A stretch of 64,000 nucleotides of DNA, taken from the IMG/VR virus record IMGVR_UViG_3300050821_018098. One strand, 5' to 3'. How positions within the stretch are numbered: position 1 is the first letter of the stretch; every line of letters begins with the position of its first letter. Shown one piece after another: positions 1 to 64,000 of this stretch. The translations under genes were made by a program, and so were the position numbers. The notes under the pieces were generated by a model. The model was not told the DNA's origin and did not search any database. It worked only from the letters and a program-made list of their open reading frames with translations. This DNA is from a virus. Its lineage: Duplodnaviria > Heunggongvirae > Uroviricota > Caudoviricetes.

Positions 1-54
1 ATAGTTACAAAAGAAGACAGCGAATATAATTTTAAGAAAAATATACCTGATGAT

Positions 55-366
55 ATGTATAAAGTCGGGTTTAATTATTTACATAATTATGCATACGAAT
101 ATACTTTGAGATATTATAAATATAGTTTAGTTAGTCAACTATATCATTCAGATATTAAAAATATACCAAAGATTTTAACTATTTCAACATATCATATGAC
201 GAAAGTTGATGAAGATCAACTTCAAAAAATACATAATCAAAAAATTATAGGACAAGATAAACGTGATTTAGAAGTTAACACAGTTTTACAAAATTATGAA
301 AGTTTGGCTAACGAACTTAAAGAAAAGTTCAAAGAGTTTGAAAGAAGATTAAACATTAACACTTAA
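55..366 (+). CDS. hypothetical protein
   Basis: 103-aa ORF upstream of the portal; no recognisable motif. Confidence 0.45.
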   Translation: MYKVGFNYLHNYAYEYTLRYYKYSLVSQLYHSDIKNIPKILTISTYHMTKVDEDQLQKIHNQKIIGQDKRDLEVNTVLQNYESLANELKEKFKEFERRLNINT

Positions 367-430
367 ACTTTTACACTTAAACCTATATAACATACAAGTT
401 AATCATTATATTTTAGTATAGATGACTAAA

Positions 431-437
431 TATATAA
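431..437 (+). promoter_or_regulatory. putative phage late-promoter motif TATATAA (representative copy)
   Basis: TATATAA starts 26-29 nt upstream of the start codon of portal (431), protease (2327), MCP (4531), neck (37796), gp25 (38944), and on the minus strand tube (31725) and sheath (36535); reminiscent of T4 late TATAAATA. Confidence 0.55.
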
Positions 438-459
438 CATAAATATTTGAGAATCATTA

Positions 460-2214
460 ATGTCAAGTTACACACCTCAATCAGGAGCTTATGGTCAGTT
501 AGGATATAATAAAAGCATGTTTTCAAGACTCTTGAGAAGAATAGGAAACTTCAATATGGAGTATCAAGATATGATCTTTAGAAATCAAGTTGGTGTTGGT
601 ATAAATCAAGAAGCTACACCAACAGCTCTGAAAAATTCTGTATCAAAGGGTAGTGATATGTATGATGTTTTTTCCAGAAATGCTGTTAATAAAATAATGA
701 CAGAAAAATCTATCTCTTATCTTGATGGTAGCTATTTGGAAAAAAGAAGAATCTTGAGAGAGTATAGTCTTAAAGATGAAATACGTGATATGATTACACA
801 AGTTGCTGATGAAGCTGTCATGTATAAAGAAGGGGAACCATTCTGTTCACCTAAGAGATTATCTGACTCTTTCAGAAAGGACTTGAAAGAAAAATATGAT
901 CAAAATTTCAAATACATATTTAATAGATTAGGATTCAATGGTGGTATTAGAGCATGGTATCTTTTTAGAAAATTATTAGTAGATGGTTATTTAGCTTTTG
1001 AGATAGTATATGATGATAAACAAAAGAATATTATTGATATCATCGATATGGATGCTGCTACACTTGTTCCGGCGGTAGATCCAGTAACTAAAGATTATGT
1101 TTGGATTCAATTTCCTGAAAATCCTATTTACAGAAGAGTATTCTTAGACTCTCAAATAATATACATTTCATATTCTAATAATATGGAATATATGGAGACT
1201 AGTTATGTTGAGAATTTAATACGTCCTTATAACCAATTAAAATTACTAGAGCAAACAAAAATAATGTTTAACATTATTCATGCCTCTATGCACAAACAAT
1301 TTTCTATACCAGTTCACGGATTACCCAAAGCTATTGCTGAACAACAAGTACAACAACTTATAGCTGATTACAAAGACGAAGTTATTTTTGATGAAAGAAT
1401 GGGTCAGGTATATATTAATGGTTCTCCACATATACCATATTCCAAAGAATACTGGTTCCCTGTAGGTGAAGCTGGTAAGCCAGAGTTTCAACTTGTGGAA
1501 CAAAATGGTATCAATCTTAATGAGAATGATATGCTTAAATGGTTTCATGATATTTTGAAAAGAGCTAGTAAATTACCTTTCTCAAGATTTGATCATACAG
1601 CTGGTGGTGGAGCATTATTTGCTTTTGATAATATTCAAAGTGTTACTAGAGATGAAATAACTTTCTTTACTTTTATACAAAGACTAAGATATATTTACAA
1701 GGAAATTGTTATTAAACCTTGGAAAATTCAAATGGTTTTAGATTTCCCTGAATTACTTGACGATGATAATTTTCTTACTAGTATAGATGTAGAATTTAAA
1801 GGTGTGAATCATTTCTATGAAATGATAGAACTTGATAATCTTGTTAAAAAAGTCGGTATATTAGCTACACTTGTTAATTCTGTCCAAGAAGAAGACGGTA
1901 AACCATTCTTCAGTGTATATTTACTTGTTGAGGATATTTTAAAATTTAGTCCTGAATTTTTAGAAAGAAACGAACGATATAAAAAAGAAAAAAGAGGTAC
2001 TGGTCAAGCTGTACCAGCTGAAGGTGGAAGTTCTAGTAGCCCAACACCTGATTTTAGTGGGGGAAGTAGTAGTCCTGAAAATGAATCTCCAGCACCCGAA
2101 GAAACACCACCATCTGAAACGCCACCTCCTACTGAAGCACCAACAACTCCAGAGCCTGGCGGTAATGAAACACCACCTCCAACTGGTGGAGAAGCTGAAA
2201 CATTTACATTTTAA
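460..2214 (+). CDS. gp20: T4-like portal vertex protein with Pro/Thr/Glu-rich C-terminal tail
   Basis: Motifs such as WYLFRKLLVDGYLAFE, SYVENLIRPYNQLKLLE, EYWFP, ITRDEITF match the T4 gp20 family; first gene of a portal-protease-capsid block. Confidence 0.93.
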   Translation: MSSYTPQSGAYGQLGYNKSMFSRLLRRIGNFNMEYQDMIFRNQVGVGINQEATPTALKNSVSKGSDMYDVFSRNAVNKIMTEKSISYLDGSYLEKRRILREYSLKDEIRDMITQVADEAVMYKEGEPFCSPKRLSDSFRKDLKEKYDQNFKYIFNRLGFNGGIRAWYLFRKLLVDGYLAFEIVYDDKQKNIIDIIDMDAATLVPAVDPVTKDYVWIQFPENPIYRRVFLDSQIIYISYSNNMEYMETSYVENLIRPYNQLKLLEQTKIMFNIIHASMHKQFSIPVHGLPKAIAEQQVQQLIADYKDEVIFDERMGQVYINGSPHIPYSKEYWFPVGEAGKPEFQLVEQNGINLNENDMLKWFHDILKRASKLPFSRFDHTAGGGALFAFDNIQSVTRDEITFFTFIQRLRYIYKEIVIKPWKIQMVLDFPELLDDDNFLTSIDVEFKGVNHFYEMIELDNLVKKVGILATLVNSVQEEDGKPFFSVYLLVEDILKFSPEFLERNERYKKEKRGTGQAVPAEGGSSSSPTPDFSGGSSSPENESPAPEETPPSETPPPTEAPTTPEPGGNETPPPTGGEAETFTF

Positions 2215-2220
2215 TAAACA

Positions 2221-2252
2221 AAAAATCCTGAAGCACAACTTCAGGATTTTTT
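2221..2252 (+). terminator. intrinsic terminator after portal
   Basis: AAAAATCCTGAAG-cacaa-CTTCAGGATTTTTT hairpin with T tract. Confidence 0.8.
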
Positions 2253-2353
2253 GTTTTTATTCTTTACATATATAGATGATTGAGGAAATATTTTGAAAGT
2301 AGAAAAATCATATATTTTTATCAAAATATATAAGAAAAAATACTACTACCAAA

Positions 2354-4480
2354 ATGAGTATTATAAAACCAGTATTAATATTAGAACGCACACAAGAACG
2401 CCTAAATCTTAACGAGTCTGTAAAGATGAAGAATGGGAGAAAGCAGTATATCATGGAAGGTGTGTTTACACAATTCATGCAAAGAAACAGAAATGATAGA
2501 GTTTATACTCCAGATAAATTTTTGCCACACTTAGAAGAATTGTTGGGAAGAAAACAAGAATTAGGTGTAGTATATGGTGAATTTGATCACCCTGATGTTT
2601 TTGATACATCTTTAAGTAGAGTATCTCACGTAATTGAAAATGCTAAATATATTAAAGAACATAACCGTGTAGATGGTGCCGTAAGACTCACTAATACTTA
2701 TTGGGGTAAAGAAGCACAAGCTCTTGTTGATGATGAATTTCCTTTATTCATTTCATCTCGTGCTGCTGGTGTAACAGAATCTAACGGTGTTGTCGAAGTT
2801 AAAAAACTTTTTACTTATGATATTGTTGCTGACCCAGGTTTTAGCTCAGCAAAACTTAGTATGAAAGTTATTAATGAGTCTTGTGGATTTGATAATACAC
2901 CCACTTCACCAATCAGAATTTATGATTTATCAGACACATCAAAAACTAATGAATTATTCATGGAAAATAAAAACGATTTTAAAACTCAAGCAGATCTAAT
3001 GAAATTTATGGATTACTTGACTAAAGAAGTTGCTGAAGTAAAAAATGGACTTGCTAAAAAAGTTACAGAATCATCTAAAGGTGATATTAGTGCTTCAGCT
3101 GCTGATATAGAAAAAATGTCAGAATATCAAGAAGCTTTACATGAGACAATGGCTCACATTATTAAATATCTTGATTACATATCAGAAAATATTACAATAT
3201 CTCTTAATGAAACTACAGCTCTTAATAAAAAAACTGATGCTATTGTTGAACACAATGATTACTTATCAACTGAAATAGAAAAATCTATAAATTATGGTAC
3301 TTACATAAGTGAAAAATTAAATCAATCAATTCACTTTGGAAACTACCTAGGTAATAAAGTAAATGAATCAATTCAGTTCGGTAATTATATCGTTGAACAT
3401 TTGAATAATAATATTAATTATGGTGAATACATCACTGAACATCTTAACAAATCTATTCGTTTTGGAAATTATCTTTCTGAACAATTAGATACTACAATTG
3501 GCTACACGGAACTTCTCGCAGAACAAGTAAATAATAGTCTTGAATATGCAGACTATATACGTGAACAAGTAAATATGAATATCAACTACACTGAGAAAGT
3601 TGGTAAATCAATGAACAGAGTAATTGATTATGCACACTATATCAGTGAAACATTAGATACTACAATAGCATATACTGAATTGATTGGTGAAAAACTAAGT
3701 AACACTATGGATTATGCTGATTATGTTGTTGAATGTGCTGATAAAACTATGCTTTATGCTGATAAAATCAGACAAACTATAACTAAGAATACAGGTCTAT
3801 TAACAGAATCAATAAATATACCAAGTGCCGAAGAATTCCTTGAAGAAACTGATGAGACAGATACTATAGTTGATCCAGATAAAAAAGAAGAGGAAGAAGG
3901 CGTTGATAAAATGAAAGATACTGATGAAGAAATTAAAAAAATTACTGAATCGGTTCAATTTAAAACAGGAAATATATCAAAACAAATAGATGTGTTAATC
4001 GCTGAAGCTATGAAGACAGAAGCTTCTAAAGAGGAAGAACCTCACTTTTATCTTTTCTTAACAAAAGAAGATATTAAATCTTTTGAATCACTATCTAATA
4101 GTGATAAGGAAACCGTGAAAATTGCTTTGAAAGAAAGTCAAGGTTATTGGATGAGATCCGATGTACTTAATATAATGCAATCTGTATTATCTAAACCAAC
4201 ATCTGAAACACCTATTAACAAACTTATGAAAGCTATGCCGGATGATATTAAACCAGTTTGGGAAAGTATTACTGACAAAGAAAAATCACGTCTACTTGCA
4301 GAATCTACAATCTATGTATTGGAGACAGATGAAGAAAGAACAAATTTTTGGTCAACAAGAAAAGTTGGTGTCGTGAATGAGTCTAAGAGACTTGTATCTC
4401 ATGCTGATCTGATCATGAATGATACTCTTTCTGATAATGATGTTCAAGGTTTCATGTCAAAATTTAAAATGTTAGGATAA
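2354..4480 (+). CDS. gp21: prohead core protease fused to a long scaffold-like region
   Basis: N-terminal EGVF..RNRNDRVY, GEFDHP, ISSRAAG, TYDIVADPGFSSA (gp21 His/Ser motifs); then about 11 tandem 14-aa helical repeats and an acidic C-terminal region. Confidence 0.9.
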   Translation: MSIIKPVLILERTQERLNLNESVKMKNGRKQYIMEGVFTQFMQRNRNDRVYTPDKFLPHLEELLGRKQELGVVYGEFDHPDVFDTSLSRVSHVIENAKYIKEHNRVDGAVRLTNTYWGKEAQALVDDEFPLFISSRAAGVTESNGVVEVKKLFTYDIVADPGFSSAKLSMKVINESCGFDNTPTSPIRIYDLSDTSKTNELFMENKNDFKTQADLMKFMDYLTKEVAEVKNGLAKKVTESSKGDISASAADIEKMSEYQEALHETMAHIIKYLDYISENITISLNETTALNKKTDAIVEHNDYLSTEIEKSINYGTYISEKLNQSIHFGNYLGNKVNESIQFGNYIVEHLNNNINYGEYITEHLNKSIRFGNYLSEQLDTTIGYTELLAEQVNNSLEYADYIREQVNMNINYTEKVGKSMNRVIDYAHYISETLDTTIAYTELIGEKLSNTMDYADYVVECADKTMLYADKIRQTITKNTGLLTESINIPSAEEFLEETDETDTIVDPDKKEEEEGVDKMKDTDEEIKKITESVQFKTGNISKQIDVLIAEAMKTEASKEEEPHFYLFLTKEDIKSFESLSNSDKETVKIALKESQGYWMRSDVLNIMQSVLSKPTSETPINKLMKAMPDDIKPVWESITDKEKSRLLAESTIYVLETDEERTNFWSTRKVGVVNESKRLVSHADLIMNDTLSDNDVQGFMSKFKMLG

Positions 4481-4557
4481 TATAAATTAATATTTCAGCA
4501 AATAGAAAAAAAATGAGTTTTTCACTGGAATATATAATAAAAAATAAGTAATTCACA

Positions 4558-6342
4558 ATGAATCAAAACATTCAACTTGACAGTGCAAAATCTGTCAAAA
4601 AATGGTCAAAAATTCTCGAGTCAATCGGAATTAACGCTACACCTAGAAATGCTGAAAAAATTGAGTGGATGTCTGAGTATGCAGAATATCACAACATCAA
4701 TGCAAAAAAAGGTTTAGTACAAGAAAACACAGGTTATTCTAACTTAGGTAACTTAACTGGTATGGGTGCAGTAGTATCACCTGGTGTTAACGTTACACCT
4801 GGTCAAACTGGTGCTTACACTAGCTTAGGTCAAGCAACTGGTGCTGGTTCTGGTGACTTCGGTCAACAATTGTTACCAATCGCTATGAAAATCGCTGGTC
4901 AAACTATCGGTCTTGATCTTGTTGGTGTAAAACCATCACCTGGTCCAGTTATCGATCTTATGTATGTAGACTTTAAATATGATGATGGTCCTACAAATGA
5001 TCAAAACTATGTTCCAGTAGTTTTCAAAATCGCTACAACTGCTGCTGATACTAATAGTGTTAATCTTAACGCTATGATAGCTGAATTAAATGCTATACTT
5101 ACAGCTAATTTAATACTACAAACTTCTGGTGGTTTGTCTAGTAGAGTTTGGGTAACATTACCTGCTAACCCAACAGGAAATCAAGGTGGTAACAGAGCTG
5201 GTGGTGCTTTATCTTCAGTACTTTCTGAACCTGCTACTAAAACTGGTGTTCTTGAATTCCTTGGATTCTCAAGAATTGATGGTTTACCAATGTTCCGTGC
5301 TTACAGAACAACGAATGCTTCGTCAATGGGACAATTCTATTTCGATATCACAGCTAATACTTTCGGTACAACTGAAACTGTTAAAAATGCTTTCGAAACT
5401 GGATCGTTCGCTTCTACGTCAGGTTCTGCTGATGGTCTAATAGGTGGTTTTGCAACAAATACTGTCTTGATAGAACTTATCTCAGCTCTTGAAGATCACA
5501 TTCCTGGATTCGTATCTAACTGGAATAAAGATTATGGTATGCCACGTGAACAAGATGATACTACTTATCCAGGTATTATCGCTCCAAGTGTATCTGTAAA
5601 AAGAATAACAGTTGGTTCTATCGAAGTAACTTCAGCTCTTAAAAGAACTGAAATTGAAGATATCAAAGCTCAAACTGGAATGGATATCGTTCAAAAACTA
5701 GAAAGCGTACTTGTTAATGAGTTGTCACAAACAATTTCTAAACAAATCGTTACTAAAGTATACGCAATGGGTAATCTTAACAGATCAACTCTTCCAACTA
5801 ACACTAGTGGGTACACAATGTTCGACTTCGACGTTGATAGTTACTTCGGTGGTGGTACTGCTCCAGCAGGAGAGACTACTCAGTCTGCACAAAGAAAGCT
5901 TATCACTAAAATTGATGCTGCTTCTAACTACATTGCAACTGAAGGTCGTGTTGGACCAGCTACTTTTGCTGTAACTAACGGTAAACTTGCTGCTGCTCTT
6001 AAAACTGCTGCTGGTTTCATTATCAACCCTATTGAGTCTAAACTTAACGCACCAGGACAATTATATCCTCTAGGTACAATTGGTGGATTAACTATTTATG
6101 TTGACCCATACCAAAAATACACTAATGATGTAATTTTACTTGGACGTAAAAACAATCCTGATCAACCAGGTATTATTTTCATACCTTACTTGATGGCTCA
6201 ATCAGTAAACTTGATTTCTGAAGCTACTTTTGGACCACGCATGATGCTCCGTTCAAGATACGCTATCGGTGAACTTGGATGGTATCCACAAAAACAGTAT
6301 ATGACTGTTAAAGTTAACGATACAAAAGGTTACTTAGTGTAG
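4558..6342 (+). CDS. gp23: major capsid protein (T4 gp23-like)
   Basis: KKWSKILES N-terminus, LLPIAMKIAGQTIGLDLVGVKP, IYVDPY, GIIFIPYL, PRMMLRSRYA; low codon third-position diversity typical of a highly expressed gene. Confidence 0.95.
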   Translation: MNQNIQLDSAKSVKKWSKILESIGINATPRNAEKIEWMSEYAEYHNINAKKGLVQENTGYSNLGNLTGMGAVVSPGVNVTPGQTGAYTSLGQATGAGSGDFGQQLLPIAMKIAGQTIGLDLVGVKPSPGPVIDLMYVDFKYDDGPTNDQNYVPVVFKIATTAADTNSVNLNAMIAELNAILTANLILQTSGGLSSRVWVTLPANPTGNQGGNRAGGALSSVLSEPATKTGVLEFLGFSRIDGLPMFRAYRTTNASSMGQFYFDITANTFGTTETVKNAFETGSFASTSGSADGLIGGFATNTVLIELISALEDHIPGFVSNWNKDYGMPREQDDTTYPGIIAPSVSVKRITVGSIEVTSALKRTEIEDIKAQTGMDIVQKLESVLVNELSQTISKQIVTKVYAMGNLNRSTLPTNTSGYTMFDFDVDSYFGGGTAPAGETTQSAQRKLITKIDAASNYIATEGRVGPATFAVTNGKLAAALKTAAGFIINPIESKLNAPGQLYPLGTIGGLTIYVDPYQKYTNDVILLGRKNNPDQPGIIFIPYLMAQSVNLISEATFGPRMMLRSRYAIGELGWYPQKQYMTVKVNDTKGYLV

Positions 6343-6362
6343 TCTGTATTATTAATACAAAT

Positions 6363-6398
6363 AAAAAACCTGTTCATTTATTTGAACAGGTTTTTTTT
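6363..6398. terminator. bidirectional intrinsic terminator (MCP / CYTH convergent)
   Basis: AAAAAACCTGTTCA-tttatt-TGAACAGGTTTTTTTT. Confidence 0.85.
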
Positions 6399-6421
6399 AT
6401 GTTTTGTTATATTTAGCTTCC

Positions 6422-6934
6422 TTATGCATCAAAACCTTTAAATATTGTGGCCAGATTAATGTTATTAAATTCTGGATGCTCTGTGATCTCCATTACGATA
6501 TTATCTCTTAAAAGGGCTGGAATCTCAAAACTATGATCGATTGAAGGAAGTTCTATTTCTGCTATAATTAATGTAACATTACGGAATACATCAATTTCCC
6601 ATATTAAATCTCCTGTTTCAGGGAATTTAAATTTATGTCTGCTTTTAGTAATATAAGTTGAAGCCTCTTTATAAAGATTTTCAAATTCTTCTGAAGTTAT
6701 TTCTTTTTCATTTTCCTCTCTTACTCCAGGACTAACATCTTTCTTTTCTGTATAGGTAAAAACAACTTTAGAATCATCCATAGAACTTTCTTCTCTTACT
6801 CTACGAGATATACCTTCATCACTGGATAAATAAAATTGAAGTATATTTGTTGAATCAACATAGAATTCTTTAGAGGCTGGGTCAAGACTTTTAAGTAAAA
6901 ATTTTCTTTCTATTTCGATACCATTTTTATTCAT
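6422..6934 (-). CDS. CYTH-domain (triphosphate tunnel metalloenzyme) protein
   Basis: IEIERKFLL (ExExK) N-terminal motif, R.RVR, WEIDVF, IIAEIEL, EFNNINLA. Confidence 0.88.
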   Translation of the reverse strand: MNKNGIEIERKFLLKSLDPASKEFYVDSTNILQFYLSSDEGISRRVREESSMDDSKVVFTYTEKKDVSPGVREENEKEITSEEFENLYKEASTYITKSRHKFKFPETGDLIWEIDVFRNVTLIIAEIELPSIDHSFEIPALLRDNIVMEITEHPEFNNINLATIFKGFDA

Positions 6935-7001
6935 AAAACTAATTTTCTTTATAAGTTATATCAGTTTTATCATCAAAGTTTTTATTGAATATCATAATAT
7001 G

Positions 7002-7083
7002 TAGCGGTAGAGGGACTCGAACCCTCCGTAGTAAACCTGGCTCCTTATGAGGAAGCTCCGATGCCATCTCCGGTCATACCGCT
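7002..7083 (-). tRNA. tRNA-Met/Ile2 (CAU), atypical 13-nt variable region
   Basis: Acceptor AGCGGTA/TACCGCT, anticodon arm GCTTC-CTCATAA-GGAGC, T arm GAGGG-TTCGAGT-CCCTC; D stem only CCG/CGG. Confidence 0.8.
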
Positions 7084-7095
7084 ATTTTTTAATTG

Positions 7096-7170
7096 TTTTC
7101 CCAGGAGGATTCGAACCTAAACCATTAAATGATCCAAAATCATTTGTGATGCCAATTACACTATGGGAAA
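7096..7170 (-). tRNA. tRNA-Gln (UUG)
   Basis: Acceptor TTTCCCA/TGGGAAA, anticodon arm AATGA-TTTTGGA-TCATT, T loop TTCGAAT; T stem pairs fully only with a TTT bulge (GG-ttt-AGG/CCTCC). Confidence 0.85.
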
Positions 7171-7182
7171 ATATATAAAAAC

Positions 7183-7220
7183 AAAAAAACCCGACCAACT
7201 ATAAAAGTTGACCGGGTTTT
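7183..7220 (-). terminator. attenuator terminator upstream of the tRNA-Gln/Met pair
   Basis: Minus-strand RNA ACCCGGUCAACU-uuuau-AGUUGGUCGGGU-UUUUUU; 12 bp including two G-U pairs that form only on the minus strand. Confidence 0.85.
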
Positions 7221-7242
7221 AATATTTTTGTTATTTCAAATA

Positions 7243-7314
7243 TTAAGCAAAACTTTCCCAGTCAACCATTGGTTGTTGCTGAGCCTGCATATTATTTGAA
7301 ATTAATTTTTTCAT
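7243..7314 (-). CDS. leader peptide MKKLISNNMQAQQQPMVDWESFA
   Basis: 23-codon ORF read by hand; Gln/Met block ATG CAG GCT CAG CAA CAA CCA ATG; lies directly before the terminator and tRNA-Gln/Met; TATATAA motif 13 nt upstream. Confidence 0.8.
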   Translation of the reverse strand: MKKLISNNMQAQQQPMVDWESFA

Positions 7315-7572
7315 CTTAGATTATATATCAGAAAATTTCTGTTTGTTTTAGCAAAATTAGTAATTTATTTCATTTTATCAAAATATTCTTTAAATAATAT
7401 TCACGCATTTTATCGAATCCATCAATTAAAGTATTCCAGGAATGAATAAGTTCAAAGTTTATTTTCTCATTTACTATAGAAGGAATATACTTAAAATCTA
7501 TATTAGACCAATTATCACCTAAGAAGTATTGAAAGCATTCTTCATCAAACTTATTTCTTACAAACTGATATC

Positions 7573-8856
7573 TCATACTTTAATCTTTTGATCTTTGATT
7601 TTACTATAGATGACTTCCATTATCATACCAATCTGAGCATGATCTACGATATCATCTTTGAATAGGTCTTTTAGTTGTTTAAATTCAACGTAAGTACGTT
7701 CTGTTTCTTCGGTCACACCAAACACCTTTCCTTTGACAGACTTCTTTATATCAGCTAAATCATCATCAGATAGCTCAAGACCAAATAGAGCGTTCTTATG
7801 TATTGATAAAGTAGAAACTAACTGTCTTCTTCCAAAGAATTCTAAATCATATGGTTCAACAGTTAAACCAGTTTCTTCTTTTATCTCTTTAACTATTATT
7901 TCCTGAGGATCTTTACTTGAGAAACTAGAACCACCTGGATTTTCGTAAACATAAATATCTCCATTATTTACTGGAGATCTGAATTCCTTAACAAGAACAA
8001 TATCACTGTTCCACATATCTTCTTGATCAATATGATACATTACTACTGAAGATAAATTGAATCTGGATAGAATTATTTCATTATCTTTATACCGGTCCTC
8101 AGCTTTTATCCATACTTTAACCCACATAGACCATAAGAATAGAATATTTTTATCTGGCCCAACATAATACTTCCATAATACATTTGCATCATGAAGTTCA
8201 TCACCGGCTTTCTCTTGATTTTTATACCATTCAATAAATGTGTCAGAATTCCAAATATCCAAGGGTACAAATCTCTCAGCACCTGTTCTTTTAAATGTAT
8301 ATTTATCTTTCTTTAAAAGTTCTTTATATTTATCAATAACATATTGAAGAGTATTTTCGAGAGTTTTAAAGGCTGGTATATTGTATTTCTCAGCATAAAA
8401 TTCTTGATACCTTACTTTCTCAGCATCTTTAGGACATCCAAGTACAAGTTTTTCTGGAGCCTGACCTTTCCAATAACCCCATTCATCGTTGGTAGTGAAT
8501 CCTGGAAGTTTAACTAAATCTCTTGGTATCCAAAAAAGGATTACATCAGCTATTCTCAAACCTTCTTCTTCCCATTCAATCTGATCCTCATATTCATTTT
8601 TAAATTCACCACTTGAATCTTCCGGAATAAGAACAGCACCAGTAAATCCTTTTTTCTTAAGATATTCTACAGCTTCAGATCTCCAGGATTTAGGTGTTTT
8701 TTTATTTTCTTCAGATCTATAAGTAGGACCAGCAAGAAATACAGTGAATTCAGTTGTTTTAGGTAATTCCTGGTTACTGTAATATACTTTTAATTTTCCA
8801 GAACTATTATCTTCATTAATACTTTGATAAGTATCAGATTTTTTGAAATACTTCAT
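7573..8856 (-). CDS. nucleoside 2-deoxyribosyltransferase-like domain fused to a Nudix hydrolase
   Basis: N-terminal VFLAGPT..SWR..A, QIEWEEEGL..ADVILFWIPR..LPGFTTNDEWG; C-terminal Nudix box PGGS..QEIIVKEIKEETGL. Confidence 0.8.
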   Translation of the reverse strand: MKYFKKSDTYQSINEDNSSGKLKVYYSNQELPKTTEFTVFLAGPTYRSEENKKTPKSWRSEAVEYLKKKGFTGAVLIPEDSSGEFKNEYEDQIEWEEEGLRIADVILFWIPRDLVKLPGFTTNDEWGYWKGQAPEKLVLGCPKDAEKVRYQEFYAEKYNIPAFKTLENTLQYVIDKYKELLKKDKYTFKRTGAERFVPLDIWNSDTFIEWYKNQEKAGDELHDANVLWKYYVGPDKNILFLWSMWVKVWIKAEDRYKDNEIILSRFNLSSVVMYHIDQEDMWNSDIVLVKEFRSPVNNGDIYVYENPGGSSFSSKDPQEIIVKEIKEETGLTVEPYDLEFFGRRQLVSTLSIHKNALFGLELSDDDLADIKKSVKGKVFGVTEETERTYVEFKQLKDLFKDDIVDHAQIGMIMEVIYSKIKDQKIKV

Positions 8857-8949
8857 TTTATAATTTTGATTTATAAAGTATATAAGATAAATGATAAAAG
8901 TTTTGAAGTAATTAGTATCTTTACACCAATAACAGTTAATATATAAGTC

Positions 8950-8976
8950 ATGAAAAATCTAAATTATGGACTCTAA
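8950..8976 (+). promoter_or_regulatory. 8-codon uORF (MKNLNYGL) ending inside a 9-bp hairpin just before the next start codon
   Basis: ACTCTAAGT (8970-8978) / ACTTAGAGT (8988-8996) perfect inverted repeat; next ATG at 9000. Confidence 0.4.
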
Positions 8977-8999
8977 GTAAAAAATTAACTTAGAGTAAA

Positions 9000-9686
9000 A
9001 TGAAAAAAAGAAACAAGCAATATCTTCGTGAGAAGGAATATTTGCGTTTAAAAAAAGCATCCGATGATAATTGGGATGCTCAAAGAAATTTAGGTTGGAT
9101 TCAACTTGATGAACCTCTCCATACAGGTTATACAGCTAAACTAGTTCTCAGGTCTGATATTGCTAATAGAGAAGATGCTTGGATTTTTCAAACAATCATC
9201 GATAATTACAGTAGCAGTTCTTATGCTAAAAGATTAAGGGATCTTGATTTTTCAAAAAAAGATATCAAATCATATCGTATTTATGGTAGGCCACATGTGT
9301 ATAGTATAAGTGAAAATACATATAACTCAATGAATCCACAAATCAAAAAATGGTTTCAAAAACTATCATTTACTTCCTCATGGGCAGGCGAACGTTATTC
9401 TTGTGATGTACCAAATTTCTTTTTTGAAATTTCAATAGAGAAATATTACACAACTAAAATAAGAATATTTGATGAAGTTCTTCAACAAGAAGCAGCAGAG
9501 ATAAAAGCTACAATTGAACATAAATTCTATATAGAAAATTGTAGATTTTATAATGGTCGTAGAATGAGAAGAATTTTGAATAATATACAAAGGAATAAAT
9601 CTAAAATGAAAATGAATCATATTATTGATAGTGATGAGGATTATATCTTTGAGGATAATTATAAAAATGCTTCCGGGTATTGGTAG
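9000..9686 (+). CDS. basic hypothetical protein between the two tRNA operons
   Basis: 228-aa ORF; no assignable motif. Confidence 0.6.
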   Translation: MKKRNKQYLREKEYLRLKKASDDNWDAQRNLGWIQLDEPLHTGYTAKLVLRSDIANREDAWIFQTIIDNYSSSSYAKRLRDLDFSKKDIKSYRIYGRPHVYSISENTYNSMNPQIKKWFQKLSFTSSWAGERYSCDVPNFFFEISIEKYYTTKIRIFDEVLQQEAAEIKATIEHKFYIENCRFYNGRRMRRILNNIQRNKSKMKMNHIIDSDEDYIFEDNYKNASGYW

Positions 9687-9901
9687 AATTAATATATAAT
9701 AGAAATAATATTTTTTATGATTAAATTTAGAATAAAGAGTATACTGATGATATCAGCAATTTTGGTTATTGCTTTAGCTTTAATATTTCTAATACATATT
9801 TTTAGTCTTCCACCTATATTAGTAGGTGTAGTTTTTATATTTACTTTTGTTGCAGTAATATTTAACGAAAGTATATTTAAAATAAATATTAAAGAATAAA
9901 T

Positions 9902-9933
9902 TTTGGTTATATGAAAACTTTCTACTACTTTTG
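9902..9933 (+). promoter_or_regulatory. Bacteroidota-type housekeeping promoter (-33 TTTG / -7 TAnnTTTG)
   Basis: TTTG 9902-9905, 20-nt spacer, TACTTTTG 9926-9933; similar sites at 12847-12877, 25782-25811 and 49446-49476. Confidence 0.6.
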
Positions 9934-9987
9934 ACGTATCAATACAAAAGGAAGATATTTGTCTTCATATATAAGTTAAGAAAAACA

Positions 9988-10086
9988 ATGAACTTGAACA
10001 ATAACATATCTACAACCACTACGAATAGATGGCATCGTCGTACAAGAACCTCTCAAGGGTTGCTTAGTGGTCATGGTATGTTGTAA
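9988..10086 (+). CDS. leader peptide MNLNNNISTTTTNRWHRRTRTSQGLLSGHGML
   Basis: 32-codon ORF read by hand; Thr run plus AGA TGG CAT CGT CGT ACA AGA (10027-10047); followed by a terminator and five tRNAs; TATATAA at 9968. Confidence 0.82.
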   Translation: MNLNNNISTTTTNRWHRRTRTSQGLLSGHGML

Positions 10087-10113
10087 TTTCTAGTTCTAAA
10101 GATAAAGGAATTC

Positions 10114-10159
10114 AAAATCCGCCTCGAAGCATAAAACCTTCGAGGCGGATTTTTGTTTA
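10114..10159 (+). terminator. attenuator terminator upstream of the His/Trp/Arg/Arg/Thr tRNA operon
   Basis: AAAATCCGCCTCGAAG-cataaaac-CTTCGAGGCGGATTTT then TGTTT; ends a few nt before tRNA-His. Confidence 0.88.
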
Positions 10160-10162
10160 TAT

Positions 10163-10234
10163 GGTGTCATTAGTTTAGTGGTAGAATTTAGGTTTGTGGA
10201 GCCTAAGACCAGGGTTCGATTCCCGATGACACCC
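10163..10234 (+). tRNA. tRNA-His (GUG) with encoded G-1
   Basis: GGTGTCAT/ATGACACC, anticodon arm TAGGT-TTGTGGA-GCCTA, T loop TTCGATT. Confidence 0.9.
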
Positions 10235-10238
10235 AAAT

Positions 10239-10317
10239 ACAGCAGCTGGCATTGGCGAGCCGAGCATTCTCCAAAAGTGTGTCGAAAGACTTGTAGATCC
10301 GACTTCTACCTGCTGTG
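10239..10317 (+). tRNA. tRNA-Trp (CCA) with class II-like variable arm
   Basis: ACAGCAG/CTGCTGT acceptor, GGC/GCC D stem, GCATT-CTCCAAA-AGTGT, variable hairpin GTC-GAAA-GAC, T arm GTAGA-TCCGACT-TCTAC. Confidence 0.8.
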
Positions 10318-10324
10318 CAAAAAT

Positions 10325-10397
10325 ATTCCTGTAGTTCAATTGGATAGAACAAATTACTACGGATAATTAGATAAAGGTTCGAGTCCTTTCGGGAATA
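10325..10397 (+). tRNA. tRNA-Arg (ACG)
   Basis: ATTCCTG/CGGGAAT, AATTA-CTACGGA-TAATT, AAAGG-TTCGAGT-CCTTT. Confidence 0.93.
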
Positions 10398-10406
10398 CAA
10401 AAATAT

Positions 10407-10480
10407 TATCTTGTAGCTCAATTGAATAGAGCGATTGCCTTCTAAGCAGTAGGTTGCAGGTTTGAATCCTGCCAAGGTAA
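10407..10480 (+). tRNA. tRNA-Arg (UCU)
   Basis: TATCTTG/CAAGGTA, ATTGC-CTTCTAA-GCAGT, GCAGG-TTTGAAT-CCTGC. Confidence 0.92.
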
Positions 10481-10485
10481 CAAAT

Positions 10486-10558
10486 TCCGGAGTAGCTCAA
10501 TTGATGGAGCATCTGACTTGTAATCAGAAGGTTGAGGGTTTGATCCCCTTCTCCGGAT
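10486..10558 (+). tRNA. tRNA-Thr (UGU)
   Basis: TCCGGAG/CTCCGGA, TCTGA-CTTGTAA-TCAGA, GAGGG-TTTGATC-CCCTT. Confidence 0.93.
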
Positions 10559-10573
10559 CAAACGTATATAACT

Positions 10574-11749
10574 ATGAAAATAAATATCAACATATTAAAA
10601 GAAATTCCTAAGAACTTTGGTTCTGGATTATGTGTATATGGTAAACCTAGTGAAGAAGTTTCTTCATGGATAAACTATCACAATTTTGAAACCGAGTTAT
10701 CTGGAAGCTTCACTAATATAATAATACCAGAAGATTTAGATATTAATACAGCTTTTTACATTAACGAGCAGTATGAGTATATTGATGGGATTAGTCCAAA
10801 TCTCAATAAGTATACTCATTTAGGACATATATCTAACTTTGTATTAGCTAAAACTTTTCAAAAACTTGGTATAGGAAAACAATTTATCGCTAACCTCGGT
10901 GATACTTTGGAGGGTAATGTTAAAAAAGAAGATGCTTTAAAAGTTTATCAGGAAATATGTAACACTTTCGATTACAAAATTGATAAAATATTCTTTGCTT
11001 CTGAATTAGAATATACTGGTGAACTTTTAGAAAACGGACAAGGTGAATATGAAGGCACTAAAATATTTAACATAAATGATAAGAAATTGGTCGGAATTAA
11101 AAGTAATGGGGCTACATCATATTTTTATCAGGATGTAGCCCTGGCCTCTATACTAAACAGTAAAACTTTATACATGACAGGTTTGGAACAAGGTGAGCAT
11201 TTTAAATCTTTGAAAATATTATTTCCAAATGTTGAACATCTACCTCTTGGTTTAGTTATGGTAAAAGGCGAGAAAATGTCTTCTCGTTTAGGTAATGTGA
11301 TCTTATTTTCTGAGATCATAGATATGTTCAAAGAGAAATTTGGTGATAATGATAAGCTTGTATGGAATGTATTAGCAGGTTATATTTTAAAATCTATTCC
11401 TGGAACCAATAAAAACATTGATTTGGATCAATTGGATAATGTTAAGATGTCAGCCGGTTTATATTTGAGCTATACGTTGGCTAAATTAAAAAGTGCTGGA
11501 TTAGTTGTAAATGATATATCTGATTTCAATTCAGTTTTCTTAAAAATAAAAACATTGAAAGCAAAGAATAGTTTATCACCAAATATATTGTTTGAAGCTT
11601 TAGTGGAACAGGCTAAAAAGATAAGTGGTTTGTATGAGTTATATCAAATAAAAGGAAACGACGATAATCAAAAAATGTTCAACCCCTTGGCTGAGGACTT
11701 ATTATTTGGTATGAAACTATTAGGTCTTTATGATATAGACAAGGTGTAA
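10574..11749 (+). CDS. argS: compact arginyl-tRNA synthetase
   Basis: SPNLNKYTHLGH (HIGH), GLEQGEHF, KMSSRLGNVI (KMSKS), GLYLSYTLAKLKS anticodon-domain motif; directly follows two tRNA-Arg genes. Confidence 0.85.
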   Translation: MKININILKEIPKNFGSGLCVYGKPSEEVSSWINYHNFETELSGSFTNIIIPEDLDINTAFYINEQYEYIDGISPNLNKYTHLGHISNFVLAKTFQKLGIGKQFIANLGDTLEGNVKKEDALKVYQEICNTFDYKIDKIFFASELEYTGELLENGQGEYEGTKIFNINDKKLVGIKSNGATSYFYQDVALASILNSKTLYMTGLEQGEHFKSLKILFPNVEHLPLGLVMVKGEKMSSRLGNVILFSEIIDMFKEKFGDNDKLVWNVLAGYILKSIPGTNKNIDLDQLDNVKMSAGLYLSYTLAKLKSAGLVVNDISDFNSVFLKIKTLKAKNSLSPNILFEALVEQAKKISGLYELYQIKGNDDNQKMFNPLAEDLLFGMKLLGLYDIDKV

Positions 11750-11770
11750 AATATTCAACACCTTGTCTAT
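11735..11770. terminator. 13-bp hairpin between convergent argS and endolysin
   Basis: ATAGACAAGGTGT / ACACCTTGTCTAT perfect inverted repeat overlapping the argS stop; no clear T tract. Confidence 0.55.
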
Positions 11771-11780
11771 CATAAGTAAT

Positions 11781-12359
11781 TTATTTAGCTATAGAAGCTG
11801 TTGTAGGAGCTGCCTGTATAACGGATTTACATTTAACTACCCACATCTTTCTTTCATTAAGACCATTATAACCGCCATTAATTTTTTTAGTGATTGATAC
11901 TACATCATCTTTATCAGCAAAAACGTTGAGACCTTTTCTATTCCAGAACCAGCCTGCCACTAAACCATCCCATGGTTCATGTGCAACTAAATCAGGGTTT
12001 GTAACAAAATCTTGTCCAAATTCAGCTGATGCAGCTTTATAATTACCTTTTCCGGTTAATTGGAACCAACCTCGACCCCTGTATAAATATCCATCACCAT
12101 CATGTTCAGGAGTATTACCAAGATCTACTCTTGTATCATAAGCTAACTGAGCCGGAGTATTACCCCAAATCTCTGTTGAATATCTGAAAGCACCAGATTC
12201 ATGTAATACTTGGGCCAAGAAATGGCAAATTCTAAGAATAGTATTAATATTGTATTTTATAAATGTTTGATTTAAGGCATCTGTAATTGTTTGAAGTCTA
12301 GCATCATCGTAATGTGTTGGTACTATAATAGATGCTAACTGTTCTTTTGTAATAGACAT
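11781..12359 (-). CDS. GH19 (chitinase-like) endolysin
   Basis: HFLAQVLHESG, YRGRGWFQLTGKGNY, WFWNRKGLN, ITKKINGGYNGLNER. Confidence 0.92.
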   Translation of the reverse strand: MSITKEQLASIIVPTHYDDARLQTITDALNQTFIKYNINTILRICHFLAQVLHESGAFRYSTEIWGNTPAQLAYDTRVDLGNTPEHDGDGYLYRGRGWFQLTGKGNYKAASAEFGQDFVTNPDLVAHEPWDGLVAGWFWNRKGLNVFADKDDVVSITKKINGGYNGLNERKMWVVKCKSVIQAAPTTASIAK

Positions 12360-12485
12360 AAGAGAATTTTTGATTTCCTTTATCTATATTTTTAGATAAA
12401 TGTTTTTATTCCACAAATACATCAGTACCAATATTAAAACATAAGATAGTTTTGTTATATAACAATAAATGCTTATTATTGTAAT

Positions 12486-12851
12486 ATGAAACATTTCATG
12501 ATTCTTATCATCGGTATTATATTCACTACGGGATGTTATAAACCACCACAAAAAGTATCTTACATCGTGAAAGATACTATTTATGTTACTGTCATCGATA
12601 CGATATATTTACATCATTATGTAGATACTATAGTTGAAAGAATCATAATACCATATACAAGTATGATTACATCTATTGATAAAATATGTATACCTAATAA
12701 TAAACCATATTATTCAAAATTTTCTAAACTAGGTATAACTATAAACATACCTAAGAGAAAAACGCTGTCGGATTTTAGACCAGGGCTCCAGTATCATATT
12801 ATTATACCTAAACCAAAAGTAAAAAAACCAAAACATTCTTACGATTTTTGA
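12486..12851 (+). CDS. lipoprotein with DTIY repeats (spanin candidate)
   Basis: Signal peptide with lipobox TTGC; DTIY repeats; next to the endolysin. Confidence 0.4.
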   Translation: MKHFMILIIGIIFTTGCYKPPQKVSYIVKDTIYVTVIDTIYLHHYVDTIVERIIIPYTSMITSIDKICIPNNKPYYSKFSKLGITINIPKRKTLSDFRPGLQYHIIIPKPKVKKPKHSYDF

Positions 12852-13461
12852 AATCACAAAGAATTTTAGTAAATTTGATACAAAATTAAGAATAAAAAAA
12901 TGTCCACAAGTTTGTTATGCAATAATTGTAAATCACCTATACGTAAAAGTAACCAAGAAGAAGTTTATGAGAATAACTTTTTTTATAAAAATGATAATGG
13001 TCAACCTATATGCAAATATTGTGGACCCAAAAATTATTCGGATGATTTTGGATGGGTATTTATTGGTATGGTAATAATAGCCCTAATTGCTATAGTATTC
13101 ACAATCGTGTAAAATCATGAAAGAGGTAAAGGATCCTTGTTATCAAATCACAAAAAAAGTTAAAACTGTTTTATATACAGATGGTATGATAGAGGATTTT
13201 CCTTTAATTAAAAAGACTAGAGAACAAATTATCGAACTTATAACTCAGGCTCGTTTACAGAAGTATAACTCTTTGACTAAAGAAGAGTTGATTGAGAAGT
13301 TAATGAGAAAGAATGCTGTTAGAATAGAAAGTACAAAGAATGATGATCTGGAGGATTTAGTGGATAAACTTGTAGGATTCGGTCATATTATTAATGAACC
13401 TTGTCCATACAATGGTATTCATTGTTCCTTTGGTGATATAAATGGTTTAGTTTAAAAAATT

Positions 13462-14184
13462 ATGATACACACTGTAACAATTACTGGAGCTGATGATAAC
13501 GTAGAACAGAAAGAATTACAAAAACTCTTTGTTAAATATCCATTTGTCGAATGGGGTATTTTATTTTCAAAAACCAGAGCTGGAACACAGCGTTATCCAT
13601 CTACTAAGTGGATAGATAATTTAGGCAGTATAGATGAATTATTTGATCGCAAGAAAGTTAAGTTCTCATCGCATATTTGTGGTTCTATATGTGAAGATTT
13701 TCTTCAAGGTGATAGAAAAATCTTAAAACTTATACAAACTAATGTATTTACAAGATTTCAATTGAATTTTAATATTGAGAAATACTCTGTTAATATATTT
13801 GATTTCATTCATTTAATGATTCGTGCTGAAGAGAAATCATACAATGGTTTAAATGTTATACTTCAATATAATCAACCAAATAAAGCATTCATGGATTTTT
13901 TAATAAAATATCAACCAGGTGAATTTTTACATTACTTATATGATTCTTCAGGTGGTAATGGTAAAACACCTGATTCCTGGCCAGCTCCTTTATCCAAACC
14001 TACCGGTTATGCTGGAGGATTAAATTTGGAAAATTTAGATTCAGAAATTCAAAAGATACTAAGTGTAACTGGTGAAACACCTATTTGGATAGATGCTGAA
14101 TCTGGTATCAGAACAAATAATGAATTTGATTTAGTTAAGGTAGAAAAATTTTTAGAGATAGCATCCAAATATGTTGAAAAATAA
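13462..14184 (+). CDS. TrpF-like TIM-barrel protein
   Basis: EWGILFS, LYDSSGGNG, GYAGGL, WIDAESGIRT..FDLVKV resemble the phosphoribosylanthranilate isomerase-like phage family. Confidence 0.55.
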   Translation: MIHTVTITGADDNVEQKELQKLFVKYPFVEWGILFSKTRAGTQRYPSTKWIDNLGSIDELFDRKKVKFSSHICGSICEDFLQGDRKILKLIQTNVFTRFQLNFNIEKYSVNIFDFIHLMIRAEEKSYNGLNVILQYNQPNKAFMDFLIKYQPGEFLHYLYDSSGGNGKTPDSWPAPLSKPTGYAGGLNLENLDSEIQKILSVTGETPIWIDAESGIRTNNEFDLVKVEKFLEIASKYVEK

Positions 14185-14230
14185 TATTTAATCTAGTTTA
14201 AACTCAGAATATATAAAGCATGAAAAAATA

Positions 14231-15087
14231 GTATATTATATACCTGTTGCAACCATTTTTTAATTTATACGTATAAGAGTCTATAAAATAGGCTAATATA
14301 TGTTTATGCATTTATCCCGATAATTACATTTTATACTTAATTGTATAGAATAAATTATATTTTCTTATTTAATATACCCTTTAAATCTGTCACCAAAAAT
14401 TGCATGTGCTCAAGTAAGCTACTTCTGTCTACAGTATTTCCGTTTACGGTTATGTAATTATGTTCACTAATTTCAACATTAACTACAATTTGAGAAACCT
14501 GTTCTCTTAATCTTTTTTCGTATTGCCTAAAATCATTTATTGTTTTTTCGTAATCATCTTTCGCTAATTTCAGGCTATCATTTAAACGTTTATTTTCTTC
14601 TAAGTAATGTCTATTCTGATCAAGTTCTTTTTTGAATCCATAATTTTTAAGTATATAATTAGAAATAGGAAATGAAAGCAAAAGAAACATTAATCCAGAC
14701 AACAAAAAACATACTATTATCATATCTAGTGTCATTTTCTCATATTTTGAAATTATTAAGGCAATAGCTACTCCTATTGCAATACCTATTAGAGGAAAAA
14801 TCAAATTAACGATTACATCTCTTGAACTTATTTTTTCATTCATATAAATTAAGGCTTAAGTTAAAACCCTAAAATACACGAAAAATCTAGCATCTAAGGT
14901 TTATTTTCTTTTTGTACACTATTTCTTTTACTGCTTTCTTAGGTTTATAATTCAGCATTTCAGGACTGTGCCCCAAGGCTAACTTTACTGGTAACAATTA
15001 AAATACCTAATTTTCAGTCGCTTATCAAAAAAAGCGAAATCACTGAAATTTAAGGAAAATGACGGTTGCAACAGGTTTATAATATAC
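14231..15087. repeat. 24-bp inverted repeat pair flanking an about 810-bp cassette
   Basis: GTATATTATATACCTGTTGCAACC (14231-14254) versus the reverse complement of 15064-15087, GTATATTATAAACCTGTTGCAACC; 23/24 identical. Confidence 0.8.
14355..14843 (-). CDS. two-TM membrane protein with coiled-coil tail
   Basis: Two hydrophobic segments then a heptad-rich region; the only sizeable ORF inside the IR cassette. Confidence 0.6.
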   Translation of the reverse strand: MNEKISSRDVIVNLIFPLIGIAIGVAIALIISKYEKMTLDMIIVCFLLSGLMFLLLSFPISNYILKNYGFKKELDQNRHYLEENKRLNDSLKLAKDDYEKTINDFRQYEKRLREQVSQIVVNVEISEHNYITVNGNTVDRSSLLEHMQFLVTDLKGILNKKI

Positions 15088-15094
15088 AAAAAAT

Positions 15095-15693
15095 ATGTTG
15101 TTAGTTTTGCTGATTTTATAAAAGAAAGTATAGATAATTCAGTAATGAATAAACCAGAAGATATATACAATTATATTAGTAATCTACCAGGAAGAGGTAA
15201 AATATATAGTCAGTCATCATACCACACTAAAGATATTTTATATAAAGATAGTATAATTACTGCAATAAATTCATCATTCAATGATATTCGCACTTTTTAT
15301 ATAAAATATAACAAGACCTTAAATAAAATAAAACATAGTCTTCCAACACCAACAAATTTAAGAATACCTCTTTATGATAAATTAAATAATATAATAATAC
15401 ATTGTGAACGATATTCAAAAAACAAAATGTATTTAGATCTTGCTAAGTTAATGTGTTTTCAGACTATGTCATTTCTATTATATGAAGACTATTTCAATAT
15501 TAATTTTTCATATGCAAATCATAATTTCGAAGAAGTAATAAACAATATTGTTATACCTGAAACAGAAATAGATTTTTATAACTTTGTAGCAAATTTTGTA
15601 AATGGTGATCCAATTAAAGGTTTATTACTTTTTAGTAAAAATTCAGAACCAATATTAGTGACTATGACACTCTTTATTCAGGGTAAAAAATAA
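15095..15693 (+). pseudogene. capsid-targeting-motif protein with an apparent 1-nt frameshift just after the start
   Basis: ATG TTG TT then AGT TTT GCT GAT TTT ATA AAA GAA (SFADFIKE) in frame with the 15145 ORF; one extra nt gives MLLSFADFIKES. Confidence 0.45.
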
Positions 15694-15971
15694 AAAATTA
15701 TGTTGAACCCAATATCAAATAAAATAGTAGTTAAGATAAATAATTCTGGTAGTTGTTTTTTAAGTGATCCAGACTCTATGCTGGCTTCAGTTCTTACAGA
15801 AGTATTAACTGCTATGGGACATAAATTCCCTTTTAGTAAAGACATATTATCTCAATTAAATGAAAATGAGCTTGAATCTAATAAGGATATATTTCCGAAG
15901 AAAATTAATTACTATCTTGGTAGCACATTTATTATGCAGGAAAATATTTTAAACCCTGGTGTGTTTAGATT

Positions 15972-16538
15972 TTATTCACCCTTTATATCATTTTCGTAGG
16001 AGATTTCTTTATTATTAAGGTATTCATAATAACCATATAAAATACCTACAACAGCACCTAAAACATGTGCTTCATAAGCAATATTATCATTAGGTAGTGC
16101 TACAACATTAATAAAATTACTAATTATGGACCATATGATATAAAATCGGATCAACCAAAATCTTGTAACAACTAAGGCGTACCCTTTAAGTACATAAATT
16201 CCGGTTGAGGCACCAAGTAATCCTCCAGGCGTTCCCATAAAATAACAAGCGTATAATAAATTCGCTATGGCACCAAGCAAAAATATTTTGAATATATCTT
16301 TTCTGTTTTCATATACTTCAAGATAATATCCTGTCATAAATAAGACAACAATATTATTTAGTATGTGTGAATAATCCGAATGGAAAAACAAAGCTGTTAC
16401 AGAAGTTATGAATGTAAATCTATTACCTTTTGTAATACAGAAAAACCATAAGAATACATCATTGTATATACAGATCTGCTCAAAAATAAAACAGAAAATA
16501 ATTATACATATTAACAGAACAGTTTTATTCTTCTTCAT
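15972..16538 (-). CDS. rhomboid-family intramembrane serine protease
   Basis: FFHSDYSHILNN, GLLGASTG (GxSG), YEAHVLGAVVG; multiple TM helices. Confidence 0.88.
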   Translation of the reverse strand: MKKNKTVLLICIIIFCFIFEQICIYNDVFLWFFCITKGNRFTFITSVTALFFHSDYSHILNNIVVLFMTGYYLEVYENRKDIFKIFLLGAIANLLYACYFMGTPGGLLGASTGIYVLKGYALVVTRFWLIRFYIIWSIISNFINVVALPNDNIAYEAHVLGAVVGILYGYYEYLNNKEISYENDIKGE

Positions 16539-18282
16539 TAGTTATTTCCTCACTTTCAATTTTTTTAGGTATTAATTGATTCTTCCTCTTTTCAGTTATC
16601 ATTGTAGTCACATTCTTTTCGAAACTTATAATCCGATCAAACCAAGGTTCGCCTATTTGTGCATGATGCACCAGAAATACAATTGTCTTATATTCAGTAG
16701 CGAAATTTCTGAATAGTTTCAATATATCTTCAATACTCTTCAGATCAATTGAGGCAAATACTTCATCAAGAAAAAGAATATTGATTCTTCTTTTTGATCT
16801 GATAACTTTTAGATAAGCTAGCATTATTGATAAATTAACTTTCCTGGCCTCACCATTACTTAATAGTTCTGGATCAATGTCTTCACCCATAAAAGTAATA
16901 ACAGCATCAAATTTATCATCTAGAGAAATAGCATAAGGAAATTTGATTAAGTCAAGATTTTCTTTGACATATGTATTGATAATTTTTACCAGATTTCCTA
17001 CAATTATTTTTTTAATACCATTCTCACCAAATACTTTATCTAGCTGTTTATAAATATTTTTTTTCTTCTCGTGTACAATACTGAGATCTTCAACGGTTTC
17101 TTTTCTTTGATGAACACTATCAATAAGTTTTAAAAACTCTTGGACACCGTTGACATCTTTTTGATCTACATTAGTTTCTTCTATTTTTAAAATATCTAAT
17201 TTTATTTTAAGATCAGATAAATAGAATTTTATAGAATTGTAACTTTCAGTAGTATTTTTATTTCTGCTATTAAGTTCTTTTTCTATTTCAGAATATTGTG
17301 TCATTGTCTGCTTAATTGTGTCACGGATATCAATCAACGTTTGACGTTTATCTTCGATTTCTTTTCTGTAGGCTTGATTTGTTTCTGTTGTTAAATCAGA
17401 CTTACAAGTGGGGCATTTACCAAGATTGTAAAGTTTTATTTGCTCATCAATAGTCTTAATTTCAAAATTAACATTTTGAAGTTGTTCAGCCTCTTGATCA
17501 TACATAGTATCAAGTTCAACTTTTTTATTGGTAAGTTTTTGTACCTTAGATTCTAATTTTAGAAATTCCTCCTTTTTAGTAAGCATAAGTTTTTTGATCT
17601 CTTTGATCTCTTGACCTATGTTGGTTTTTACCTTTTCTTTTAAGGATTCAATGCTATTTTGTAAACCATTAATCTCCCTGTCATAATTAGACATTTCTTT
17701 TTGATACCCTTCAATAATTAGTTGATTCTGACTTGTAAGTCCTGTTAGTATTTTCTTTAGTTCATTTATAATAGAGAGGTTGAATAAACGATCAAGCAGA
17801 AGTTTTTTATCTTCGCTGTTAAGTGACATGAAATTTTTAAAGTCATTTATACTCATAGATATGAATGACAGAAAGGATTTATAATCTAATCCTACATACT
17901 CTTCGATTTTATCATCAATATTTCCTTTACCTATACGATCATAGGGTTTATGATCTACCCAAAGATTTAATTTATCTGGTTTAACATCACGTTCAACTCT
18001 TACATGAGTTCTTTTGGAATCACTACCAAGAAATTCGATACCAACATGAAGATTTTTATTAAATCTATTTGCTAATTTATCTTTAGCAATTGTTCCATCA
18101 CCAGACTTCTTTTTTACTTTACCATATAAAGCAAATTCGATAGACTCTTTAAAAGAAGATTTTCCAGAACCATTTTCTCCTGTAAGTAAAACTAATTCAC
18201 CAACCTCTGGATCAAATTCGAGAGTCTGAAGATTATTACCAAAACTTTTAACATTTCTTATTCCAATTTTTGTAAATAGCAT
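16525..18282 (-). CDS. gp46: SbcC/Rad50-like recombination ATPase (T4 gp46-like)
   Basis: GENGSGKSS Walker A, coiled coils with CPTC zinc hook, LSNGE signature, ILFLDE Walker B. Confidence 0.93.
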   Translation of the reverse strand: MLFTKIGIRNVKSFGNNLQTLEFDPEVGELVLLTGENGSGKSSFKESIEFALYGKVKKKSGDGTIAKDKLANRFNKNLHVGIEFLGSDSKRTHVRVERDVKPDKLNLWVDHKPYDRIGKGNIDDKIEEYVGLDYKSFLSFISMSINDFKNFMSLNSEDKKLLLDRLFNLSIINELKKILTGLTSQNQLIIEGYQKEMSNYDREINGLQNSIESLKEKVKTNIGQEIKEIKKLMLTKKEEFLKLESKVQKLTNKKVELDTMYDQEAEQLQNVNFEIKTIDEQIKLYNLGKCPTCKSDLTTETNQAYRKEIEDKRQTLIDIRDTIKQTMTQYSEIEKELNSRNKNTTESYNSIKFYLSDLKIKLDILKIEETNVDQKDVNGVQEFLKLIDSVHQRKETVEDLSIVHEKKKNIYKQLDKVFGENGIKKIIVGNLVKIINTYVKENLDLIKFPYAISLDDKFDAVITFMGEDIDPELLSNGEARKVNLSIMLAYLKVIRSKRRINILFLDEVFASIDLKSIEDILKLFRNFATEYKTIVFLVHHAQIGEPWFDRIISFEKNVTTMITEKRKNQLIPKKIESEEITNEEE

Positions 18283-18285
18283 AGT

Positions 18286-19035
18286 TTAAAAATCAATTTT
18301 TATATCCCAATTTACAAGAGTTACAGCGTCTGTATTAAATAATATTTCAAAGTTATTTTTGAATATTAAATTGTTTTTATTATCTGTTTCTAATTCCATT
18401 AAAGAATTAATTTTAACAGTAACAGGCTTATTTTTTATAATTAATATTTTTTTATCACTATAAAACATATATGGATCTACATATAATTTATAACTATTTA
18501 TTTGACCACATAGATAGATTGATCCTGAAATTCTTGACTGTAGGATAGGTTGTGTCATATAATTTTCTACAAGAATACTTGAAGTAATAAGACCATTACT
18601 TATAATGTAATTTTCTTCCGACTTATTATCTTCTAATAATTTATCGATTACTTTTTTATTACGTTTCTTTACATATAGATATGCTGAAGAATTTATACCA
18701 GTTAATTCATCGACAGGTTCATTACTAGGAAATTTTTCGATATTAATATCTTTAATAAGATCAGTAAAATTTATAATCTTACTAGTTTTAAACATTCCAG
18801 AAACTATTTCTTTAGATATATTTACAATAAGTGTTTCTCTTAAGGTAACTGTCATCTTTTCTATATCATGATGACTATTAAAAGGCATTGATATAACCGT
18901 TTCCGAATTTGTGATAGGCTCATCAGTGAATTCAATATTTACAAAAGGAAAATGTTCAAGATATCCTAAAATATATTTAATATTTTTTAGCTGGTTATTT
19001 TTATTATTACTAATAAGAAATTCCTCATGATTCAT
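18286..19035 (-). CDS. divergent, truncated major-capsid paralog
   Basis: GSIYLCGQINSYKLYVDPYMFYSDKKILI parallels MCP GQLYPLGTIGGLTIYVDPYQKYTNDVILL. Confidence 0.5.
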   Translation of the reverse strand: MNHEEFLISNNKNNQLKNIKYILGYLEHFPFVNIEFTDEPITNSETVISMPFNSHHDIEKMTVTLRETLIVNISKEIVSGMFKTSKIINFTDLIKDINIEKFPSNEPVDELTGINSSAYLYVKKRNKKVIDKLLEDNKSEENYIISNGLITSSILVENYMTQPILQSRISGSIYLCGQINSYKLYVDPYMFYSDKKILIIKNKPVTVKINSLMELETDNKNNLIFKNNFEILFNTDAVTLVNWDIKIDF

Positions 19036-19446
19036 AAAACATCTTTTAGTTTATATCGGATTTTTCAGGTAAAGTTGCCTGACCAGATGTTGATACATTA
19101 AGATAAGGTAATAATTCATCAAATATTTCATCATGTGGAGGTAAAATAAGATCTATATCATCCATGAGTTCTTTTAAAAAAGGGAGTTCCTCTATACTTT
19201 CAATATCAAATAATTCTAAAAAATCTTCATATACCTCTAAGTATCTTATACCTTCTGGATGAAGCCAATATATGGCTTCATAACTAACATCATCATTCAT
19301 AGTAATAGCAATATGAATAGGTATACCACCATGTAGAGGTTCTAAATAATTAATAATAGATGTTTTTACTAGTATAGGTTCCATTCTTTTTATATGATAT
19401 AAAGTATAAAAGTTTCGGGTATTACTTTCTTAACTATATAATTACA

Positions 19447-19962
19447 ATGATACTTACTAATAATTGGCTTGTCGATGATCCGAATGATTTTGAATGATTT
19501 TGAATATAAACAATATGCTTTGTTGGCCTTCGAACAATCATGTAATGAGGATTTTAATATTTTAAAAATATTTCCACTCTATAAATCTTACATCTTTAAA
19601 TACACTCTGTGATTTCTTAATCGTTACTATTTGCACTAAATATTATATCATTTTTTGATACTGTATATATCAAAAATATGTGTTTTACTTACTGAAATAT
19701 TTTAACTATTTTTGTATATAAAATATATCATATATCATTTGATATGATTTCTATTGAACTGTTAAAACACAAAAATATAATTTTAACACATCATAAAAAT
19801 ATAATTTTAACACAAAGTGTAAATCAGGCTACTGAATATTTAAATAAGAAAGAGAAAACTAACATATATCATATCGAATCTAAATACCCTTTAGAAACTT
19901 GTGTTTTACCTATTATAAAAATAAAAATTCTTAATGAAGTTAATAAATTGTTTAAATTTTAG
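19447..19962 (+). pseudogene. decayed gene with tandem duplications
   Basis: 10-bp duplication GAATGATTTT x2 (19482-19501) breaks MILTNNWLVDDPNDFE/YKQYALLAF; 20-bp direct repeat at 19771-19790 and 19795-19814. Confidence 0.55.
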
Positions 19963-20487
19963 AACAAACAACTACTAATCTGTCTGAATTATTAAGTAAA
20001 TGTTCTTCAATTAATGTATTATAATCACCCCGGATACGTTTCTTTTTAAGACCACTGATGGCTTTATTTTTATATTCGTATTCTGTATAAGAACAAGAAG
20101 CTGTAAAAATACCAGTAGTGGTATTATCATAATATTCAGTATTTACAATAAAAGATTCAGGAACTGTATATTTTGGACTAAATTTACATTCTATTTTCTC
20201 TTTATATTCTCTGGCCTTCACAGTAAATATAGGTGATATATTAGAAAAATATGTTCTACAGGCTGATGAAATTGGTTTAAACCCTAATATTTTTTCTATA
20301 TCAGACTTCTTTTTCTTATTAAAGAACCACTGGACATAGGCTTTTAAAAAAGGAGTATATGTGTTCTTAAATAGAGTAGAATTTTCAATCTGATATTCAA
20401 ATTCATATAGATCATCTTGATTTATTACCTCATCATAAGCTTCTTCTAAATCTTTATACTCAGGTAAAATAACAGCTATTGATTTGA

Positions 20488-21078
20488 TCATATTAAATTA
20501 TTAATATCGAAAGAGACTCTATGATATGGTGATAAACCATGTTCATCAATTGCCATTTTATGTTCTTTAGTTAAATAACCAGAGTTTTTATCCCAGCCAT
20601 ATTGAGGATATTGCTCCGATAAAACTCTCATATAATTATCTCTATATGTTTTTGCTATTAAAGAGGCAGCTGCAATTGAATAATATTTATCATTTCCACC
20701 AACTATACATTGATATGGAAAACCTAAAAAAGATTTAAATTGATTACCATTTATTAAAAGGAAATTAGGCTTTATAGATAAAGAATTCACAGCATCATTC
20801 ATTGCCTGTATTGTAGATTCTGAAATATCTATTTGATCTATGATTTTATTATCAGCGATACCTACAGAAAAAGATATTGCTTCACGACGTATAATGTCAA
20901 CGAGTTGATATTTTGCTTTTTCGGTTAATTTATTAGAATCTTTTAATTTAGAATTTCTAAAATTCTTTGGAAAAATTACAGTAGCAGCAATTACTGGTCC
21001 TGCTATACAATCTCTACCAGCCTCATCTACACCAGCAATAAGCTGATGTGTAATATATTCGAAATATTCGTTCTGCAT
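20488..21078 (-). CDS. rnhB: RNase HII homolog with two catalytic Asp-to-Asn changes
   Basis: IAGVDEAGR..IAGPVIAA, DSNKL, SIAAASLIAK..RD, GYLTKEH..YHRVSF; LLINGN and GGND where DG and KGD are canonical. Confidence 0.85.
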   Translation of the reverse strand: MQNEYFEYITHQLIAGVDEAGRDCIAGPVIAATVIFPKNFRNSKLKDSNKLTEKAKYQLVDIIRREAISFSVGIADNKIIDQIDISESTIQAMNDAVNSLSIKPNFLLINGNQFKSFLGFPYQCIVGGNDKYYSIAAASLIAKTYRDNYMRVLSEQYPQYGWDKNSGYLTKEHKMAIDEHGLSPYHRVSFDINNLI

Positions 21079-21772
21079 TTATTTTGAATTGAATTTTTCC
21101 TTTAACTTAGACAATTTATCTTCATAGGATTCTACTGGTTTCATGGGTAAAGAAATGTGTTTCTCTCGCCTAGTATGATCCTCATTGTTTAATATAATGA
21201 AGGTTATTAGTTCACCTAACGCATAAGGCTCAAAACATCTCTCTGATGCATATCTCATCTCTGTTTTATATTCACCTTCAACAGAATCATAATCTCGTAT
21301 AGCTTTTTCTGAACCAAGCTCAGGATAATTTTCATAACTTATTTCAAAGTCTTCAAACTTACCATAACTACAATCATCATGTGGACCAGAAAAAAGACAA
21401 ATACTAGATTTCTCCATAGTATCACATTTACAAGACCTAGTATTTACTCTTACGATATATTTATCGTTTAATTTTACAACTACACCTTTAATCATACTTA
21501 AAATTTATTAGCGTCAATAGTTTTTGAACATATACCGAAAACCAAATACGGTTTTATAAAAATTAGCAAATCTCTTATGAGTTCATTTTCTGAAGGTGCT
21601 TGCGAATTATAAATGAAAGCCTTTTCATCTGATATTCTGTTATCACCTTTAAAAGATAATGTTCGCATTAGTTTACCATTTTCTATAGGTCTAAAATTAT
21701 CATTAAAAATTAAGCCTGCACTATTTGCCACAGCTATCTGTATAATTTCTTTAATCTCGTTATTTCCCATTA

Positions 21773-22687
21773 TTATAAATCATTTTCGTTTTCAACTGTT
21801 TCTTTAATTTCAAAATCAACTAACTCGTCACCGAGCAACTCAGCAATCTTTTCCCAAGTAAGATCACATACTTCATCTATCCAATCACCTATAAAATAAA
21901 GCTTTCTACTACCTCTGATAACACCAAAAAGAATTGGATCTTTTTTCTTTTCTATTTCCTTCTTGGTTAAGTGATTATTTTCATTCTTTGGGTCAAAATG
22001 TAGAATAACATAATTATCAAAAACATTTAGTTCGTCAGCAAGTAATTTTTGTTCTAAAACATCATCTGGTATAACTCTTGTAAAATTCTTTATCCAGTCT
22101 AAACGAAGCCCTCTTTCACATTTTTTAGAAAATAATATTATTTTTTCTTCTGTGATGAATTTTTTAAATTCTGATTTAAGTAAAGCTGTTTCAAGATAGT
22201 ACAATTTAATATGATCTTTAACTTTTTCTTCAAGAGCTTTTTGACCAAGAGTTTGAGCTTTTATAAGAAGTTTTTTGTAACCATCTAATCTTGTGTTTAC
22301 TATTCGAAGTTCTTCAATATTTTTCGCTAAATCATTGAATACTTTTTGAACAGGTACAGACATAATTTTTATTTTACTTCTTGTAAAAAAATATTTTATC
22401 TGTATAAAAAGTTTATTTATAAATTTTGGTTTCTTTCTAAGAGAACTATTACTAGCAAAACCAGACATGACTGAACCCATATCACCAGAAAAGAACACAC
22501 CAGGTTTTGTATCAGACATAGGCATATTTGGTACAGAACCTTCTTCTTCACTATCAAAATCCAAAAAGGTTACTTGATCTTTGTCATTAACTGTTCCTTT
22601 ATGTTTGGATAGATTAAAATCGGTCTCAAAATTTTCAAATATATCTAATTTAGTATTAGTTCTAAAATACAGATGGTCATTCATCAT
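21773..22687 (-). CDS. hypothetical phage protein
   Basis: 304-aa ORF with a motif-rich C-terminus (DNYVILHFD, DPILFG..YFIGDWIDE); function not assignable. Confidence 0.65.
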   Translation of the reverse strand: MMNDHLYFRTNTKLDIFENFETDFNLSKHKGTVNDKDQVTFLDFDSEEEGSVPNMPMSDTKPGVFFSGDMGSVMSGFASNSSLRKKPKFINKLFIQIKYFFTRSKIKIMSVPVQKVFNDLAKNIEELRIVNTRLDGYKKLLIKAQTLGQKALEEKVKDHIKLYYLETALLKSEFKKFITEEKIILFSKKCERGLRLDWIKNFTRVIPDDVLEQKLLADELNVFDNYVILHFDPKNENNHLTKKEIEKKKDPILFGVIRGSRKLYFIGDWIDEVCDLTWEKIAELLGDELVDFEIKETVENENDL

Positions 22688-23288
22688 GCTATAAATAATT
22701 ATTCTAAAGTTTTAACAAAAATACACTTTATTATGTAATAATCAAATAAAAAAATAAAAAAAGGCCCTAAGGCCTTTATAATTAAAATATTAATTCATCC
22801 GGATTTTCAATAGTCAATCGAAGTTTTTGTTTCTCTCCTGATTCAAGTAATCTAACCATATTGATTACCAATTTTTTATCAATTTTACTTGGATCAGGTT
22901 CTGTCCACGTTAATTGACCCAACTGTGAGCATTGTTGAAGTAATTGCTGAGCGAAAGCTTTAAAATCGATAGGTTGTACTTTTGGTACTTCCTGTGTGTT
23001 TTGACCATCATTCACAATAGTTGCTTCTGTTAAAATGTTATCTGTTGCATTAGAATTTGTAATTTCCATAAATCAATTATTTTTACATTATGTATAAGTA
23101 GTTTTGATGAAAGTTTTTAAAAAGATGAAATATTTTAATTATAGAAGAAAAAACAATAGGAGGAAACTTTTTCATATAAATAAAATATAAATGTAGTCCA
23201 GCATTTATCTGTTTCGAGCATAAAGCTTTGAAGATATCAAAAAGGTATCAAAGAAATAGGTAAAATATAAACAAAACAAGCGACGATT

Positions 23289-24257
23289 ATGACACACAAA
23301 CAAACCCAAGGGAATAGTATGCCAGAGGCTTACATTACCCGCACGCAAACCCAATCAAGAGGCCGTTACAAAATTTTTGAAGAGTCAACGAGTCTTAAAT
23401 CTGAAGCTACCACACCTATTAAAAAAATAGAAAATGGTAAAGTTTACATTCAATCCGGTGAAAATTTTGAGATTGAACTGTATAATCCAACACAAAAGTT
23501 AGTATTAGCTAAACTTTCCTTTAACGGAAAGGATGAAGACTCACCAGGTTTAGTATTAAAACCAGGACAGAGAATTTATTTAGATCGATATCTGACTGAA
23601 GCAGTAAAATTCAAATTCGATACTTATGAAATCGATAATTCCGGCGAAAGCTTAGATGCTACAGCTAAAAATGGTTTACTAAAAGTTTCTTTTTATGAGG
23701 AATCTGTAAACAACCCAATAACTACTAGTAATAGTGGTCATACAACTATTATACATAATTATCCTTATTATCGACCAATAAATCCTTATAATTGGCCATA
23801 TAGAAAACCTTGGTATAATGAATGGTATATTAATGATAACAATAATTTCTATGGGAATATCACAAATGGGTTTTCATCAAATACAGCAAACTTTAATTTA
23901 AATTCTAATAACCTTAACACCAATGATTGTTCTTATTATACTAGTAGTGAAAGTAATCTTTCTGATAGCTTAAAAGAAAATGTTGAATTCTCTGATGAAT
24001 TTTATGAAACTTTAGCTTCTTTATCAGATAAATTGGAAACTGGTAGAATTGAAAAAGGTGCTGTATCAGAACAAAAATTTGTAGATGTTAATTACAATTT
24101 TAATTCATATACTTGTAATGAAGTTGTTATCACTATGCTTCCTGTTAGCAGAAAACCTTTAGAAGCAAAAGATCTTAATGTGTTTTGCACAGGTTGTGGA
24201 ACAAAAGCAAAAAAGAATCATATCTTCTGTTCCAAATGTGGTACTAAACTAGAGTAG
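23289..24257 (+). CDS. hypothetical protein with C-terminal zinc ribbon
   Basis: FEIELYNP N-terminal beta domain, Asn-rich linker, C-terminal CTGC...CSKCG. Confidence 0.7.
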   Translation: MTHKQTQGNSMPEAYITRTQTQSRGRYKIFEESTSLKSEATTPIKKIENGKVYIQSGENFEIELYNPTQKLVLAKLSFNGKDEDSPGLVLKPGQRIYLDRYLTEAVKFKFDTYEIDNSGESLDATAKNGLLKVSFYEESVNNPITTSNSGHTTIIHNYPYYRPINPYNWPYRKPWYNEWYINDNNNFYGNITNGFSSNTANFNLNSNNLNTNDCSYYTSSESNLSDSLKENVEFSDEFYETLASLSDKLETGRIEKGAVSEQKFVDVNYNFNSYTCNEVVITMLPVSRKPLEAKDLNVFCTGCGTKAKKNHIFCSKCGTKLE

Positions 24258-24849
24258 TTTCGTTAAAGAAAAAATAAGAAAGCCGGTGTTTGGACTACTA
24301 CCGGCTTTCTTATTATATAGTAATGACTTTATCTAATCCTTCGCTAGAATTATTTCTTCTTATCTGTTCAATCAACTTCATCTGTTCTTTGCTTGTTCTA
24401 ATACAGCCTTTACTTCTGGGTCATTAAAATCAAGTTTTCCAACATTTAATTTAGTATTTGGGTCTTTTAAAATATCAGAAAGGCTAAGTCTGGTTTTCAT
24501 ATTAGTTGGTCCCACTTTTACAAACTGATTCAATTTTTTTAACCAGCATCATATATTCTTTAGGTGTTTCAAAGTGATAAGATTCCTTATTTTCGATCAG
24601 AGTGATTGTTTTATTTTCCAAATCAATTTTTATTATTGATTCGTTATCATGAAGTACCAAAGGATCATGTTTAAATTCATATCGCAAAAGCTCTTCACAT
24701 AAAGCTTTCAACACAAACTTGTTGTGTGATTTTATTATGATTTTATTAGATATTTCGTTTCTTGATAATTTAGGCATAATTTGTTTTATTGTATTTTGTT
24801 GGTAAATATATGTATATAATAAACAAATAACAAAAATATAATATAAAAT

Positions 24850-25434
24850 TTGGTTTACTCTCTAAACCATTATTTTGGATTTCAATATATACATTGTAGA
24901 AAATATACTGAAAGAATTATGAAGTATCGTTCATTAATATACGAAAAAAACCGCTACTATCAAACCCACCAAATAAATGAAATTCTTTCATCTAATGGGT
25001 ACTCCTGGCTAATAAATGCTGAATTTGAGAATGCTTTGATTGAAATCAAGGATGATACAATTGTATGGCATGGTGGAACTTGGTTTTACGGAACCTGGGA
25101 ATATGGAGTATTTATGGACGGTTTATGGAAGGCTGGCATATGGAAAGGTGGGGTCTTTAAAAATGGATTGTGGGAATCCGGTACCTGGGAGTCTGGTGTC
25201 TTCCTTAATGGTACGATATTGAAAATAGATTGGAAGGGTGGAGAATTTAGAGGTGGTACCAAAGGTAAAGATGTTAAAATAAATGAGTCATTCGCTGACA
25301 GAGAACAAAAAACGAATCATTATGAAACCAAAGAGAAATTTAGTTCAAGTAGCAGAACAGCAATATACACTGTATCGAGATTCTCAGATCATAATCAGCC
25401 GAATAGACGAACAAACAAAAATAGCAGTAAATAA
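24850..25434 (+). CDS. Trp/Gly pentapeptide-repeat protein
   Basis: Repeated G-x-W/F-x-x units (GTWFYGTWEYGVFMDGLWKAGIWKGG...); true start probably the internal ATG at MKYRS. Confidence 0.65.
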   Translation: MVYSLNHYFGFQYIHCRKYTERIMKYRSLIYEKNRYYQTHQINEILSSNGYSWLINAEFENALIEIKDDTIVWHGGTWFYGTWEYGVFMDGLWKAGIWKGGVFKNGLWESGTWESGVFLNGTILKIDWKGGEFRGGTKGKDVKINESFADREQKTNHYETKEKFSSSSRTAIYTVSRFSDHNQPNRRTNKNSSK

Positions 25435-25827
25435 TTTTGAATTTGAGACACTTGATGTTTTTGAGGCTGTAGCTTTTTTACTTCGAGATAAAAAATATAA
25501 CAAATCATTTCTTTGGGATATTAAATTAACCGACGGAGATAGAGAATATGTAAATCCTATCAGATGTCTATACTGGCTAAGTGGTGGTGATGAATTCTGG
25601 TTTCAAAACGATGAAATATCACAAAAATGGGGTGAATGTAATGAATCCTATTATGAAGAATTCTCTGATATTATTTATGATGGTCTGGAGCAAGCAGAAA
25701 CTTTGATGGATATCCGTAAACATATAATGACTAATTTGAATCTTATTAAGTTTTGGAATTTTGCTTTAAGTCAAAAGATTATTGCTTTTGCTTAAAAAAT
25801 TAGTATATTTGTTCATATAAAAATACT

Positions 25828-26589
25828 ATGGCTTTGAAACTTCGTTATTATTTTTTTGACTTAGATGACAATTTGTTAAGGACTGATACTAAAATTAACC
25901 TTAAGAATGGTGATGAATATGTAGATTTGTCTACAGAAGAATACGCTACTATCAGTGAGGATAAAAATCACAACTTTACGTTTCATGAAGATTCTTTTAA
26001 AGAATTTTCTGATAATGGTACACGTGGTGATATGGCTTTTCATCAAGATGCTACAATAGCATTAAACGAAAAGAGATTTTCTGCAAGTTTTAATGATTTG
26101 ATACGTTGTATTAAAAATGGTCATTTATTTGGTATAGTTACAGCAAGAGCTCATCATCCAGACACAATAAAGAAATGGTTCTATATGTTCATCAACCATT
26201 ATCTAAATGAGGATGAAATGAAAGTATTGATTATGAAACTTAATAAATACTGTAAGATTTTAGGAACTAACATTCCCAAAGATCCTATATTACATTATCT
26301 GGATCATTGTTATTTCTTTCCAGTAACAAATCCAGAGTTGAAGCTTCCAAAGAAAATAGATGAAGCCAAGAGTCTTGTTGTAGAAAAAATAGTTAGTGAA
26401 ATATATGATTATTATCAAACGATTTCATCACTAGTTGATAAGGTTCAAATTGGTTTCTCTGATGATAATATCAGTAATGTTGAGAAAATGAAAAGTCTTT
26501 TCACAGAATTTAAAGACAAGTATAAACCAATAAAATTCTATATATTCGATACCTCAAAAGGTATAAAAATTAAGTACAAAATAAAATGA
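25828..26589 (+). CDS. HAD-superfamily phosphatase-like protein
   Basis: FFDLDDNLL motif I, IVTARAH motif II, GFSDD motif IV. Confidence 0.65.
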   Translation: MALKLRYYFFDLDDNLLRTDTKINLKNGDEYVDLSTEEYATISEDKNHNFTFHEDSFKEFSDNGTRGDMAFHQDATIALNEKRFSASFNDLIRCIKNGHLFGIVTARAHHPDTIKKWFYMFINHYLNEDEMKVLIMKLNKYCKILGTNIPKDPILHYLDHCYFFPVTNPELKLPKKIDEAKSLVVEKIVSEIYDYYQTISSLVDKVQIGFSDDNISNVEKMKSLFTEFKDKYKPIKFYIFDTSKGIKIKYKIK

Positions 26590-27404
26590 GACCTTTTCAC
26601 TTCTATGACCTTGATTCAACTTTATGGGATACTCATTCTAAAGAGGTTGTTATAGATAAAAGAAGTCCTGGTAAAACCATACTTCGATTAACAAATATAC
26701 AATCCTTTCAAACATCAAACCTTAATAAGGAATACAAACTAGAAATTAATTACAATGGTGAAACTCGATATCTGGATCCTGCTGTTTGGGAGAAGATAAA
26801 AAAACTTTCTAAGAACATAACACTTGCTGATGTGGGTATATCTGGAAGAGAGTTTACACAAGATGAATTTTTAGATAAGCAGGCAAAACATCTTGAAATA
26901 TTCTTAAACGTTCTTAATAGTATTAAAGGAAAGGATGTTTCTGTAGGTATTATTACTGCCAGAAGCAAACAAAAAGAACATTCTGAATTACTTAAAAAGT
27001 TTAAAGATACGGTTAAGCAGAAATTAGGTATTGATATTACCAAAATTTATTTTGTTAATGATAATTCTGTTTCTGATCCGGATTCAACAGCCTATAAAAA
27101 AGTTAAAATACTATTAGAATATCTAATCGGATTAAAAATAAAAGGTGATTGCTTCACAAATTTAAAACAAGATTCTGATGCTAATGAAGTATACTTTTAT
27201 GATGATATAGAAAAGAACATAGAGGCAGCAAATAACATAAACTATCTGTTTATAAAATTATTTCATGAAACACCAGATAATATCAAATCCATAATAATAG
27301 AAAAAATGGATAAATCTCCTTTAAAACTTATTACTAATAAAATAACAAATAATAAACTCAATCCATTTGTTACAACAGAGAACATTTTAAAAAAGCCTAA
27401 TTGA
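26586..27404 (+). CDS. HAD-superfamily phosphatase-like protein (tandem paralog)
   Basis: FYDLDSTLW, IITARS, YFYDD. Confidence 0.62.
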   Translation: MRPFHFYDLDSTLWDTHSKEVVIDKRSPGKTILRLTNIQSFQTSNLNKEYKLEINYNGETRYLDPAVWEKIKKLSKNITLADVGISGREFTQDEFLDKQAKHLEIFLNVLNSIKGKDVSVGIITARSKQKEHSELLKKFKDTVKQKLGIDITKIYFVNDNSVSDPDSTAYKKVKILLEYLIGLKIKGDCFTNLKQDSDANEVYFYDDIEKNIEAANNINYLFIKLFHETPDNIKSIIIEKMDKSPLKLITNKITNNKLNPFVTTENILKKPN

Positions 27405-28201
27405 ACAAACTTTTCAGCATTTTATAATATAATCTTTACCGATGGACCTTTTAGGTTCTATGTAAAAAATAAAATTATAAAACAAATGGTGAACTTTTAT
27501 GCTGATGATAGGTACAACACAACCTTTGATCTAAACACATTAGAAGAAGATAATTATGTGTATTTAAGATGTAAATCTAATTTTGCTTATCTTTATGAGT
27601 ATGAATTAACAACAGACCTTTATAAAGAACTCGTTATACATTTAAGGAACGAAAAAAATAAGCTGAGTGTTGTTGAAGCTAATGATTTCTTAGAGTATAT
27701 TCATTTTGTTCATAATGGGATTACGTATAAAGTAAAATTTAATGTAATTGATCAACTTATTAAATCCTTTGATTATCTAAGAAAATCTTTCTGTAGAAAA
27801 CATGATTTTCCTTTAGATGGGTATGTACCTCAGGATGGACTAAGAGATTATCAAAAAATTAAAATATTACAAGAATGTTAACAGATATAAAACAGTTTGA
27901 ATTAAAAGAAGAACACATAAAGTTACTTAGTAATTTTAACATCTATTGGGTTGATAATAGTTATGATGGTGCCCCAGGTGTTTATCCTAAAAAACCTTAT
28001 GGAAATTCAAACGTTATGAGAGATGTAGCTAAAATAGTTGGTGAGGATTATTGTGAAGATAATGATATTGAACAAATTAAACGATTGTATAAATGGCATA
28101 CAGAAACAGAAATAGCTTTAACTGTTGTATTACAGGCTAAAAGTTTTGAACCAGGTATTTATCAATCAGTAAACGGTGGAAAATATTCAAAAATTGAACC
28201 A

Positions 28202-28669
28202 TTACTTTAGTTGGATATAGTAGTCCCAACCCTCTTTATCATCGCTGGCTTCTTTCTTAGTAATAATTACATTCTCTTTTGATTGTTCTTTGTAAATATT
28301 TTCCCAGAACATATCCATAATAGTTGTTCTCTGGCCTTTTTTATGAATAGGATATTTTCTTGATACAATACCTTTTGATTTTTTACTTTCTACAATACTA
28401 AGACATTCTTTAAGCATTGATAGATACAAACCATGTCTTTTATATTTTTCATTAATATCGACTTCCTCAACCTCCCAGAAATTTTCTGTTATATCATGCT
28501 CCAGTTTTATATAAGATATTACTTCATTCTTTTTATTTGTTATAGTTAAACGGATTTCGTGTCTAGTTGATATAAAATGATAATTGTATACATTATCAAA
28601 TTTATCTTTAATTGTTCCGGTCTTCTCATCCTTGTCTATAAAGGCCTCAAATGTTTTTACATATTCCAT
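28202..28669 (-). CDS. GNAT-like acetyltransferase with capsid-targeting-like N-terminus
   Basis: MEYVKTFEAF start; VEEVDINEKYKRHGLYLSML acetyl-CoA-binding motif. Confidence 0.6.
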   Translation of the reverse strand: MEYVKTFEAFIDKDEKTGTIKDKFDNVYNYHFISTRHEIRLTITNKKNEVISYIKLEHDITENFWEVEEVDINEKYKRHGLYLSMLKECLSIVESKKSKGIVSRKYPIHKKGQRTTIMDMFWENIYKEQSKENVIITKKEASDDKEGWDYYIQLK

Positions 28670-28687
28670 GGTATTATATATAAGACT

Positions 28688-29116
28688 ATGAAATATGTTA
28701 AACTATTTGAAAGTTTCGAACCAAATTTTAAAGAATTTGATAGTTATCTATATCATGGAACATCTGATAAAAACCTGAATAATATTTTAGAAAAAGGTAT
28801 TCTAAACAAAAGTTGTTGGGGTTCTGAAAGTATTGCTTTTTACTATGCTGAATGTGTGGTAGATGAAATTGGTGGTAATCCAATTTTAATTAAAATGCCT
28901 TTTAAAAATTTTGCTGATAATAAATTTGAAATAGATTGGCCTTCTATATCAGAACCTATAACTACTATTCTTGGACAAACAGATGAAGAATTAATAGATC
29001 TTTGGTCAAAAGTACCCAATGATGGTACTTGGTTAGATTGTTTAAATATTTTTCATTCTGTGATTTATAAAGGCGATATTTATCCCACAGAAAAAAACAT
29101 TATTGCTGATATATGA
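28688..29116 (+). CDS. ADP-ribosyltransferase-fold protein with capsid-targeting-like N-terminus
   Basis: MKYVKLFESF start (ATG 28688); YLYHGTS..NILEKGI, WGSESIAFYYA. Confidence 0.5.
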   Translation: MKYVKLFESFEPNFKEFDSYLYHGTSDKNLNNILEKGILNKSCWGSESIAFYYAECVVDEIGGNPILIKMPFKNFADNKFEIDWPSISEPITTILGQTDEELIDLWSKVPNDGTWLDCLNIFHSVIYKGDIYPTEKNIIADI

Positions 29117-29658
29117 AATTTACTGATTACATAAAAGAAGAGTTTGCTAATAAAAGCGAATTAAGTATTGTATCCTCATTTATAGAAGCTTTGAAATCTT
29201 TACCGGCCTCTGACATACTTAATAAGTTTGATCACCTTAAAACAACTGTAAAAAAGGAAATGTCTGATATAAATGATCTTATTGATTCTCTCGAGTTTGA
29301 TATTCAAAATATAAATAACAGTTTAGCTCAAGAAGTACTCAATCAGAAGGAACAGGAACGTAATGAGAAAATTGAACAACGTAAAAAGATGCACAGTGTC
29401 GAAAAAGGTATTGATAGTATATTACCCTTGATGAGAAGTATGTTTACTAACATCGATACTCAGAAGAAAGCTTTTAACATTAGTAATTAATACCCAAGCA
29501 TTTTTCTATTCATACTAACATTACTTATCACTTCACCCATATTGCTATTTTTAGCATTTTTAAGTTCAACTTCTTCATTATGTATAATGATCTCCTCTTG
29601 GTACATCCAGTAAGGCCAGTTTTCAATATTTTCGAAGTTATAAGGATATTTAGAGAAT

Positions 29659-31032
29659 CTACGAATGTTTCTTAGTAAATTTCCTAAAGGCACCTGAAAT
29701 AAGGAAAAGGTCTTTTGCTCGTCTGGGAAATACCTTATTGGTGCGGACCTCCCTACCACACGAACATTTCTTAACAAGACCTTTAATACCGAATTTCATA
29801 TAATTAGTTACTGTATCATCAAGATAGGAGAATAATTCAGGCGACAAATCTTTTTCGAAACGAGCCAGTTCTTGTTCTATTTCATCTATTCTTAGATAGT
29901 CCTGATTTATTTTTGTATATGGTATTATTTTATAAAAGGATTCATTTATAGGCAGACGTTTTTTAGCTCTATATTGAGCCCATTCAATAAAAGATGTCTG
30001 GATACCTATAGATGGTGGAGCCATATAAATTGGGTTTTTTCTAAGTGAAGTTGGAAAAGCAAAACAATTACTGTTAGTATCCCAATAAGATTCTATATCT
30101 GGACTAATATCATAATATTCTAAATGTTGACGAACTAATTCTATTTTAATTGGATTATTACATTGACAAGTCGTTGATACAGTTAGCATATTACCTTCCT
30201 GAAAGGTAATCTCTCTTAATAAGAGTATAAGATATAAACGATCTCCCTCTTTAATATCATTTATTGTACCTACAGTACCATTAAATAATACAATCGATAC
30301 ACAATTATCAAGTAAATCATTTAGCTTCTTACGAGCCTCCATAATTGTTTCATTATCAAGTGTTGCTATGTGCTGAATTTCTTTTAATTCTACAGGTCTT
30401 ATTTGTAATCTGGTATTAGGATGATAAAAAACACCATGTGGTAAAGTATGAATATCTATGTCACGCCAAAAGAATTGAGAATCATTTCTCATAGTATTTC
30501 CTCTTTGTGTATAATCTTGTTGAAATTTTTTAGCTTGATGAATCTCTTCATCTTGTAAATAACTATCTTTGGAATTAAAGAAATTTGGTGTTGGTTGTGG
30601 TGGAGCCTGATAAGCATTTTGAAAAGGTATTCTTTTCTCTTCTGGTATATTTCTATTCTGTAAAATAGGTTGTTCTTGCTCTTCTACTGGTTGTTTGTAA
30701 ACATTATTTAATTGCTGTGGTTCAACCAGCACACCATTCTGAAATTGCTCTTTGATAACACCTTTAATTTTTGGTTCATATGGTTTTTTTAGAAAAATAT
30801 CCTGAAATTCTGGAGAATTTAGAAGTTCCTTGTGATTACCCATTGGTATATTGTTCTCTGGTGCTTGAAATTGTGAATGATAATCATTTGGTTTAAGATC
30901 ATTTTTATAGTCAGGAGATTGTTTATTAATATTGGCTTTAGCAGCTTCTTTATCATTTATATACTTGTTAACAACATTTTTCATCATATCATCATTGCTG
31001 TTGTTATTATTATTGTTCTTACGACCACTCAT
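29659..31032 (-). CDS. baseplate hub protein (T4 gp26-like) with low-complexity N-terminus
   Basis: LPHGVFY..IRPVELKE, DRLYLILLLREIT, CQC and CSCG; adjacent to the tail tube gene. Confidence 0.6.
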   Translation of the reverse strand: MSGRKNNNNNNSNDDMMKNVVNKYINDKEAAKANINKQSPDYKNDLKPNDYHSQFQAPENNIPMGNHKELLNSPEFQDIFLKKPYEPKIKGVIKEQFQNGVLVEPQQLNNVYKQPVEEQEQPILQNRNIPEEKRIPFQNAYQAPPQPTPNFFNSKDSYLQDEEIHQAKKFQQDYTQRGNTMRNDSQFFWRDIDIHTLPHGVFYHPNTRLQIRPVELKEIQHIATLDNETIMEARKKLNDLLDNCVSIVLFNGTVGTINDIKEGDRLYLILLLREITFQEGNMLTVSTTCQCNNPIKIELVRQHLEYYDISPDIESYWDTNSNCFAFPTSLRKNPIYMAPPSIGIQTSFIEWAQYRAKKRLPINESFYKIIPYTKINQDYLRIDEIEQELARFEKDLSPELFSYLDDTVTNYMKFGIKGLVKKCSCGREVRTNKVFPRRAKDLFLISGAFRKFTKKHS

Positions 31033-31088
31033 TAGTATAGGATATGTATTTTAGTTATATATGGCCTTTATAGCTCTACAGTAAAAAT

Positions 31089-31118
31089 AAAAAACCCACT
31101 TTTTGAGTGGGCTTTTTT
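31089..31118. terminator. intrinsic terminator after tail tube
   Basis: AAAAAACCCACT-ttttg-AGTGGGCTTTTTT. Confidence 0.75.
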
Positions 31119-31132
31119 ACTTAATTCTAAAA

Positions 31133-31699
31133 TTAAGAAACATCAAAATAAGTATCAGTCCAATAATCACAACAGAATGTAGCTGTGATATCCTGTATTC
31201 CGTTTTCTTTCCAGTTCATATCCCAAGCTGTAAGACCAATAAGTTGACAATTGATATAATCAATTCTTCTTATAACCTCACCAGTTCTATCATGTATATG
31301 GCCTGTGATTTGACCCAACATATCATGTTTATAGTGTAATTCACCGGTTTGACTATTCCAAGCCAAATCATACCATCTTTTTAATAAAGCCCAAACATAA
31401 ACAGTTTTTCTATCTGTTTGATTAATATTGAATGTTATTTTAAATGCTTTTATTGTTGTTGCACCTGGAGTTTTGACATAAAGTCTTCCAGAATATTTGA
31501 ACAATTGTTCAACAACTTCTATTTGTTCTGTAACAGGTAAGCTGATATTAGTCGCATTTTCCATTAACACAATCGGTTCTAGTTCTCCATTTGGTGCTAT
31601 TACTTCTGGTACTCTTGTAACAACTTCAAAAAGATTTTTATAGACCGGCTCCCAACGTGTATCGGTAGAAACTAAGTTTCGAAAATGTGGTAATGCCAT
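31133..31699 (-). CDS. gp19: tail tube protein
   Basis: MALPHF..WEPVYKNLFEV, WYDLAWNSQTG, ATFCCDYW; downstream of the sheath. Confidence 0.85.
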   Translation of the reverse strand: MALPHFRNLVSTDTRWEPVYKNLFEVVTRVPEVIAPNGELEPIVLMENATNISLPVTEQIEVVEQLFKYSGRLYVKTPGATTIKAFKITFNINQTDRKTVYVWALLKRWYDLAWNSQTGELHYKHDMLGQITGHIHDRTGEVIRRIDYINCQLIGLTAWDMNWKENGIQDITATFCCDYWTDTYFDVS

Positions 31700-32701
31700 A
31701 GTTTTGGTTCCTTTTTATTTATATATCAAGTATTGAATCTAATTTTTATCACTACTATTGTAGCATACTGATTAATCTATATATTTAATTTCATATAAAA
31801 GAAATGATGAAAAAATGCAAATTATGTTGAAAAAATAAATTTGTTAAAAAATTTTTAATATTGAATTTTTTTTATAAGTTTGTATAGTAAACCTTAACTT
31901 TTATACTATGTTCATTAAACGATTAATATATTCCTTCGAAGAACATCATAAAAATATTTATTTAGAAATACAACCACCAGAAGCTACATTAGCCTAATTT
32001 TTAGTCATACTATAAAAAATTCAATTCAAACTAAAATTCCTACTTTTATGAATACAAATTATATAGAGACCAAAGGTGCTTTACTACTGATAGTTGTAGA
32101 TAAACTAAAAAAGAAAGAAATTAAATATGATTGGACAAATCAAGAAACAGATAATATCGGTATTATAGCTCAGGGTTTATCTGGTATGACAGTTGATGCT
32201 TTTTCTGATTATTTAATTATGGGTAGAATAGATCTACTAAATGCTTTGGAAGCATTCCCTGATATAGAATATACACCATATGAACTTAATTTCTGGGAAC
32301 CTTTCTCCAGATTAAGTCGATTTTGTTCAAATAATATTACAACTAAGAGATATAAAAGACCTGATATTTTTGATAAGTTAGAATCTTATGGATTCAGCGA
32401 TAAAGATTTGGATTCTTTACAAAATTTAAATGATCCTGAAATTTTAAAAAATTCGAAGATAAGGGTTACAGAGAATTATCAAAATGTTCTTTCCAATTTT
32501 ATCGAATATGTTAATACTTGGGTGAATATAATGTCTAAAAATACAGTAACAGCATGAAAAAATTAGTAGGAAAATTATTATGTTATATGAAGTTTCATAA
32601 TTATACAAAATGGGAACATACAGGATGTCCTACGTGGGGATTTAATGCCAGAAATTGTAAAAGATGTAATAAATGTCAAGATTCTCTTACATCATAGAAA
32701 T

Positions 32702-32730
32702 AAAAAAGGCCTCATATAGAGGCCTTTTTT
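32702..32730. terminator. bidirectional terminator
   Basis: AAAAAAGGCCTC-atata-GAGGCCTTTTTT. Confidence 0.85.
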
Positions 32731-32750
32731 ATTTCTTCAAAATTATTTAA

Positions 32751-35700
32751 CTATGGTAGTTGAAATCCTCCAGAAGCAATATCACCGGTTTTAAGAACAG
32801 TAATGTTGTTAACAATAATACCCATACCTTTGATTGGTTCAACAAAAGTATCCAAAACACCTATCTGTGCATCAATAATATCAGGTGTGTTATTCGAGTC
32901 ATCACATATATTTAAATAATTTGTAATACCTTGATTTTTAACAAATGTTGCACAAATATCATCAGCTTTTCTTTTTATTTCACTTCTAATATCAGGAGTA
33001 TTAAATCTCCATTGATAAGTTAAAAGCATATCATAAAGTTGATCTTCAAGTTCTATAAGAGCTTCTCTTACGTGAATATAACTTAAAGCTGATGTTATTT
33101 CTGTTTGAGCTGTATTATCTGTTTCAATAGTAAAACCTTTACCCATTTTATAAACAATAGGATTTGCGTGCATTTGATTTAAATTAGTAATATCATCTGG
33201 TGTTAAATCTATTTCAAGATTAGCTATACCATTAATGAGGCCATTATTCAAACCAGCTGCAATTGTCCATGGTTGAACTGTAGCAAGTCTGCTTAGATGT
33301 TTTCTTAAGAAAGTAGTACCAACAAATGATGATGGTGGAAACACAAGAGGTCTTCCATTGTCATTTATAATAACATGTGGAAAGAAATAACCTACTGTAG
33401 TTTCACCAATACCCTGACCAAATGAATATCTGAATGTTGGATTACTTTGTGGGTTAGCACCAAGTGCTATGTATGCTGTTGATAAAACACCATTAGCATC
33501 AATGAAACTTGGTGATGTAGACTTTTTAAAATCTTTAACAGCTGGCATATTTAATATACCAAAGCAATTTAATTTGGTACCACAAAGGTCTACTAATTGT
33601 TGTTTTGATAAAGCTGTTAGACCAAGACCGAATGAATCAATTAAATATCTCCATTCTATTTTATTACGATTTGTTAAACCTTGAGCTATTGGTGTATTTA
33701 CAGCAAGCATATCAAGTATACTACTTTGTTTTGCTTCTGTACCATCTGGTAAACTTTCAGTTCTAATTTTAAATCCATTAAGAACGATAGCCTGGAAAGT
33801 ATTAACATAATCTTCTATAGCAGTATATCTCATTGTTTGTTGTTCTGCTCCGAAAGTTGTTATTGCTATTTGAGCATCTGTTGTTATTTGTGATAAGCTA
33901 GCATCTTGCGAGTAAGCTATTTTGTCAATAACACGAGTTAATCTTCTTGGTACACCAACTACTGTAGACTCATCTACATAAGCTTCAAGATAATCACCAA
34001 CAGCAACAGTTGCATATCTTGTACCATTAACTAATATTTTATTTATATCAAGTACAGCTTCAATCTCAATAGTTTCTTGAAAATTAGATCTTTTTGAGAA
34101 TACTGTAACACTCCTATTACCATTTACTAAATAACTTTTATAAACAGGATCTGTTAATGTTAATGAACCTGTAAGAAGAGTAGGATCCGAAGTAAATTGA
34201 ACATTAAGACTGTTATTTATTAAAAAGAGTCTTAAATAAACAATACTATCTTGATCAGCATTGTGTATTTCTACACCATCAGTTAATCCTTCAGGATTTA
34301 TAGCTTCATTAACGGCTAATTGAAACATATTTGAATAGGTAGAGGTACCTACAGTATAAGGACCAGGAATAGGGCCTGTCACAGAAAGAACTGTGAATAT
34401 ACCATCATTAGTTTTTGATCCTTGTATGTAAATTAATCTATTCGGTATTATACCACCAGTTTCACTATCATATAAAGTAGATAGATTTGTGTAAACCTGG
34501 ATGATATCTGTTCCAGAATTCAAAACAAATTGTGTACCGAATGGATTAGTAAATAAATCTTGATAAAAGTAATCACCACTGTTTATTAAACCTTGTAAGA
34601 AATATTGATAGAATTTAGAATTAGGGGCAACTCGACCTGTACCAGATGATGAAGCACTACCAACAGTCATCATACCCAAAGACCCAAATTGGAATTCATT
34701 ATCGATATAATAAATTTCCACTTGTGAACCTCTATCTATGTAGATATTGGCCGGCATTACAATATTTATGGATTTGTTATCAGTACTAGATACATCATAA
34801 GTAAGCGAATTTATTATGTTATTATTACCACTAGAATCTACAATAACAGATTGACCTTGAATAAGATTAGATTCAATGGATTTAAAAATCATTAATTCTC
34901 TTGTCTTTTTATAATTTGTATCAGGATCACTGTCTTTTGTACCGTTAAATGTTATTATTATCTCATTAGTACCAAGCATTTGAAACTCGATGTCATATAA
35001 TTGTGACATAGTATTATTTCTTCCTGATGTTAATGGTGCCAAAGCAGTAACACTTTCAATACCTACATCACTACCACTTGTACCTTGGTCACCAAGCATT
35101 ACAATACCAACTGGTATCACACCAGAAGCTAAAGGTATTAATGGTACATCTATCCAAGCAGTGAATTTACTTACTTCAAAACCAGTTGCTATACCAAGAA
35201 CACCGTTTCCGTCTATGTAAAGTGTATCTTTTCTTATTTTGCCAAGTGCAACATTTTGTGTTTGAACAACAAAGTTATTTGGAGATATAGTTGAATTAAG
35301 TGTAACATTAAGTCCATTAAGAATCATGTAACCATCAGTATTTAATTGAATTTGACTACTACCAGAACCTGGAGTAACGACAAAATCGCCATTTACAAGA
35401 ACTGGACTAATTTTTGTTTCATCCATAAATTGTCCGTATATAGCATATCCAGATGTACCATCGAAACCAAATACATTACCTGGTGTATTCAATTCAACTT
35501 CAGTGAAAACAATTGATTCTGAAATATTTTCAAGATAAGATAAGTATTGAATAGTTTCTGTATTTTGTCCAACAAGACTATTACCTACAAGGTCAATTAA
35601 ACCGTTGGGTGCATCCGTTTCTATTTTATCCAAATCATAAGTTACAAATAGACCAGTTATATCAGTATCAGCATTTACTAAATTTTCTATGTACATATCT

Positions 35701-36509
35701 CTACCTTGTGAATCACGGAAATAAGGTATTAGTGATACATCATAAAATTTATAAAGTGTCACAGCATTATCATTTAAGAAATTCTGTATAGAACCTTTTC
35801 TAAGACCTTGATTATTAAAATATTTAGACCATTTTGTATCTACAGAGAGTGCTTTATAATTTGACCAATCACCACCAACAACAGCTATAGAAATAATATA
35901 ATCAGAAATAAGCTCTGTTGGGTTAAGATATGTTGGTATTTTTTCTTTACCACCATACCATGCTTCAGTTGTTATATCAAATCCAGTTATTGCTGATTTA
36001 TACATGAAAACTGACGTTTTCTTGTCACTCATATTTGTAATATGAAGTACATGCTTACTATCTGTAGCTGTAGACTGAGCTAAGAATAAAAAAGCATCAG
36101 GATCTCTATCCCAAAATTGATTTTTGTTAAAAAATTTCGAATATGAATCAGTTCTTATAGGTCTATTAAGAACGGTTGGTGAAGTTGATATTGATTGCCA
36201 TTGAAGCACATCCAGATTATCATCTGTAGGAAGAAGATTTAATGCCCATACAGGTGCAGAACTTATAAGATTAGAAATAGTTCTATGAAAATATGAACCT
36301 TTTTTTTCTAAATTTCTATCAACTGGACCAAAGATTTTTGCTAGATCTTGTGGTGTGGATATCAATGTAGGCAGATTTATAGGTCCTTTTCTCGAAAATC
36401 CTGGGACTAAAACTTGTAGTGCTGTTTGTGCAGGAATTTGTTGTATAGATGCATCAATTTCTTCGATATAAATACCAGGTCTTGTGTACTTGGAAATTTG
36501 AATAGCCAT
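32751..36509 (-). CDS. gp18: tail sheath protein, about 1250 aa with large insertion
   Basis: Start MAIQISKYTRPGIYIEEID (36509); VPGFSRKGPINLP; C-terminal HVREALIELE, YQWRFNTPDIRSEI, CDDSNNTPDIID, VEPIKGM. Confidence 0.92.
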   Translation of the reverse strand: MAIQISKYTRPGIYIEEIDASIQQIPAQTALQVLVPGFSRKGPINLPTLISTPQDLAKIFGPVDRNLEKKGSYFHRTISNLISSAPVWALNLLPTDDNLDVLQWQSISTSPTVLNRPIRTDSYSKFFNKNQFWDRDPDAFLFLAQSTATDSKHVLHITNMSDKKTSVFMYKSAITGFDITTEAWYGGKEKIPTYLNPTELISDYIISIAVVGGDWSNYKALSVDTKWSKYFNNQGLRKGSIQNFLNDNAVTLYKFYDVSLIPYFRDSQGRDMYIENLVNADTDITGLFVTYDLDKIETDAPNGLIDLVGNSLVGQNTETIQYLSYLENISESIVFTEVELNTPGNVFGFDGTSGYAIYGQFMDETKISPVLVNGDFVVTPGSGSSQIQLNTDGYMILNGLNVTLNSTISPNNFVVQTQNVALGKIRKDTLYIDGNGVLGIATGFEVSKFTAWIDVPLIPLASGVIPVGIVMLGDQGTSGSDVGIESVTALAPLTSGRNNTMSQLYDIEFQMLGTNEIIITFNGTKDSDPDTNYKKTRELMIFKSIESNLIQGQSVIVDSSGNNNIINSLTYDVSSTDNKSINIVMPANIYIDRGSQVEIYYIDNEFQFGSLGMMTVGSASSSGTGRVAPNSKFYQYFLQGLINSGDYFYQDLFTNPFGTQFVLNSGTDIIQVYTNLSTLYDSETGGIIPNRLIYIQGSKTNDGIFTVLSVTGPIPGPYTVGTSTYSNMFQLAVNEAINPEGLTDGVEIHNADQDSIVYLRLFLINNSLNVQFTSDPTLLTGSLTLTDPVYKSYLVNGNRSVTVFSKRSNFQETIEIEAVLDINKILVNGTRYATVAVGDYLEAYVDESTVVGVPRRLTRVIDKIAYSQDASLSQITTDAQIAITTFGAEQQTMRYTAIEDYVNTFQAIVLNGFKIRTESLPDGTEAKQSSILDMLAVNTPIAQGLTNRNKIEWRYLIDSFGLGLTALSKQQLVDLCGTKLNCFGILNMPAVKDFKKSTSPSFIDANGVLSTAYIALGANPQSNPTFRYSFGQGIGETTVGYFFPHVIINDNGRPLVFPPSSFVGTTFLRKHLSRLATVQPWTIAAGLNNGLINGIANLEIDLTPDDITNLNQMHANPIVYKMGKGFTIETDNTAQTEITSALSYIHVREALIELEDQLYDMLLTYQWRFNTPDIRSEIKRKADDICATFVKNQGITNYLNICDDSNNTPDIIDAQIGVLDTFVEPIKGMGIIVNNITVLKTGDIASGGFQLP

Positions 36510-36579
36510 TGGTATGCGTAATTTTCTTTTATATATCAGGATATTTGTTTGTAAAAATTCGACTACAAAAAATATTTGC

Positions 36580-37740
36580 TTATTTATACATCCATTTAAA
36601 ACCACCAGATGTAATTCTTTTGCCTATACAACAACTACATATAGATCTTCGATCAATATGTAATTTATCCGAGGCTTCATTAGCTGATACCCATTCACTT
36701 ATTATATTTTTATCTAAATCTAATTGTATTACAGCTTTCTTTTTTTTATATGGCTCATTATGATGTTTATCAATTATATCATCATAGCTCCGATCATTCA
36801 AATAATAAAACTTGTAACTATTGAGCTTACCTCTCTTTCCTTTACACATCATATTAATGTATCCATCAGATACGTCATTATCTATTGCTGCTAATATTAA
36901 ACTTTTATAAATAGTTTCTTTGTTTGTTATCTTACATATTTTTTTTACATACTTTTCTGAATTTGAATTTATAGATTCTCTTTTTTTTCTATATTCCTTC
37001 TTTTCTTTAATAGAAATATTAGAATACTCCCATATGAAACCATTTGTTTCACCCTGTAAACCACGACAACATTTTGATATTAATACATAATTTGAATTTG
37101 TGTTTTTTGCTGCTTCTGTTATACTATTATACACTTTAATAATATTATAATTATAATCATACTGTATTATCTTCTTTTTTTGTATATCATTTATTTGAAG
37201 TTCTTCATCATGATACTTCCAATAAAACCCACCAGCTGTTATTGCTTTATGTCTGCAACAAGCAACAATATTAGACATATCTATGTTGTTTTGTAATCCA
37301 GCTTCCACAATACTTTCATATGAAACAATAACTTCTTTTGTTTTCATACAGATTTTATCTATTTTTCTCATAGATAAAATCATATTAGATTTCACACCTT
37401 CTTCACTTATATTAGCAAGTACACCTGTATTATTAATAATTTTCCCTATACTCTTTATAAGAATTGCTTCATTTATTAATGCATTATTCTCGGTAATACC
37501 AGTTAAATACATCTCGCAAAACGGTGTATGTCCACTTTTTTTAATAGCTTTTATTTTATTGTTTTTTAAATTACTGTATTTTAAACTATAAGGATATAGA
37601 TGCATTTTATATCGATCTGATTTACCTTTGCCAACATAAAAAGGTTCGTATAAAAAACAACAATTTACATTTTCATATTCATAACGACCTTTCTTTCTTG
37701 GATCTAAATATACATACACATAATAAAAATTTTTAGACAT
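36580..37740 (-). mobile_element. free-standing GIY-YIG-like homing endonuclease with four NUMOD1-type repeats
   Basis: YYVYVYLDP..PFYVGKGKSDRY; four YxSxxEA...CC..K..T.GG(F/Y)xW repeats; sits between neck and sheath. Confidence 0.8.
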
Positions 37741-37821
37741 AAAAGTTTTTTATGTATATATCTTAGTTAATTCTTCCTACATACTTTTCATAAAATATAT
37801 AAAGAAAAGAAGCTGGTAATT

Positions 37822-38565
37822 ATGACGATAGATTCAATGATCGATTTTATAAATTCTGATCTTACCATGAGTGGTAGTATACCGACATTACTACCACCAT
37901 TAGAAATAAGAAGATTAGTGACTGAAGAAGCGTTACCATACTTTTATCAAAATTATCAATTCTCTTTACAAAAAGCATATCTGTTGGTTCTTAGGAAATC
38001 TTTGCTTAAAGATCCGGATACTGGTTGGACATCAGCTATTCTTCCAGATGAGGTTTTCAGTATTGTAAGAGTTATACCGATATCAGATCCAACACTCTTT
38101 AATATGGGTATAAACGCACCCAATATGAATTTGAATTTAGGTGTAACAAACCAACCATATTTGACTAGTTTTGTTACCACTGTTGGAGAATTAGGTGTTT
38201 ATAAATGTGCTCTTGATGGATTCGCTGATGTTTTAAATATGCTTTCAAAAAACACAATTAAAACAGATTATAATTTTAATAACAATCGTTTTCATATACT
38301 AACTTCTACTAGAGAAAATCTTATATTAGAAGCAAGACTTAAAATAGAATGTGAACGATTATTTGAAGATGAATTATTTAAACGGTATGTAAAAGGACTT
38401 GCGTTGAGACAACTTGGTAGAATGCTTACTAGATATAATTTCCAATTACCTGGTGGATATCAAATCAATGGCGAAGCATTAAAAACTGACGGACAAGCAG
38501 AAATGGATAAAGTTATGGAAACAATAAAAGGTCAAAGTAACGTAACATTTTTCTTTATGAAATAA
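37822..38565 (+). CDS. gp13: neck / head-completion protein
   Basis: FKRYVKGLALRQLG..YNFQLPGGYQING..DGQAEM resembles the T4 gp13 C-terminus. Confidence 0.75.
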   Translation: MTIDSMIDFINSDLTMSGSIPTLLPPLEIRRLVTEEALPYFYQNYQFSLQKAYLLVLRKSLLKDPDTGWTSAILPDEVFSIVRVIPISDPTLFNMGINAPNMNLNLGVTNQPYLTSFVTTVGELGVYKCALDGFADVLNMLSKNTIKTDYNFNNNRFHILTSTRENLILEARLKIECERLFEDELFKRYVKGLALRQLGRMLTRYNFQLPGGYQINGEALKTDGQAEMDKVMETIKGQSNVTFFFMK

Positions 38566-38971
38566 TATATGGTTCCTGGAAGTCCCTGAAGAAATTCAAA
38601 CTTCCAGATTTTTTTATTTAGCATATACCTGATCTATAATAGTATTTAGTACTATTTCTTCAAGAACTAATCTACCCATGAATATTTTTAATATTAAAGA
38701 ATATTTATCAAGTCTCCATCTAAAATTTCCTTGTATACCTGGTATAGGTGTTATAGGTAAATTTTGTGGTGTGGCATTAGCTATAGATTTAAAAAGTGGT
38801 CTCACTTTTAATTGTTCATCATAAATCAAAGTACTATAAGTATTGAATGCTCTATTTGATATAAAACAGTCCTCTATTTGTTTATAATTTTCAGTCATTG
38901 GATATTTTTTATTTTATGTATCATCTGTATACGACCTCCTTAATATATAAAACAAATAAAAACCATACACT

Positions 38972-39337
38972 GTGCAAGATTTTAGAACCTTTCAGGTAAG
39001 ATACCCAGGACACCCGAAATATCAACCAGATGTAGTTCTTATTGATAATCCTGTTATCCATATTATTCAAAAAATCGAAATGTTACTGTTTACTAATAAA
39101 GGAGATTTTATTGGTGACTTGGATCTTGGTTGTGATCTTGAACTTTTAATATGGGAAACAAATGTGTCTGGTGATTATATACAAAATATTGTATTGGAAC
39201 AATTTAATACTTATATACCAGAATTAAGTTTAACTAACTGGACATTATCAGTAGATTTTGTTGAAGGTGATTTTCGTGATATAGCAGTCATAAATATTAC
39301 AGTAAATGATGCTGAAATCACAACTATTTTTAGATAA
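38972..39337 (+). CDS. gp25: baseplate wedge protein gp25-like
   Basis: IQKIEMLLFTNKGDFIGDLDLGCDLELLIWE (GPW/gp25 motif); GTG start. Confidence 0.8.
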   Translation: MQDFRTFQVRYPGHPKYQPDVVLIDNPVIHIIQKIEMLLFTNKGDFIGDLDLGCDLELLIWETNVSGDYIQNIVLEQFNTYIPELSLTNWTLSVDFVEGDFRDIAVINITVNDAEITTIFR

Positions 39338-39384
39338 TTTAGAATATTTTTCAAATATATACATTGTAAAAATAAAATAGAGTA

Positions 39385-39699
39385 ATGGTATTGTTAGATA
39401 TAATGAGTATTGTTGAAAAAGTTATGGAGAAAGTAATTAAGCATATTTCTCCTATGGAAGCTTTATTGTTACTAGTTGTAGGTGCGTTGATGTATTTTAT
39501 ATACTATAAAGACAAAGAAGTTAAAGAATTAAATGCTTATATTCGTGAGAGTGAAAAAGGAAACTTACAAGTATTAAACGAAATTAATAATACACTTGAT
39601 AAAATTACTGAAACAGATAAAATACGTTCTGAATCTTTAATTGATGAATTTAAATCTTTACGTGATTTGATAACATTCAATATGATGAATAAAAAGTAA
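39385..39699 (+). CDS. single-TM coiled-coil protein (holin-like candidate)
   Basis: One hydrophobic helix followed by a charged coiled coil. Confidence 0.3.
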   Translation: MVLLDIMSIVEKVMEKVIKHISPMEALLLLVVGALMYFIYYKDKEVKELNAYIRESEKGNLQVLNEINNTLDKITETDKIRSESLIDEFKSLRDLITFNMMNKK

Positions 39700-39732
39700 T
39701 AAGAGCTCCGAAAGGAGCTTTTTTAATTAAAT

Positions 39733-40131
39733 CTATGAATAAAGAGGTGAGATATCACAAAAATAAACTAAAATACTTTTGTCACCTCTTTTTTTAGCCA
39801 TGGATATACGATGTTTACCATCAATTACTTCATATGGATCATTTGATTTCGGATCATAGTTAACAACAGGAGGAAATTTAGAAATATTTTTATAATCAAT
39901 ATCTACATCTAATTCAAAAGTAAAATAATCAACAGGTACTTCAACTAAATGGTAATATAAACTCCATGGTATCAAATTAGAAACATCTTCGTGAGATAAT
40001 TTACCTAAACCATCTCTACCATATCTAGTTAAAAGCAATCGTAAATCATCGCCTTTTATTTCTTTAGGAAGATTTTTAAAAGATATTCTTTTACTTATGA
40101 AACTTTCAAAATTTTTAACATATTTTCCCAT
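39733..40131 (-). CDS. ParB/Srx-like domain protein with capsid-targeting-like N-terminus
   Basis: MGKYVKNFESF start; PPVV..YEVIDGKHRISMAK. Confidence 0.7.
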   Translation of the reverse strand: MGKYVKNFESFISKRISFKNLPKEIKGDDLRLLLTRYGRDGLGKLSHEDVSNLIPWSLYYHLVEVPVDYFTFELDVDIDYKNISKFPPVVNYDPKSNDPYEVIDGKHRISMAKKRGDKSILVYFCDISPLYS

Positions 40132-40137
40132 AAAAAA

Positions 40138-41538
40138 CTATTTTTTATCTTTTCCACCTTTCTTCTCAGTAGAATTAAAATTAACATTAAAGAAATTATT
40201 TGGTGTCATCATTTTAGTAGTACTACTAACTCTTCCATACTTGCCAACTTTACCGGATCTAAATATACCACCATCCATTTGGCCATCCATAAAACCACCT
40301 ACAAAATAACTATTTACAATATATGAATATTGATCAACAGAAGAATCTAAAAGTTTTGAATCAAGTATAGTACTATTTTTTATAGAACTAGAATTAATTA
40401 TACTATCTTTTATATCACAACCAATCAGACTACAATTTTCAAAATCACCTTGTTTAACATTACATCTAATCATATCTATATTAGATACCTGATTTATACA
40501 TCTGAATTCAGCATCTACTAATTCTACTTTCTTTGTTTCTGTATCAAGATTAATAATAGCATTTTTTATGCCTTGTGTTTTTGAAAATAAATCAAATAGT
40601 ATATCTTTAATTTGATCATAATAAGCAGAAACTAATTCGTAAGCAGCATTTTGATCTATCTGAAGACTTATACCAGGATGTTGGGAAACAAAATTTTCAA
40701 ATTTGTCATATGATTTATAATGCCTAATATTATCATCAAGATAAGCTCTTAGTACACGCAAGTCTTTATTATCAAGCGTTATATTTAAAGAGTTAAAAGA
40801 TAACGTTGTAAAATAGTCCATTATAGCTATAATACCATTAAGTTTCTTTTGATAATCTTTACCACCCATATAACGAAACTCCATTCTTCCTTCTGGTATT
40901 AAACCAAAGTTAACACCGAAATATTTTGTATTAGGGAGATTTAATGAACTCTGTAGAATTTTCGCACTAGCCTCAGAATAATCATAACCTTTAAAAGGTA
41001 TAACTTTCTTAATAGATTTAGCATAAATATTATTTCTTCTTTCTGGGAAATGTTGATAAACAACATCCTCATCAATATTAAGAATCATTTTAAGTACATT
41101 AATATTATTAAGAGATATTGCTGGATTATTTTCATCAAAAAAGGAAAGACTAAATTGTATAGCAGATCTTTCGTTAGTATAACCTATTTCATCAATAATT
41201 TTCAGACATTTAGCAAGTATAAGTTTTGCATTAACATATTCGAATGGTCCTGTAACAAGTTCAGCCATATCGGATCCACCAGAATAGTCTGGTTCTATTT
41301 TAAAATTATTTTGATCTGGTACAAAATCACTATGGTATTGTTTGAATAAGTGTACTTGAATAGGTTTTAACCTTTCATTAAAAATTTCCATAGTTTTTGC
41401 TAAAGGAAGCTTACTATAAAATTCAAATTCAAAACCTATAACAGCTTTTTTTAAGTTACCAAAATTATTTAAATATGACTGACTGAAATTTTCCATTGTT
41501 GTATATATCAGAAATATACAGTTATTTAATAGCTTCAA
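40138..41538 (-). CDS. putative amidoligase (glutamate-cysteine ligase-like) with C-terminal beta-helix-like repeats
   Basis: IGFEFEF, IEPDYSG..ELVTGP, KYFGVNF, MEFRYMGG. Confidence 0.65.
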   Translation of the reverse strand: MKLLNNCIFLIYTTMENFSQSYLNNFGNLKKAVIGFEFEFYSKLPLAKTMEIFNERLKPIQVHLFKQYHSDFVPDQNNFKIEPDYSGGSDMAELVTGPFEYVNAKLILAKCLKIIDEIGYTNERSAIQFSLSFFDENNPAISLNNINVLKMILNIDEDVVYQHFPERRNNIYAKSIKKVIPFKGYDYSEASAKILQSSLNLPNTKYFGVNFGLIPEGRMEFRYMGGKDYQKKLNGIIAIMDYFTTLSFNSLNITLDNKDLRVLRAYLDDNIRHYKSYDKFENFVSQHPGISLQIDQNAAYELVSAYYDQIKDILFDLFSKTQGIKNAIINLDTETKKVELVDAEFRCINQVSNIDMIRCNVKQGDFENCSLIGCDIKDSIINSSSIKNSTILDSKLLDSSVDQYSYIVNSYFVGGFMDGQMDGGIFRSGKVGKYGRVSSTTKMMTPNNFFNVNFNSTEKKGGKDKK

Positions 41539-41926
41539 GATATTGTTTTACTTGTTCTATTTCCAATACTTGTTTCGTTGTGTAGTCGAAAACCCATAAT
41601 ATTTTTTTAAATTGGATAGCTTTTCTTAAGGAGTCGGCTGTTCCTCGTGATTTACAATTCCACATAGCAAGTACTTTATCTGAATTCTTAACAATATCTG
41701 TATTTCGAATAAATCCAGCAGCTTTTCCGTTTGTATCCCAATCAGGTAAATAGATTGTTTTATGCACATCATTTTCAAAAGCCCACTTCTCAGAAAGTTT
41801 ATCAGCACCTTTGGCTCCACCGGATATTATAAAAGTTATTGTTTCTTTTTTGTGAATATAATTTAATATCTTTTTTAGATAAGGATAATCATTAAATTCT
41901 CTTCCACCAATTACAGCAAGCTTCAT
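41522..41926 (-). CDS. SLOG / DUF2493 (YspA-like) protein
   Basis: KLAVIGGREFNDY, ISGGAKGAD, AGFIRN, SRGT. Confidence 0.8.
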   Translation of the reverse strand: MKLAVIGGREFNDYPYLKKILNYIHKKETITFIISGGAKGADKLSEKWAFENDVHKTIYLPDWDTNGKAAGFIRNTDIVKNSDKVLAMWNCKSRGTADSLRKAIQFKKILWVFDYTTKQVLEIEQVKQYLEAIK

Positions 41927-42281
41927 ATAAATTATTCTTCAAGAACAACACTATCTAAACCTATACCAGCATAAAATAAAAGAAAAAGACTGACAGGTTT
42001 CAACATTTTAACCAGACACATATCTTTCTTTTTATTCAATTTAATAACATTAGCAACATGTTCTTTATTGGAATTATATAAAGGCATACCACTCTTAATG
42101 AGTATATCACCAAAATCAGAATTTTTTCTCCAATAACGATTAACCATTTGGTATGGGCCTATAGCATTAATTAGCTCCTCATCGTTATATTTTTTTCTGT
42201 TGTTATCACCAAGAAATTCGTTTATCATTACAAATACATTTTAATACAATCTACAAATTATATAAGATATTTTATAATAGT

Positions 42282-42815
42282 TTAAAATCTACTGCGAGCA
42301 ATCAACATACGTCTAAAAAATAAACCTACATCAATTTCGATAAGGTTTGATGAATAACAACCATTATCACCATTTGTTATTGTGCATGTAATTTTTACTA
42401 CACCAGATTCTCCAAAAAACACATCTATATTCTTTCCTGAACTCGATGAGGTAATCGTAGCTGGTCCTGTGATAGACCATTGATAGTTATATAAACCTGA
42501 AGGATCAAATGTTGCTGGTATACTATAATTTTTAGTTGAATTTTCCTTTACTCTAAGTGTTCCAAGAATACTAGTCGTTGCAGGTTTCTGATAAATAGCT
42601 ATACCAATATCCCATAAGGATGAGTAACCAGCTGTAGATTCGTCCATTATTGTACTATAATGTGTTTCTTTTGGTTGATCATAATGCCAATCATCGGGTT
42701 GTACAATAATTTGACTTACTGATAATAAAACATCATTAGTGACAACAGCTGGATCATAATAAATCAGATATCTTCTTTGTCCTCCTACAGTAGTTACAAG
42801 ATTAGTATTAGCCAT
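42282..42815 (-). CDS. virion protein with Ig/PKD-like domain
   Basis: YQWSITG..ITS..GKNIDVFF..GVVKITCTIT. Confidence 0.5.
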   Translation of the reverse strand: MANTNLVTTVGGQRRYLIYYDPAVVTNDVLLSVSQIIVQPDDWHYDQPKETHYSTIMDESTAGYSSLWDIGIAIYQKPATTSILGTLRVKENSTKNYSIPATFDPSGLYNYQWSITGPATITSSSSGKNIDVFFGESGVVKITCTITNGDNGCYSSNLIEIDVGLFFRRMLIARSRF

Positions 42816-42841
42816 ACTTTATGTATTAAAAAGTTAACATT

Positions 42842-43489
42842 CTATTTTATTATATGCCAATCAAATTTAACAGTTCCTGTTAATCCACTCAAATATACAA
42901 CATCAAAAGTTGTTGTAGTTTTTGTACTATCATCAATATAATAGTTTGCTGCCGATAAAAGATTTGCTGGTGTGGCAACAGCACTATATGTAGTGTTAGA
43001 CATTGTTACTCCTATTGGAACAGTGAACCTAGTTGCTGATGTACCACTTGTCGAGTATATCCCACCTATACTAACAACAGCATCAACATAACTTTTACTT
43101 ACAAATTCATTTGGATTATCAAATGATGTTAGGTTAGTAATTACTTTTGAATTAATATATTGAGGTAAAACCGTATTTTTATTAAGATAAGTAGCTTCTG
43201 TAAAATTCTGAAGAGTATTAGGTGCTATTGTTTTATTATTTACTGAACCAGCAGAAATTTCTTGAACTGTAGCAAACATTACTATACCAGCACCAGATGT
43301 AGAGGCTACATATTTATCGGTTAAAACTTTTCTAACTGTTGTACTATCAAGATATTTTATACTACCATCTAAAAGATCATAACCTATTTGACTTTCAACA
43401 GCAAATCCAGAAGTACCTGATAAGTTATGCAATAAAGCATTTTGAAGCTGAGCCTTATTTTGTAAATTAAGATGACTTTGAAATTCCAT
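42842..43489 (-). CDS. tail fibre-associated protein
   Basis: Ser/Thr/Gly-rich; YSAVATP..FDV..FDWHII C-terminus typical of fibre tips. Confidence 0.5.
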   Translation of the reverse strand: MEFQSHLNLQNKAQLQNALLHNLSGTSGFAVESQIGYDLLDGSIKYLDSTTVRKVLTDKYVASTSGAGIVMFATVQEISAGSVNNKTIAPNTLQNFTEATYLNKNTVLPQYINSKVITNLTSFDNPNEFVSKSYVDAVVSIGGIYSTSGTSATRFTVPIGVTMSNTTYSAVATPANLLSAANYYIDDSTKTTTTFDVVYLSGLTGTVKFDWHIIK

Positions 43490-43587
43490 TAAGATATTAA
43501 TTATTTTTCTTTCTCTGAAGTATATATTGAAAAAGTATCTTAATAATCTTTTTTCAATAGAAAGAGAAACTTTAATGATTATATCCT

Positions 43588-45978
43588 TTAATTTACTTCC
43601 ATTATAAAATATATGAAAGTAGAGGTATCTAAAGTCTGAGTAGTAACTCCATCATCAAGAGTAGAAGTAACTGTAAATCCTACACCAGAATTAATTGAAT
43701 AAGTCAGATGCCCTAATGTTCCAGATGGATTTCGTAACTGTAAAAATATAGAATTAATAGTAGAAATAAGTGCTGTATTCGAAATAGTTACAGTACCAGC
43801 TACCAATGTTGATACACCGGCCATTTGATTTGCACCAGGCGTAAATGCAATAGTTTTAGCAAGACCCAAAGAAACAGATTTGCTGAAATTTAAATAATTA
43901 ATTCCATGGAAATTTAGTGCTATTTGCCCATCCATATCCAATAAATATCGGTTTTGCCAATCGATGGAATTTGTATCTGTATTATCAACTAAAAATCTGT
44001 TTTGATAATCAATAGAAATATTTACTGATGCATCTATTAAATCTCTATGTGTTGTATTATACCTGAATGCTATACTACCAGCATCATCATATAATTCTCT
44101 AGCTGCCCATCCGATAGAATTAACACTTGATGTATCTAACAAGAACCTCTCATAAAACTTTGCCGATATACCAGTAACTCCGTATACAAAAAAATTATTT
44201 GAATCAAGAAATAAACTACCACCAGCTGAATAAAATTCGCCAGTTGCCCAATCCAAACAAATATTCGATCCATTATAATATAATCTATGAGCATTCCAGT
44301 CTATTGATACTAAATTATTAGTGTCATAAATCCAATGTGTAGTAAAATCAAAAGCTAAATTTCCATTAGAATAATTTATAACATGATTTTGCCAATCATA
44401 AATAATATTACTTGATGAATTAATTAATTCTCTAGTAGTCCAATTTACAGATTCAACTCCAGTATTATCATTCAACTTATATAAGTTCCACTCTATTGGA
44501 TAATGTACACCAGCACTATCAACCAATCTTCTATTCAACCAATCAAGAGAATGGTTATTTGAATTATCCAATAATAGTCCTAAATTCCATGCTACTGATA
44601 CTTCATTAGATGTTGTATATAAGTATCTATTCAACCAATCAATGGAACCTATATTAGAGTTATCATAAATTTTATAAGTATTAAAATCAAAGGCAAGATT
44701 ACCGTTTGAATAATATTGTTTTCTATTTTCCCAATCTATAAATGCATTTCCACTGGTATCATAAAGTTTTGAATTTTCCCAGTCAATAGAAGTTGAGCCA
44801 GTTGTGTATAATAATTTTTTGTTATTACCCCAAATAGAACCATTCCAGTATACACCATCACCAATTTGTAAATTTGTAAAACTAACATCGGCTAAATCTT
44901 CAAAATAGGGAGCCGAAGATCCTGCTGTTCCAGAATTAGTAATATTACCTCTACCAACAATACTTAAAATACCATCAACAGATGTTATTGTATTAACAGT
45001 AATAGTTTTTGCTATATGTTGTATATCAATATCAGCATTTATTAAAGTATAATCGTTACCAGTTTTTCTATAAAACTGAACTGATCCTATTTCACTAAAA
45101 CCTAAAGCTTCATAATTTATAGTTCCTGGTGCAGTCAAACTTACGACCATTGTACCAGCAGTATTAGTGCTATTTGCACCACCACTACCAGATGATATTT
45201 GAAAAACATCATCAAACTTATCGTAAATTAAAATGTAATTAAGGCTTGTATCTATATCACCTGGATCTAATGGCAACATAGCACTACCATTTATCTTCAT
45301 GACTTGTTTTGAACCAAGACCATTTATGTTTATATAAAGTGGTCCTGTATTTTGAAGTACAGGTCTAAAAATATAAATAGCATTCGATGTATAACTTGTA
45401 ATAGAGGCATTAAAATTATAACTATTAGCAGTACCAGAGGTACCTGATATTTCATCACTTGATAAATATAAAACAGAATTTCCTTTAGCTCCGATATATT
45501 TATAAAAAGAAATTTTAGGTGGCATATTTGCTGGTGGTAAATTATCACCAGAAGGAACACCATTTGTAATTGTTCCATAAAAAGTTAAAACACCAGCATC
45601 TCTATCAACTACCCAATCTTGTAAAGAATAAGGAATTATGTTACCATTATTATCTTTTAATTGAATATTATAAGATATACCATCACCATAATTAGGAGAT
45701 ATGCAATTTTTTAATTCTGAATGGTAAAAACTATTAATTGTTCCAGGAACAACATTTAAAATCAAATCATTAAACTTTTGAACAACACCAATAGACTGTC
45801 CACTTGTACTACTAGGAGCAGTATTAGGTATAAGATATTGTTCTAACCATATTTGTTGTGGATCTATTGATAATGGTGATGTAAATGGTTCATTAAATGT
45901 AAACCTATTAGAATTTGTAGCACTTAATTCTAATAATTTCTTGTATGAGCTGTCAGATTTTTGTCCTGTAGTTGGCAT
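43588..45978 (-). CDS. tail fibre-like protein with about 16-aa SIDWxNRxLxD repeats
   Basis: More than a dozen imperfect copies of (S/A)(I/L)DWxNRxLxDxxG in the C-terminal half. Confidence 0.65.
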   Translation of the reverse strand: MPTTGQKSDSSYKKLLELSATNSNRFTFNEPFTSPLSIDPQQIWLEQYLIPNTAPSSTSGQSIGVVQKFNDLILNVVPGTINSFYHSELKNCISPNYGDGISYNIQLKDNNGNIIPYSLQDWVVDRDAGVLTFYGTITNGVPSGDNLPPANMPPKISFYKYIGAKGNSVLYLSSDEISGTSGTANSYNFNASITSYTSNAIYIFRPVLQNTGPLYININGLGSKQVMKINGSAMLPLDPGDIDTSLNYILIYDKFDDVFQISSGSGGANSTNTAGTMVVSLTAPGTINYEALGFSEIGSVQFYRKTGNDYTLINADIDIQHIAKTITVNTITSVDGILSIVGRGNITNSGTAGSSAPYFEDLADVSFTNLQIGDGVYWNGSIWGNNKKLLYTTGSTSIDWENSKLYDTSGNAFIDWENRKQYYSNGNLAFDFNTYKIYDNSNIGSIDWLNRYLYTTSNEVSVAWNLGLLLDNSNNHSLDWLNRRLVDSAGVHYPIEWNLYKLNDNTGVESVNWTTRELINSSSNIIYDWQNHVINYSNGNLAFDFTTHWIYDTNNLVSIDWNAHRLYYNGSNICLDWATGEFYSAGGSLFLDSNNFFVYGVTGISAKFYERFLLDTSSVNSIGWAARELYDDAGSIAFRYNTTHRDLIDASVNISIDYQNRFLVDNTDTNSIDWQNRYLLDMDGQIALNFHGINYLNFSKSVSLGLAKTIAFTPGANQMAGVSTLVAGTVTISNTALISTINSIFLQLRNPSGTLGHLTYSINSGVGFTVTSTLDDGVTTQTLDTSTFIYFIMEVN

Positions 45979-46346
45979 TTAATATTATCTTTTTCTTCAA
46001 GTATATATTAAATGTCATATCAAAGATTTCATAAAAAATAGATTTTATAAACCTATAAAAGTTTTATATATACTTAAAATAAAGACATATTATGAATACA
46101 AATGAAAACGTTGAATACGGGGAAAAAGAAATTAAATTAGTAGAAGAAAATGTAAATGAAATACTAAATATATCTAAAGATTCTCCAATGGTTAATTCTA
46201 AAGTGAAAATTAATAAAATTGATAAATTTTCTAAAGAAGAAGCTTTGAAAGAAGGTTTAGTTTAATTTGTTACAACTATAAAGCAACAAAAAATTAAATA
46301 GTAATTCGGAATTATCACTTACAATACTTGATAATTCCGAATTACT

Positions 46347-48209
46347 TTATACAGCTGATAAAGTTACACTAGTAAATTTCAAATATCCAGCACCCTTAGT
46401 CGTATCAAAAAAACCAATCCTCACATAACAAGTACCAGTTTTTACAGTAGAACCAAAAGTTACTACTTTGGAAGTTACTGTTGATGCTGCTATAGCTAAT
46501 GCTGGATCATTATTATTGTTTGGATTACCACTTCCTGGATAAGCTGTATTACCATCTATCCATCCATTTGAAGGTATGGAACCATCTACTCTAACATGTA
46601 AAGAGAATTTAGTAGGATCTAATGTAATACCATCCATATTTACTATAGAAGCTAAGTTACTACCTAAAAAATTAACTGTTACATTTTGAATTGATGATAC
46701 ATTTAATTGAAATGTTACATATCTCCATCCTGTAAAAGTAGAATAGTTTGGTCCGGCTATAGGATAATTTGTTGTATAAGTAAAATCCGGATATCTATAT
46801 TCACCACCAAGCATTTGTAGTTCAGAATTAATATTTAATAATTGTGTTGAATCATATGCTATACCGTAACCTGATGTGGTTGCTGGATAAAGACCTGTTC
46901 CTGATGTTACCCTTGCAGATTCATTACTTATTGTATCTATTCTCATTGTTCTCCCAGCTTGTGTTGTTGCTATGGTGCCAGTATTAGAAGATGTCTGGCC
47001 AATTGAATTATAAGCACGACAAGTCATGATAATATTTTCAATATATTTGCCAGTTAGTACATTAACAGATAAATCTGCTGGATAAACCTGATTATATGTT
47101 TTTATACCAGAATCCGCCGATGTTGAAGAAGATGTCCAAGTAGAATCTGTTTCTGATATTGCTGCTGGGTAAAATGTTTTTATAGCATTGTTTACACTGA
47201 ATTGTGTTCTTACAAGATCTCCAGTAACTAGTGTTGGTACACCAGATATTTTTGTAGTACCTGGTGCTCCTGTACTTATAGCTATACTAGTAACAGTTGG
47301 AAGAGTTGGATCATCTATCCAAAATGTTAAACCTGAAGTACCAGTTATAGAATGAGTCATTAATACATTTTGTTCTTCGTCTGGATAAAATGTAAGAGCT
47401 GATAAAACCTGTACTTTCGAAAGGAAAGCATACCAGAATCCAGCTTTACCAGAAACACCGTAATGAAAATCAAAATCATCTGTTATATCTAAGGTTATAT
47501 TATTTCCAGAATCTGTTGCTGTATGACCAGCTTCACTGGCTGGTGTAAATGTTATAGATGGTGTAACAAAAGTTGATGGATTTGTTCCTTGTTTCTTTGT
47601 TATTTGTCCCGTTAATACTCCACTATTAGCATTATAAGCACCATTATTTGTAGAGGCTGGTGTTGCGGTATTAGGGTTAAATATAATTTGAGGTGTCTGG
47701 TTATTGGTAACCATATTCCTTACAGTACCAGTTTTTGTTTGTATGGCAGTATAATTAGTAGACAGTGTTAATACTTTTGTTGAAAGGTTACCTGGTTTTG
47801 GTGGTGCAAGTAATGATAATATTTGATCCAGAGTGGAAATGTTACCGTTATAATCAACATTATCTACAATAAAATTATTACTTAAATAATCTGTATTTTC
47901 TACATAAGAAGCTTGAGAAGTATTAATCCAGTTGGTACCATTATATACGAAATTATCACCTGGTTGTAAATCTGTAAATGCTATTCCTGGAATATTTGAA
48001 AATGAAGGAATATCTTCTGGAATACGAACATCTATTTGCCCAACATTTGTGTAAAAGGATAAAATAGTTTCACCTGATGTTCCATAATCAAAATGTAAAG
48101 CTGACACATCATAGATAATTGTATCTACTAAAACATTGTATTTATCCATAAACCCGGTTTTTACAAGGTTTAATGTATCCATTTTATATTGATTTAAAGC
48201 ACCTGACAT
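46347..48209 (-). CDS. Thr/Gly-rich virion structural protein
   Basis: 620 aa, beta-rich composition, in the minus-strand tail cluster. Confidence 0.55.
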   Translation of the reverse strand: MSGALNQYKMDTLNLVKTGFMDKYNVLVDTIIYDVSALHFDYGTSGETILSFYTNVGQIDVRIPEDIPSFSNIPGIAFTDLQPGDNFVYNGTNWINTSQASYVENTDYLSNNFIVDNVDYNGNISTLDQILSLLAPPKPGNLSTKVLTLSTNYTAIQTKTGTVRNMVTNNQTPQIIFNPNTATPASTNNGAYNANSGVLTGQITKKQGTNPSTFVTPSITFTPASEAGHTATDSGNNITLDITDDFDFHYGVSGKAGFWYAFLSKVQVLSALTFYPDEEQNVLMTHSITGTSGLTFWIDDPTLPTVTSIAISTGAPGTTKISGVPTLVTGDLVRTQFSVNNAIKTFYPAAISETDSTWTSSSTSADSGIKTYNQVYPADLSVNVLTGKYIENIIMTCRAYNSIGQTSSNTGTIATTQAGRTMRIDTISNESARVTSGTGLYPATTSGYGIAYDSTQLLNINSELQMLGGEYRYPDFTYTTNYPIAGPNYSTFTGWRYVTFQLNVSSIQNVTVNFLGSNLASIVNMDGITLDPTKFSLHVRVDGSIPSNGWIDGNTAYPGSGNPNNNNDPALAIAASTVTSKVVTFGSTVKTGTCYVRIGFFDTTKGAGYLKFTSVTLSAV

Positions 48210-48250
48210 ATCGTAACAAATTTTTTATATATCTGTATATATTGAAAAGG

Positions 48251-49366
48251 TTAATCAAAATCATCAAAAATAAAACCTTGAATTACTCTTAATGGTAATA
48301 GCATCTCTGATGCAGGTACATCTTTATAATCAACACTAGGATTTTTAATATCAGCGATGAATAAATCATAATTTATTTGTGAAACATCACCAACAAACTG
48401 CCATTGACCCGAACCATTTGTACCAGACCATGTGGAATTATCTATAATCAAAATTACATCACCAATACAGTATGATCCACTTACACCAGAGCATAAACCA
48501 ATAGTCGGATCATCAGGATGAACAAACTTTTTAACTAAATAATGAGCTGTAGGATTATTTCCAGCTAATCTTATTTCACTAAAAACATTTCCTCCGCCAA
48601 ACATTAAACTTGGTGCTGGAATAATCTTGGTTATATCATAATTATATACAACACCATTAAAACACCAGCAAACCTCAGTAATACTTTTATATGTTATCTT
48701 ACAAGCATTACTGATATAAAATTTTTGATATTGTGTATTATCACTAACATTTCTATTTAATAAAGCTAGTATTTGACTTGCTTCAGGTATTGATATATTA
48801 TTGTTAGCCCAATCCTGAAAGAATGTTGTTGGATAAACATTCATACCAACACTTATTTCTTCACTTACAAAATCTTTGTTAACATAAGCTATAGAAGGAC
48901 CACTTATCAAAGCAAAACCATTTAAAGATTCCCAATAAGTCAGAAGTAATAAAATTAATGCTGAATCATTTGTAAGTGTATTAAGACCACAATTATTCAT
49001 AAAAGCTATCAACCAATCATGTTTTGTCTGATCTACCCAATCATTTTCATGAACAGGCTCTATAATAAAAGTATCTGTACCTAACGTATAAGTAAGAGAT
49101 TCCCCGTTTGTTCCGTAGGTTGGTGTATTCGAATCCGGCCATGGAGCTAGTTTAGAAATATCACCAGGCACACAAATATTTCCTGAAGGAAGATATTTAC
49201 TAAAACCTCTGGTACCATATTCACCAGCATAAGGATAGTTTAAAGTAAACGGTATATAACTATTAGTAGTTAAACCAGAAGTTCCAGCTTCTGGACTTGT
49301 ATAATTAACAACACCATTAATAAGATAAATAGGATTTACTAACCCTCCACCGCTTGGTCCAGACAT
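48251..49366 (-). CDS. putative virion protein
   Basis: 371 aa, first gene of the 42-49 kb minus-strand cluster. Confidence 0.5.
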   Translation of the reverse strand: MSGPSGGGLVNPIYLINGVVNYTSPEAGTSGLTTNSYIPFTLNYPYAGEYGTRGFSKYLPSGNICVPGDISKLAPWPDSNTPTYGTNGESLTYTLGTDTFIIEPVHENDWVDQTKHDWLIAFMNNCGLNTLTNDSALILLLLTYWESLNGFALISGPSIAYVNKDFVSEEISVGMNVYPTTFFQDWANNNISIPEASQILALLNRNVSDNTQYQKFYISNACKITYKSITEVCWCFNGVVYNYDITKIIPAPSLMFGGGNVFSEIRLAGNNPTAHYLVKKFVHPDDPTIGLCSGVSGSYCIGDVILIIDNSTWSGTNGSGQWQFVGDVSQINYDLFIADIKNPSVDYKDVPASEMLLPLRVIQGFIFDDFD

Positions 49367-49512
49367 TTAATATGCTATTTTTCAGTATATATTATATCAA
49401 TCCTTACTGTTATGAAGGATTTCATCCTATTAAAAATTCATACTATTGTTTTTAACAAAAACCTATACTATATTTGTAGTATTAGTAATAATTTCAATCT
49501 AAAATTAAAAAC

Positions 49513-50391
49513 ATGAAAATTAAATCAATATTATTAGCCTTATTATTAGGTATAACATTATTCTCTTGTGATGATAATAAAACAAGAAATAAACCATACA
49601 GTGTTTCTCAACTAGATGCTCTAATCCGTGATCTCGGTAAAGAAAAAACTTTCTCCATTATTCTCAATGATATGGATATGGATGATAATGGTGCATACAA
49701 ACATCAATACAAGATAATTTTACAAAGAAATAATTTACCAAAAGATTCTTTGACTGATTGGAAACCAGTAACACCTAAATTTTTTGAAGAACAAGAAAAA
49801 AATATGGGCATGGAAATAGCTTCCAAAGATTCCACTGGTAATGTATCTAAAAAAGCTTCACCAGCCGGTTATAACAATTATGTTGGTAATAAACAATATG
49901 GTAATTGGCAAACAGATAATACAGGAAACTCATATTGGGCTTTTTATGGTCAGTATATGTTCATGCAACAAATGTTTGGTTTAAACAGACCCATATACAG
50001 TACAGAATATCATACTTATACACATGATTATAGAAATACAAACAGGTCTTATTATGGTTCAGGTAGAACTAACTATGGTACATACGGTGATAATACAAAC
50101 TATTCTAAAAGTAATTACCGAACAAAAGTAGACAATATAAAGCGTAGTGATAGAAACAGATCTAATAATTCAAATAGTAGTTGGGGTTCAAATAGTAATA
50201 AACCATCTTCTAGTACAAATAAACCAAGTAGTTATAGTTATGATGATACAAGAAAAACTTCTACAAGTAATAGTTTAAGAAATAACTCAACGAGCAGACC
50301 AAGTTCATCTTCTAGATCTATTTTTAATTCTGGTTCCAGTAATAGAAGAAGTAGTGGATATAGTAGTAGCCGAAGTAGTCGTCGTAAATAA
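49513..50391 (+). CDS. lipoprotein with Ser/Arg/Asn-rich disordered tail
   Basis: Signal peptide with lipobox LFSC; Bacteroidota-type promoter at 49446-49476. Confidence 0.7.
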   Translation: MKIKSILLALLLGITLFSCDDNKTRNKPYSVSQLDALIRDLGKEKTFSIILNDMDMDDNGAYKHQYKIILQRNNLPKDSLTDWKPVTPKFFEEQEKNMGMEIASKDSTGNVSKKASPAGYNNYVGNKQYGNWQTDNTGNSYWAFYGQYMFMQQMFGLNRPIYSTEYHTYTHDYRNTNRSYYGSGRTNYGTYGDNTNYSKSNYRTKVDNIKRSDRNRSNNSNSSWGSNSNKPSSSTNKPSSYSYDDTRKTSTSNSLRNNSTSRPSSSSRSIFNSGSSNRRSSGYSSSRSSRRK

Positions 50392-50412
50392 TTTGTTCTA
50401 GTCTATGAAAAT

Positions 50413-50444
50413 AAAAAAAGCTCGAATTATTTCGAGCTTTTTTT
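50413..50444. terminator. bidirectional terminator
   Basis: AAAAAAAGCTCGAA-ttat-TTCGAGCTTTTTTT. Confidence 0.85.
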
Positions 50445-51706
50445 ATTTTCTTGTAATACTAATTCTTCCTTTTCAAGTTCTACCTTATTTTGAGCCTCGA
50501 AATAGTACTCCAAATACTTTTCAATTCTATCCGGCTTAAATAGAAGTTTCTTTGTAGCACGATCCCAATAAACATAACTTCTGATTTCTTCACCAGTCAT
50601 ATGAGCAATGATAGGTTTATCCTGTTTAAATTCACCCCATAACCTTTCAATATTACTTCTGTTATCCTTTCTATTGAAACTGTTAATAAACTGAGCTATT
50701 CTTTTGGTAACATTATCAACCTTAGAAGTAAGTACTCTTTGTTCAGTTATAGGTAATTCATATACATCCTTTGGATAAAGACGAACATTTACATAAAGTA
50801 TAAGTTCCTGTTCCCATGTTTCCATGGCTTCAAAAAATTGTTCAAAACTTTTTACATAATTAATCATAATTTATATATCATGATATTAAGCCAAAAATTT
50901 TACTGTTGACTCATATAAAAAATCCAATAATGTTCTCTTCTTAATTATACGGCTCCTTTTAATTTGAAAATTAACTCTTTGTTTAAGAGTCATACCAGTA
51001 TAAGATGTTTTCTTTTTTTCAACTATTAGTTTGGTTTCAGCAACTGTATTACCATTGTTAGGATCGAATGCTGAATTATTATCCCATACAGCATCTCTCC
51101 ATGTATCAGCACTATGGAAAATAGGATCTTGTAATTTAATTGATTCGCTACCTGTTGAGCTAACTAATCTTCTATTACTCCAATCGAGACTCTGTACAAC
51201 ATTATTACAATTTATTAAGTATCGATCAATAATTCCTTGCATACCTTTCAGTATATCATCTTTTAAATCATTAGCCTCTTGTGAATGACTATAAAATAAT
51301 ATTATCATGATAGGCTCATGTTGCATATCAATTCTGTCAGTAACTGTTATTTTGTGTATAAAAGGAAAGCTTTTTAAGAAATTTGTAATGAGATCTTTTA
51401 AAACAGATATATTATCATTTGATATTATAAAACTACCTAAATTAAAATGATACTTGTGTGGTAATAACATTTTTGAAACAAGTTTCAAATCACCAGACTC
51501 AGTAATTTCTGTTTCATAAACACAATAGCCAGCAGCTGTTGTATCTGGTAATTGTATATTTAGTCGAAGACCTTTATGTTGAATTTCTATTTCTCGAATA
51601 GATTCATCTTCTGGTGAAAAGGAGGTGTAGTTATCTATATTTCTGGATAGATCTTCATTAATATAATTGCAAATATGTTCACTATATGTTAAACCTCTTT
51701 CCATAA

Positions 51707-52477
51707 TTATATCTCACGTGTAAGAAGTATAGAACCATTACCAAAATCCATAAAAAGCATTGTAGTAAACATTGTTATTTTCCATTCTTCACTAACTGGT
51801 AAAGACATAAAGAAATCTTTATTATAACAGAAAGAGGACTCTTCCATATCTTCATAAGTACCAACCTTGAGACTATAGGTTCCCTGTTCTTCAATAAAAA
51901 TACTACCTTTTTTAAAAGATATAAATATTCGCTTGTCTTCTGTTCTCACCGAAGATAATTCTTTTAGATCTTTATAATCTTCTTTGTTTAGAGAAAATTC
52001 AATAATAGAATCTTCGCTGTTTCTCATGTCATCTATTGCTGAGAATTGAACATTTTCAGCAGTACTATGTTCACCAGAAGTATAATTGTTTCTTACTTTA
52101 CCATCCCAGGCCGTAATTTTAAATATTGTGTTATGTTGATCCTGAATAAGTATTTTGAGTTTTATTTCCTCTTTACTTCTTTTATAAATTTTGAATTGTT
52201 TATAAAAGTTTTTTGGTAAAAAAATTACAAAATCACTATCAGGAAAGTTTTCTGGAAGATGTTGAAACAAATACTGACTATCAAAAGTGTAGTATTTTAT
52301 AAGTGATAGAACTTCACCTATTTTCTCAGCAGCATATATGAAGGTTTGCTTACCTCCTATTCTGAGCATCAATTCTTCTTCCTTGATCTTAGCAAGATCA
52401 TTGATGGCCTCTAAAATAATTTCTAATTTATCTGCTGAAGTTGTGAGTTTTAACTCTTGGAACATTTCTTTGCTCAT
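51707..52477 (-). CDS. possible DNA polymerase sliding clamp
   Basis: 256 aa with a two-fold alpha/beta pattern reminiscent of gp45/PCNA; no diagnostic motif. Confidence 0.35.
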   Translation of the reverse strand: MSKEMFQELKLTTSADKLEIILEAINDLAKIKEEELMLRIGGKQTFIYAAEKIGEVLSLIKYYTFDSQYLFQHLPENFPDSDFVIFLPKNFYKQFKIYKRSKEEIKLKILIQDQHNTIFKITAWDGKVRNNYTSGEHSTAENVQFSAIDDMRNSEDSIIEFSLNKEDYKDLKELSSVRTEDKRIFISFKKGSIFIEEQGTYSLKVGTYEDMEESSFCYNKDFFMSLPVSEEWKITMFTTMLFMDFGNGSILLTREI

Positions 52478-52526
52478 ACACTATAATGTTTAAGTACTAT
52501 TGATATAGTAAGAACACTATAAAGTT

Positions 52527-53588
52527 TTACAAACTCTTAATTTTATTTATTTGATCGATAGTAAGATTGTTATAATCAACAATAATATTTACATTCAAAA
52601 TAAGATTACCCCGAAGGTCATGTTGAGGATTGTTAATCAATCCTTTATTACTCATCTTCAAACCTTGCCCGTCTTCTATTTTTGCCGGAATATTAATTTC
52701 ATATTCTTTACCATCAAGATGTGTAAATTTAAACTTACCACCAGTAATGGCTGTTTTAAAATCAATATCTATTTTTCTTTGTAAATCACCATTACTACCT
52801 CTTTTGTAAAGATTATGTTCTTTTTCTATAAGTTTTATAAATAATGATCCTTTTTTTCCAAGGTCTGTATAATACTTAGAAAAATGCCCATAATTATGTA
52901 CAGTATATTTTCGTTCACCTTTATGTGAGTATAAAGTTTCTACTGGTATTTTTTCATCTTTTTCACAAACCTTCTCACCTTTACATTTAGCACAAAGTTG
53001 TGTATGGATTCTTCCGCTACCTCTACAGAATCTACATTTAGCACCTTGGAATATTCCTGTTTGTCCACACATTAAACAATCATTACCATCATCAGATAAG
53101 TCAGAACCTGTACCATCACATTTAGTACATACAACATTTCTTTTATAGTTAATATTTAATTTCTCATTACGATAGATATGTTCCAAGGTAACATCAACAG
53201 TCAAATTAATATCAAGTTCTTCAAAAAAACCTTGTGTATCTCTACGTGTTTTAAATGGATCATATTGCCTACTACCTTGTGTAAAACCACTACCAAACAT
53301 TTCATTAATCAAATCTTCAAAGTTTTTATCACCTTGTGGGTATGTACGACCATTTTGATTATAATTATATCCACCAAAATTACCATGAGTTTTCATAGTA
53401 TCATAATTAGATTTCTTTTGTGGATCACCTAATATCGAATATGCTTCATTTATTTCTTTGATCTTTTCTTCAGTACCACCAATATCTGGATGATGTAGTT
53501 TACTTAATCGTCTGAAGGCTTTTTTAATATCCTCCTGAGTACTACTTGAAGTAACTTCAAGAATTTTGTAATAATCTTTATTCTCCAT
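52527..53588 (-). CDS. dnaJ: DnaJ chaperone
   Basis: J domain with HPD, G/F-rich linker, CxxCxGxG zinc-finger repeats, C-terminal GDL/GNL domains. Confidence 0.95.
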   Translation of the reverse strand: MENKDYYKILEVTSSSTQEDIKKAFRRLSKLHHPDIGGTEEKIKEINEAYSILGDPQKKSNYDTMKTHGNFGGYNYNQNGRTYPQGDKNFEDLINEMFGSGFTQGSRQYDPFKTRRDTQGFFEELDINLTVDVTLEHIYRNEKLNINYKRNVVCTKCDGTGSDLSDDGNDCLMCGQTGIFQGAKCRFCRGSGRIHTQLCAKCKGEKVCEKDEKIPVETLYSHKGERKYTVHNYGHFSKYYTDLGKKGSLFIKLIEKEHNLYKRGSNGDLQRKIDIDFKTAITGGKFKFTHLDGKEYEINIPAKIEDGQGLKMSNKGLINNPQHDLRGNLILNVNIIVDYNNLTIDQINKIKSL

Positions 53589-53865
53589 CGGTTTTAGTAT
53601 TGATTTCTTTTTCGAGATCTTTTAGAAAATTTTTACTATCAGAATCCATAGCAATTATAATATCTTGTTTATTAAGAAAGTCCAGCATTTTATTCCGGCC
53701 TACCTCAGCTAACATTGAGTTCAAATGATTAATATCTACGTAAAATCTTTTTTTCATTAAATTTATAATTATATTTTATATACTATTCTTATATAGAAGT
53801 TTGTTAAATTGTTAAAAAAAGCTAATTTTGACGTAAACTTTCATCGATTTAATACTATAAAAATA

Positions 53866-54405
53866 ATGAAACCAAATTTTAAATCTAATTTTAAGTACCA
53901 GAAGAAAGAAAATCCTCATAAAATTGACGATTTTATTAGAGCTACAACTGTAAGACTTGTAGGTGAAGGTACCAGTGATATTGTAGAACTGAGTTATGCA
54001 CTTAAACAAGCTGACAGTTTAAATTTAAATCTTGTTGAGATTAATGGACAAGTAAACCCACCTATTGTTAAAATAATGGATTATAAAAAGTTCCTATATG
54101 AACAGGAGAAAAATAAAAAAAATACTAAAGGTCCTACAACTAAAGAAATTCAGCTAACATCAAATACCGGCCAGAATGATATTGATGTTAAAATGAAGAA
54201 AATTTTAGAATTTTTAGATAAAGGTCATAAGGTTAAAATAGTCATGAAATTTCTGGGTAGAAATATTCAGTTCGTTAGCCGTGGTGAAGAAATGCTTTTA
54301 AGAATGGCTGAGAAACTTGCTGAAGTAGGTAAGATTGAACAGTTACCTAAACTGGAAGGTAAGAATATGCTACTTTATGTGGCTCCTAAACCAAAAAATA
54401 AATAA
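53866..54405 (+). CDS. infC: translation initiation factor IF-3
   Basis: IRATTVRLV, NLVEIN..PPIVKIMDYKKFLYE, KEIQLT..DIDVK, GHKVKIVMKFLGR, PKLEGKNM; ATG at 53866. Confidence 0.95.
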   Translation: MKPNFKSNFKYQKKENPHKIDDFIRATTVRLVGEGTSDIVELSYALKQADSLNLNLVEINGQVNPPIVKIMDYKKFLYEQEKNKKNTKGPTTKEIQLTSNTGQNDIDVKMKKILEFLDKGHKVKIVMKFLGRNIQFVSRGEEMLLRMAEKLAEVGKIEQLPKLEGKNMLLYVAPKPKNK

Positions 54406-57245
54406 TACTGTTCTAATATGGTATTCAATAGAATAGTAAAAAGATCTATAATTCTTCTTGAGAAAAATCCTGGGAATAATTCCGACTATATAATAATCAA
54501 ACGCAAATACGTATTTAAACAGAACTTCTTTTTTGGAAGAACACTGTTACATAAATATGATATTCAAATTAAGTAAAGTAATCCATGATAAAGAAAGAAG
54601 ATGGTTGTATAATTTTAATCTTTAAAAAAATTGTAAAAGGTGTAGCATATATTTATAAAATTAATATTACTTCAAAAAAAGTAAAAGCTATATCAAAAGA
54701 AGGTATTGATATTACTCTTAATTGGAATAATGAAAGATCAAGAATGCGAGAAATGCTTGAAGAAGCCATTATAGAAATGGATGAAATTATAATGAATAAT
54801 AAAAATATTATGTATACAGCAATTTTACAAAAGAATACTTTTGAAGCTGAGAAGGCTGAGAAACATTTAGAAAAGAAAAAAGATATTCTTACAATATTAA
54901 AATCTTATAAATTCTAACATGTCCAGATCTATAAAAGAAACTCCTGTTTTAACTGGTAAAGATGTTGATACATTCTACAAAAATCTCATGGAAAATGTAA
55001 TAATTTTAGAGAATCCCACTAAAGAAGAATTGGAACTAAAGGCTATTACTATAGAAAGAATGAAGAAATCTTATGAAGCCTTGAAATCGATAACAGTTGG
55101 TTTTGAGTTTTAAAAATTTGCCCTCTTGAGTTTTTATAAGCTCAAGCAAGCCTGCAAAATTGGTTGCAGGCAATTTTTTAACCAATAAAAATATCGTTTA
55201 TTCTATTTTTTATTTTAGAAATTTCATCAGCCATCATAGTGTCCATTTCAGAGACCATACCTAAATCAAACGTATACAATTTTATAGTAACTTTATTGTG
55301 GCCATCAAATTCAATAATTGGATAATGATCTTTCCTGTTTGCGAGTTCTAATACATCCTCTATAAACTTTTTCGATTTCTGAAATTTATCAAATTTAAAA
55401 ATAGAAATAAGATATTTACCATCATATAGGAAATCTGAAGGCATTTCTTGATTGGTAATATAAAAAAATACGAAGCCTCCTAATTCCTGTTTAGGATATT
55501 CGGGTGTTAATGACGATATAAGATTTAATTTAGATTCTGGTTCCAAAACCAATACATAATGAAAACCAACTTTAAAAAGAAAAGCTCCTGGGGACATACT
55601 CCTAAGTATAGGATTTATATACCCAAGCTTTAGTACTAAAGATTCAGCATAAGCTTCTAAAGATTCTGGAATTTTAATTGAATTAAATTCTGTAAAACTG
55701 AGAACCACGACAATTAGTTATTTTTAAGTATAGGATTAAATAACCCATAATCAAGAGCCATTGTTATAAAACTAGAAAGTGTTTCTGAATCATAAGCCAT
55801 CAAATCTTGTACATCAGATTCGCCATCTCTTATCTCTCTAAGAAGATGTATAATTTCTGAATTAAGTTCACTAAATCCTAAATTATCAGAACTATCTGAT
55901 ATGTTAACATCATATATGGATTCATCGTCTCCACTATTTTGTTCTTTTATATAATCACTAAATTTTCTCATTGTTGAAATTTGTTTTTTAATCGAGGAAT
56001 TCGATTTTTGTCTCAGTCAAACCTAATAAACCATTTACTGTTTCTTCTTCTTTCTCCTCCACATTAATATTACCTTCATCATCTTTTGTTTGGTGTGTAG
56101 CCTCTTCATCAGCTTTATTTTGTTCGTTATCAATAGTATTTTCACCAACTGCTAAAGATGTAGGAATATTATCTATGACCAAATATTTTTGTAGAATGTA
56201 TTCAACCATTTGCTCGGCAAGTTCTGTATCTGTATATGCTTTATTCACATCATCACCAGTATCTTCATGAACCTTAGCTTTATATTCATCTATGAGATTT
56301 GATGGTACACTAAATGTTGTTTTTACTTTGTATGAACCTTCTACAAGAATTGTTGATTCATAAAGACCTTGTGTTGGTGAAGGTACTTCATCGTCTATAT
56401 GAAATTCTTCAACTTTATCATCTTCTGCGGAATCTACTATATTTGATTTGTTAATATCCGAAATTGTTTTAGCTGTATCATCAATAAATTCTTCCTTCTG
56501 TATGTAAGGATCAATACCATATTCTTCTGTAAGCTCAGTGAGTATACCTGTTAAAGCATTTAATTCATCAGAAATTTTAGTATAAAAATCAGGATCTGAT
56601 AAATCTTTTTTAGAAGAAATTAATCTTGTTTTATTATTAAATGCTGATAAAAAATCCCAGGTGATATCACCTACAGTAAAATCAGGTTCTCTATTTGAGA
56701 AAACGTTATTTAAAATATCAACTAATTCTTTCTTAGATATTCTCTTAACTGGTTGTATAATTTTTGGTGGTGCTATTGTATTTTCAACTAAATGAGTTGT
56801 TTTTGGTGTTACAGGTTTAGTTAAAGCAACTTTAGGTTGAATGTTAGTTTTTGATATCTGTACAGGTTCAACTTTTTTTGGAGCTACTTTATTAGTAGTT
56901 TTTTCACTACCTTTTTTTACGAAATCATCAAATGATAAAACACGATCTAATTTTGTTGACATTATATTGAGTGAAATTTTAGTTATATATCAAATCAATC
57001 CTGAGAATTATCGTTTAGATAATCGAATTCTTCGGTAGCAGGAAATAAATGATAAATTAATGGTGTAGATGGTTCATACATACTGAAATCTCTTATTTCA
57101 GAATCTGGTTTGAAAATTTTGATTAGAACTTCTTTTTCAAGTTTGAAGTTTTCAATCATTTTCTTACCATCAATATAGAAAGCCATCCATTGAATATTGT
57201 TACTATAATCATAACATATTTTTAAAATATACTTCAAGTTATTCA

Positions 57246-57776
57246 TTATTCTTTGATTTTATTTAAGATAGCTCTTACTCTTTTCTTAAGTTTATGTTCG
57301 GTAATTATAGTATAATTAATATTATTATCATCAAGTAATTTTTGTATTTCTATACCTTTAGCGTAGGCCTCTTCTTGGTTTTGTCTTCGACCATGACTTT
57401 GATATTCAAATATAGGAGGTAAGTAGAAATTGTAATTTTCATAATTATCATATTCCTTCCATATAAGATTTTCTAATTCTTTGTAAGGATTTTTAAGATA
57501 AGTAATACCCATAGGGAACGGACTATCAGTTACAATCCAATCAACTTTATCACGAACTCTGTATTGAAGATGTTGTTGTTCTCCAAAAATAAGTATCTGA
57601 TCCGATAAATTACAAAAATTGTTTTCATAGGTTTGTCCTTTAGCATATTCTTCAACATACTCAACTTTAAAACCTTTTACCTTCATATCAGCAGCAAGTC
57701 TCATAGCTAATGTGCTCTTACCCGAGCAGGGAGCCCCATAAATATTAATAACTTTAGTTTTCGACATAATAAACAA
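57246..57776 (-). CDS. NadR-like P-loop ATPase/kinase (AAA_28-like)
   Basis: INIYGAPCSGKSTLA, VEEYAK, IVTDSP, GRRQN. Confidence 0.75.
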   Translation of the reverse strand: MFIMSKTKVINIYGAPCSGKSTLAMRLAADMKVKGFKVEYVEEYAKGQTYENNFCNLSDQILIFGEQQHLQYRVRDKVDWIVTDSPFPMGITYLKNPYKELENLIWKEYDNYENYNFYLPPIFEYQSHGRRQNQEEAYAKGIEIQKLLDDNNINYTIITEHKLKKRVRAILNKIKE

Positions 57777-57854
57777 ATTGTTTGTACTGTTTATATAGAA
57801 ATAGCTGAATTAAGTTGAACATATATTGATATATAATTGAAATATTTACCTTAT

Positions 57855-59198
57855 ATGTCTGAACTAAAATATTTTCAGAATCTAAATGATTTCCTCTTAG
57901 AAGAGAACACTTATAAAATTAATCCTAAAGTACATGCTGAGGAATTAGTAATGATCCTAGGTAAAAGCATAGGTGAAGTAAATAATTTATATAAGGCTTT
58001 AGAAGTTATTAATCGTTTCAATCCAAAGATGGTTTTAAAAGCAAAAGATCAAGATACACTTTCATTTGAACCTATCATACACTGGTTATCTAATTTTAAT
58101 GATAATAACAGAAGAAAAATATTAACCTGGTTCAGAGATAATAAAGATAAACACAAAAGACTTATAAGACTATTCGATATGATTGATACCCTTGATGGGT
58201 TTATTGTATACTACAATCAAAACTTTACAGGTGAACATAAGATAGATTTATTCGAAGGTCTTCAATTACATAATATACAAAATGGTAAATTACTTATATC
58301 CTGGATGGTTCCTAATACAGAAATAAATTCTGATAACTATTATTACGATATTGGTATAGGAGATAGAAAAATAGAAGTAAAGGATTTCACAAAAAGAAAA
58401 ACTCCCTTAGAAGAAATAAAAATTCAGCTGGCAGAGAAAACTAAAATCAGTAGATATGAGTTTTGGTCTGAAATGGATTGGTCCATATTACAATTAAGAC
58501 AAATCAAACCAGAACTTATAGCGTTAAAAGAAGAGTTAGAAAGTGAACAATGGAAATCAGATGAAAATGATATTCTTCGTAAATTTTTGAAATACGCTTT
58601 TGAAGTACTTGATGAACAATTCCTACAAGATTTTGAAGCTGGTAATTTTGAAAACACAGCTTCTTGGGAGCGAATGTATAACTTATTCATTAGTGGAAAC
58701 AATCTATTAAAGTTCAAAAAAAGTAAACCTGGTGAAGGTATTTACGATTACGTTAAATTCATAAGTTCTTCAAGAGACAATAAACCTATGTTGTTTGATG
58801 TTGAACCGGTGGAAATAAAAACAGATGAAAATGATATTCCAGAAGAGATTACTCTAAAAATAAGAGAAAAATCAGAGTTAGAAAAAAAGATATCCTATCT
58901 AAGAGTTAAGATATTGAAATTTAAGTATGCTAGAAATCCTGTAGACTGGATTAGAGATATATTAGCTGCCGAACAGTCCATAAGAAATTTCGCTAAAAAA
59001 ATTAATATACTTATCGTTACACAAAGCGGTATAAAACTTATCACTGGCCAGGGTAATCAAAATCTTATTTTTAATACTGTAGGTAATGAAAAAGTTAAAG
59101 TAAGTTATCTTGGTGAAGAACCTAAAGAAGACTTATCAAATTATAAAAATGGTATATTAAGTCAACCATTCATGAAAAATATTTGGGCTCACAGATAA
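57855..59198 (+). CDS. possible PD-(D/E)xK nuclease
   Basis: YYDIGIGDRKIEVKDF; ATG at 57855 (track uses TTG 57837). Confidence 0.4.
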   Translation: MSELKYFQNLNDFLLEENTYKINPKVHAEELVMILGKSIGEVNNLYKALEVINRFNPKMVLKAKDQDTLSFEPIIHWLSNFNDNNRRKILTWFRDNKDKHKRLIRLFDMIDTLDGFIVYYNQNFTGEHKIDLFEGLQLHNIQNGKLLISWMVPNTEINSDNYYYDIGIGDRKIEVKDFTKRKTPLEEIKIQLAEKTKISRYEFWSEMDWSILQLRQIKPELIALKEELESEQWKSDENDILRKFLKYAFEVLDEQFLQDFEAGNFENTASWERMYNLFISGNNLLKFKKSKPGEGIYDYVKFISSSRDNKPMLFDVEPVEIKTDENDIPEEITLKIREKSELEKKISYLRVKILKFKYARNPVDWIRDILAAEQSIRNFAKKINILIVTQSGIKLITGQGNQNLIFNTVGNEKVKVSYLGEEPKEDLSNYKNGILSQPFMKNIWAHR

Positions 59199-59723
59199 TG
59201 GAAAATATTTTAGAAGCATTTGGAATGAAGGATATCGAAGTAAAGAATAACATAAAAGCATTCTTCTCTATCTTTCATGATCTTAAATATAAGCTCGAGG
59301 AAACACCTAAAAGATTAAGAGTATATCTGAAACATGATGATTTCACAATTCTATCTGTTGCTGGACTGATTAAATTTTATTTTAAGAGAGTAGAAAACTG
59401 TGATATTATTTTCATATACAATAAGAAAGAGAAGTGTTTAAAATTTCCTTTAAAACAAAATATAAGTTTTCAAGATCCTAAAAGAAATAATTATTATGGT
59501 GTTTATGAACCTAATGGTTTCGATGAATCAAAAGCTAAAGAAATTAGATTAAGTGAATTCTTGAAACACAATAGATTAGATGTTGATTTTCTTGTTAATC
59601 TTGCTGAGTTTCCAGAAGACTTTGAATTTTACAAACAAGTAATATCACTCAAGAAAACTATTTATTATTATAGTTATCAGGGTATTGAAACATTTTACGT
59701 TTGATAAACATTACTTATAAACA

Positions 59724-60329
59724 TTGCCTAAAAATGATCTTAATATGAAAAACATAGTAACAGAGCAATTAGAATCTCTTGAAGTAATTATTGATCCGGT
59801 TTATTTAAAACAAATTTACAAGAAAATAAGAAAGAGTTTATCCATTGATAAAGTTTATCATTCTATCAGGACTGCCTCCTACGCAATTGAATTTACTAAT
59901 AGTCCAGATGCTATCATTGTGGCCCTCTGTCATGATTATCTTGAAGCTGGTGGTTCCTTATTAAAACTTGATGTGTCTGACAGAATAAAAGAATTGTTAA
60001 TGTGTCTCACAATAGAAAAATATTTTAACGAATATGATAATCCTTCTCTTTGTTGTTTACATTATAAAATACCTCGATTACCAACAGATATGAAAAAAGA
60101 TTTAATATATGCTAAAATTTCAGATAGGTTAGATAATTGCATTATGAAAGCTAACATTGGTATTCTTAAGGATAACTATATTGAAAAGACAAAAAATCTT
60201 TTGTTCATGCTTTATAATAATTTTCCTAATAATAAAACGGATCTAAGAGAAAAAATTCTTGAAAAATTTATACCTATAAATCCAGGTTTCATTGAACTTA
60301 ATAAAATTCTATTTGCTTTCAATAACTAA
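59724..60329 (+). CDS. HD-domain hydrolase, Mesh1/SpoT-like
   Basis: YHSIRTA, VALCHDYLE, CLT, AKISDRLDNC. Confidence 0.7.
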   Translation: MPKNDLNMKNIVTEQLESLEVIIDPVYLKQIYKKIRKSLSIDKVYHSIRTASYAIEFTNSPDAIIVALCHDYLEAGGSLLKLDVSDRIKELLMCLTIEKYFNEYDNPSLCCLHYKIPRLPTDMKKDLIYAKISDRLDNCIMKANIGILKDNYIEKTKNLLFMLYNNFPNNKTDLREKILEKFIPINPGFIELNKILFAFNN

Positions 60330-60686
60330 AAATTTGCTCAATAACATTAGTAATGATATTGAGCAAATATAGTGATATTACTTAATATTTCGCTTCACCC
60401 TTTCTAAAAGAATTTCATAAATTAAATCCTCAGCATTGTTTTTATCATCAGGTACTTTTGTTGATACAGTAAAATATTCAATAACCGACTCGTTAAATTC
60501 TTTACAAAACTCATCATATGTAAAATAATTTGTAACACCATATTCATTATAAATCAAAATATTAGTTTCTAGTTGGCACATTTGCCATTCTGTAAACTGA
60601 TCCATATAAGAATCATCTTGTATCTTTAGTACTTCTTGTAATTTAGTTTCCATACTTAGATATATAAATAAAGTATTAGAAAGTTT

Positions 60687-61061
60687 ATGAAGAAGAGCTA
60701 CGTAAAAAAATATAATGAATTTTTAAAGGAAGATGCCGGATGTGGATATGCTACACAAGGATCTTCAACTGGTATGGGTGCTGTAGTATCTCCAGGAATT
60801 AATACTGTTCCTGGTGTTCCTGGATCAGCTGGTTCAGGAGATTTCGGTTCACCCTTTTTACCAACAGCAGCTCTTAAGAATACAATTTATAAACCTAAAA
60901 TGACAGACCGTCAAGGATCTAAAAGATATCGTGGAAAAGAAAAAGCTATTAATCAGCTTAAGTCATTATCAAAAACTAGAAAAACAGCAAGTTCGAGAGT
61001 TAAAGATAACGAACCATCAGCTGTAAAAAGTTTTTCTGATTTTATTAATGATTTTAAATAA
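60687..61061 (+). CDS. small protein carrying a copy of the MCP N-arm
   Basis: TGMGAVVSPG and AGSGDFG shared with MCP; capsid-targeting-like motif at both ends. Confidence 0.75.
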   Translation: MKKSYVKKYNEFLKEDAGCGYATQGSSTGMGAVVSPGINTVPGVPGSAGSGDFGSPFLPTAALKNTIYKPKMTDRQGSKRYRGKEKAINQLKSLSKTRKTASSRVKDNEPSAVKSFSDFINDFK

Positions 61062-61079
61062 TATTTTTGAACTATTCAT

Positions 61080-61544
61080 ATGGGAAAATATGTAAAAACA
61101 TTTGAGAATTTTATAAATGATGGTAAACAGATTGGTGACTATTTTTTAACAAACACAGATTATAAAAAACTTATAGATGAAGGATATGGACCTGATGAAG
61201 ACGAAATCGATAATTACCTTAACACACTTAACAATTATTATAATAACGGTGGAAAAATTAGAAGAATTATTTTTTCATCTAAAGTTAATAAAAACTTAGG
61301 TCATCACTGGACACATATGAATAATGATATTGATAATTACATTCAAGATTTATTCGACTTTTTACATGATGAAGGAAAAGTTACGGATAATCCACCTATA
61401 ACTATAATAGAAGCAATAACACCACCACATAATGTAGGTGTTAAATACTCACTTGAACAATATCAAAATAATCCTTGGGAAGAAGAAATTTACATTAAAA
61501 ACTCCAAACTATTAAAAGAAGTAAAAATTAGAAAGATTAAATAA
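61080..61544 (+). CDS. ART-like protein with capsid-targeting-like N-terminus
   Basis: MGKYVKTFENF; IRRIIF, LGHHWT, EEEIY (R...ExE pattern). Confidence 0.45.
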   Translation: MGKYVKTFENFINDGKQIGDYFLTNTDYKKLIDEGYGPDEDEIDNYLNTLNNYYNNGGKIRRIIFSSKVNKNLGHHWTHMNNDIDNYIQDLFDFLHDEGKVTDNPPITIIEAITPPHNVGVKYSLEQYQNNPWEEEIYIKNSKLLKEVKIRKIK

Positions 61545-61547
61545 GAA

Positions 61548-62318
61548 TTAGTCCTTTTTAAGGCTGTAATGTTTATCGTAGGCTTTATTCTTTAAATCAA
61601 AAATTTTATCAATATATCCATTTCTTCTAAGAAGTTTGAATACAAGATTTTCCACTGAGTATTCACCTTCAGCTCTAAGACCAGCCTGACGACCTTTCTT
61701 AATTTTATCCCAGATATCTTTTATTCGTTCTCTGAACTCAGCATAGTCTAAAGTATTAATATCAGCTTCAATATCATCTACTGTATCCATAATAGACTCA
61801 GCCTTGATTTTAATCAATACATCATCTATTTTAACATTTTTAGGGTGAGGTTTCAGTATCCATTTATCATTTAGTAAAGAATAAATACCTGTAGAATCAT
61901 GTTCAGCATTTATGTCTTGCATATACAATTCAACATCATAGTCCAAAATTTTAATATCATGAATAGTGTTAAATTCTCTTGTAACAGATAAAAGATAATT
62001 TTGTACAAGTGTTACATCAGAATTAACCTTAGAAAAATCTAATAAAATATGTAAGTCTATATCACTGTACTCAGACCATGTAAAGTTACAATTCGATCCA
62101 GTTAGTATTATATCAGTATACTCAATACCAAGTTCAAAAGTTTTATAAAAATCTTCTGCTATACCTAATAACTTCTCACGAATTATAGGTTTTATCTTAT
62201 CATCTGTTTCCCATATTAAAGGATTCAGTTCTTTTTTAACAGCAAAGCTCTTCAGAGGTTTTTCGATATCTTGTTCATGAGATCTTTCTGTTATAAAATC
62301 GATATAATTCTTAAGCAT
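61548..62318 (-). CDS. Pol-beta superfamily nucleotidyltransferase
   Basis: ILTGSNCNFTWSEYSDIDLH, DVELY; MLKNYIDFITE start. Confidence 0.85.
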   Translation of the reverse strand: MLKNYIDFITERSHEQDIEKPLKSFAVKKELNPLIWETDDKIKPIIREKLLGIAEDFYKTFELGIEYTDIILTGSNCNFTWSEYSDIDLHILLDFSKVNSDVTLVQNYLLSVTREFNTIHDIKILDYDVELYMQDINAEHDSTGIYSLLNDKWILKPHPKNVKIDDVLIKIKAESIMDTVDDIEADINTLDYAEFRERIKDIWDKIKKGRQAGLRAEGEYSVENLVFKLLRRNGYIDKIFDLKNKAYDKHYSLKKD

Positions 62319-63382
62319 GTAACTTAATGATATTTAACTTATATATCAAAGAAATTTATAATGAAATCTATTGATTACTAAGGCAGCTAAACCTAATATT
62401 GTAACACTTCGATAAAACAGAGGTAGTATTACATCATTAAACAATGTACCTTTATATTTACTACCAACGATATTATGTAATTGTAAGAAAACAATCCGGA
62501 AAGATATTAAACCAACAAAGAATATCCATTGTGAAGTCATAATACCAATCAGACAATAAAACAATAAGAAGTACTTTAGAAATAACCCATACATGATATG
62601 CTGTTGTATTAGTGGTTGGAGATTATTCCAGTCTTTACTAAGATCTATATTCTCACCAGAATTCATTAATTCTCTGGCTATGTTAACTCGTAGTTTCCAT
62701 GATGACATATCTGAAAACAATATTAGAATAGACACTATAGCAACAAAATAGAAAATATAAATGTGTAGCATAATCAAATGGATTTACATTTTATAGAATA
62801 AATATTTCTTTAGTTTAAACTTTTTACCATTTTTCATCTATTAAATTAAAAACCAAATTATTGTTTTATGGGAAAGAAAGAAAAAGAACACAAAAAGAGA
62901 TCGCAAAATAGAACTCAAAGACTTAAAGATACTTTGAATCATAATAAAAAGCAGTATAAAGCCTGGATGGAAGAAACCAAGAAAGTACAAGCTCAGATAA
63001 CTAAGGAATATCAAATGGCTCAACTTATCCAGAAGAACATTGACGATGTTAGAAATAAAGCACCAGAGATTTTCATAGTAAATGAAGATGGTACATATAA
63101 GTATAATACCGAATTAGTATCTGTTAATGATAAAGATGAAGTAGTATTTATTACTAGTAGTATTCCGGTATTTGAAACTTATAGTGATAAAAAAATAACA
63201 GCTCAACAATATTTAGAAATCATCAAAGACTTAACAGAAAATGAAAATACGGAAAAAGAAGAAATTCCGGAAATTGTTATTGATGAACCAATGGTTACGA
63301 TGCCAGCAAATGATGTAATACTCATTGAAGGTGTAACTAAGGATGATCTTCCTGAATAATTTTTCGCTTCTTTAATTATTCT

Positions 63383-63413
63383 AAAAGCCTGATAACAATA
63401 TCAGGCTTTTTTT
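63383..63413 (+). terminator. intrinsic terminator
   Basis: AAAAGCCTGATA-acaa-TATCAGGCTTTTTTT. Confidence 0.85.
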
Positions 63414-63429
63414 ATTAGATAGATAAAAC

Positions 63430-63789
63430 ATGAACCAATTAAACGAGCATATACTTGAATTTTTAAAACTAATAAAGATTGATTTATCTGACCGAGAAGA
63501 ATCTTTTAGTCAATGTAAAAAAGTTTCTATTATGCTTGTTCAATATCTTAAAAGAAATTCAATCAACGCTGAGCTTATTAAAGTCAGTAGCTTTTTGAAA
63601 GGAGGATTCACACAAATTCATTCTAAATGGTGTATCATAGAAAGAAATTTCTGGAGTCATTATATCGTTAAAGTAGGCGATATTTATGTAGATTTAACAT
63701 GGAATCAATTTATACCAGGATCTTCAGTACCAACATATTTTACTGAAGAAAATATTATATATTACTGGGAAAATTACTACGTAGTTTAA
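63430..63789 (+). CDS. small papain/transglutaminase-like (C-H-D) protein
   Basis: SQCKKVS, SHYIVKV, YVDLTWNQF. Confidence 0.45.
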   Translation: MNQLNEHILEFLKLIKIDLSDREESFSQCKKVSIMLVQYLKRNSINAELIKVSSFLKGGFTQIHSKWCIIERNFWSHYIVKVGDIYVDLTWNQFIPGSSVPTYFTEENIIYYWENYYVV

Positions 63790-63821
63790 TTTATAAGAAG
63801 ATTTCCTTGACTAACAACAAG

Positions 63822-64000
63822 GGGGGTTCTGACCTCCATTTGAGGTGCTTCAACATCGCTATAGATGCAGAGCCAAATGTTATAAAAGGTGTTGATGGCC
63901 TCCAATTGAGATGCTTCAACATCCATCGATTTAAAAGGATGTTCGCTTGGCAAGGTGTTTCTGGCCTCCAATTGAGATGCTTCAACATCTCGTGTACTTT
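63822..64000 (-). CRISPR. CRISPR array, 36-bp repeats and 30-bp spacers, type VI-B-like, truncated by the window edge
   Basis: Repeats at 63822-63857 (degenerate), 63888-63923 and 63954-63989 (GGTGTTTCTGGCCTCCAATTGAGATGCTTCAACATC); unique spacers at 63858-63887 and 63924-63953; third spacer begins at 63990. Confidence 0.88.

What the first reader, a model, noticed from the sequence alone, without database searches (positions are those of the whole stretch)
6422..11749. Candidate new system: codon-matched leader-peptide attenuators controlling phage tRNA operons
Seen in sequence: two tRNA operons share one architecture (promoter motif, 23-32 codon leader ORF, strong intrinsic terminator, tRNA genes). 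In each, the leader carries a tight block of codons read by the tRNAs encoded downstream. Established: ribosome-mediated attenuation (trp, his, thr, pheST leaders) reads through a terminator when the ribosome stalls on starved codons, but the classic targets are biosynthesis or synthetase genes. Inference: the phage senses loss of specific charged host tRNAs, from starvation or anticodon-nuclease defences such as PrrC, PARIS or Cas13 collateral cleavage, and transcribes the matching replacement tRNAs plus ArgRS only on demand. I know of no description of this for phage tRNA genes, but I could not search the literature.
Basis: partly seen in the sequence, partly recalled or inferred. Interest (0 to 1): 0.95.

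Follow-up and report, generated by a model that had tools for sequence, protein, structure and literature searches.

The report
Leader-peptide attenuators of phage tRNA operons
Both tRNA gene clusters of this large uncultured phage sit behind a tiny translated "test" gene written in the amino acids those tRNAs carry, followed by a transcription stop signal, so the phage probably makes these tRNAs (and an arginyl-tRNA-synthetase-like enzyme) only when ribosomes read those codons slowly, a control I could not find described for tRNA genes.

Summary
The 166.9-kb record has two tRNA clusters. Each is preceded by a short ATG ORF (32 and 23 codons) and a strong intrinsic terminator that ends 8-15 nt before the first tRNA.

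Leader A has the block TTTTNRWHRRTRT in front of tRNA-His, an atypical tRNA-Trp, two tRNA-Arg and tRNA-Thr. Leader B has MQAQQQPM in front of tRNA-Gln and an atypical tRNA(CAU). Each leader ranks first of 1371 small ORFs in the record for its tRNA set.

In four distantly related huge phages the same rule-based scan found 17 more units. Their leaders track their own tRNA arrays (202 cognate residues against 87±12 in permutations; 0 of 100,000 reached it).

Unit B has a textbook 1:2 / 2:3 / 3:4 switch, and 14 of 19 units have a significant antiterminator. Unit A does not; it has only a weak candidate.

The codon-level match cannot be separated from the phage's codon usage. The proposed link to anticodon nucleases is untested.

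Seven literature searches found no description. This scan has noted the same design before in at least eight other phage genomes.

Verdict: ribosome-mediated attenuation applied to tRNA operons, a new variant of a known mechanism. Confidence about 0.75. No expression data were available.

The parts
9926..9974 (+). Candidate promoter / 5'-UTR motif of unit A (TACTTTTG ... ACAAA ... ATATATAA)
   Evidence: The same three-part motif lies upstream of leader B and of several relatives' leaders. It is not enriched significantly, so the promoter assignment is inference.
9988..10086 (+). Leader ORF A, 32 codons
   Evidence: It ranks 1 of 1371 small ORFs for H/R/T/W content. It resembles the leader in front of the Thr/Asn/Arg array of LR756504.1.
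10012..10050 (+). Control block A, TTTTNRWHRRTRT. 12 of 13 residues are carried by the downstream tRNAs. Codons 10027-10047 (AGA TGG CAT CGT CGT ACA AGA) sample all five tRNAs.
9990..10096 (+). Long hairpin enclosing leader A (1:2-like; possible pause or anti-antiterminator)
   Evidence: MFE fold of 9975-10165: -57.5 kcal/mol, z = -6.3 against shuffles.
10060..10078 (+). Weak candidate antiterminator strand of unit A (pairs imperfectly with 10116-10130)
   Evidence: Duplex energy -7.4 kcal/mol, no better than shuffles (z = +0.8). The masked-ribosome contrast is 0.67 against 0.36, shuffle p about 0.12-0.17. Not established.
10114..10161 (+). Intrinsic terminator A (16-bp stem, 8 G-C pairs, loop 8, U-run). 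It ends immediately before tRNA-His.
10163..10234 (+). tRNA-His(GTG)
   Evidence: ARAGORN; Rfam tRNA model, 50.3 bits.
10239..10318 (+). Atypical tRNA-Trp(CCA), 80 nt, long variable arm
   Evidence: ARAGORN calls it only at -ps90. There is no Rfam hit. Relatives carry a 91-nt tRNA-Trp.
10325..10398 (+). tRNA-Arg(ACG)
10407..10481 (+). tRNA-Arg(TCT)
10486..10559 (+). tRNA-Thr(TGT)
10574..11749 (+). Short (391 aa), divergent ArgRS-like gene. It starts 14 nt after the last tRNA, and one search lists no terminator-like site in that gap.
   Evidence: TIGR00456 argS E = 1.6e-10, far below the cut-off. A profile of homologues hits ArgRS structures, best E = 1.8e-8. 454 homologues were found, many on huge-phage contigs. 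H82/G84/H85 and K234/S237 are invariant.
7321..7359 (-). Candidate promoter / 5'-UTR motif of unit B (TAATTTTG ... ACAAAC ... ATATATAA)
   Evidence: Inference only.
7243..7314 (-). Leader ORF B, 23 codons
   Evidence: It ranks 1 of 1371 for Q and for Q+M. A Q-rich leader also precedes tRNA-Gln in a relative (L050/L011).
7267..7290 (-). Control block B, MQAQQQPM (ATG CAG GCT CAG CAA CAA CCA ATG)
7233..7302 (-). 1:2 hairpin of unit B. CAACC in the Gln codons pairs with GGTTG.
   Evidence: MFE fold, z = -6.4.
7256..7267 (-). Antiterminator strand of unit B (region 2, GGTTGACTGGGA). It pairs with the terminator 5' arm at 7219-7207.
   Evidence: Duplex energy -16.9 kcal/mol, z = -5.3, 0 of 300 shuffles as good. 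Masked-ribosome contrast 0.84 against 0.03; 0 of 150 spacer shuffles reached it.
7177..7220 (-). Intrinsic terminator B (15-bp stem, 6 G-C pairs, loop 5, U-run)
7095..7170 (-). tRNA-Gln(TTG)
7002..7083 (-). Probable tRNA(CAT), 82 nt, with an enlarged variable region
   Evidence: A hand-built cloverleaf scores -23.3 kcal/mol. It has the same architecture as an ARAGORN-called 84-nt tRNA-Met at L055:5714-5797, with different but still complementary stems. Default ARAGORN and Rfam do not call it.
6422..6934 (-). CYTH-domain protein gene, downstream of the unit B tRNAs
   Evidence: Pfam CYTH, E = 8e-4, below the cut-off. Co-transcription is inferred from position only.

Best explanation
Both units are ribosome-mediated (leader-peptide) transcription attenuators that gate tRNA operons.

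Proposed sequence of events:
1. Transcription starts upstream of the leader.
2. A ribosome translates the leader while RNA polymerase approaches the terminator.
3. If the codons of the control block (Thr/Arg/Trp/His in A; Gln/Met in B) are decoded quickly, the ribosome runs onto the strand that lies 1-5 codons after the block. The terminator hairpin then forms, and transcription stops a few bases before the first tRNA.
4. If decoding is slow because the matching charged tRNAs are scarce, the ribosome waits on the block. The downstream strand pairs with the terminator's 5' arm (antiterminator). The polymerase reads through and makes the tRNAs, plus the ArgRS-like enzyme in A and the CYTH protein in B.

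The new tRNAs speed up decoding, which closes a negative feedback loop.

Shown here: the anatomy, the match between leaders and tRNAs, and the alternative pairing in unit B and in most related units.

Inferred: that the leaders are translated, that read-through responds to tRNA supply, and where transcripts start.
For: 1. There is no room for a promoter between terminator and tRNA. The hairpins end 8-15 nt before the first tRNA, so the tRNAs can only be made by read-through.
2. Both leaders are the top-ranked small ORFs of the record for their own tRNA set, each 1 of 1371.
3. The design recurs independently. A composition-blind scan of tRNA-rich stretches of four huge phages, plus other relatives, found 21 tRNA-proximal terminators. 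19 of them have a short ORF ending about 26-36 nt before the G+C core.
4. Leader control blocks mirror their arrays:
   - YNAYQQYNQNQNQ precedes Asn, Tyr and Gln tRNAs.
   - IAMIIRMRIIR precedes Arg, Ile and Met tRNAs.
   - LSLSLSLSLSLS precedes Leu and Ser tRNAs.
   - IAIVEIAVIGGAEEGV precedes Glu, Ala, Ile, Val and Gly tRNAs.
5. Permuting leaders among arrays gave 148 cognate residues against 63 +/- 10. With arrays extended it gave 202 against 87 +/- 12. Without the window units it gave 185 against 82. With one unit per look-alike pair it gave 132 against 53. None of 100,000 permutations reached the observed value in any version.
6. With a stricter terminator rule, 18 of 18 tRNA-proximal terminators have only a short ORF ending 12-50 nt upstream, against 26 of 131 other terminators.
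7. Complementarity between the leader and the terminator 5' arm beats dinucleotide shuffles at p <= 0.05 in 14 of 19 units (mean z = -2.7). The complementary segment always lies just after the control block. Its sequence differs between units while pairing is kept.
8. With a ribosome footprint masked, the predicted chance that the 5' arm is sequestered stays high while the A site is on the control block. It collapses within a few codons after the block.
9. Unit B has all three helices (1:2, 2:3, 3:4), and the 2:3 pairing is significant.
Against: - Unit A has no significant antiterminator: z = +0.8, p about 0.12-0.17. Its terminator is also the strongest of the set, so A might switch poorly or by another route.
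- No transcript or ribosome data could be obtained.
- Promoters are not established, so the upstream genes may read into the leaders.
- The codon-level match adds little beyond the amino-acid match. AGA, CGT, CAT, CAA and ACA are simply the phage's preferred codons, and two ACC codons in leader A are not standard reads for tRNA-Thr(UGU).
- Leader A keeps five Asn codons although the record has no tRNA-Asn.
- Related units share ancestry, so they are not fully independent. The test with look-alike pairs collapsed is still extreme.
Confidence: 0.75

Rival explanations
1. The hairpins are ordinary terminators that end the upstream operons. The tRNAs are made by constitutive leak-through. The short ORFs are incidental or encode small peptides with no sensing role.
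For: No terminator-like site lies between the upstream genes (9717-9899 on +; 7576-7370 on -) and the leaders, so read-in from those genes is possible. Promoters of the units are unproven. Unit A lacks a supported antiterminator.
Against: This cannot explain why leader composition follows the tRNA content of each array across 19 units (0 of 100,000 permutations). It cannot explain why a short ORF precedes 18 of 18 such terminators against 20% elsewhere. It cannot explain why the segment after the control block is complementary to the terminator arm.
Confidence: 0.08
2. The units are translation-coupled attenuators, but they sense general translation capacity or transcription-translation coupling (ribosome availability, host shut-off) and not the supply of specific tRNAs.
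For: In most units the antiterminator is also predicted to form when no ribosome is present (arm-paired probability 0.5-1.0). Any failure to translate the leader would therefore give read-through. In unit A the switch is weak.
Against: A general sensor would not need leaders whose amino-acid content changes with each array. It would also not need control blocks that end exactly where the footprint begins to cover the antiterminator strand.
Confidence: 0.1
3. The leader RNA senses tRNAs directly by codon-anticodon pairing without translation, as a T-box riboswitch does.
For: The regulated genes are tRNAs and a synthetase-like gene, which is the usual territory of T-boxes. Runs of cognate codons could in principle bind anticodons.
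Against: Rfam found no T-box or other riboswitch family at E <= 1. The cognate codons are always in one frame, between an ATG and a stop codon at a fixed distance from the terminator. The leaders are about 100 nt and lack a Stem I or T-box-like architecture.
Confidence: 0.04

Closest known systems
Leader-peptide transcription attenuators of amino-acid biosynthetic operons (trpL, hisL, leuL, thrL, ilvL, pheL of enterobacteria; textbook knowledge)
   Same: A short ORF with a run of regulatory codons, an intrinsic terminator, and a mutually exclusive antiterminator whose formation depends on where the ribosome sits. Unit B also has a 1:2 hairpin.
   Different: The regulated products are tRNA genes, not biosynthetic enzymes. 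The leaders are multi-input: up to 4-6 amino acids listed in one block. The element is in a phage. In many units the antiterminator, not the terminator, is predicted to form without translation. There is no sequence membership: Rfam His_leader scores 28.6 bits against a gathering score of 49.
pheST (pheM) leader-peptide attenuator of E. coli phenylalanyl-tRNA synthetase (textbook knowledge)
   Same: Leader codons for the amino acid of the synthetase encoded downstream. Unit A has four Arg codons in front of an ArgRS-like gene.
   Different: Five tRNA genes lie between the terminator and the synthetase-like gene. The leader also lists Thr, His and Trp. The enzyme is a short, divergent ArgRS relative of unknown activity.
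T-box riboswitches (tRNA-sensing leaders of aaRS and amino-acid genes in Firmicutes)
   Same: A terminator/antiterminator decision that reports on tRNA status, upstream of translation-related genes.
   Different: A T-box binds uncharged tRNA directly and is not translated. Here there is an ORF and no T-box fold or Rfam match.
Units noted earlier by this scan in other phage genomes (e1-3258323, e1-1678903, e1-3450868, e1-4038560, e1-1930842 and others; AI notes, unpublished)
   Same: The same design: a mini-ORF listing the downstream tRNAs, followed by a terminator.
   Different: They are in other genomes. I did not re-test those loci. The relatives I tested (G001-G004, LR756504.1) were chosen independently, through the ArgRS-like gene.

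Membership tests
Leader-peptide (ribosome-mediated) transcription attenuator | A short translatable ORF with a cluster of regulatory codons | tested here: met
   Leader A 9988-10086 has 12 of 13 cognate residues in its block. Leader B 7314-7243 has 6 of 8. Each ranks 1 of 1371 small ORFs. Translation itself was not shown.
Leader-peptide (ribosome-mediated) transcription attenuator | An intrinsic terminator between the leader and the regulated genes | tested here: met
   Stems of 16 bp and 15 bp with U-runs, ending 8-15 nt before the first tRNA.
Leader-peptide (ribosome-mediated) transcription attenuator | An antiterminator helix that excludes the terminator and is freed by a ribosome stalled on the regulatory codons | tested here: met
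   Unit B: 7267-7256 pairs with 7219-7207, -16.9 kcal/mol, z = -5.3; masked-ribosome contrast 0.84 against 0.03, 0 of 150 shuffles reached it. 14 of 19 related units reach p <= 0.05.
Leader-peptide (ribosome-mediated) transcription attenuator | The same antiterminator feature, in unit A | tested here: inconclusive
   The best duplex is -7.4 kcal/mol, z = +0.8. The contrast is 0.67 against 0.36, with shuffle p of 0.12-0.17.
Leader-peptide (ribosome-mediated) transcription attenuator | The regulatory codons correspond to the function of the regulated genes | tested here: met
   Leader composition tracks the downstream tRNA identities: 0 of 100,000 permutations reach the observed match.
Leader-peptide (ribosome-mediated) transcription attenuator | Read-through rises when the cognate charged tRNA is limiting | not testable with these tools
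   This needs an experiment.
T-box riboswitch | Stem I with a specifier loop, and a conserved T-box sequence in the antiterminator bulge | tested here: not met
   No T-box match in Rfam at E <= 1 over 5000-13000. The folds show simple hairpins.
Rfam His_leader (RF00514) / Thr_leader (RF00506) | A score at or above the family's gathering threshold | tested here: not met
   His_leader scores 28.6 bits (threshold 49) at 10032-10155. The Thr_leader hit lies on the capsid-gene terminator at 6290-6400, at 28.6 bits (threshold 55).
Arginyl-tRNA synthetase (for the gene 10574-11749) | A full-length match to ArgRS models, with the class I signature motifs | tested here: inconclusive
   TIGR00456 scores 40 bits against a cut-off of 261.65, over residues 162-257 only. 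The homologue profile hits ArgRS structures, best E = 1.8e-8. HxGH-like H82/G84/H85 and KMSS-like K234/S237 are invariant. The protein has 391 aa, against about 570-600 for ArgRS.

The most novel reading that the evidence does not exclude
The leaders act as inducible counter-defence sensors. When a host anticodon nuclease or host shut-off removes particular tRNAs, ribosomes stall on exactly those codons in the leader. The phage then switches on the matching replacement tRNAs, including its structurally atypical long-arm tRNAs, and a synthetase-like enzyme. On this reading the 'codon menus' are a widespread demand-driven control layer of viral tRNA arrays.
Probability: 0.2. Interest if true: 0.95.

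Novelty: new variant of a known kind. Interest (0 to 1): 0.8.

Why it matters
Many large phages carry tRNA genes, but how and when these genes are expressed is mostly unknown.

A leader peptide that lists the tRNAs behind it would mean that phages measure decoding speed codon by codon and make tRNAs on demand. That would extend a textbook mechanism, attenuation, to a new class of targets: the tRNAs themselves.

It would also give a simple sequence rule for which tRNAs belong to one regulatory unit. It would help to find unrecognised tRNAs, as happened here for two atypical ones. And it would provide compact, portable, multi-input sensors of tRNA availability that are easy to test with reporters.

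It also makes the proposed link between phage tRNAs and host tRNA-cleaving defences directly testable.

Tried and rejected
- Close relatives of this phage for covariation analysis:
  - Single-protein scans of IMG/VR with the ArgRS-like, CYTH and 228-aa proteins found nothing.
  - The closest ArgRS-like homologues (64% identity, L046 and L047) have no tRNAs upstream, so the context is not conserved at that distance.
- DNA searches of the 'phages' collection with both units matched only tRNA bodies and two huge-phage ArgRS-like genes.
- Classical antiterminator in unit A: a duplex search and constrained folds gave only a weak, non-significant pairing.
- Promoter motif: ACAAA-N-ATATATAA and TAnnTTTG are present upstream of both leaders. 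They are not significantly enriched in the record, and they are found upstream of only 8 of 19 leaders.
- Codon-level matching as separate evidence was rejected, because the leader's Arg, His and Gln codons equal the phage's preferred codons.
- T-box and known leader families: there is no Rfam membership.
- Literature: seven full-text searches with varied terms found no description of attenuators in front of phage tRNA genes. Subscription-only papers were not searched.
Full report
WHAT IS THERE

The window is part of a 166.9-kb, 29% G+C phage record. It has a T4-type major capsid gene (Pfam Gp23). The nearest relatives of that gene are the 634-735-kb uncultured 'huge phage' records LR7565xx, at 48-55% identity. 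The record may therefore be a fragment of a larger genome.

All tRNAs of the record lie in the finding's span.

Unit A, on the + strand, consists of:
- a 32-codon ATG ORF at 9988-10086;
- 27 nt of spacer;
- a 16-bp hairpin with 8 G-C pairs at 10114-10153 and a U-run;
- tRNA-His(GTG) from 10163;
- an 80-nt tRNA-Trp(CCA) with a long variable arm, which ARAGORN reports only at a slightly relaxed threshold and Rfam misses;
- tRNA-Arg(ACG), tRNA-Arg(TCT) and tRNA-Thr(TGT);
- 14 nt later, a 391-aa ArgRS-like gene.

Unit B, on the - strand, consists of:
- a 23-codon ORF at 7314-7243;
- a 15-bp hairpin at 7220-7186 with a U-run;
- tRNA-Gln(TTG);
- an 82-nt element at 7083-7002 that folds as a tRNA with anticodon CAT and an enlarged variable region;
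- a CYTH-domain gene.

The CAT element has the same architecture as an ARAGORN-called 84-nt tRNA-Met in a relative (L055:5714-5797). Its stems differ from that tRNA but stay complementary.

The hairpins end 8-15 nt before the first tRNA. There is no room for a promoter after them, so the tRNAs must be made by read-through.

IS THE LEADER-tRNA MATCH MORE THAN CHANCE?

Leader A contains TTTTNRWHRRTRT. Twelve of these 13 residues are carried by the five downstream tRNAs. Seven consecutive codons (10027-10047) sample all five tRNAs. Leader B contains MQAQQQPM in front of tRNA-Gln and tRNA(CAU).

The record has 1371 ATG ORFs of 12-60 codons over its six frames. Leader A is the single best for H/R/T/W (12 of 13; the runner-up has 9). 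Leader B is the single best for Q (4 of 5) and for Q+M (6 of 8).

At the codon level the match adds little. AGA (67% of Arg codons), CGT (15%), CAT (81%), CAA (79%) and ACA (50%) are simply the phage's preferred codons. Two of the six Thr codons in leader A are ACC, which tRNA-Thr(UGU) does not read under standard wobble rules. So the match is solid for amino acids and uninformative for synonymous codons.

INDEPENDENT REPLICATION IN RELATIVES

The ArgRS-like protein belongs to a large family (454 hits, many on contigs of 100-700 kb). I used an alignment of it (A1) to fetch 45 IMG/VR loci. I then fetched the tRNA-rich stretches of four of those phages, which carry 20-62 tRNAs each.

I applied a rule that ignores composition:
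- a G+C-core hairpin followed by at least 5 T in 9 nt, within 45 nt upstream of a tRNA;
- then the longest ATG ORF of 8-70 codons whose stop codon lies near the hairpin.

This found 21 such terminators among 248 tRNAs, nearly all at the first tRNA of a block. Nineteen of them had a 16-44-codon ORF ending about 26-36 nt before the G+C core.

The peptides mirror their arrays:
- YNAYQQYNQNQNQ lies before Asn, Asn, Tyr, Tyr, Gln, Gln, Gln.
- IAMIIRMRIIR lies before Arg, Ile, Met.
- LSLSLSLSLSLS lies before Leu/Ser arrays.
- IAIVEIAVIGGAEEGV lies before Glu, Ala, Ile, Val, Gly, Glu.
- PQFQFVVPF lies before Pro, Phe, Pro, Phe, Val.
- A leader rich in T, Y, Q, K, P and G lies before an array of exactly Gln, Lys, Pro, Gly, Tyr and Thr tRNAs.

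Permuting leaders among arrays gave these results:

| Test | Observed cognate residues | Permutation mean ± sd | Permutations reaching observed |
|---|---|---|---|
| Strict blocks | 148 | 63 ± 10 | 0 of 100,000 |
| Arrays extended | 202 | 87 ± 12 | 0 of 100,000 |
| Window units left out | 185 | 82 ± 12 | 0 of 100,000 |
| One unit per look-alike pair (n = 12) | 132 | 53 ± 10 | 0 of 100,000 |

With a stricter terminator rule, all 18 tRNA-proximal terminators have only a short ORF ending 12-50 nt upstream. Of 131 other terminators, 26 do, and 41 follow a normal long gene.

One of the four phages (G001) is identical over the tested 3.2 kb to GenBank LR756504.1, a deposited but unannotated 636-kb huge-phage genome. 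The design is therefore present, unremarked, in public records.

THE SWITCH

In unit B the fold gives a hairpin that encloses the Gln codons and the following strand (1:2; CAACC pairs with GGTTG). The terminator stands separately (3:4).

The strand GGTTGACTGGGA (7267-7256, codons 16-20) is complementary to the terminator's 5' arm (7219-7207). The duplex energy is -16.9 kcal/mol, against -7.0 on average for dinucleotide shuffles (z = -5.3). That is as stable as the terminator core.

Across the 19 units, the best duplex between leader and 5' arm beats shuffles at p <= 0.05 in 14 (mean z = -2.7). It always lies 1-5 codons after the control block. Its sequence differs from unit to unit while pairing is kept. 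This also explains the recurrent Ser-Gly / Gly-Leu residues after the blocks: they are the G-rich codons that pair with the CCCGG-type arms.

I then masked a ribosome footprint codon by codon in the nascent RNA with the 3' arm not yet made. The predicted probability that the 5' arm is sequestered stays high while the A site is anywhere up to the end of the control block. It collapses within a few codons after the block. For unit B it is 0.84 on the block and 0.03 at the stop codon, and none of 150 spacer shuffles gave that contrast.

In many units the antiterminator is also predicted to form without any ribosome. So the default may be read-through, and fast translation is what terminates. This differs from trp, where an untranslated leader terminates.

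UNIT A IS THE WEAK POINT

Unit A has a very stable hairpin enclosing the whole leader, and the strongest terminator of the set. The best pairing of its 5' arm with the leader (10060-10078) is only -7.4 kcal/mol, no better than shuffles (z = +0.8).

The masked-ribosome profile goes in the expected direction: 0.36 with no ribosome, 0.67 on the block, 0.36 at the stop codon. It is not significant (p = 0.12-0.17).

The look-alike leader in LR756504.1/G001, which precedes a Thr, Asn, Thr, Arg array, does have a significant antiterminator (z = -3.6). Leader A also keeps five Asn codons although the record has no tRNA-Asn.

Unit A may thus be a partly decayed or differently wired copy. Its leader and terminator are certain. 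Its switch is not.

MECHANISM AND RIVALS

The best explanation is ribosome-mediated attenuation. Slow decoding of the listed codons holds the ribosome on the block, the antiterminator forms, and the tRNA operon is transcribed. Fast decoding lets the ribosome cover the antiterminator strand, and transcription ends before the first tRNA.

This gives negative feedback on the supply of exactly those tRNAs. In unit A it also gives pheST-like control of an ArgRS-like gene.

Three rivals fit the data less well:
- Plain operon-end terminators with incidental ORFs.
- A general sensor of translation capacity.
- A translation-independent sensor like a T-box.

The first and third rivals do not explain the frame-consistent ORFs. 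The first two do not explain leaders that change with each array. Rfam gave no riboswitch or T-box match.

COMPARISON WITH KNOWN SYSTEMS, AND NOVELTY

The logic and the parts are those of classical leader-peptide attenuators (trpL, hisL, pheL) and of pheST.

What differs:
- The targets are tRNA genes.
- The leaders are multi-input.
- The carrier is a phage.
- The default state is probably read-through.

There is no sequence membership in any Rfam leader family. Seven full-text searches found no description of such control of phage tRNA genes. Subscription-only literature was not covered.

This scan has noted the same design before, in at least eight other phage genomes, and on this window in two companion notes. 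Those are unchecked AI notes. My tests used loci that I chose independently.

I rate it a new variant of a known kind, of high interest. This window adds a clean textbook example (unit B) and a problematic one (unit A).

LIMITS

- Promoters are unproven.
- Translation of the leaders is inferred.
- The folding results are thermodynamic predictions.
- The related units share ancestry.

Noticed in passing
window 10239-10318 (+) and 7083-7002 (-); also L021:1-113 and 1081-1173, L023:2679-2769, L004:1874-2054, L055:5714-5797: tRNAs with long variable arms (80-93 nt) but anticodons CCA, CAT, GTT or TGT, which are not Leu, Ser or Tyr anticodons. They recur in this phage and its huge-phage relatives. 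The two in the window are missed by default ARAGORN and by the Rfam tRNA model. Which synthetase charges them is unknown.
   Followed up: partly
window 10574-11749 (+): A 391-aa, very divergent ArgRS-like protein that is about 180 residues shorter than ordinary ArgRS. It keeps invariant HxGH-like and KMSS-like motifs. It belongs to a family of more than 450 proteins found mostly on large phage contigs, often next to tRNA-Arg genes.
   Followed up: partly
window 10154-10162 and 7185-7171; the same position in L052, L054, L055, L058, L059, L062, L065 and L066: The spacer between the terminator stem and the first tRNA is conserved in length (about 9-20 nt) and sequence (TTTTTTGTTTTATAT-like) across distant phages. 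This is more than a U-run alone needs. It may be an RNase P leader or a processing signal.
   Followed up: no
window 9991-10008 (leader A codons 2-7): Leader A keeps a run of Asn codons (N-L-N-N-N-I) although the record has no tRNA-Asn. The look-alike leader in LR756504.1 precedes an array that does contain tRNA-Asn. This suggests a relic of an ancestral larger array.
   Followed up: partly
L052:4188-4259 (G003, 374-kb IMG/VR phage): ARAGORN calls a tRNA with anticodon CTA (amber suppressor type) next to tRNA-Leu. This hints at TAG recoding in that relative. Several other calls have abnormal anticodon loops (shown as '???').
   Followed up: no
tRNA-rich stretches L048-L066 and the window's record: 26 of 131 terminator-like hairpins that are not next to a called tRNA also have only a short ATG ORF ending 12-50 nt upstream. 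Some may be further attenuators in front of unrecognised tRNAs or synthetase genes. For example, an aaRS-like C-terminus lies between tRNA-Thr and tRNA-Asn in L004/L067.
   Followed up: no
window 6363-6396: A strong two-way terminator hairpin lies between the capsid gene (+ strand, ends 6342) and the CYTH gene (- strand, ends 6422). It produced sub-threshold Rfam hits to Thr_leader and to small RNAs, which are not meaningful.
   Followed up: no

Follow-up and report, generated by a model that had tools for sequence, protein, structure and literature searches.

A transcription unit in an uncultured giant marine-type phage is likely to be governed by a ribosome-mediated leader-peptide transcription attenuator, which would act on a tRNA-Gln gene (anticodon UUG), a second tRNA gene with a CAU anticodon, and probably a CYTH-domain gene. 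The unit lies on the minus strand of the window, the stretch of 64,000 nucleotides that was analyzed as a whole. A mini-gene with a run of Gln codons and a switchable stop signal stand just before the tRNA-Gln gene, and the tRNA is therefore probably made only when those codons are read slowly. We infer the promoter, the translation of the leader, the stalling of the ribosome, and the regulated read-through from the sequence. The first-pass annotation had proposed an attenuator of the trp/his type, and that reading is favored by the leader ORF, its cognate Gln codons, the terminator, a significant pairing of regions 2 and 3 (2:3), a 1:2 structure with a compensatory change, and the geometry of these elements.

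Leader ORF and its Gln codons

The leader ORF (7314 to 7243, minus strand) comprises 23 codons and a TAA stop and encodes MKKLISNN-MQAQQQ-PMVDWESFA, which includes the string QAQQQ. The regulatory block, ATG, CAG, GCT, CAG, CAA, CAA, occupies positions 7273 to 7290 on the same strand, with Gln codons at 7287-7285, 7281-7279, 7278-7276, and 7275-7273. Four Gln codons in five positions, upstream of tRNA-Gln(UUG), are not readily expected from codon usage; the binomial probability for the block is 6e-4 for Gln plus Met and 6e-3 for Gln alone. Four Gln codons in five were found in only 11 of 233,043 stop-free six-frame windows in the 167-kb record. These 11 represent about 8 places, one of which is roughly 100 nt upstream of the sole tRNA-Gln gene in the record. 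The choice of codons counts against the model, in that CAG makes up half of the leader Gln codons, whereas the genome favors CAA by about 4:1 and the tRNA anticodon is UUG.

The leader had been thought to start at ATG 7290. That start was rejected, because the conserved ORF opens eight codons upstream, at ATG 7314, and the N-terminal prefix from there is kept across the family. This prefix, MK(T)xxxN, also occurs in leaders of L032, LR756504.1, and LR745206.1. No Shine-Dalgarno sequence was found before ATG 7314. A Met codon before region 2 (ATG 7269-7267) had also been counted as regulatory, but it is not conserved, being ATA in the orthologous record L007, and the link to Met is weak.

Alternative helices and chance controls

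The intrinsic terminator (7220 to 7183, minus strand) is built from region 3, CCCGGTCAACT (7216-7206), which is its 5' arm, and region 4, AGTTGGTCGGG (7200-7190), and is followed by seven T residues at 7189-7183. An A/U extension brings the stem to 15 bp, and its base is GC rich. Region 2, GGTTGACTGGG (7267-7257), serves both as the 3' arm of the 1:2 hairpin and as the 5' strand of the 2:3 antiterminator. Region 1, CAACC (7275-7271, with an extended arm at 7283-7279), is the 5' arm of the 1:2 hairpin, which sits at the top of a large hairpin (7302 to 7233, minus strand) around most of the leader ORF. The first-pass annotation had given regions 1, 2, and 3 their correct sequences and minus-strand coordinates, and the 11-bp 2:3 helix that it described does form 11 pairs, at -17.4 kcal/mol.

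Free energies were calculated for all three helices. The 1:2 mini-hairpin (CAACC/GGUUG) comes to -4.2 kcal/mol and its extended form (CUCAG/CUGGG) to -9.7 kcal/mol, while the 3:4 core duplex comes to -13.4 kcal/mol and the full terminator to -17.6 kcal/mol. The enclosing hairpin (-20.4 kcal/mol) is the minimum free energy structure in both the window and L007, and region 2 is predicted to be kept locked within it when no ribosome is present. The G-U pairs of the terminator had been said to form only on the minus strand. The minus-strand fold is indeed the stronger (-18.1 versus -15.6 for the plus strand), but a fold with an internal loop also forms on the plus strand.

The best duplex between the 110 nt upstream and the terminator 5' arm (-18.7 kcal/mol) was matched by 0 of 2,000 dinucleotide shuffles and by 2 of 5,000 random genome windows. 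With a second measure, 1 of 500 shuffles was as good as the 2:3 pairing. The fraction of the arm that is paired is a weak test, as its shuffle background is high (0.53 to 0.60). The leader fold as a whole gave a z score of -6.3. An ordinary operon-internal terminator that happens to follow a fortuitous ORF with fortuitous complementarity might be suspected in an AT-rich genome with many short ORFs, the more so for a case picked out of 64 kb of sequence. The shuffle and genome-window controls speak against such a coincidence, as do the conservation in L007 and the recurrence of the design in genomes that were reached by protein homology rather than by the leader, and we give it almost no credence.

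Conservation in an orthologous unit

The CYTH protein of L007 is 59% identical to that of the window. The gene upstream of the L007 unit is unrelated and the order of the two tRNAs is swapped, while the leader unit itself is conserved and the attenuator design is kept. The leader and the tRNAs are conserved to the same degree in nucleotide sequence in the two records (72 to 77% identity), compared with 50% for the unrelated upstream region. The leader ORF stays in frame, with synonymous changes, a 3-nt insertion of CAG, and a change of the stop from TAA to TAG, so that the Gln run has five codons in L007 versus four in the window. The peptides also share a conserved C terminus, VDWES(F/Y)A.

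All three pairings are kept in L007. In the enclosing hairpin, the comparison of these two sequences revealed compensatory changes from U-A to C-G and from C-G to U-A, the latter affecting the 1:2 structure. The L007 terminator carries three one-sided changes, and pairing is retained in all of them. The significance of the L007 2:3 duplex hinges on how the arm is defined; it is reached under one definition (24 of 2,000 shuffles) but not under the other (117 of 1,000).

Promoter-like box, tRNAs, and downstream gene

An AT-rich box, TGATATATAATCT (7318 to 7330, minus strand), ends 4 nt before the leader ATG and may act as a promoter. It aligns with CATATATACGTT in L007 and with CATATATAAGTT in the second operon of the window, and in this phage, as in LR756504.1, a related motif, ATATATACGTT (at most one mismatch), is found ahead of both leaders and ordinary genes. 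A scan for sigma-70 promoters gave no candidate upstream of the leader.

The tRNA-Gln gene (7170-7095, minus strand; anticodon UUG) starts 13 nt past the T run of the terminator, and its earlier assignment was borne out by ARAGORN and by the Rfam tRNA model (49.3 bits). The second tRNA (7083-7002, minus strand) is 82 nt long with a 13-nt variable region and scored 37.5 bits with the Rfam tRNA model. ARAGORN misses it in the window and calls its L007 orthologue, an 83-nt tRNA with a 4-bp variable-arm stem, tRNA-Met. Its earlier designation as tRNA-Met holds as far as the CAU anticodon, with Met or Ile2 as the identity. The CYTH-domain gene (6422 to 6934, minus strand) begins 67 nt past the last tRNA with no terminator between, and it is probably cotranscribed with the tRNAs. 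Its Pfam CYTH match (E = 8e-4) is below the curated cutoff, and many of its 143 homologues are named CYTH. A terminator scan placed a bidirectional terminator, on both strands, at the end of the unit (6396-6363).

Ribosome position and proposed mechanism

Equilibrium folding with the full terminator present favored the terminator at nearly every ribosome position. In light of this insensitivity, the transcript was modeled as it would be before region 4 is synthesized, with the ribosome footprint masked. The terminator 5' arm was then predicted to be sequestered with a probability of 0.98 to 0.99 when the A site was at codons 2 to 12, 0.79 at Q13, 0.55 at Q14, and 0.15 to 0.39 from codon 16 to the stop. 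By the time the A site is at the last Gln codon, five bases at the start of region 2 lie under the footprint. The predicted switch boundary coincides with the end of the regulatory block in the window unit and in L032, and likewise with the end of the Gln run in L007. The modeling thus agrees with the geometry proposed at first, in which a ribosome on the Gln codons frees region 2 and a ribosome further on masks it, with weaker agreement at the last Gln codon. Since the terminator is favored at equilibrium, the model requires kinetic trapping, as in trp.

Transcription would start a short way before ATG 7314, with the 23-codon leader translated as it emerges. When Gln codons are decoded fast, the ribosome would run on toward the stop codon and cover region 2; when no ribosome has loaded, the 7302-7233 hairpin would keep region 2 sequestered. 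Either way, region 3 would pair with region 4, and polymerase would stop at the run of seven T residues, 13 nt before tRNA-Gln. When the Gln run (7287-7273) is decoded slowly, the stalled ribosome would open the 5' arm of the hairpin and cover region 1, leaving region 2 free to capture region 3 before region 4 is made. No terminator would then form, and polymerase would read through into the tRNA genes, whose precursor would be trimmed by RNase P and other nucleases. The net effect would be negative feedback, with the phage tRNA-Gln made when charged Gln-tRNA reading CAA and CAG is short and shut off when it is adequate. The quantity sensed could be tRNA abundance, charging, or glutamine supply.

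A second operon and related phages

The window contains a sister unit on the plus strand (9988 to 10153), with a 32-codon leader (9988-10086) that carries the block TTTTNRWHRRTRT and a 16-bp terminator (10114-10153). Behind the terminator, downstream of 10153, are tRNA-His, a Trp-like element, tRNA-Arg(ACG), tRNA-Arg(UCU), tRNA-Thr(UGU), and a compact ArgRS gene. Nowhere else in the 167-kb record do such codons make up 10 or more of 13. In this operon no simple 2:3 duplex reached significance. An arginine-rich RNA-binding peptide resembling lambda N was considered for the sister leader and rejected, because it accounts for neither the Gln leader nor the rest.

The combination of a mini-ORF, a terminator, and tRNA genes recurs in this second operon, in L032, and in two megaphages of about 635 kb, LR756504.1 with six leaders and LR745206.1 with five. 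These records were found through protein homology and not through the leader. In LR756504.1, four terminators end 11 to 16 nt before a tRNA and one ends about 12 nt before a Trp-like tRNA; no terminator was detected for the sixth leader. The cultured Caulobacter phage phiCbK, which was checked in part, has annotated terminators preceding its tRNA blocks, and its gp083 (45 amino acids), rich in Ser, Leu, Pro, and Lys, precedes two tRNA-Pro, two tRNA-Lys, three tRNA-Leu, and two tRNA-Ser genes.

In 14 further leaders from five other records, the codon block fits the tRNAs downstream of that same leader, and the codon-level binomial probabilities of the leaders range from 6e-4 to 9e-8. A matrix of leaders against tRNA sets peaks on its diagonal, with 68 hits reached only by the identity permutation, 1 of 5,040. 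Across the 15 leaders, the presence of at least three Gln codons coincides exactly with a downstream tRNA-Gln (5 of 5 versus 0 of 10; Fisher P = 3e-4), and the association is retained when orthologues and paralogues are left out (P = 0.0045). Blocks reach 16 adjacent codons for five different tRNAs. The L032 leader includes a CGT codon and is followed by tRNA-Arg(ACG), and its homologue in LR756504.1 has ATT at that position and tRNA-Arg(ACG) upstream of the leader. Both L032 and the sister operon have a compact ArgRS gene behind an Arg-rich leader. The duplex between region 2 and the terminator arm was significant in six of nine leaders (at most 1 of 1,000 shuffles), and a seventh stood at 23 of 1,000.

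These comparisons bear on two other explanations. The ORF might encode a functional micropeptide, or the 5' region might be a small RNA, ahead of a leaky ordinary terminator, with the tRNAs made by unregulated read-through and the Gln run unrelated to the tRNA. The conserved L007 ORF with its conservative C terminus, the stable leader fold, and weak, subthreshold Rfam matches to small RNAs would be in keeping with this. However, it leaves unexplained why leader composition varies with the downstream tRNA set over 15 leaders and why region 2 is complementary to the terminator arm, and the peptides of the family are alike only in the short N-terminal prefix. We consider it very unlikely.

The other explanation accepts that a codon-matched mini-ORF senses decoding speed and takes the output to be Rho access, RNase E or RNase P processing, or precursor stability, with the hairpin and T run serving mainly in processing or stability. 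In every unit the codon match is strong, yet the 2:3 duplex of the sister operon is not significant, and the terminator is favored at equilibrium whatever the ribosome position. Furthermore, the 5' end of the mature tRNA is just 13 nt from the hairpin, which puts the hairpin within reach of precursor processing. The hairpin nevertheless looks like an intrinsic terminator in all respects (a 15-bp stem with a GC-rich base, then seven T residues), the complementarity of region 2 to the terminator 5' arm occurs in six or seven of nine leaders whose sequences differ, and in the window unit, L007, and L032 the block ends where the switch boundary falls. On balance this account is unlikely, and transcription attenuation is the reading that we prefer.

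It seems reasonably probable that large phages possess a modular family of sensors of decoding capacity, with every tRNA operon under the control of a leader ORF, in which an exchangeable codon block lists the tRNAs behind the terminator and coevolves with operon content, as CGT does with tRNA-Arg(ACG). If the block lists those tRNAs, the phage would therefore top up exactly the tRNAs that its ribosomes await. Such a top-up would serve, for instance, when host tRNAs are scarce, degraded, or cut by defense nucleases.

Searches for further examples

Exact-pattern scans of IMG/VR with the terminator, both tRNAs, the leader, and the promoter returned nothing, chance matches in coding sequence, or LR756504.1 again. 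Two scans of JGI metagenomes gave nothing in one case and a single chance match in the other. Homologues of the upstream 427-amino-acid NDT-Nudix protein have no tRNAs nearby. More distant CYTH homologues (42 to 43% identical) lack this leader; their neighbors are other tRNAs and a structured RNA of a different kind. Among capsid-protein neighbors, the L007 lineage is 78% identical and the others are at most 60% identical; the single context inspected lacks the unit. The design was also absent from the ArgRS contexts L028 to L031 and L033.

No Rfam leader family reached its gathering threshold, with Trp_leader at 21 bits (cutoff, 41) and L20_leader at 22.6 bits (cutoff, 58.7). Neither a T-box (RF00230) nor any other riboswitch was matched in the region 6300-8000 at E values up to 1. 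This argues against a T-box-like specifier, by which the leader RNA would sense tRNA directly through codon-anticodon pairing and without a ribosome, an idea prompted by leader codons that could pair with the anticodon of the tRNA encoded downstream. Moreover, the codons lie in a single frame between a conserved start and stop and tolerate an in-frame indel, and blocks as long as those noted above, up to 16 codons for five tRNAs, point to serial decoding and not to binding by a single specifier. Direct sensing of this kind is highly improbable.

Comparison with known systems

The general view of tRNA genes is that they are either regulated at their promoters, by growth rate and the stringent response, or not regulated. 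No account of tRNA genes under leader-peptide attenuation was found in a literature search, and the modular family proposed above, if true, would be the first attenuation control of such genes and a ready-made, reprogrammable part. Attenuation of this kind, if real, would explain how dozens of phage tRNAs could be dosed at the level of single codons, by feedback coming directly from the ribosome, and it would tie the carriage of tRNAs by phages to the depletion of host tRNAs. Possible uses include an annotation rule for tRNA operons of huge phages, the identification of odd tRNAs from their leaders, and a compact, reprogrammable sensor of decoding speed.

The classical leader-peptide attenuators of amino-acid operons are trpL, hisL, pheL, leuL, thrL, and ilvL of E. 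coli. The window unit shares with them a short leader in which regulatory codons form a run, 1:2, 2:3, and 3:4 helices that exclude one another, and a terminator directly before the regulated genes. As in those systems, a ribosome on the regulatory codons is predicted to free region 2 and one near the stop codon to mask it. The thr and ilvGMEDA leaders are multivalent, and the multi-amino-acid blocks of the sister leaders resemble them. Unlike the classical attenuators, however, the regulated genes here are tRNAs and not biosynthetic enzymes, such that the loop would close on decoding capacity. The window unit also differs in being phage encoded and in having no Shine-Dalgarno sequence, with an mRNA that is possibly leaderless, and the phage family has a common N-terminal prefix with an exchangeable codon block.

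In E. coli, attenuation also acts on phenylalanyl-tRNA synthetase, through the pheM leader of pheST. The phage units resemble pheST in placing leader-peptide attenuation on a component of the translation apparatus, most directly where ArgRS stands behind an Arg-rich leader in the sister operon and in L032. In pheST only the synthetase is regulated, whereas here the first and main products are tRNAs. T-boxes regulate synthetase and amino-acid genes of Gram-positive bacteria, and they do so by binding uncharged tRNA themselves, with no ribosome involved. The likeness to T-box riboswitches lies in conditional termination keyed to the state of a specific tRNA by way of a codon-like specifier, and the difference is that the codons in the window sit in a conserved ORF.

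A counterpart in a cultured phage is that of phiCbK of Caulobacter, and because the design is visible there, the idea can be tested directly. The architecture and logic are alike in the two phages, while the leaders and the promoter motif are unrelated in sequence. In this comparison the window unit represents the simplest case, with essentially one amino acid and two tRNAs, and its 2:3 pairing is among the clearest.

Organization of the minus-strand unit

The source record, an IMG/VR virus of 166.9 kb with about 29% G+C, is estimated to be 29% complete. A T4-type Gp23 capsid gene is present in the window, and the closest capsid and arginyl-tRNA synthetase (ArgRS) relatives are uncultured megaphages of 630 to 730 kb. 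Our guess at the host is a member of the Bacteroidota, which would suit the absent Shine-Dalgarno sequences and the names of the CYTH homologues.

The unit is short and flanked by divergent plus-strand genes. The minus-strand gene order runs from a 427-aa ORF (8856-7573), a nucleoside 2-deoxyribosyltransferase (NDT)-like domain fused to a weak Nudix domain with five IMG/VR relatives at 39 to 48% identity, through a 68-aa ORF (7576-7370), a 23-codon leader ORF (ATG at 7314 to TAA at 7245-7243; codons 9 to 14, M-Q-A-Q-Q-Q), a terminator of 15 bp with a run of seven T's (7220-7183), tRNA-Gln(UUG) (7170-7095), an 82-nt CAU-anticodon tRNA (7083-7002), and a CYTH-domain ORF (6934-6422) to a bidirectional terminator (6396-6363). 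The leader ORF, the terminator, and a long hairpin (7302-7233) enclosing most of the ORF occupy a 200-nt gap between the 68-aa ORF and tRNA-Gln. The latter starts 13 nt past the T run, which is too short for a promoter, so tRNA transcripts must cross the terminator.

Alternative pairings and chance controls

The first-pass annotation had proposed that region 1 (7275-7271) pairs with region 2 (7267-7257), and region 2 alternatively with region 3 (7216-7206), the 5' arm of a 3:4 terminator; its coordinates and pairings were all correct when the sequence was reread, and region 4 lies at 7200-7190. The helix free energies that it suggested computing are -4.2 kcal/mol for the 1:2 mini-hairpin (-9.7 with its CUCAG/CUGGG extension), -17.4 for the 2:3 duplex, and -13.4 for the 3:4 core duplex, with -20.4 for the enclosing hairpin (7302-7233) and -17.6 for the full terminator. 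Its statement that the terminator G-U pairs form only on the minus strand holds in part: the hairpin is the more stable on that strand (-18.1 versus -15.6 kcal/mol on the plus strand), and the plus strand still folds, with an internal loop.

The best duplex between the 110 upstream bases and the terminator 5' arm, at -18.7 kcal/mol, was reached in none of 2000 dinucleotide shuffles and in 2 of 5000 random same-genome windows; the complementarity of region 2 with this arm is not chance. Gln runs are likewise rare in the record, with four Gln codons in five found in 11 of 233,043 stop-free six-frame windows, one of which is this leader. CAG makes up half of the leader Gln codons in a genome that prefers CAA about 4:1.

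Ribosome position and folding

Once the whole terminator is included, folding at equilibrium favors it nearly always. Textbook energies for trp likewise favor its terminator, and the decision must therefore be kinetic, as it is there. Folding was modeled on the transcript before region 4 exists, with a ribosome footprint masked from -12 to +15 nt of the first P-site base. In the ribosome-free minimum free energy structure, region 2 is locked inside the big hairpin. The probability that the terminator 5' arm is sequestered was 0.98 to 0.99 with the A site at codons 2 to 12, 0.79 at Q13, 0.55 at Q14, and 0.15 to 0.39 from codon 16 to the stop. The orthologous contig L007 behaved the same, and its longer Gln run stops at the same boundary. 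In both sequences, then, the Gln codons are the last stall positions that still permit antitermination.

An attenuator of the trp/his type is, we consider with some confidence, the best explanation of the unit. Slow decoding of the Gln run would keep a ribosome stalled across region 1 and the hairpin 5' arm; region 2, thus freed, would capture region 3, the terminator would fail, and polymerase would enter the tRNA genes. Termination would follow when decoding is rapid or the leader is untranslated. Here we infer a promoter, stalling, regulated read-through, and translation of a leader that lacks a Shine-Dalgarno sequence, and the ribosome would be sensing glutamine, the level of the tRNA, or its charging. 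Among rival readings the foremost keeps the translated sensor and gives it another output, such as processing, stability, or Rho, and we regard it as unlikely. What the sequences show directly are the elements with their energies, pairing in excess of chance, conservation with covariation, and a family-wide correspondence of codons and tRNAs.

Conservation in an orthologous contig

DNA-pattern scans of IMG/VR and JGI metagenomes gave no relatives. L007, a 6.7-kb ENA contig, was reached via its CYTH protein (59% identical); L008, from a different run, duplicates it exactly. The exact leader is known from two sequences only, on which the covariation rests. In L007 the upstream gene is unrelated and the two tRNAs are swapped in order, and leader, terminator, tRNAs, and CYTH gene are kept as a single module. 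Identity is 72 to 74% over leader and terminator, 73 to 77% over the tRNAs, and 50% in the unrelated upstream DNA. The leader ORF is intact, with synonymous CAG/CAA and AGT/AGC changes, TAA changed to TAG, and an in-frame CAG insertion that gives five Gln codons. Two pairs changed on both sides with pairing kept: one, at the base of the enclosing hairpin, from U-A to C-G, and one, at the top of 1:2, from C-G to U-A. Another five still pair after one-sided changes, three weak pairs are broken, and all 9 alignable 2:3 pairs hold. The Met codon beside region 2, which the first-pass annotation had counted among the stall codons, is ATA in L007 and is thus not a conserved regulatory codon.

Unusual tRNAs and structured RNAs

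The CAU tRNA, which could be Met or Ile2, has a long variable region and A73 in its 82 to 83 nt (window 7002-7083, minus strand; L007, 980-1062). Two megaphages, LR756504.1 and LR745206.1 (loci L037, L042, L050, L052, and L053), contain many Lys, Asn, Thr, Gln, and Leu-like tRNAs of 80 to 92 nt by ARAGORN. These types normally carry short variable arms, and this phage group appears to be characterized by class I anticodons on long-arm bodies. An ARAGORN tRNA of LR756504.1 with a four-base anticodon, tttc (L042 oriented copy, 966-1041), could be of the frameshift type, or miscalled.

In more distant relatives (L009, 2055-2240; L012, 80-265) the CYTH gene again follows tRNAs, with about 190 nt of conserved, structured RNA between them; this RNA begins GTTTTCGTAGTGGTTAAC, has at its end a T arm and acceptor resembling those of a tRNA, and was identified by none of the tools applied. 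In another contig, L032, the roughly 130 nt at 205-335, between tRNA-Thr and the Arg/Ile/Met leader, resemble a tRNA: they have a T arm and acceptor end and a long internal insertion, and drew no ARAGORN or Rfam call.

A second operon in the window

On the plus strand, a 32-codon leader ORF (9988-10086) with the block T-T-T-T-N-R-W-H-R-R-T-R-T precedes a 16-bp terminator (10114-10153). tRNA-His begins 9 nt past it, followed by a Trp-like element, Arg(ACG), Arg(UCU), Thr(UGU), and a compact ArgRS. Nowhere else in the record are 10 or more of 13 codons of these kinds; the region 2/terminator-arm duplex of this leader was not significant in the shuffle test. The Trp-like element (10239-10317, plus strand; L040 oriented copy, 2119-2196), between tRNA-His and tRNA-Arg, has an anticodon loop that reads CUCCAAA and a variable hairpin that is long; it was called neither by ARAGORN nor by Rfam (E < 0.01). 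A similar CCA-loop element follows a terminator in LR756504.1, and the leaders of both contain TGG. The ArgRS-like protein (391 aa; 10574-11749, plus strand) comes immediately after the array; at E < 1e-20 its homologues number 441, about 390 aa long and on megaphage-size contigs. In L032 and LR756504.1 it lies inside or adjoins an Arg/Ile/Met-gated operon.

Leaders in other genomes

L032 was reached by way of ArgRS homologues; its leader, with the block M-I-I-R-M-R-R-I-R and a terminator, precedes Arg(UCU), Ile(GAU), Arg(ACG), ArgRS, and Met. LR756504.1 (636 kb) has six leaders: an unbroken run of 16 I/A/V/E/G codons before Glu, Ala, Ile, Val, and Gly tRNAs; F-W-H-F-H-F before Trp-like, His, and Phe; Q-Q-Y-K-Q-Y-Q-P-Q-Y before a Pro-like tRNA, two Tyr, and Gln; M-I-I-R-M-R-I-I-R before Arg(UCU), Ile, and Met; an Asp-containing paralogue before Asp; and an N/T/R block before Thr/Asn/Thr. 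LR745206.1 (635 kb) has five more, one of them P-Q-P-Q-D-Q-D-P before two Asp, Pro, and three Gln.

Every leader fits its own tRNA set and not those of other leaders; for seven independent leaders, 68 hits were obtained only in the true assignment among 5040 permutations. Codon-level binomial P values for three leaders against the codon usage of this phage were 6e-4, 4e-5, and 9e-8. tRNA-Gln lies downstream of all 5 leaders with at least three Gln codons versus 0 of 10 others. A CGT codon stands in the L032 leader with tRNA-Arg(ACG) behind the terminator; in the homologous LR756504.1 leader ATT replaces CGT, and tRNA-Arg(ACG) sits ahead of the leader. Region 2 complemented the terminator arm significantly in 6 of 9 leaders (at most 1 in 1000 shuffles), with a seventh marginal.

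Common to the leaders are the N-terminal prefix MK(T)xxxN(I) and, upstream, a box rich in A and T that in variant form is also found ahead of ordinary genes. ATATATACGTT (at most one mismatch) occurs 11 to 36 nt ahead of the ATG of leaders and several ordinary genes, at 84106, 120595, 135065, 158056 (minus), and 59138 (minus) of genome G000 and at 9967-9977 of the window; it is probably a phage promoter element distinct from the T4 late box.

In the Caulobacter phage phiCbK (JX100813.1, 47000-52800; L059), each of three rho-independent terminators in the annotation is followed by a tRNA block. Its gp083, rich in Ser, Leu, Pro, and Lys and upstream of Pro, Lys, Leu, and Ser tRNAs, resembles a codon-matched leader for that set, as an unannotated ORF with the block Q-F-V-R-Q-I-Q-V-V does for Phe/Val/Ile/Gln.

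Comparison with known attenuators

The unit matched none of the curated Rfam leader and T-box families, and no account of tRNA genes under attenuation emerged from full-text literature searches; as far as can be told, such a design on tRNA genes is unpublished. Because phiCbK is cultured, the design is testable in a cultured system. The mode of working proposed for the phage unit is that of the classical amino-acid-operon attenuators and of pheST, but here the targets are phage tRNA genes.

Follow-up and report, generated by a model that had tools for sequence, protein, structure and literature searches.

A candidate ribosome-mediated attenuator with a multi-codon leader upstream of a tRNA operon in a huge phage

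The stretch of DNA from an uncultured giant phage analysed here (64,000 nt, in the following the window) contains a unit at 9988-10559 which is most probably a ribosome-mediated (leader-peptide) transcription attenuator controlling a phage tRNA operon. It consists of a short ORF, an intrinsic terminator and a run of tRNA genes. The codons of the ORF match the anticodons of the tRNAs behind it, the RNA has alternative pairings, and leader and tRNA set co-vary throughout a family of such units. By this device, the phage probably makes the tRNAs of the unit, together with an ArgRS-like enzyme, only when those codons are read slowly.

The leader ORF (9988-10086, on the plus strand like all parts of this unit) comprises 32 codons encoding MNLNNNISTTTTNRWHRRTRTSQGLLSGHGML, starts with ATG at 9988 and ends with TAA at 10084-10086, 27 nt upstream of the terminator stem. 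It has a very short 5' UTR and no Shine-Dalgarno sequence. Leaders were selected as the longest ATG ORF with its end 5-60 nt upstream of the terminator. A longer version from a TTG at 9931 was rejected, as its start precedes the promoter-like motif and its N-terminus deviates from that of the leader family. This motif (ACAAAAGGAAG, an 11-nt spacer and CATATATAAG; 9944-9975) lies 12 nt upstream of the leader ATG and presumably serves as promoter. The pattern AAAAGG(G)A(A)G-N10-12-TAATATATA(C/A) was found upstream of 14 of the 16 leaders identified in four genomes, and the part (G/C/T)ATATATAA occurs about 20 times in the 64-kb window, mostly directly upstream of gene starts. The intrinsic terminator (3:4; 10114-10158) is formed by AAAATCCGCCTCGAAG, the loop CATAAAAC and CTTCGAGGCGGATTTT, followed by TGTTT. 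Its stem (10114-10153) has 16 bp with 8 G-C pairs and a stability of -25.6 kcal/mol, and is followed by the T run TTTTTGTTT. As the terminator ends 10 nt upstream of tRNA-His, there is no space for a separate promoter.

The original prediction had placed five tRNAs after the terminator. Four were recovered with both ARAGORN and Rfam, namely tRNA-His(GUG) (10163-10234; 50.3 bits in Rfam), tRNA-Arg(ACG) (10325-10398; 61.7 bits), tRNA-Arg(UCU) (10407-10481; 63.8 bits) and tRNA-Thr(UGU) (10486-10559; 64.4 bits), while the fifth, Trp(CCA), stayed below threshold. A compact ArgRS-like gene (391 aa, 10574-11749) starts 15 nt past tRNA-Thr and, since no plus-strand terminator was detected between 10560 and 11750, is probably located on the attenuated transcript.

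The sub-threshold candidate (10239-10318) is tRNA-like but non-canonical: its anticodon is CCA, its T-loop reads TCCGACT, the variable hairpin is long and the D arm weak. It is called neither by ARAGORN with default settings nor by the Rfam tRNA model even at E <= 10, and its fold stability is indistinguishable from shuffled sequence (z = -0.62). At the relaxed 90% threshold (-ps90), and only there, ARAGORN reports a tRNA-Trp(cca) of 80 nt at 10239-10318. The gene precisely occupies the gap between tRNA-His and tRNA-Arg, and in the relative W01 a further odd tRNA-like gene with a CCA anticodon follows a leader that contains Trp. The gap fit, the TGG codon in the leader and the W01 counterpart give indirect support to 10239-10318 being a tRNA gene.

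Reading the sequence confirmed the predicted Thr run of the leader (ACA ACC ACT ACG, 10012-10023), which overlaps segment 1 (ACCACTA, 10015-10021), as well as the sensor block of seven codons (AGA TGG CAT CGT CGT ACA AGA, encoding R W H R R T R, 10027-10047). The claim that each codon of the block has a matching tRNA holds for the His, Arg and Thr codons, while TGG hinges on the Trp-like gene; provided that this gene is accepted, all seven codons are readable by the five downstream anticodons. CGT accounts for 0.49% of codons, yet it occurs twice in the block. Under strict wobble, three of the six Thr codons in the leader (ACC, ACT, ACC) are unreadable by UGU. The block contains one Trp and one His codon, with a second CAT further downstream, and such single codons are a weak sensor by classical standards. 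Because of this composition, delays summed across codons are as plausible as the strict OR gate over five tRNA species that had been proposed, and OR logic would be one possible mode of operation. The leader also has the five Asn codons noted before, for which no tRNA-Asn follows. They are explained by the Asn-rich N-terminus MK(T)xNN, which the leader family shares whatever tRNAs lie behind; the leader of an Ile/Gly/Met unit, for example, starts with MKNLNNIS.

A second unit of the window, located on the minus strand, represents a textbook case of attenuator anatomy. Its leader side (7243-7329) consists of the motif GATATATAA (7329-7321) and a leader ORF (7314-7243) encoding MKKLISNNMQAQQQPMVDWESFA, with the sensor block ATG CAG GCT CAG CAA CAA CCA ATG at 7290-7267. 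The switch (7186-7267) is composed of segment 2 (GGTTGACTGGG, 7267-7257) and the terminator (7220-7186). Behind it (7002-7170) lie tRNA-Gln(UUG) (7170-7095), found by ARAGORN and Rfam, and a tRNA with a long variable arm and a CAU anticodon (7083-7002), which scores 37.5 bits in Rfam and whose anticodon was identified by eye. The 5' arm of the terminator, CCCGGTCAACT, is complementary to segment 2, and the resulting 2:3 helix of 11 bp reaches -18.7 kcal/mol compared to -7.0 +/- 2.0 kcal/mol for shuffled sequences, none of which was as good (0/300).

By applying a fixed rule, we found 16 units of the order short ORF, terminator and tRNA run in four related huge phages, i.e. the window, G003 (597 kb), LR756504 and LR745206, and further ones were recognised by eye. 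The distance between stop codon and terminator is 17-39 nt across the 16 units. As units in different genomes are partly orthologous, they do not amount to 16 independent observations.

From this arrangement, we infer leader translation, stalling, regulated read-through and feedback as follows. Transcription would probably begin at a phage promoter about 10-20 nt upstream of the leader ATG, and a ribosome would translate the 32-codon leader as RNA polymerase moves on. With plentiful and charged tRNAs for Thr, Arg (AGA, CGU), Trp and His, the ribosome would reach the stop codon at 10084, where it may overlap segment 2 (10061-10077) in part; alternatively, the 1:2 hairpin may re-form once the ribosome has been released. 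The 16-bp terminator would then fold and transcription would halt 10 nt upstream of tRNA-His. If any of the sampled tRNAs is scarce, the ribosome would linger on either the Thr run or the R-W-H-R-R-T-R block and break the ACCACUA:UAGUGGU pairing, leaving segment 2 free to pair with the terminator 5' arm. The expected outcome is read-through into tRNA-His, the Trp-like gene, tRNA-Arg(ACG), tRNA-Arg(UCU), tRNA-Thr(UGU) and the ArgRS-like gene. Newly made tRNAs would relieve the stall, and the circuit would thus act as negative feedback that provides decoding capacity on demand.

Codon choice in the leaders shows that the match to the tRNAs is partly codon-specific. In units with only Arg(tct), all Arg codons are AGA (6/6), in units with only Arg(acg) three of four are CGN, and the window leader with both Arg isoacceptors downstream has two AGA and two CGT codons. 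Ile codons follow the same pattern, with ATT in Ile(gat) units and ATA in Ile(tat) units. In the orthologous unit pair L095 and W01 (83% identical), the sole difference between the sensor blocks is an exchange of ATT to CGT, and CGT is only present in the copy with a tRNA-Arg(ACG) downstream. This isoacceptor tracking (AGA versus CGN, ATT versus ATA and the ATT-to-CGT swap) bears on the possibility that the same device responds to another signal, namely a general slowing of translation upon amino-acid starvation, ribosome-targeting stress or host shut-off, so that the codon match merely tunes the sensitivity. An attenuator cannot distinguish a missing from an uncharged tRNA, a property well known from the trp and his leaders, the synthetase-like genes in the units fit poor charging as well as poor supply, and the single Trp and His codons are weak as specific sensors. 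Nevertheless, tracking of isoacceptors is hard to achieve by amino-acid sensing alone and extra tRNA would be useless under amino-acid starvation, which is why we regard a general signal as improbable, albeit worth keeping in mind.

The minimum free energy (MFE) fold of 9960-10160 (-58.9 kcal/mol, z = -5.8 compared to shuffled sequences) pairs 10001-10021 with 10065-10084 and thereby sequesters segment 2 in a 1:2 hairpin across the leader (10001-10084). This hairpin is formed by 10001-10010 with 10075-10084 and by 10015-10021 with 10065-10071, the latter being the pairing of ACCACTA with TAGTGGT that had been proposed by eye. An interrupted helix between segment 2, the candidate antiterminator 5' strand (10061-10077), and the 5' arm of the terminator had been suggested as well, and it exists: 10061-10077 forms 12 pairs with 10117-10131 at -9.8 kcal/mol, loop bases included. 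In line with the expectation that it is weaker than at the Gln/Met locus, the helix of the 9988 unit taken alone is no different from shuffled controls, and the duplex is the weakest among the 16 units. If only the core of the terminator arm is considered, the strongest duplex has -4.8 kcal/mol and is no better than in shuffled sequences (z = +1.6), and the terminator-arm occupancy of 8.9 out of 12 nt versus 6.4 +/- 2.1 nt for shuffles (p of about 0.1) is not significant alone. Family-wide, the complementarity between segment 2 and the terminator 5' arm beats dinucleotide shuffles (Stouffer z = -12), and the occupancy of the terminator arm derived from the partition function gives z = 5.8. In each of the 16 units, segment 2 falls within the 3' portion of the leader ORF, and its distance to the end of the stop codon is 6-48 nt (21-26 nt in the 9988 unit). 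Judged by geometry only, a ribosome that arrives at the stop codon would occlude segment 2.

Folding with a masked ribosome, which had been put forward as a check, gave a divided result. With a ribosome modelled on the Thr run, the antiterminator is the MFE structure before the terminator 3' arm is made. With the ribosome on the seven-codon block, the 1:2 helices stay closed around it in the simple masked fold, and only the position on the Thr run yields the antiterminator as MFE structure. Equilibrium folding lets helices close around a masked ribosome and therefore cannot decide the outcome of a stall in the block; we argue that a helix would be unable to close around a real ribosome. The weak 2:3 helix of the 9988 unit and the very strong terminator would also fit a translated leader next to a hairpin that is not conditional, but terminates constitutively and partially, marks a processing site or forms a stabilising 3' end. 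In that case, a constant proportion of read-through would supply the tRNAs, and the small ORF would serve some other purpose. Such an arrangement leaves unexplained that the composition of the leader tracks the tRNA set in every genome and that complementarity between the terminator arm and segment 2 is kept throughout the family. Nor does it account for the L095/W01 pair, in which a three-way compensatory change links segment 2 (U/C), the 5' arm (A/G) and the 3' arm (U/C). We therefore assign a non-conditional hairpin only a slim chance.

The tracking of the tRNA set is evident from several comparisons. Across the family, 39% of the residues in the leaders correspond to a tRNA of the downstream set, compared to 17.5% for shuffled pairings, and none of 200,000 shuffles reached the observed value. 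For each genome, the true pairing of leaders and tRNAs is the best of all permutations (1/2, 1/24, 1/24 and 1/720). The content of cognate codons is 0.32 in frame versus 0.11 and 0.09 in the other frames, with the same tendency in 16 of 16 units; in the leader at 9988 it is 0.29 in frame versus 0.10 in each other frame. The tRNAs are grouped differently in related phages; in G003, for instance, Trp/Phe/His/Lys, Ser/Arg(acg)/Ser and, within an eight-tRNA cluster, Arg(tct) and Thr(tgt) occur together. Homologues that keep the leader while the tRNAs change had been named as evidence against attenuation; we observed the opposite, the leader being rewritten to match in every case.

These data also speak against a coincidence, i.e. 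the ordinary terminator of an upstream gene next to a chance small ORF in an AT-rich spacer. Short ORFs are frequent in spacers and a basic stretch like RWHRRTR is not exotic. Cognate codons, however, make up 9.1% of the codons in the long ORFs of the window, so that seven in a row have a chance of about 5e-8 per position; no other cognate run in the six frames of the 64-kb window is as long as that at 10027, and 10027-10047 is the only 7-codon stretch in it that covers all five tRNA species. Together with the permutation results, the frame specificity and the units found elsewhere (the second one of the window and 14 in relatives), this makes coincidence very improbable. A set of 37 loci containing 69 tRNAs, run through the same pipeline as a negative control, yielded no unit. 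These loci were taken from phages found by searching viral contigs for a generic tRNA D-arm word, which matched unrelated, mostly single-tRNA phages without units. Synteny of the major capsid protein led to 29 related loci, none with a tRNA less than 10 kb from the capsid gene, and seven partial records of relatives contained no tRNA; information came solely from the three near-complete or large genomes. Direct sensing of tRNAs in the manner of a T-box, in which leader triplets pair with anticodons without a ribosome, would make use of the complementarity of the triplets to the anticodons of the downstream tRNAs, but is highly unlikely in view of the missing Rfam T-box match at E <= 10 (9900-10600), the position of the triplets in frame within a start-stop ORF in 16 of 16 units, the loss of the match in other frames, and the fact that no T-box is known to read many specifiers consecutively.

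Several known systems resemble the attenuator proposed here. The closest in layout are the multivalent leader-peptide attenuators of enterobacteria, thrL (Thr and Ile codons), ilvL of ilvGMEDA (Leu, Val and Ile) and ivbL. They share with the phage units a short translated leader (predicted in the phage) with codons for several amino acids, alternative 1:2, 2:3 and 3:4 pairings (2:3 being a candidate in the 9988 unit), an intrinsic terminator in front of the regulated genes and a leader stop codon near segment 2. In contrast to these leaders, the phage units would regulate tRNA and synthetase-like genes instead of biosynthetic enzymes, so that what is sensed and what is produced belong to one class of molecule. 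Moreover, the units are phage elements whose leaders sample as many as seven or eight amino acids, AGA and CGT allow separate sampling of two isoacceptors of a single amino acid, and the leader has a very short 5' UTR and lacks a Shine-Dalgarno sequence. With the pheM leader of E. coli pheST, read-through into a gene of the decoding machinery is set by a leader peptide rich in the cognate codon; similarly, an ArgRS-like gene lies behind the phage leader, which has four Arg codons. pheM responds to one amino acid and regulates a synthetase only, whereas the phage unit has tRNA genes first and samples five tRNA species. The hisL model (Rfam RF00514) aligns to 10032-10155 with the three-hairpin layout and the terminator. 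Its score of 28.6 bits (E = 0.015 in a 701-nt search) is below the gathering threshold of 49, the model is absent from the Rfam search of the whole window at gathering thresholds, and the unit is thus not a member of the hisL sequence family; unlike hisL, the phage leader has no run of His codons. T-box riboswitches likewise couple the status of tRNAs to genes for aminoacylation or decoding via a switch between terminator and antiterminator, but they bind the tRNA directly and need no translation, whereas the signal in the phage depends on the reading frame. To our knowledge, leader-peptide attenuation is known for amino-acid biosynthesis operons and pheST, and not for tRNA genes. A published description of attenuated tRNA genes was not found in the literature searched, which took in few subscription journals.

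More generally, and more tentatively, huge phages might run tRNA genes and matching synthetase genes as feedback-controlled supply modules, in which the leader is a list of the codons served. If so, the phage could detect in the course of infection that particular host tRNAs are being lost, for instance through anticodon-nuclease defences or through decay of host tRNAs, and supply exactly the missing ones. Phage tRNAs would then not be constitutive: decoding speed would be gauged codon by codon, with separate monitoring of both Arg isoacceptors, and only tRNAs in short supply would be topped up. The leaders would further offer an independent key to decoding by the non-canonical tRNAs of this clade, TGG assigning the long-arm CCA gene and ATG the long-arm CAU gene, and hence a simple rule that predicts functional tRNA-like genes and what they read. 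The question of phage tRNAs would shift from codon-usage statistics to a testable regulatory circuit, and the units would represent compact natural multi-input sensors of tRNA availability.

With the argS model TIGR00456, the ORF of the ArgRS-like gene (10574-11749) scores 40 bits (cut-off 262), and Pfam gives just a weak class I match. There are 454 homologues of about 390 aa, many of which have PF00750 and the JGI name arginyl-tRNA synthetase; pattern scans with the protein in viral and metagenome contigs revealed no close relatives. In eight genomic contexts of ArgRS homologues, a leader-terminator-tRNA unit adjoins the gene in L095 only, and in L093 tRNAs are located near the homologue without such a unit. 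ArgRS-like genes are present within units in both the window and L095. Other units of the family contain a gene for a class II enzyme of the Asp/Lys/Asn type among Lys tRNAs behind a KKKK leader, and a synthetase gene of the Thr/Pro/His type directly 3' of tRNA-Thr. The synthetase genes inside such units look cognate to the tRNAs that accompany them.

The IMG/VR record that holds the window is 166.9 kb long at a completeness of 29% (CheckV estimate), so that the complete phage genome should measure several hundred kilobases. The phage encodes a T4-type Gp23 capsid protein, and the closest DNA matches of the window are two uncultured phages of ~635 kb each. On the plus strand, a leader ORF of 32 codons (9988-10086, MNLNNNISTTTTNRWHRRTRTSQGLLSGHGML) contains a Thr run (ACA ACC ACT ACG, 10012-10023) and a seven-codon block (AGA TGG CAT CGT CGT ACA AGA, 10027-10047), all read from the sequence, the seven-codon block at the position given in the original prediction. 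A terminator hairpin follows (10114-10153; 16 bp with 8 G-C pairs, -25.6 kcal/mol) with a T run after it. tRNA-His(GTG) begins ten bases past the terminator, and then come Arg(ACG), Arg(TCT) and Thr(TGT), all four called by both ARAGORN and Rfam. This arrangement is most probably a leader-peptide attenuator with tRNAs as the regulated genes, for which we infer leader translation, stalling and conditional read-through. The unit would sample Thr, both Arg isoacceptors, Trp and His.

The fifth tRNA that had been claimed, Trp(CCA), was recovered only as a non-canonical candidate. The 90-nt gap between tRNA-His and tRNA-Arg is occupied by a cloverleaf-like gene (10239-10318, plus strand) that has CCA as its anticodon, forms a long variable hairpin and carries a TCCGACT T-loop. 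ARAGORN reports it as tRNA-Trp only at 90% of the threshold, Rfam makes no call, and its fold is not more stable than that of shuffled sequence. It is indirectly supported by the TGG in the leader and by a parallel in the related huge phage LR756504, where another odd tRNA-like gene with a CCA anticodon (L042:1918-1998) lies behind a Trp-containing leader (MKNLTNIFWHFHFK...), between a terminator and tRNA-His/Phe. This LR756504 gene has a CTCCAAA anticodon loop and a good T arm, but its anticodon arm is followed by an insertion and a D arm is not recognisable; neither ARAGORN nor Rfam calls it. On this mixed evidence, the unit has four solid tRNAs and one candidate. Many tRNAs of the phage clade carry long variable arms despite anticodons other than Leu, Ser and Tyr, among them Lys(ttt) (84-89 nt), Asn(gtt) (87-88 nt), Thr(tgt) (88 nt) and Arg(tct) (90 nt) at four loci (L039, L044, L050, L052). 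The same long-arm body plan is seen in the window's putative CCA (10239-10318, plus) and CAU (7002-7083, minus) tRNA genes.

The codon block is hard to ascribe to chance. In the 49 long ORFs of the window, 9.1% of codons can be read by the five anticodons (CGT alone 0.49%), and the probability of seven in a row is ~5e-8. Every other cognate run in the six frames of the 64 kb is shorter than that at 10027, which is also the sole seven-codon stretch to cover all five species.

The search was extended to three related huge phages, G003 reached through the capsid protein, and LR756504 and LR745206 through DNA matches. G003 (597 kb, 98% complete) has five tRNA clusters with 17 Rfam matches (18 ARAGORN calls), and LR756504 and LR745206 carry 45 and 61 tRNAs. 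Units were defined as a hairpin with a stem of 7 bp or more and a T run, at most 60 nt upstream of a same-strand tRNA, and leaders as the longest ATG ORF ending 5-60 nt ahead of that hairpin. This fixed rule returned 16 units in the window and the three phages, whose leaders resemble lists of their downstream tRNAs: MKTIAMIIRMRIIRPKMLG precedes Arg, Ile and Met; MKTVNTNIAIVEIAVIGGAEEGV... precedes Glu, Ala, Ile, Val, Gly and Glu; ...HTTFKKSFKWFNHMF... precedes Trp, Phe, His and Lys; MKTINNTSSSSRRS... precedes Ser, Arg and Ser; and MKTMNLNTINNLNTLTVVNNTLCIRLTC... precedes Val, Leu, Ile, Leu, Arg, Asn, Cys and Thr. The same pipeline found 0 units in 37 control loci with 69 tRNAs, those loci that bear tRNAs being from phages retrieved by a generic tRNA word. 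Four further units were recognized by eye, each with a tRNA-like gene missed by ARAGORN immediately after the terminator.

Across the 16 units, the fraction of leader residues matching downstream tRNAs was 0.39, compared to 0.175 ± 0.028 in shuffled pairings, and none of 200,000 shuffles reached the observed value; homologous leaders with differing tRNA sets, a comparison proposed in the original prediction, do track their tRNAs. When leaders were permuted within genomes, the true pairing was the single best each time (1/2, 1/24, 1/24 and 1/720). Cognate-codon content was 0.32 in frame versus 0.11 and 0.09 in the two alternative frames, and since the match is confined to the reading frame in 16/16 units, it argues for the ribosome as sensor rather than RNA pairing. 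Isoacceptors are partly distinguished as well: AGA accounts for 6/6 Arg codons in Arg(tct)-only units and CGN for 3/4 in Arg(acg)-only units, the window's leader, with both Arg tRNAs, has two AGA and two CGT, and ATT occurs in Ile(gat) units and ATA in Ile(tat) units. The five Asn codons of the window's leader, flagged earlier as having no downstream tRNA-Asn, are part of the N-terminal motif MK(T)xNN, which is common to leaders irrespective of their tRNAs.

A natural codon swap is found at L095, the contig of one homologue of the window's ArgRS-like protein, with the order leader (MKIVKMIIRMRRIRPKMFG), terminator, tRNA(UCU), Ile(GAU), Arg(ACG), ArgRS-like gene and Met(CAU). Its leader unit shares 83% identity with one of LR756504. 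Their sole sensor-block difference is AGA CGT ATT AGA versus AGA ATT ATT AGA, and tRNA-Arg(ACG) follows the attenuator in the CGT copy alone. Segment 2, the antiterminator strand (GUUUGGGU versus GCUUGGGU), the terminator 5' arm (ACCCAAAC versus ACCCAAGC) and the 3' arm change jointly, which supports both the antiterminator and the terminator pairing at the sequence level. Family-wide, complementarity between segment 2 and the 5' arm gave a Stouffer z of -12, with segment 2 invariably inside the leader ORF, in its 3' portion.

Folding of the window's unit yielded a long leader hairpin (10001-10010 with 10075-10084) including the pairing ACCACUA:UAGUGGU (10015-10021 with 10065-10071) that had been proposed by eye; leader hairpin and terminator together reached z = -5.8 against shuffles. 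With ribosome cover modelled up to ~10060, segment 2 (10061-10077) pairs with 10117-10131 (12 pairs, -9.8 kcal/mol duplex) and masks nearly the entire terminator 5' arm, while a small nested hairpin juxtaposes the two strands. This is the interrupted helix predicted earlier, and the judgement of weakness also holds: arm occupancy was 8.9 of 12 nt versus 6.4 ± 2.1 in shuffles, and a duplex restricted to the arm's core was not better than shuffles. In plain masked-ribosome folds, a stall on the Thr run made the antiterminator the best structure, and no other stall site did; stalls on the seven-codon block, the expected sensor, instead allowed helices closing round the ribosome, which we consider sterically unrealistic. 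A ribosome at the leader stop codon overlaps segment 2, which fits the classical picture of an unstalled ribosome favouring termination.

Slow decoding of the sampled codons would cause antitermination and more of the sampled tRNAs would be made, and fast decoding would restore termination, giving a negative feedback circuit. The inputs may form a strict OR gate or act through delays summed across codons, both being compatible with the unit. The nearest known systems are multivalent attenuators (thrL, ilvL), pheM-pheST, hisL and T-boxes. The Rfam match to hisL is sub-threshold (28.6 bits versus 49); T-boxes are alike in purpose but differ in mechanism, and the Rfam search found no T-box match at the unit. 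No account of attenuated tRNA genes was found in the literature searched.

An ArgRS-like gene (10574-11749, plus strand; a compact 391-aa product with HLGH and KMSSR motifs) starts 15 nt past tRNA-Thr without an intervening terminator and is, judging from this layout, probably under attenuator control too. The protein scores far under the argS cut-off; it has at least 454 homologues of ~390 aa on contigs up to 727 kb, many with PF00750 and named arginyl-tRNA synthetase by JGI. Adjacent tRNAs were absent in most of eight homologue contexts inspected. LR756504 has a synthetase gene of class II, Asp/Lys/Asn type (L044:549-1685, minus; tRNA-synt_2, 240 bits) amid Lys tRNAs with a KKKK leader upstream, and a Gly/His/Pro/Ser/Thr-type gene (L039:2116-3276, minus; tRNA-synt_2b plus HGTP anticodon-binding domain) immediately follows tRNA-Thr; the neighbouring Lys and Thr tRNAs look cognate. 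An HNH endonuclease ORF is located within the tRNA region of the former (L044:2081-2941). At another ArgRS locus (L098:1570-2500), 500 nt with no gene call separate an SmpB gene from the ArgRS gene after it and could accommodate a tmRNA (the ARAGORN run covered tRNAs only).

The window holds a second unit on the minus strand, with a leader at 7314-7243 (MKKLISNNMQAQQQPMVDWESFA; block ATG CAG GCT CAG CAA CAA CCA ATG), a terminator at 7220-7186, tRNA-Gln(UUG) and a long-arm tRNA whose anticodon is CAU (Rfam, 37.5 bits). Here segment 2 (GGUUGACUGGG) can pair with the terminator 5' arm by complementarity (-18.7 kcal/mol; as good in 0/300 shuffles). Elsewhere, tRNA-Met(CAT) heads its own transcription unit, with a promoter motif directly upstream but no leader or terminator (L030:623-700, then tRNA-Tyr; L051:600-670, alone), consistent with an initiator tRNA beyond sensing by elongation stalling. 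Attenuators also occur in series, an inner leader and terminator without its own promoter motif lying within a tRNA operon (L053:1438-1552; L039, minus strand), as for MTTTQQIQQQQINQTD, which comes after a Pro/Asp unit and ahead of three Gln tRNAs. Control would then be nested.

The motif (G/C)ATATATAA is present upstream of both window leaders, recurs ahead of the starts of many further genes there, and looks like a general phage promoter resembling T4 late promoters. A second conserved motif, ATCTATATTTGTA, sits upstream of it, ~60-90 nt before the leader ATG (L050, L052, L053), and includes TAnnTTTG, the -7 element of Bacteroidota promoters; this placement points to promoters in tandem and to a host among the Bacteroidota. 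Between the window's two tRNA units, a nucleoside 2-deoxyribosyltransferase-like domain-NUDIX fusion and a CYTH-domain protein are encoded (7573-8856 and 6422-6934, minus strand).

Follow-up and report, generated by a model that had tools for sequence, protein, structure and literature searches.

A CRISPR-type array in a large T4-like phage is anchored in the coding 3′ end of a conserved small gene

What is a short array of CRISPR-type repeats doing at the very end of a stretch of phage DNA, with no recognisable cas gene beside it? The question is raised by the last 179 bases (positions 63822-64000) of the sequence analysed here, a window of 64,000 nt which corresponds to positions 95711-159710 of a 166.9-kb viral record of IMG/VR (IMGVR_UViG_3300050821_018098, designated G000). 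The completeness of this record is 29% according to CheckV, i.e. it is a fragment, and its G+C content is 29%. It codes for a T4-type portal protein, a Gp23-type capsid protein, a tail sheath and a family-B DNA polymerase (PolB), as well as for fibres of the K1-lyase and pectate-lyase types. Judged by this gene content, the source is a large T4-like phage, and the portal, capsid, sheath and PolB genes bear out the original prediction that the array is phage-borne.

The region contains three direct repeats of 36 nt, spaced 66 nt from start to start, and the spacers between them are exactly 30 nt long and mutually unrelated. All of the elements are read on the minus strand. From left to right, they are (i) repeat 1 (63822-63857), a degenerate copy at the trailer end, with five mismatches to the consensus, (ii) spacer 1 (63858-63887; 30 nt), the oldest one, (iii) repeat 2 (63888-63923), with two mismatches (GAA to TCA when read on the minus strand), (iv) spacer 2 (63924-63953; 30 nt), (v) repeat 3 (63954-63989), a consensus copy, and (vi) the first 11 nt (63990-64000) of spacer 3, the newest. 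In the parent record the array (array A) extends 55 nt past the window end: spacer 3 runs to window-equivalent position 64019 (the numbering of the window being continued), is again 30 nt long in full, and is followed by a perfect repeat 4 (window-equivalent 64020-64055), where array A stops. The whole array thus comprises four repeats, with 5, 2, 0 and 0 mismatches to the consensus from left to right, and three spacers.

Since identical 36-mers are separated by unrelated 30-mers, array A cannot be attributed to chance. It is a genuine CRISPR-type array, as had been predicted; the three 36-bp repeats, the exact 30-bp spacers and the minus-strand repeat sequence given at that time were all correct, and the further units to be looked for to the right of the window amount to one. 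The degenerate copy at the left, which had also been noted, corresponds to the trailer end and places the active end to the right. A terminator-like hairpin (63805-63822, minus strand; 5-bp stem, 8-nt loop and T-rich tail) directly follows the repeat that comes last on the minus strand, and its position behind the degenerate copy supports minus-strand transcription ending just past array A. The plus-strand frame of spacer 1, once regarded as a hint of sense-mRNA targeting, is meaningless, as several frames are open across array A on both strands.

A fold had also been proposed for the repeat, consisting of a terminal stem with an inner CUC/GAG stem. It is geometrically possible, and across 15 family repeats 80% of the cells pair in this arrangement, compared with 46-57% when the partners are slid. 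The other expected signs of a conserved structure did not accompany it: covariation in the stem did not exceed that of shuffles, RNAalifold gave no consensus structure, and single-sequence folds of the repeat had z-scores near 0.

Beyond position 64000, where a leader and a cas gene had been anticipated, there is one more repeat and then a conserved small phage gene, with no cas locus. The minus-strand order, from right to left, is a channel gene, a small ORF, array A (with no stop codon between the two) and the terminator-like hairpin. The channel gene (window-equivalent 64273-65358, minus strand) encodes a 361-aa protein of the GluR0 type of ligand-gated potassium channels, with SBP_bac_3, Lig_chan, Lig_chan-Glu_bd and Ion_trans_2 domains. 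Its stop codon is overlapped by the ATG of the small ORF (TAATG). The small gene (window-equivalent 64019-64273, minus strand) has about 73 codons ahead of its repeat, and its last 12 codons are repeat 4. The apparent "leader" of array A is this conserved small gene, whose 3′ end constitutes the first repeat. The original prediction missed this central feature, i.e. the coding nature of the first repeat.

The arrangement is not confined to array A. A second array of G000 (array B; G000:C1:60647-60815, minus strand), located 35 kb before the window start and 99 kb from array A, contains three repeats and two spacers (31 and 30 nt). Its repeat differs from that of array A at 7 of 36 positions and reads, on the minus strand, GUUGUGGAAG...ACACC; a small minus-strand ORF, a paralogue of the array A ORF, runs into it. 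Queries with the small protein led to two further IMG/VR phages and to five Ga0210410 metagenome contigs that carry the module, and a pattern scan added four more distant phages. The gene-plus-array module occurs in several copies per genome and the arrays are short (1-5 repeats); L017, L030 and L043 are members with a single repeat. One array of phage G002 (L020:1441-1610, minus strand) is the reverse of the usual pattern, in that the diverged repeat (with mostly synonymous differences) is gene-proximal and the distal one is near the consensus. A repeat-like 36-mer (GGTG...CACC; L050:948-981 of IMGVR_UViG_3300048575_000513) encoding VEEHFKIKGITP opens a different ORF instead of closing a gene of the family. 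The IMG/VR contig of a related phage starts within a repeat (G001:C1:1-34), which means that its assembly broke at such an array; this T4-like record is called a "provirus" in IMG/VR, a doubtful label.

In all 15 gene copies (from seven phage records) the gene enters the repeat without a stop codon, and at least 11 of them have spacers behind it. The junction is conserved (...F-I-T-N-M | M-L-K-H-L-N-W-R-P-E-T-P). Among the first repeats, synonymous changes make up 34% of the codon differences in the frame of the gene, but 9% and 2% in the alternative frames. An exhaustive profile search recovered 512 cluster representatives of the small-gene family, and in 30 of the best 150 of these the motif is followed directly by a 22-residue period that gene callers had translated, the repeat peptides differing from lineage to lineage. 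As this period is found across distant representatives, the 66-nt array is a property of the gene family. Each array takes the last 36 nt of its own gene as its repeat.

The small protein (85 residues) is predicted to form an alpha/beta domain. Its AlphaFold (AF2) model (pLDDT 90.6, pTM 0.80) has an alpha-beta4-alpha-alpha topology, in which the last helix spans residues 63-78. The repeat encodes residues 74-85, and residues 74-78 are thus within the modelled helix. A fold search revealed no relative in the PDB, only uncharacterised phage proteins in AFDB and BFVD, and nothing informative in the ESM Atlas; none of the matches was to a nuclease- or integrase-like fold. A tblastn search of INPHARED with the small protein gave no match.

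The arrays are real and still changing. The spacers of the family (12 or more arrays) are unique and 29-31 nt in length, with one of 33 nt, and the repeats within an array are identical. Close relatives have the repeat in common, but not the spacers. The degenerate copy is gene-distal in arrays A, B, L018 and L029. Two phages that are 98-99% identical, G003 and G006, differ by one clean indel of 69 nt (G003:C1:46604-46840 vs G006:C1:31372-31540). This indel consists of one repeat and one spacer and sits precisely where gene and array meet, the flanks being the same in both phages. The junction indel, the unrelated spacers and the gene-distal degenerate copies argue for leader-proximal, ruler-type integration, and not for duplication followed by drift. 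The spacer of the extra unit is the one of 33 nt, and its repeat differs from the neighbouring one at several 3′ positions; this particular unit may therefore have come from recombination with another array instead of a new integration event.

Two of the spacers could be traced to the phages themselves. Spacer 2 of array B, the newer of its two, is identical (30/30) to G000:160706-160735 (window-equivalent 64996-65025), inside the channel gene beside array A and in the same sense as this gene; its protospacer is absent from the other IMG/VR phages. Spacer 2 of L018 is identical (30/30) to G002:19860-19889, inside a gene for an NTP_transf_2 nucleotidyltransferase and on the opposite strand, so that its predicted crRNA would be antisense to a phage gene; two newer spacers postdate it. 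These self-matching spacers are 2 of about 27 unique ones, while a fully self-derived set would predict about 6-7 at the estimated completeness of the records (15-39%). Self-sampling is therefore real but not exclusive. Together with the one-unit junction indel, the self-derived spacers show that some adaptation machinery inserts sequences into the DNA of the phage in the course of infection. The spacers of array A have no target in INPHARED, in IMG/VR (exact 26-mers), in the 166.9 kb of the phage itself or in six related records.

The protospacer of array B spacer 2 is preceded by TTTAGCCAA, i.e. TTTANNNNN, on its gene-facing side. This motif has been reported in the same orientation for type VI-B protospacers of Flavobacterium columnare (PMC8092290). 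Its null frequency is 1.5%, and one match in two protospacers corresponds to a p of about 0.03. Being present at one protospacer only, the flank is suggestive, and no more than that, of the acquisition motif of Flavobacterium II-C/VI-B systems.

The sampled DNA contains no cas genes that could be recognised. None of the large ORFs of G000 matched a cas family in PADLOC, Pfam or NCBIfam, which are the screens able to catch Cas13b (model NF038188 represents Cas13a), and cas13b, csx27 and csx28 were not found in the 7 kb beyond array A or among these ORFs. Nor was a Cas9-like ORF present among them. Six-frame scans revealed no Cas1 in about 600 kb from seven phage records, all of them fragments, and no Cas13a family member in the three closest records. 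The Cas4 family had no match in the five records searched, and the Pfam Cas4 model found nothing on G000 at E ≤ 0.1. A tracrRNA anti-repeat was sought as a reverse-complement copy of the repeat, and none was detected in G000 at up to 9 mismatches; such an RNA could be encoded by the host. To the right of the channel gene, there are genes for a 2H phosphoesterase, a 104-aa ORF and a 1084-aa protein. The last of these was considered as a candidate Cas13b and was ruled out, since it is a pectate-lyase-like beta-helix protein; it is probably a tail fibre or depolymerase.

To which CRISPR type might the repeat be related? Type VI-B arrays are defined by repeats of 36 nt that begin with GUUG, end with CAAC and contain a poly-U loop, by spacers of 30 nt and by the lack of Cas1/2 (Smargon et al., 10.1101/092577). 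The lengths in array A (36 and 30 nt) fit this type, as had been pointed out originally, and its repeat is identical to that of PspCas13b (10.1101/2023.03.10.532141) at 19 of 36 positions, with about 9 expected from shuffles (p = 0.0002). The ends of the repeat are GAUG...CACC in array A and GUUG...CACC in array B, each with one unpaired end position, unlike the GUUG/CAAC ends of VI-B, and runs of U in the central part reach 2 nt in array A and do not exceed 3 nt in its relatives. Among the distant members, L041 has GUUG...CAAC, and L042 and L045 have a compensated GGUG...CACC. The first ten bases of the array B repeat are the same as those of the PspCas13b repeat, and identity to the latter across the clade is 17-20/36. 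The reverse complement scores equally well, so the repeat by itself fixes neither type nor direction. It also has no match among the CRISPR-DR families of Rfam. We regard the array A repeat, from its sequence features, as VI-B-like and not as a member of VI-B; a type II-C-like reading is possible, and the earlier caveat that 36/30 spacing fits type II equally well still stands.

The loci resemble the VI-B arrays of Bacteroidota in several respects besides the 36-nt repeats and 30-nt spacers. They lack adaptation genes, tolerate self-derived spacers and have TTTANNNNN next to one protospacer, on the side that faces the leader; the array B repeat starts with GUUG and some relatives have GUUG...CAAC, with 17-20/36 identity to the Psp repeat, and the presumed leader-to-array transcription would yield an RNA of 5′ spacer-3′ repeat polarity. 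They differ from them in that the array is carried by a phage, that no cas13b, csx27 or csx28 was found, that array A has GAUG...CACC without a poly-U loop, and that the "leader" is protein-coding with a translated first repeat. No bacterial array with this repeat was found.

Any explanation has to account for the observed anatomy, polarity and turnover of the units, for the partial self-origin of the spacers and for the lack of cas genes in the sampled DNA. The reading which we tentatively prefer, with somewhat less than even confidence, is that of a gene-anchored array which is loaded by the adaptation machinery of the host and which most likely diverts the host CRISPR machinery. According to this model, array A would form the tail of a minus-strand operon (channel gene, small gene, array and hairpin, in this order), in which the first repeat encodes the end of the C-terminal helix of the small protein. 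An integrase of the Cas1-Cas2 type with a 36/30 ruler would insert new repeat-spacer units at the gene-array junction. The integrase would most likely be that of the host, as the phage apparently does not encode one, and the best model for it is a II-C-like adaptation module that serves cas1/2-less VI-B arrays in trans. Such a case is known from F. columnare, whose VI-B array lacks cas1/2 and is filled in trans by a II-C adaptation module (Hoikkala et al. 2021, PMC8092290). The repeat embedded in the gene, along with its transcripts, could then serve as a mimic that absorbs spacer integration and perhaps also the effector.

The proposal is weakest as regards function; both the function and the host origin of the integrase are matters that we infer. 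The tolerance of perfectly self-matching spacers makes an effective crRNA-guided attack less likely. The array RNAs do not seem to drive effective interference, because spacer 2 of L018 persisted through two later acquisitions and the second self-match has the full motif. With two such matches in sister arrays, the role of a decoy, which had been listed among the options originally, fits better than that of a weapon. Self-targeting VI-B spacers are, however, common and tolerated in F. columnare (PMC8092290), so that tolerance alone does not show that the crRNAs are inert. A point that counts against diversion is that arrays A and B differ at 7 of the 36 repeat positions and yet both hold spacers. 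Two degenerate repeat cores had no match in 185,579 species-representative genomes, among which the host may be unsampled. Owing to this absence of the repeat core from about 185,000 cellular species representatives, mimicry of a host repeat is putative.

The proposed mimic is reminiscent of the Racrs and solitary repeat units of phages (Camara-Wilpert et al. 2023, PMC10651486). Those are likewise cas-less phage repeats, with several per genome, and our family also includes single-repeat members, although its mimicry is putative. Racrs are non-coding units behind a promoter, unlike the repeat described here, which is coding and usually followed by real spacers. The survey in which they were described found none of type VI (PMC10651486).

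Unlikely, but to be taken seriously, is the explanation that the arrays are a neutral by-product. The gene would be kept for the sake of its protein, its 3′ end would be accepted as a repeat by accident, and the arrays would be functionless scars of off-target integration. We detected no nucleotide constraint on the first repeat beyond coding (identical codons at conserved residues amount to 73% in the tail vs 80% in the body). The first repeat thus evolves like ordinary coding sequence, with no extra conservation at synonymous sites, which favours a by-product and argues against strong selection for repeat mimicry. The same explanation would accommodate the shortness of the arrays (1-5 repeats), their fast turnover and the existence of self-derived spacers. 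Moreover, Cas1-Cas2 has been reported to create arrays by integrating off target (Nivala et al. 2018, as outlined in PMC7054753), and in these neo-CRISPR loci, as far as that outline goes, a non-CRISPR seed repeat is duplicated on integration, as it would be here. The outlined case (PMC7054753) involved overproduction of Cas1-Cas2 in E. coli and rare chromosomal sites, whereas the present one is regular and conserved within a large phage gene family. It is this regularity that is hard to credit to accident, given that the repeat sequences are very different: the arrangement is present in 15 of 15 gene copies and in at least 30 of the 150 distant representatives, always with a 66-nt period, the repeats are exactly delimited, a genome has several copies, and the family-wide tail motif encodes VI-B-like ends.

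Rather improbable is a classical viral mini-array, in which a host effector (Cas13b or Cas9) is borrowed to exclude competitor phages or to silence host transcripts. Precedents exist in archaeal viruses, prophages and huge phages (PMC11656645; PMC7162821), the spacers are diverse and mostly without a self-match, and database coverage of this phage clade is thin. The mini-arrays of SPV1/SPV2 and of prophages (PMC11656645) are similarly short, cas-less, located on viral genomes and presumably in need of host Cas proteins. Their repeats are identical to those of the host and their spacers match related viruses (PMC11656645), in contrast to our arrays, which have no known host repeat, match no relative, hold two self-matches and are fused to a gene. 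No spacer matched another phage in INPHARED, in IMG/VR (searched with array A and spacer 2 of array B only) or in the six related records, and no host array with an identical repeat was found in the 185,579 species genomes. Two perfect self-matches are tolerated, one of them with the canonical motif, while the other is antisense to a gene of its phage and predates two acquisitions. The original suggestion of a weapon directed against competing phages or host mRNAs is thus unsupported, the spacers of array A having no target and two sister spacers matching their own phages.

We consider it quite unlikely that the phage encodes a CRISPR-Cas or CRISPR-like system of its own, with proteins that escape recognition or whose genes are in regions of the genome not covered by the record, and with the small protein perhaps as a component. 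Because all of the phage records are fragments, a phage-encoded cas module elsewhere in the genome is possible; the record of G000 is only 29% complete by CheckV and includes large ORFs of 949, 922 and 636 aa without a family assignment. The module is also tied to a phage gene family and not to one repeat sequence. Huge phages often have compact arrays distant from cas genes, as well as novel effectors (PMC7162821), and the compact cas-less arrays among them (Al-Shayeb et al. 2020, PMC7162821) resemble ours in belonging to large phages, in lacking acquisition and interference genes, and in the suggested use of host Cas proteins; for these arrays, PMC7162821 describes neither an anchoring in genes nor modules in multiple copies, nor spacers taken from the phage itself. 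Evidence to the contrary comes from the scans, which yielded no Cas1 in about 600 kb (seven records), no Cas4 family in five records and no cas gene among the large ORFs tested, and from the small protein, which has no nuclease- or integrase-like fold match.

A more far-reaching interpretation is equally improbable in our estimation. The small gene and its coding 3′ repeat would constitute a self-standing platform for spacer capture, a CRISPR-like memory co-evolving with a phage gene family in hundreds of lineages, that is served by an unrecognised integrase of phage or host. Such a platform might be related to the origin of cas1/2-less VI-B arrays, or might serve as an integration sink against adaptation.

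A protein-coding tandem repeat outside the CRISPR world, e.g. a precursor of multi-core peptides in which conserved recognition blocks of 12 aa alternate with variable cores of 10 aa, for which the 66-nt unit (22 codons) and the gene frame open through all four repeats of array A might speak, is effectively refuted, since spacers of 29-31 nt, unrelated to each other and in some cases copied from other genes, break the frame between repeats that are identical in DNA, and since the frame ends inside the spacers in L018 spacer 2, L019 spacer 1 and array B, leaving the later repeats untranslated.

Phage arrays without cas genes are already known. A translated seed repeat that belongs to a conserved multi-copy phage gene, of a family with hundreds of lineages, was not found described in the literature searched. 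In viruses, solitary repeat units have been recorded for all CRISPR types but type VI (PMC10651486), and the present family would fill this gap. Two questions become testable with it: the recruitment of integrases in trans by cas1/2-less arrays, and the blunting of adaptation by decoy sites of phages. If the mimic reading is true, the family would represent a new class of anti-CRISPR that acts at the adaptation step.

Several other genes of the record deserve mention. The GluR0-like channel is unusual cargo for a phage, and it is also the source of the self-matching spacer of array B. The 2H phosphoesterase (LigT-like; 300 aa; window-equivalent 65459-66361, plus strand) shows a weak, sub-threshold match to the anti-CBASS family Acb1 and might counter host defence as a nuclease directed at cyclic nucleotide signals. 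A 256-aa ORF in the window (61548-62318, minus strand) has a weak, sub-threshold match to NTP_transf_2 nucleotidyltransferases, the family to which the gene matched by the self-matching spacer of phage G002 also belongs. An intein, which carries a LAGLIDADG homing endonuclease domain, splits the large subunit of ribonucleotide reductase (G000:C1:77655-81161). Finally, G000 encodes an exoribonuclease of the RNase II/R family (G000:C1:45091-46926; RNB domain, E = 4e-98) and a ClpB-like double AAA+ ATPase (G000:C1:14395-16314).
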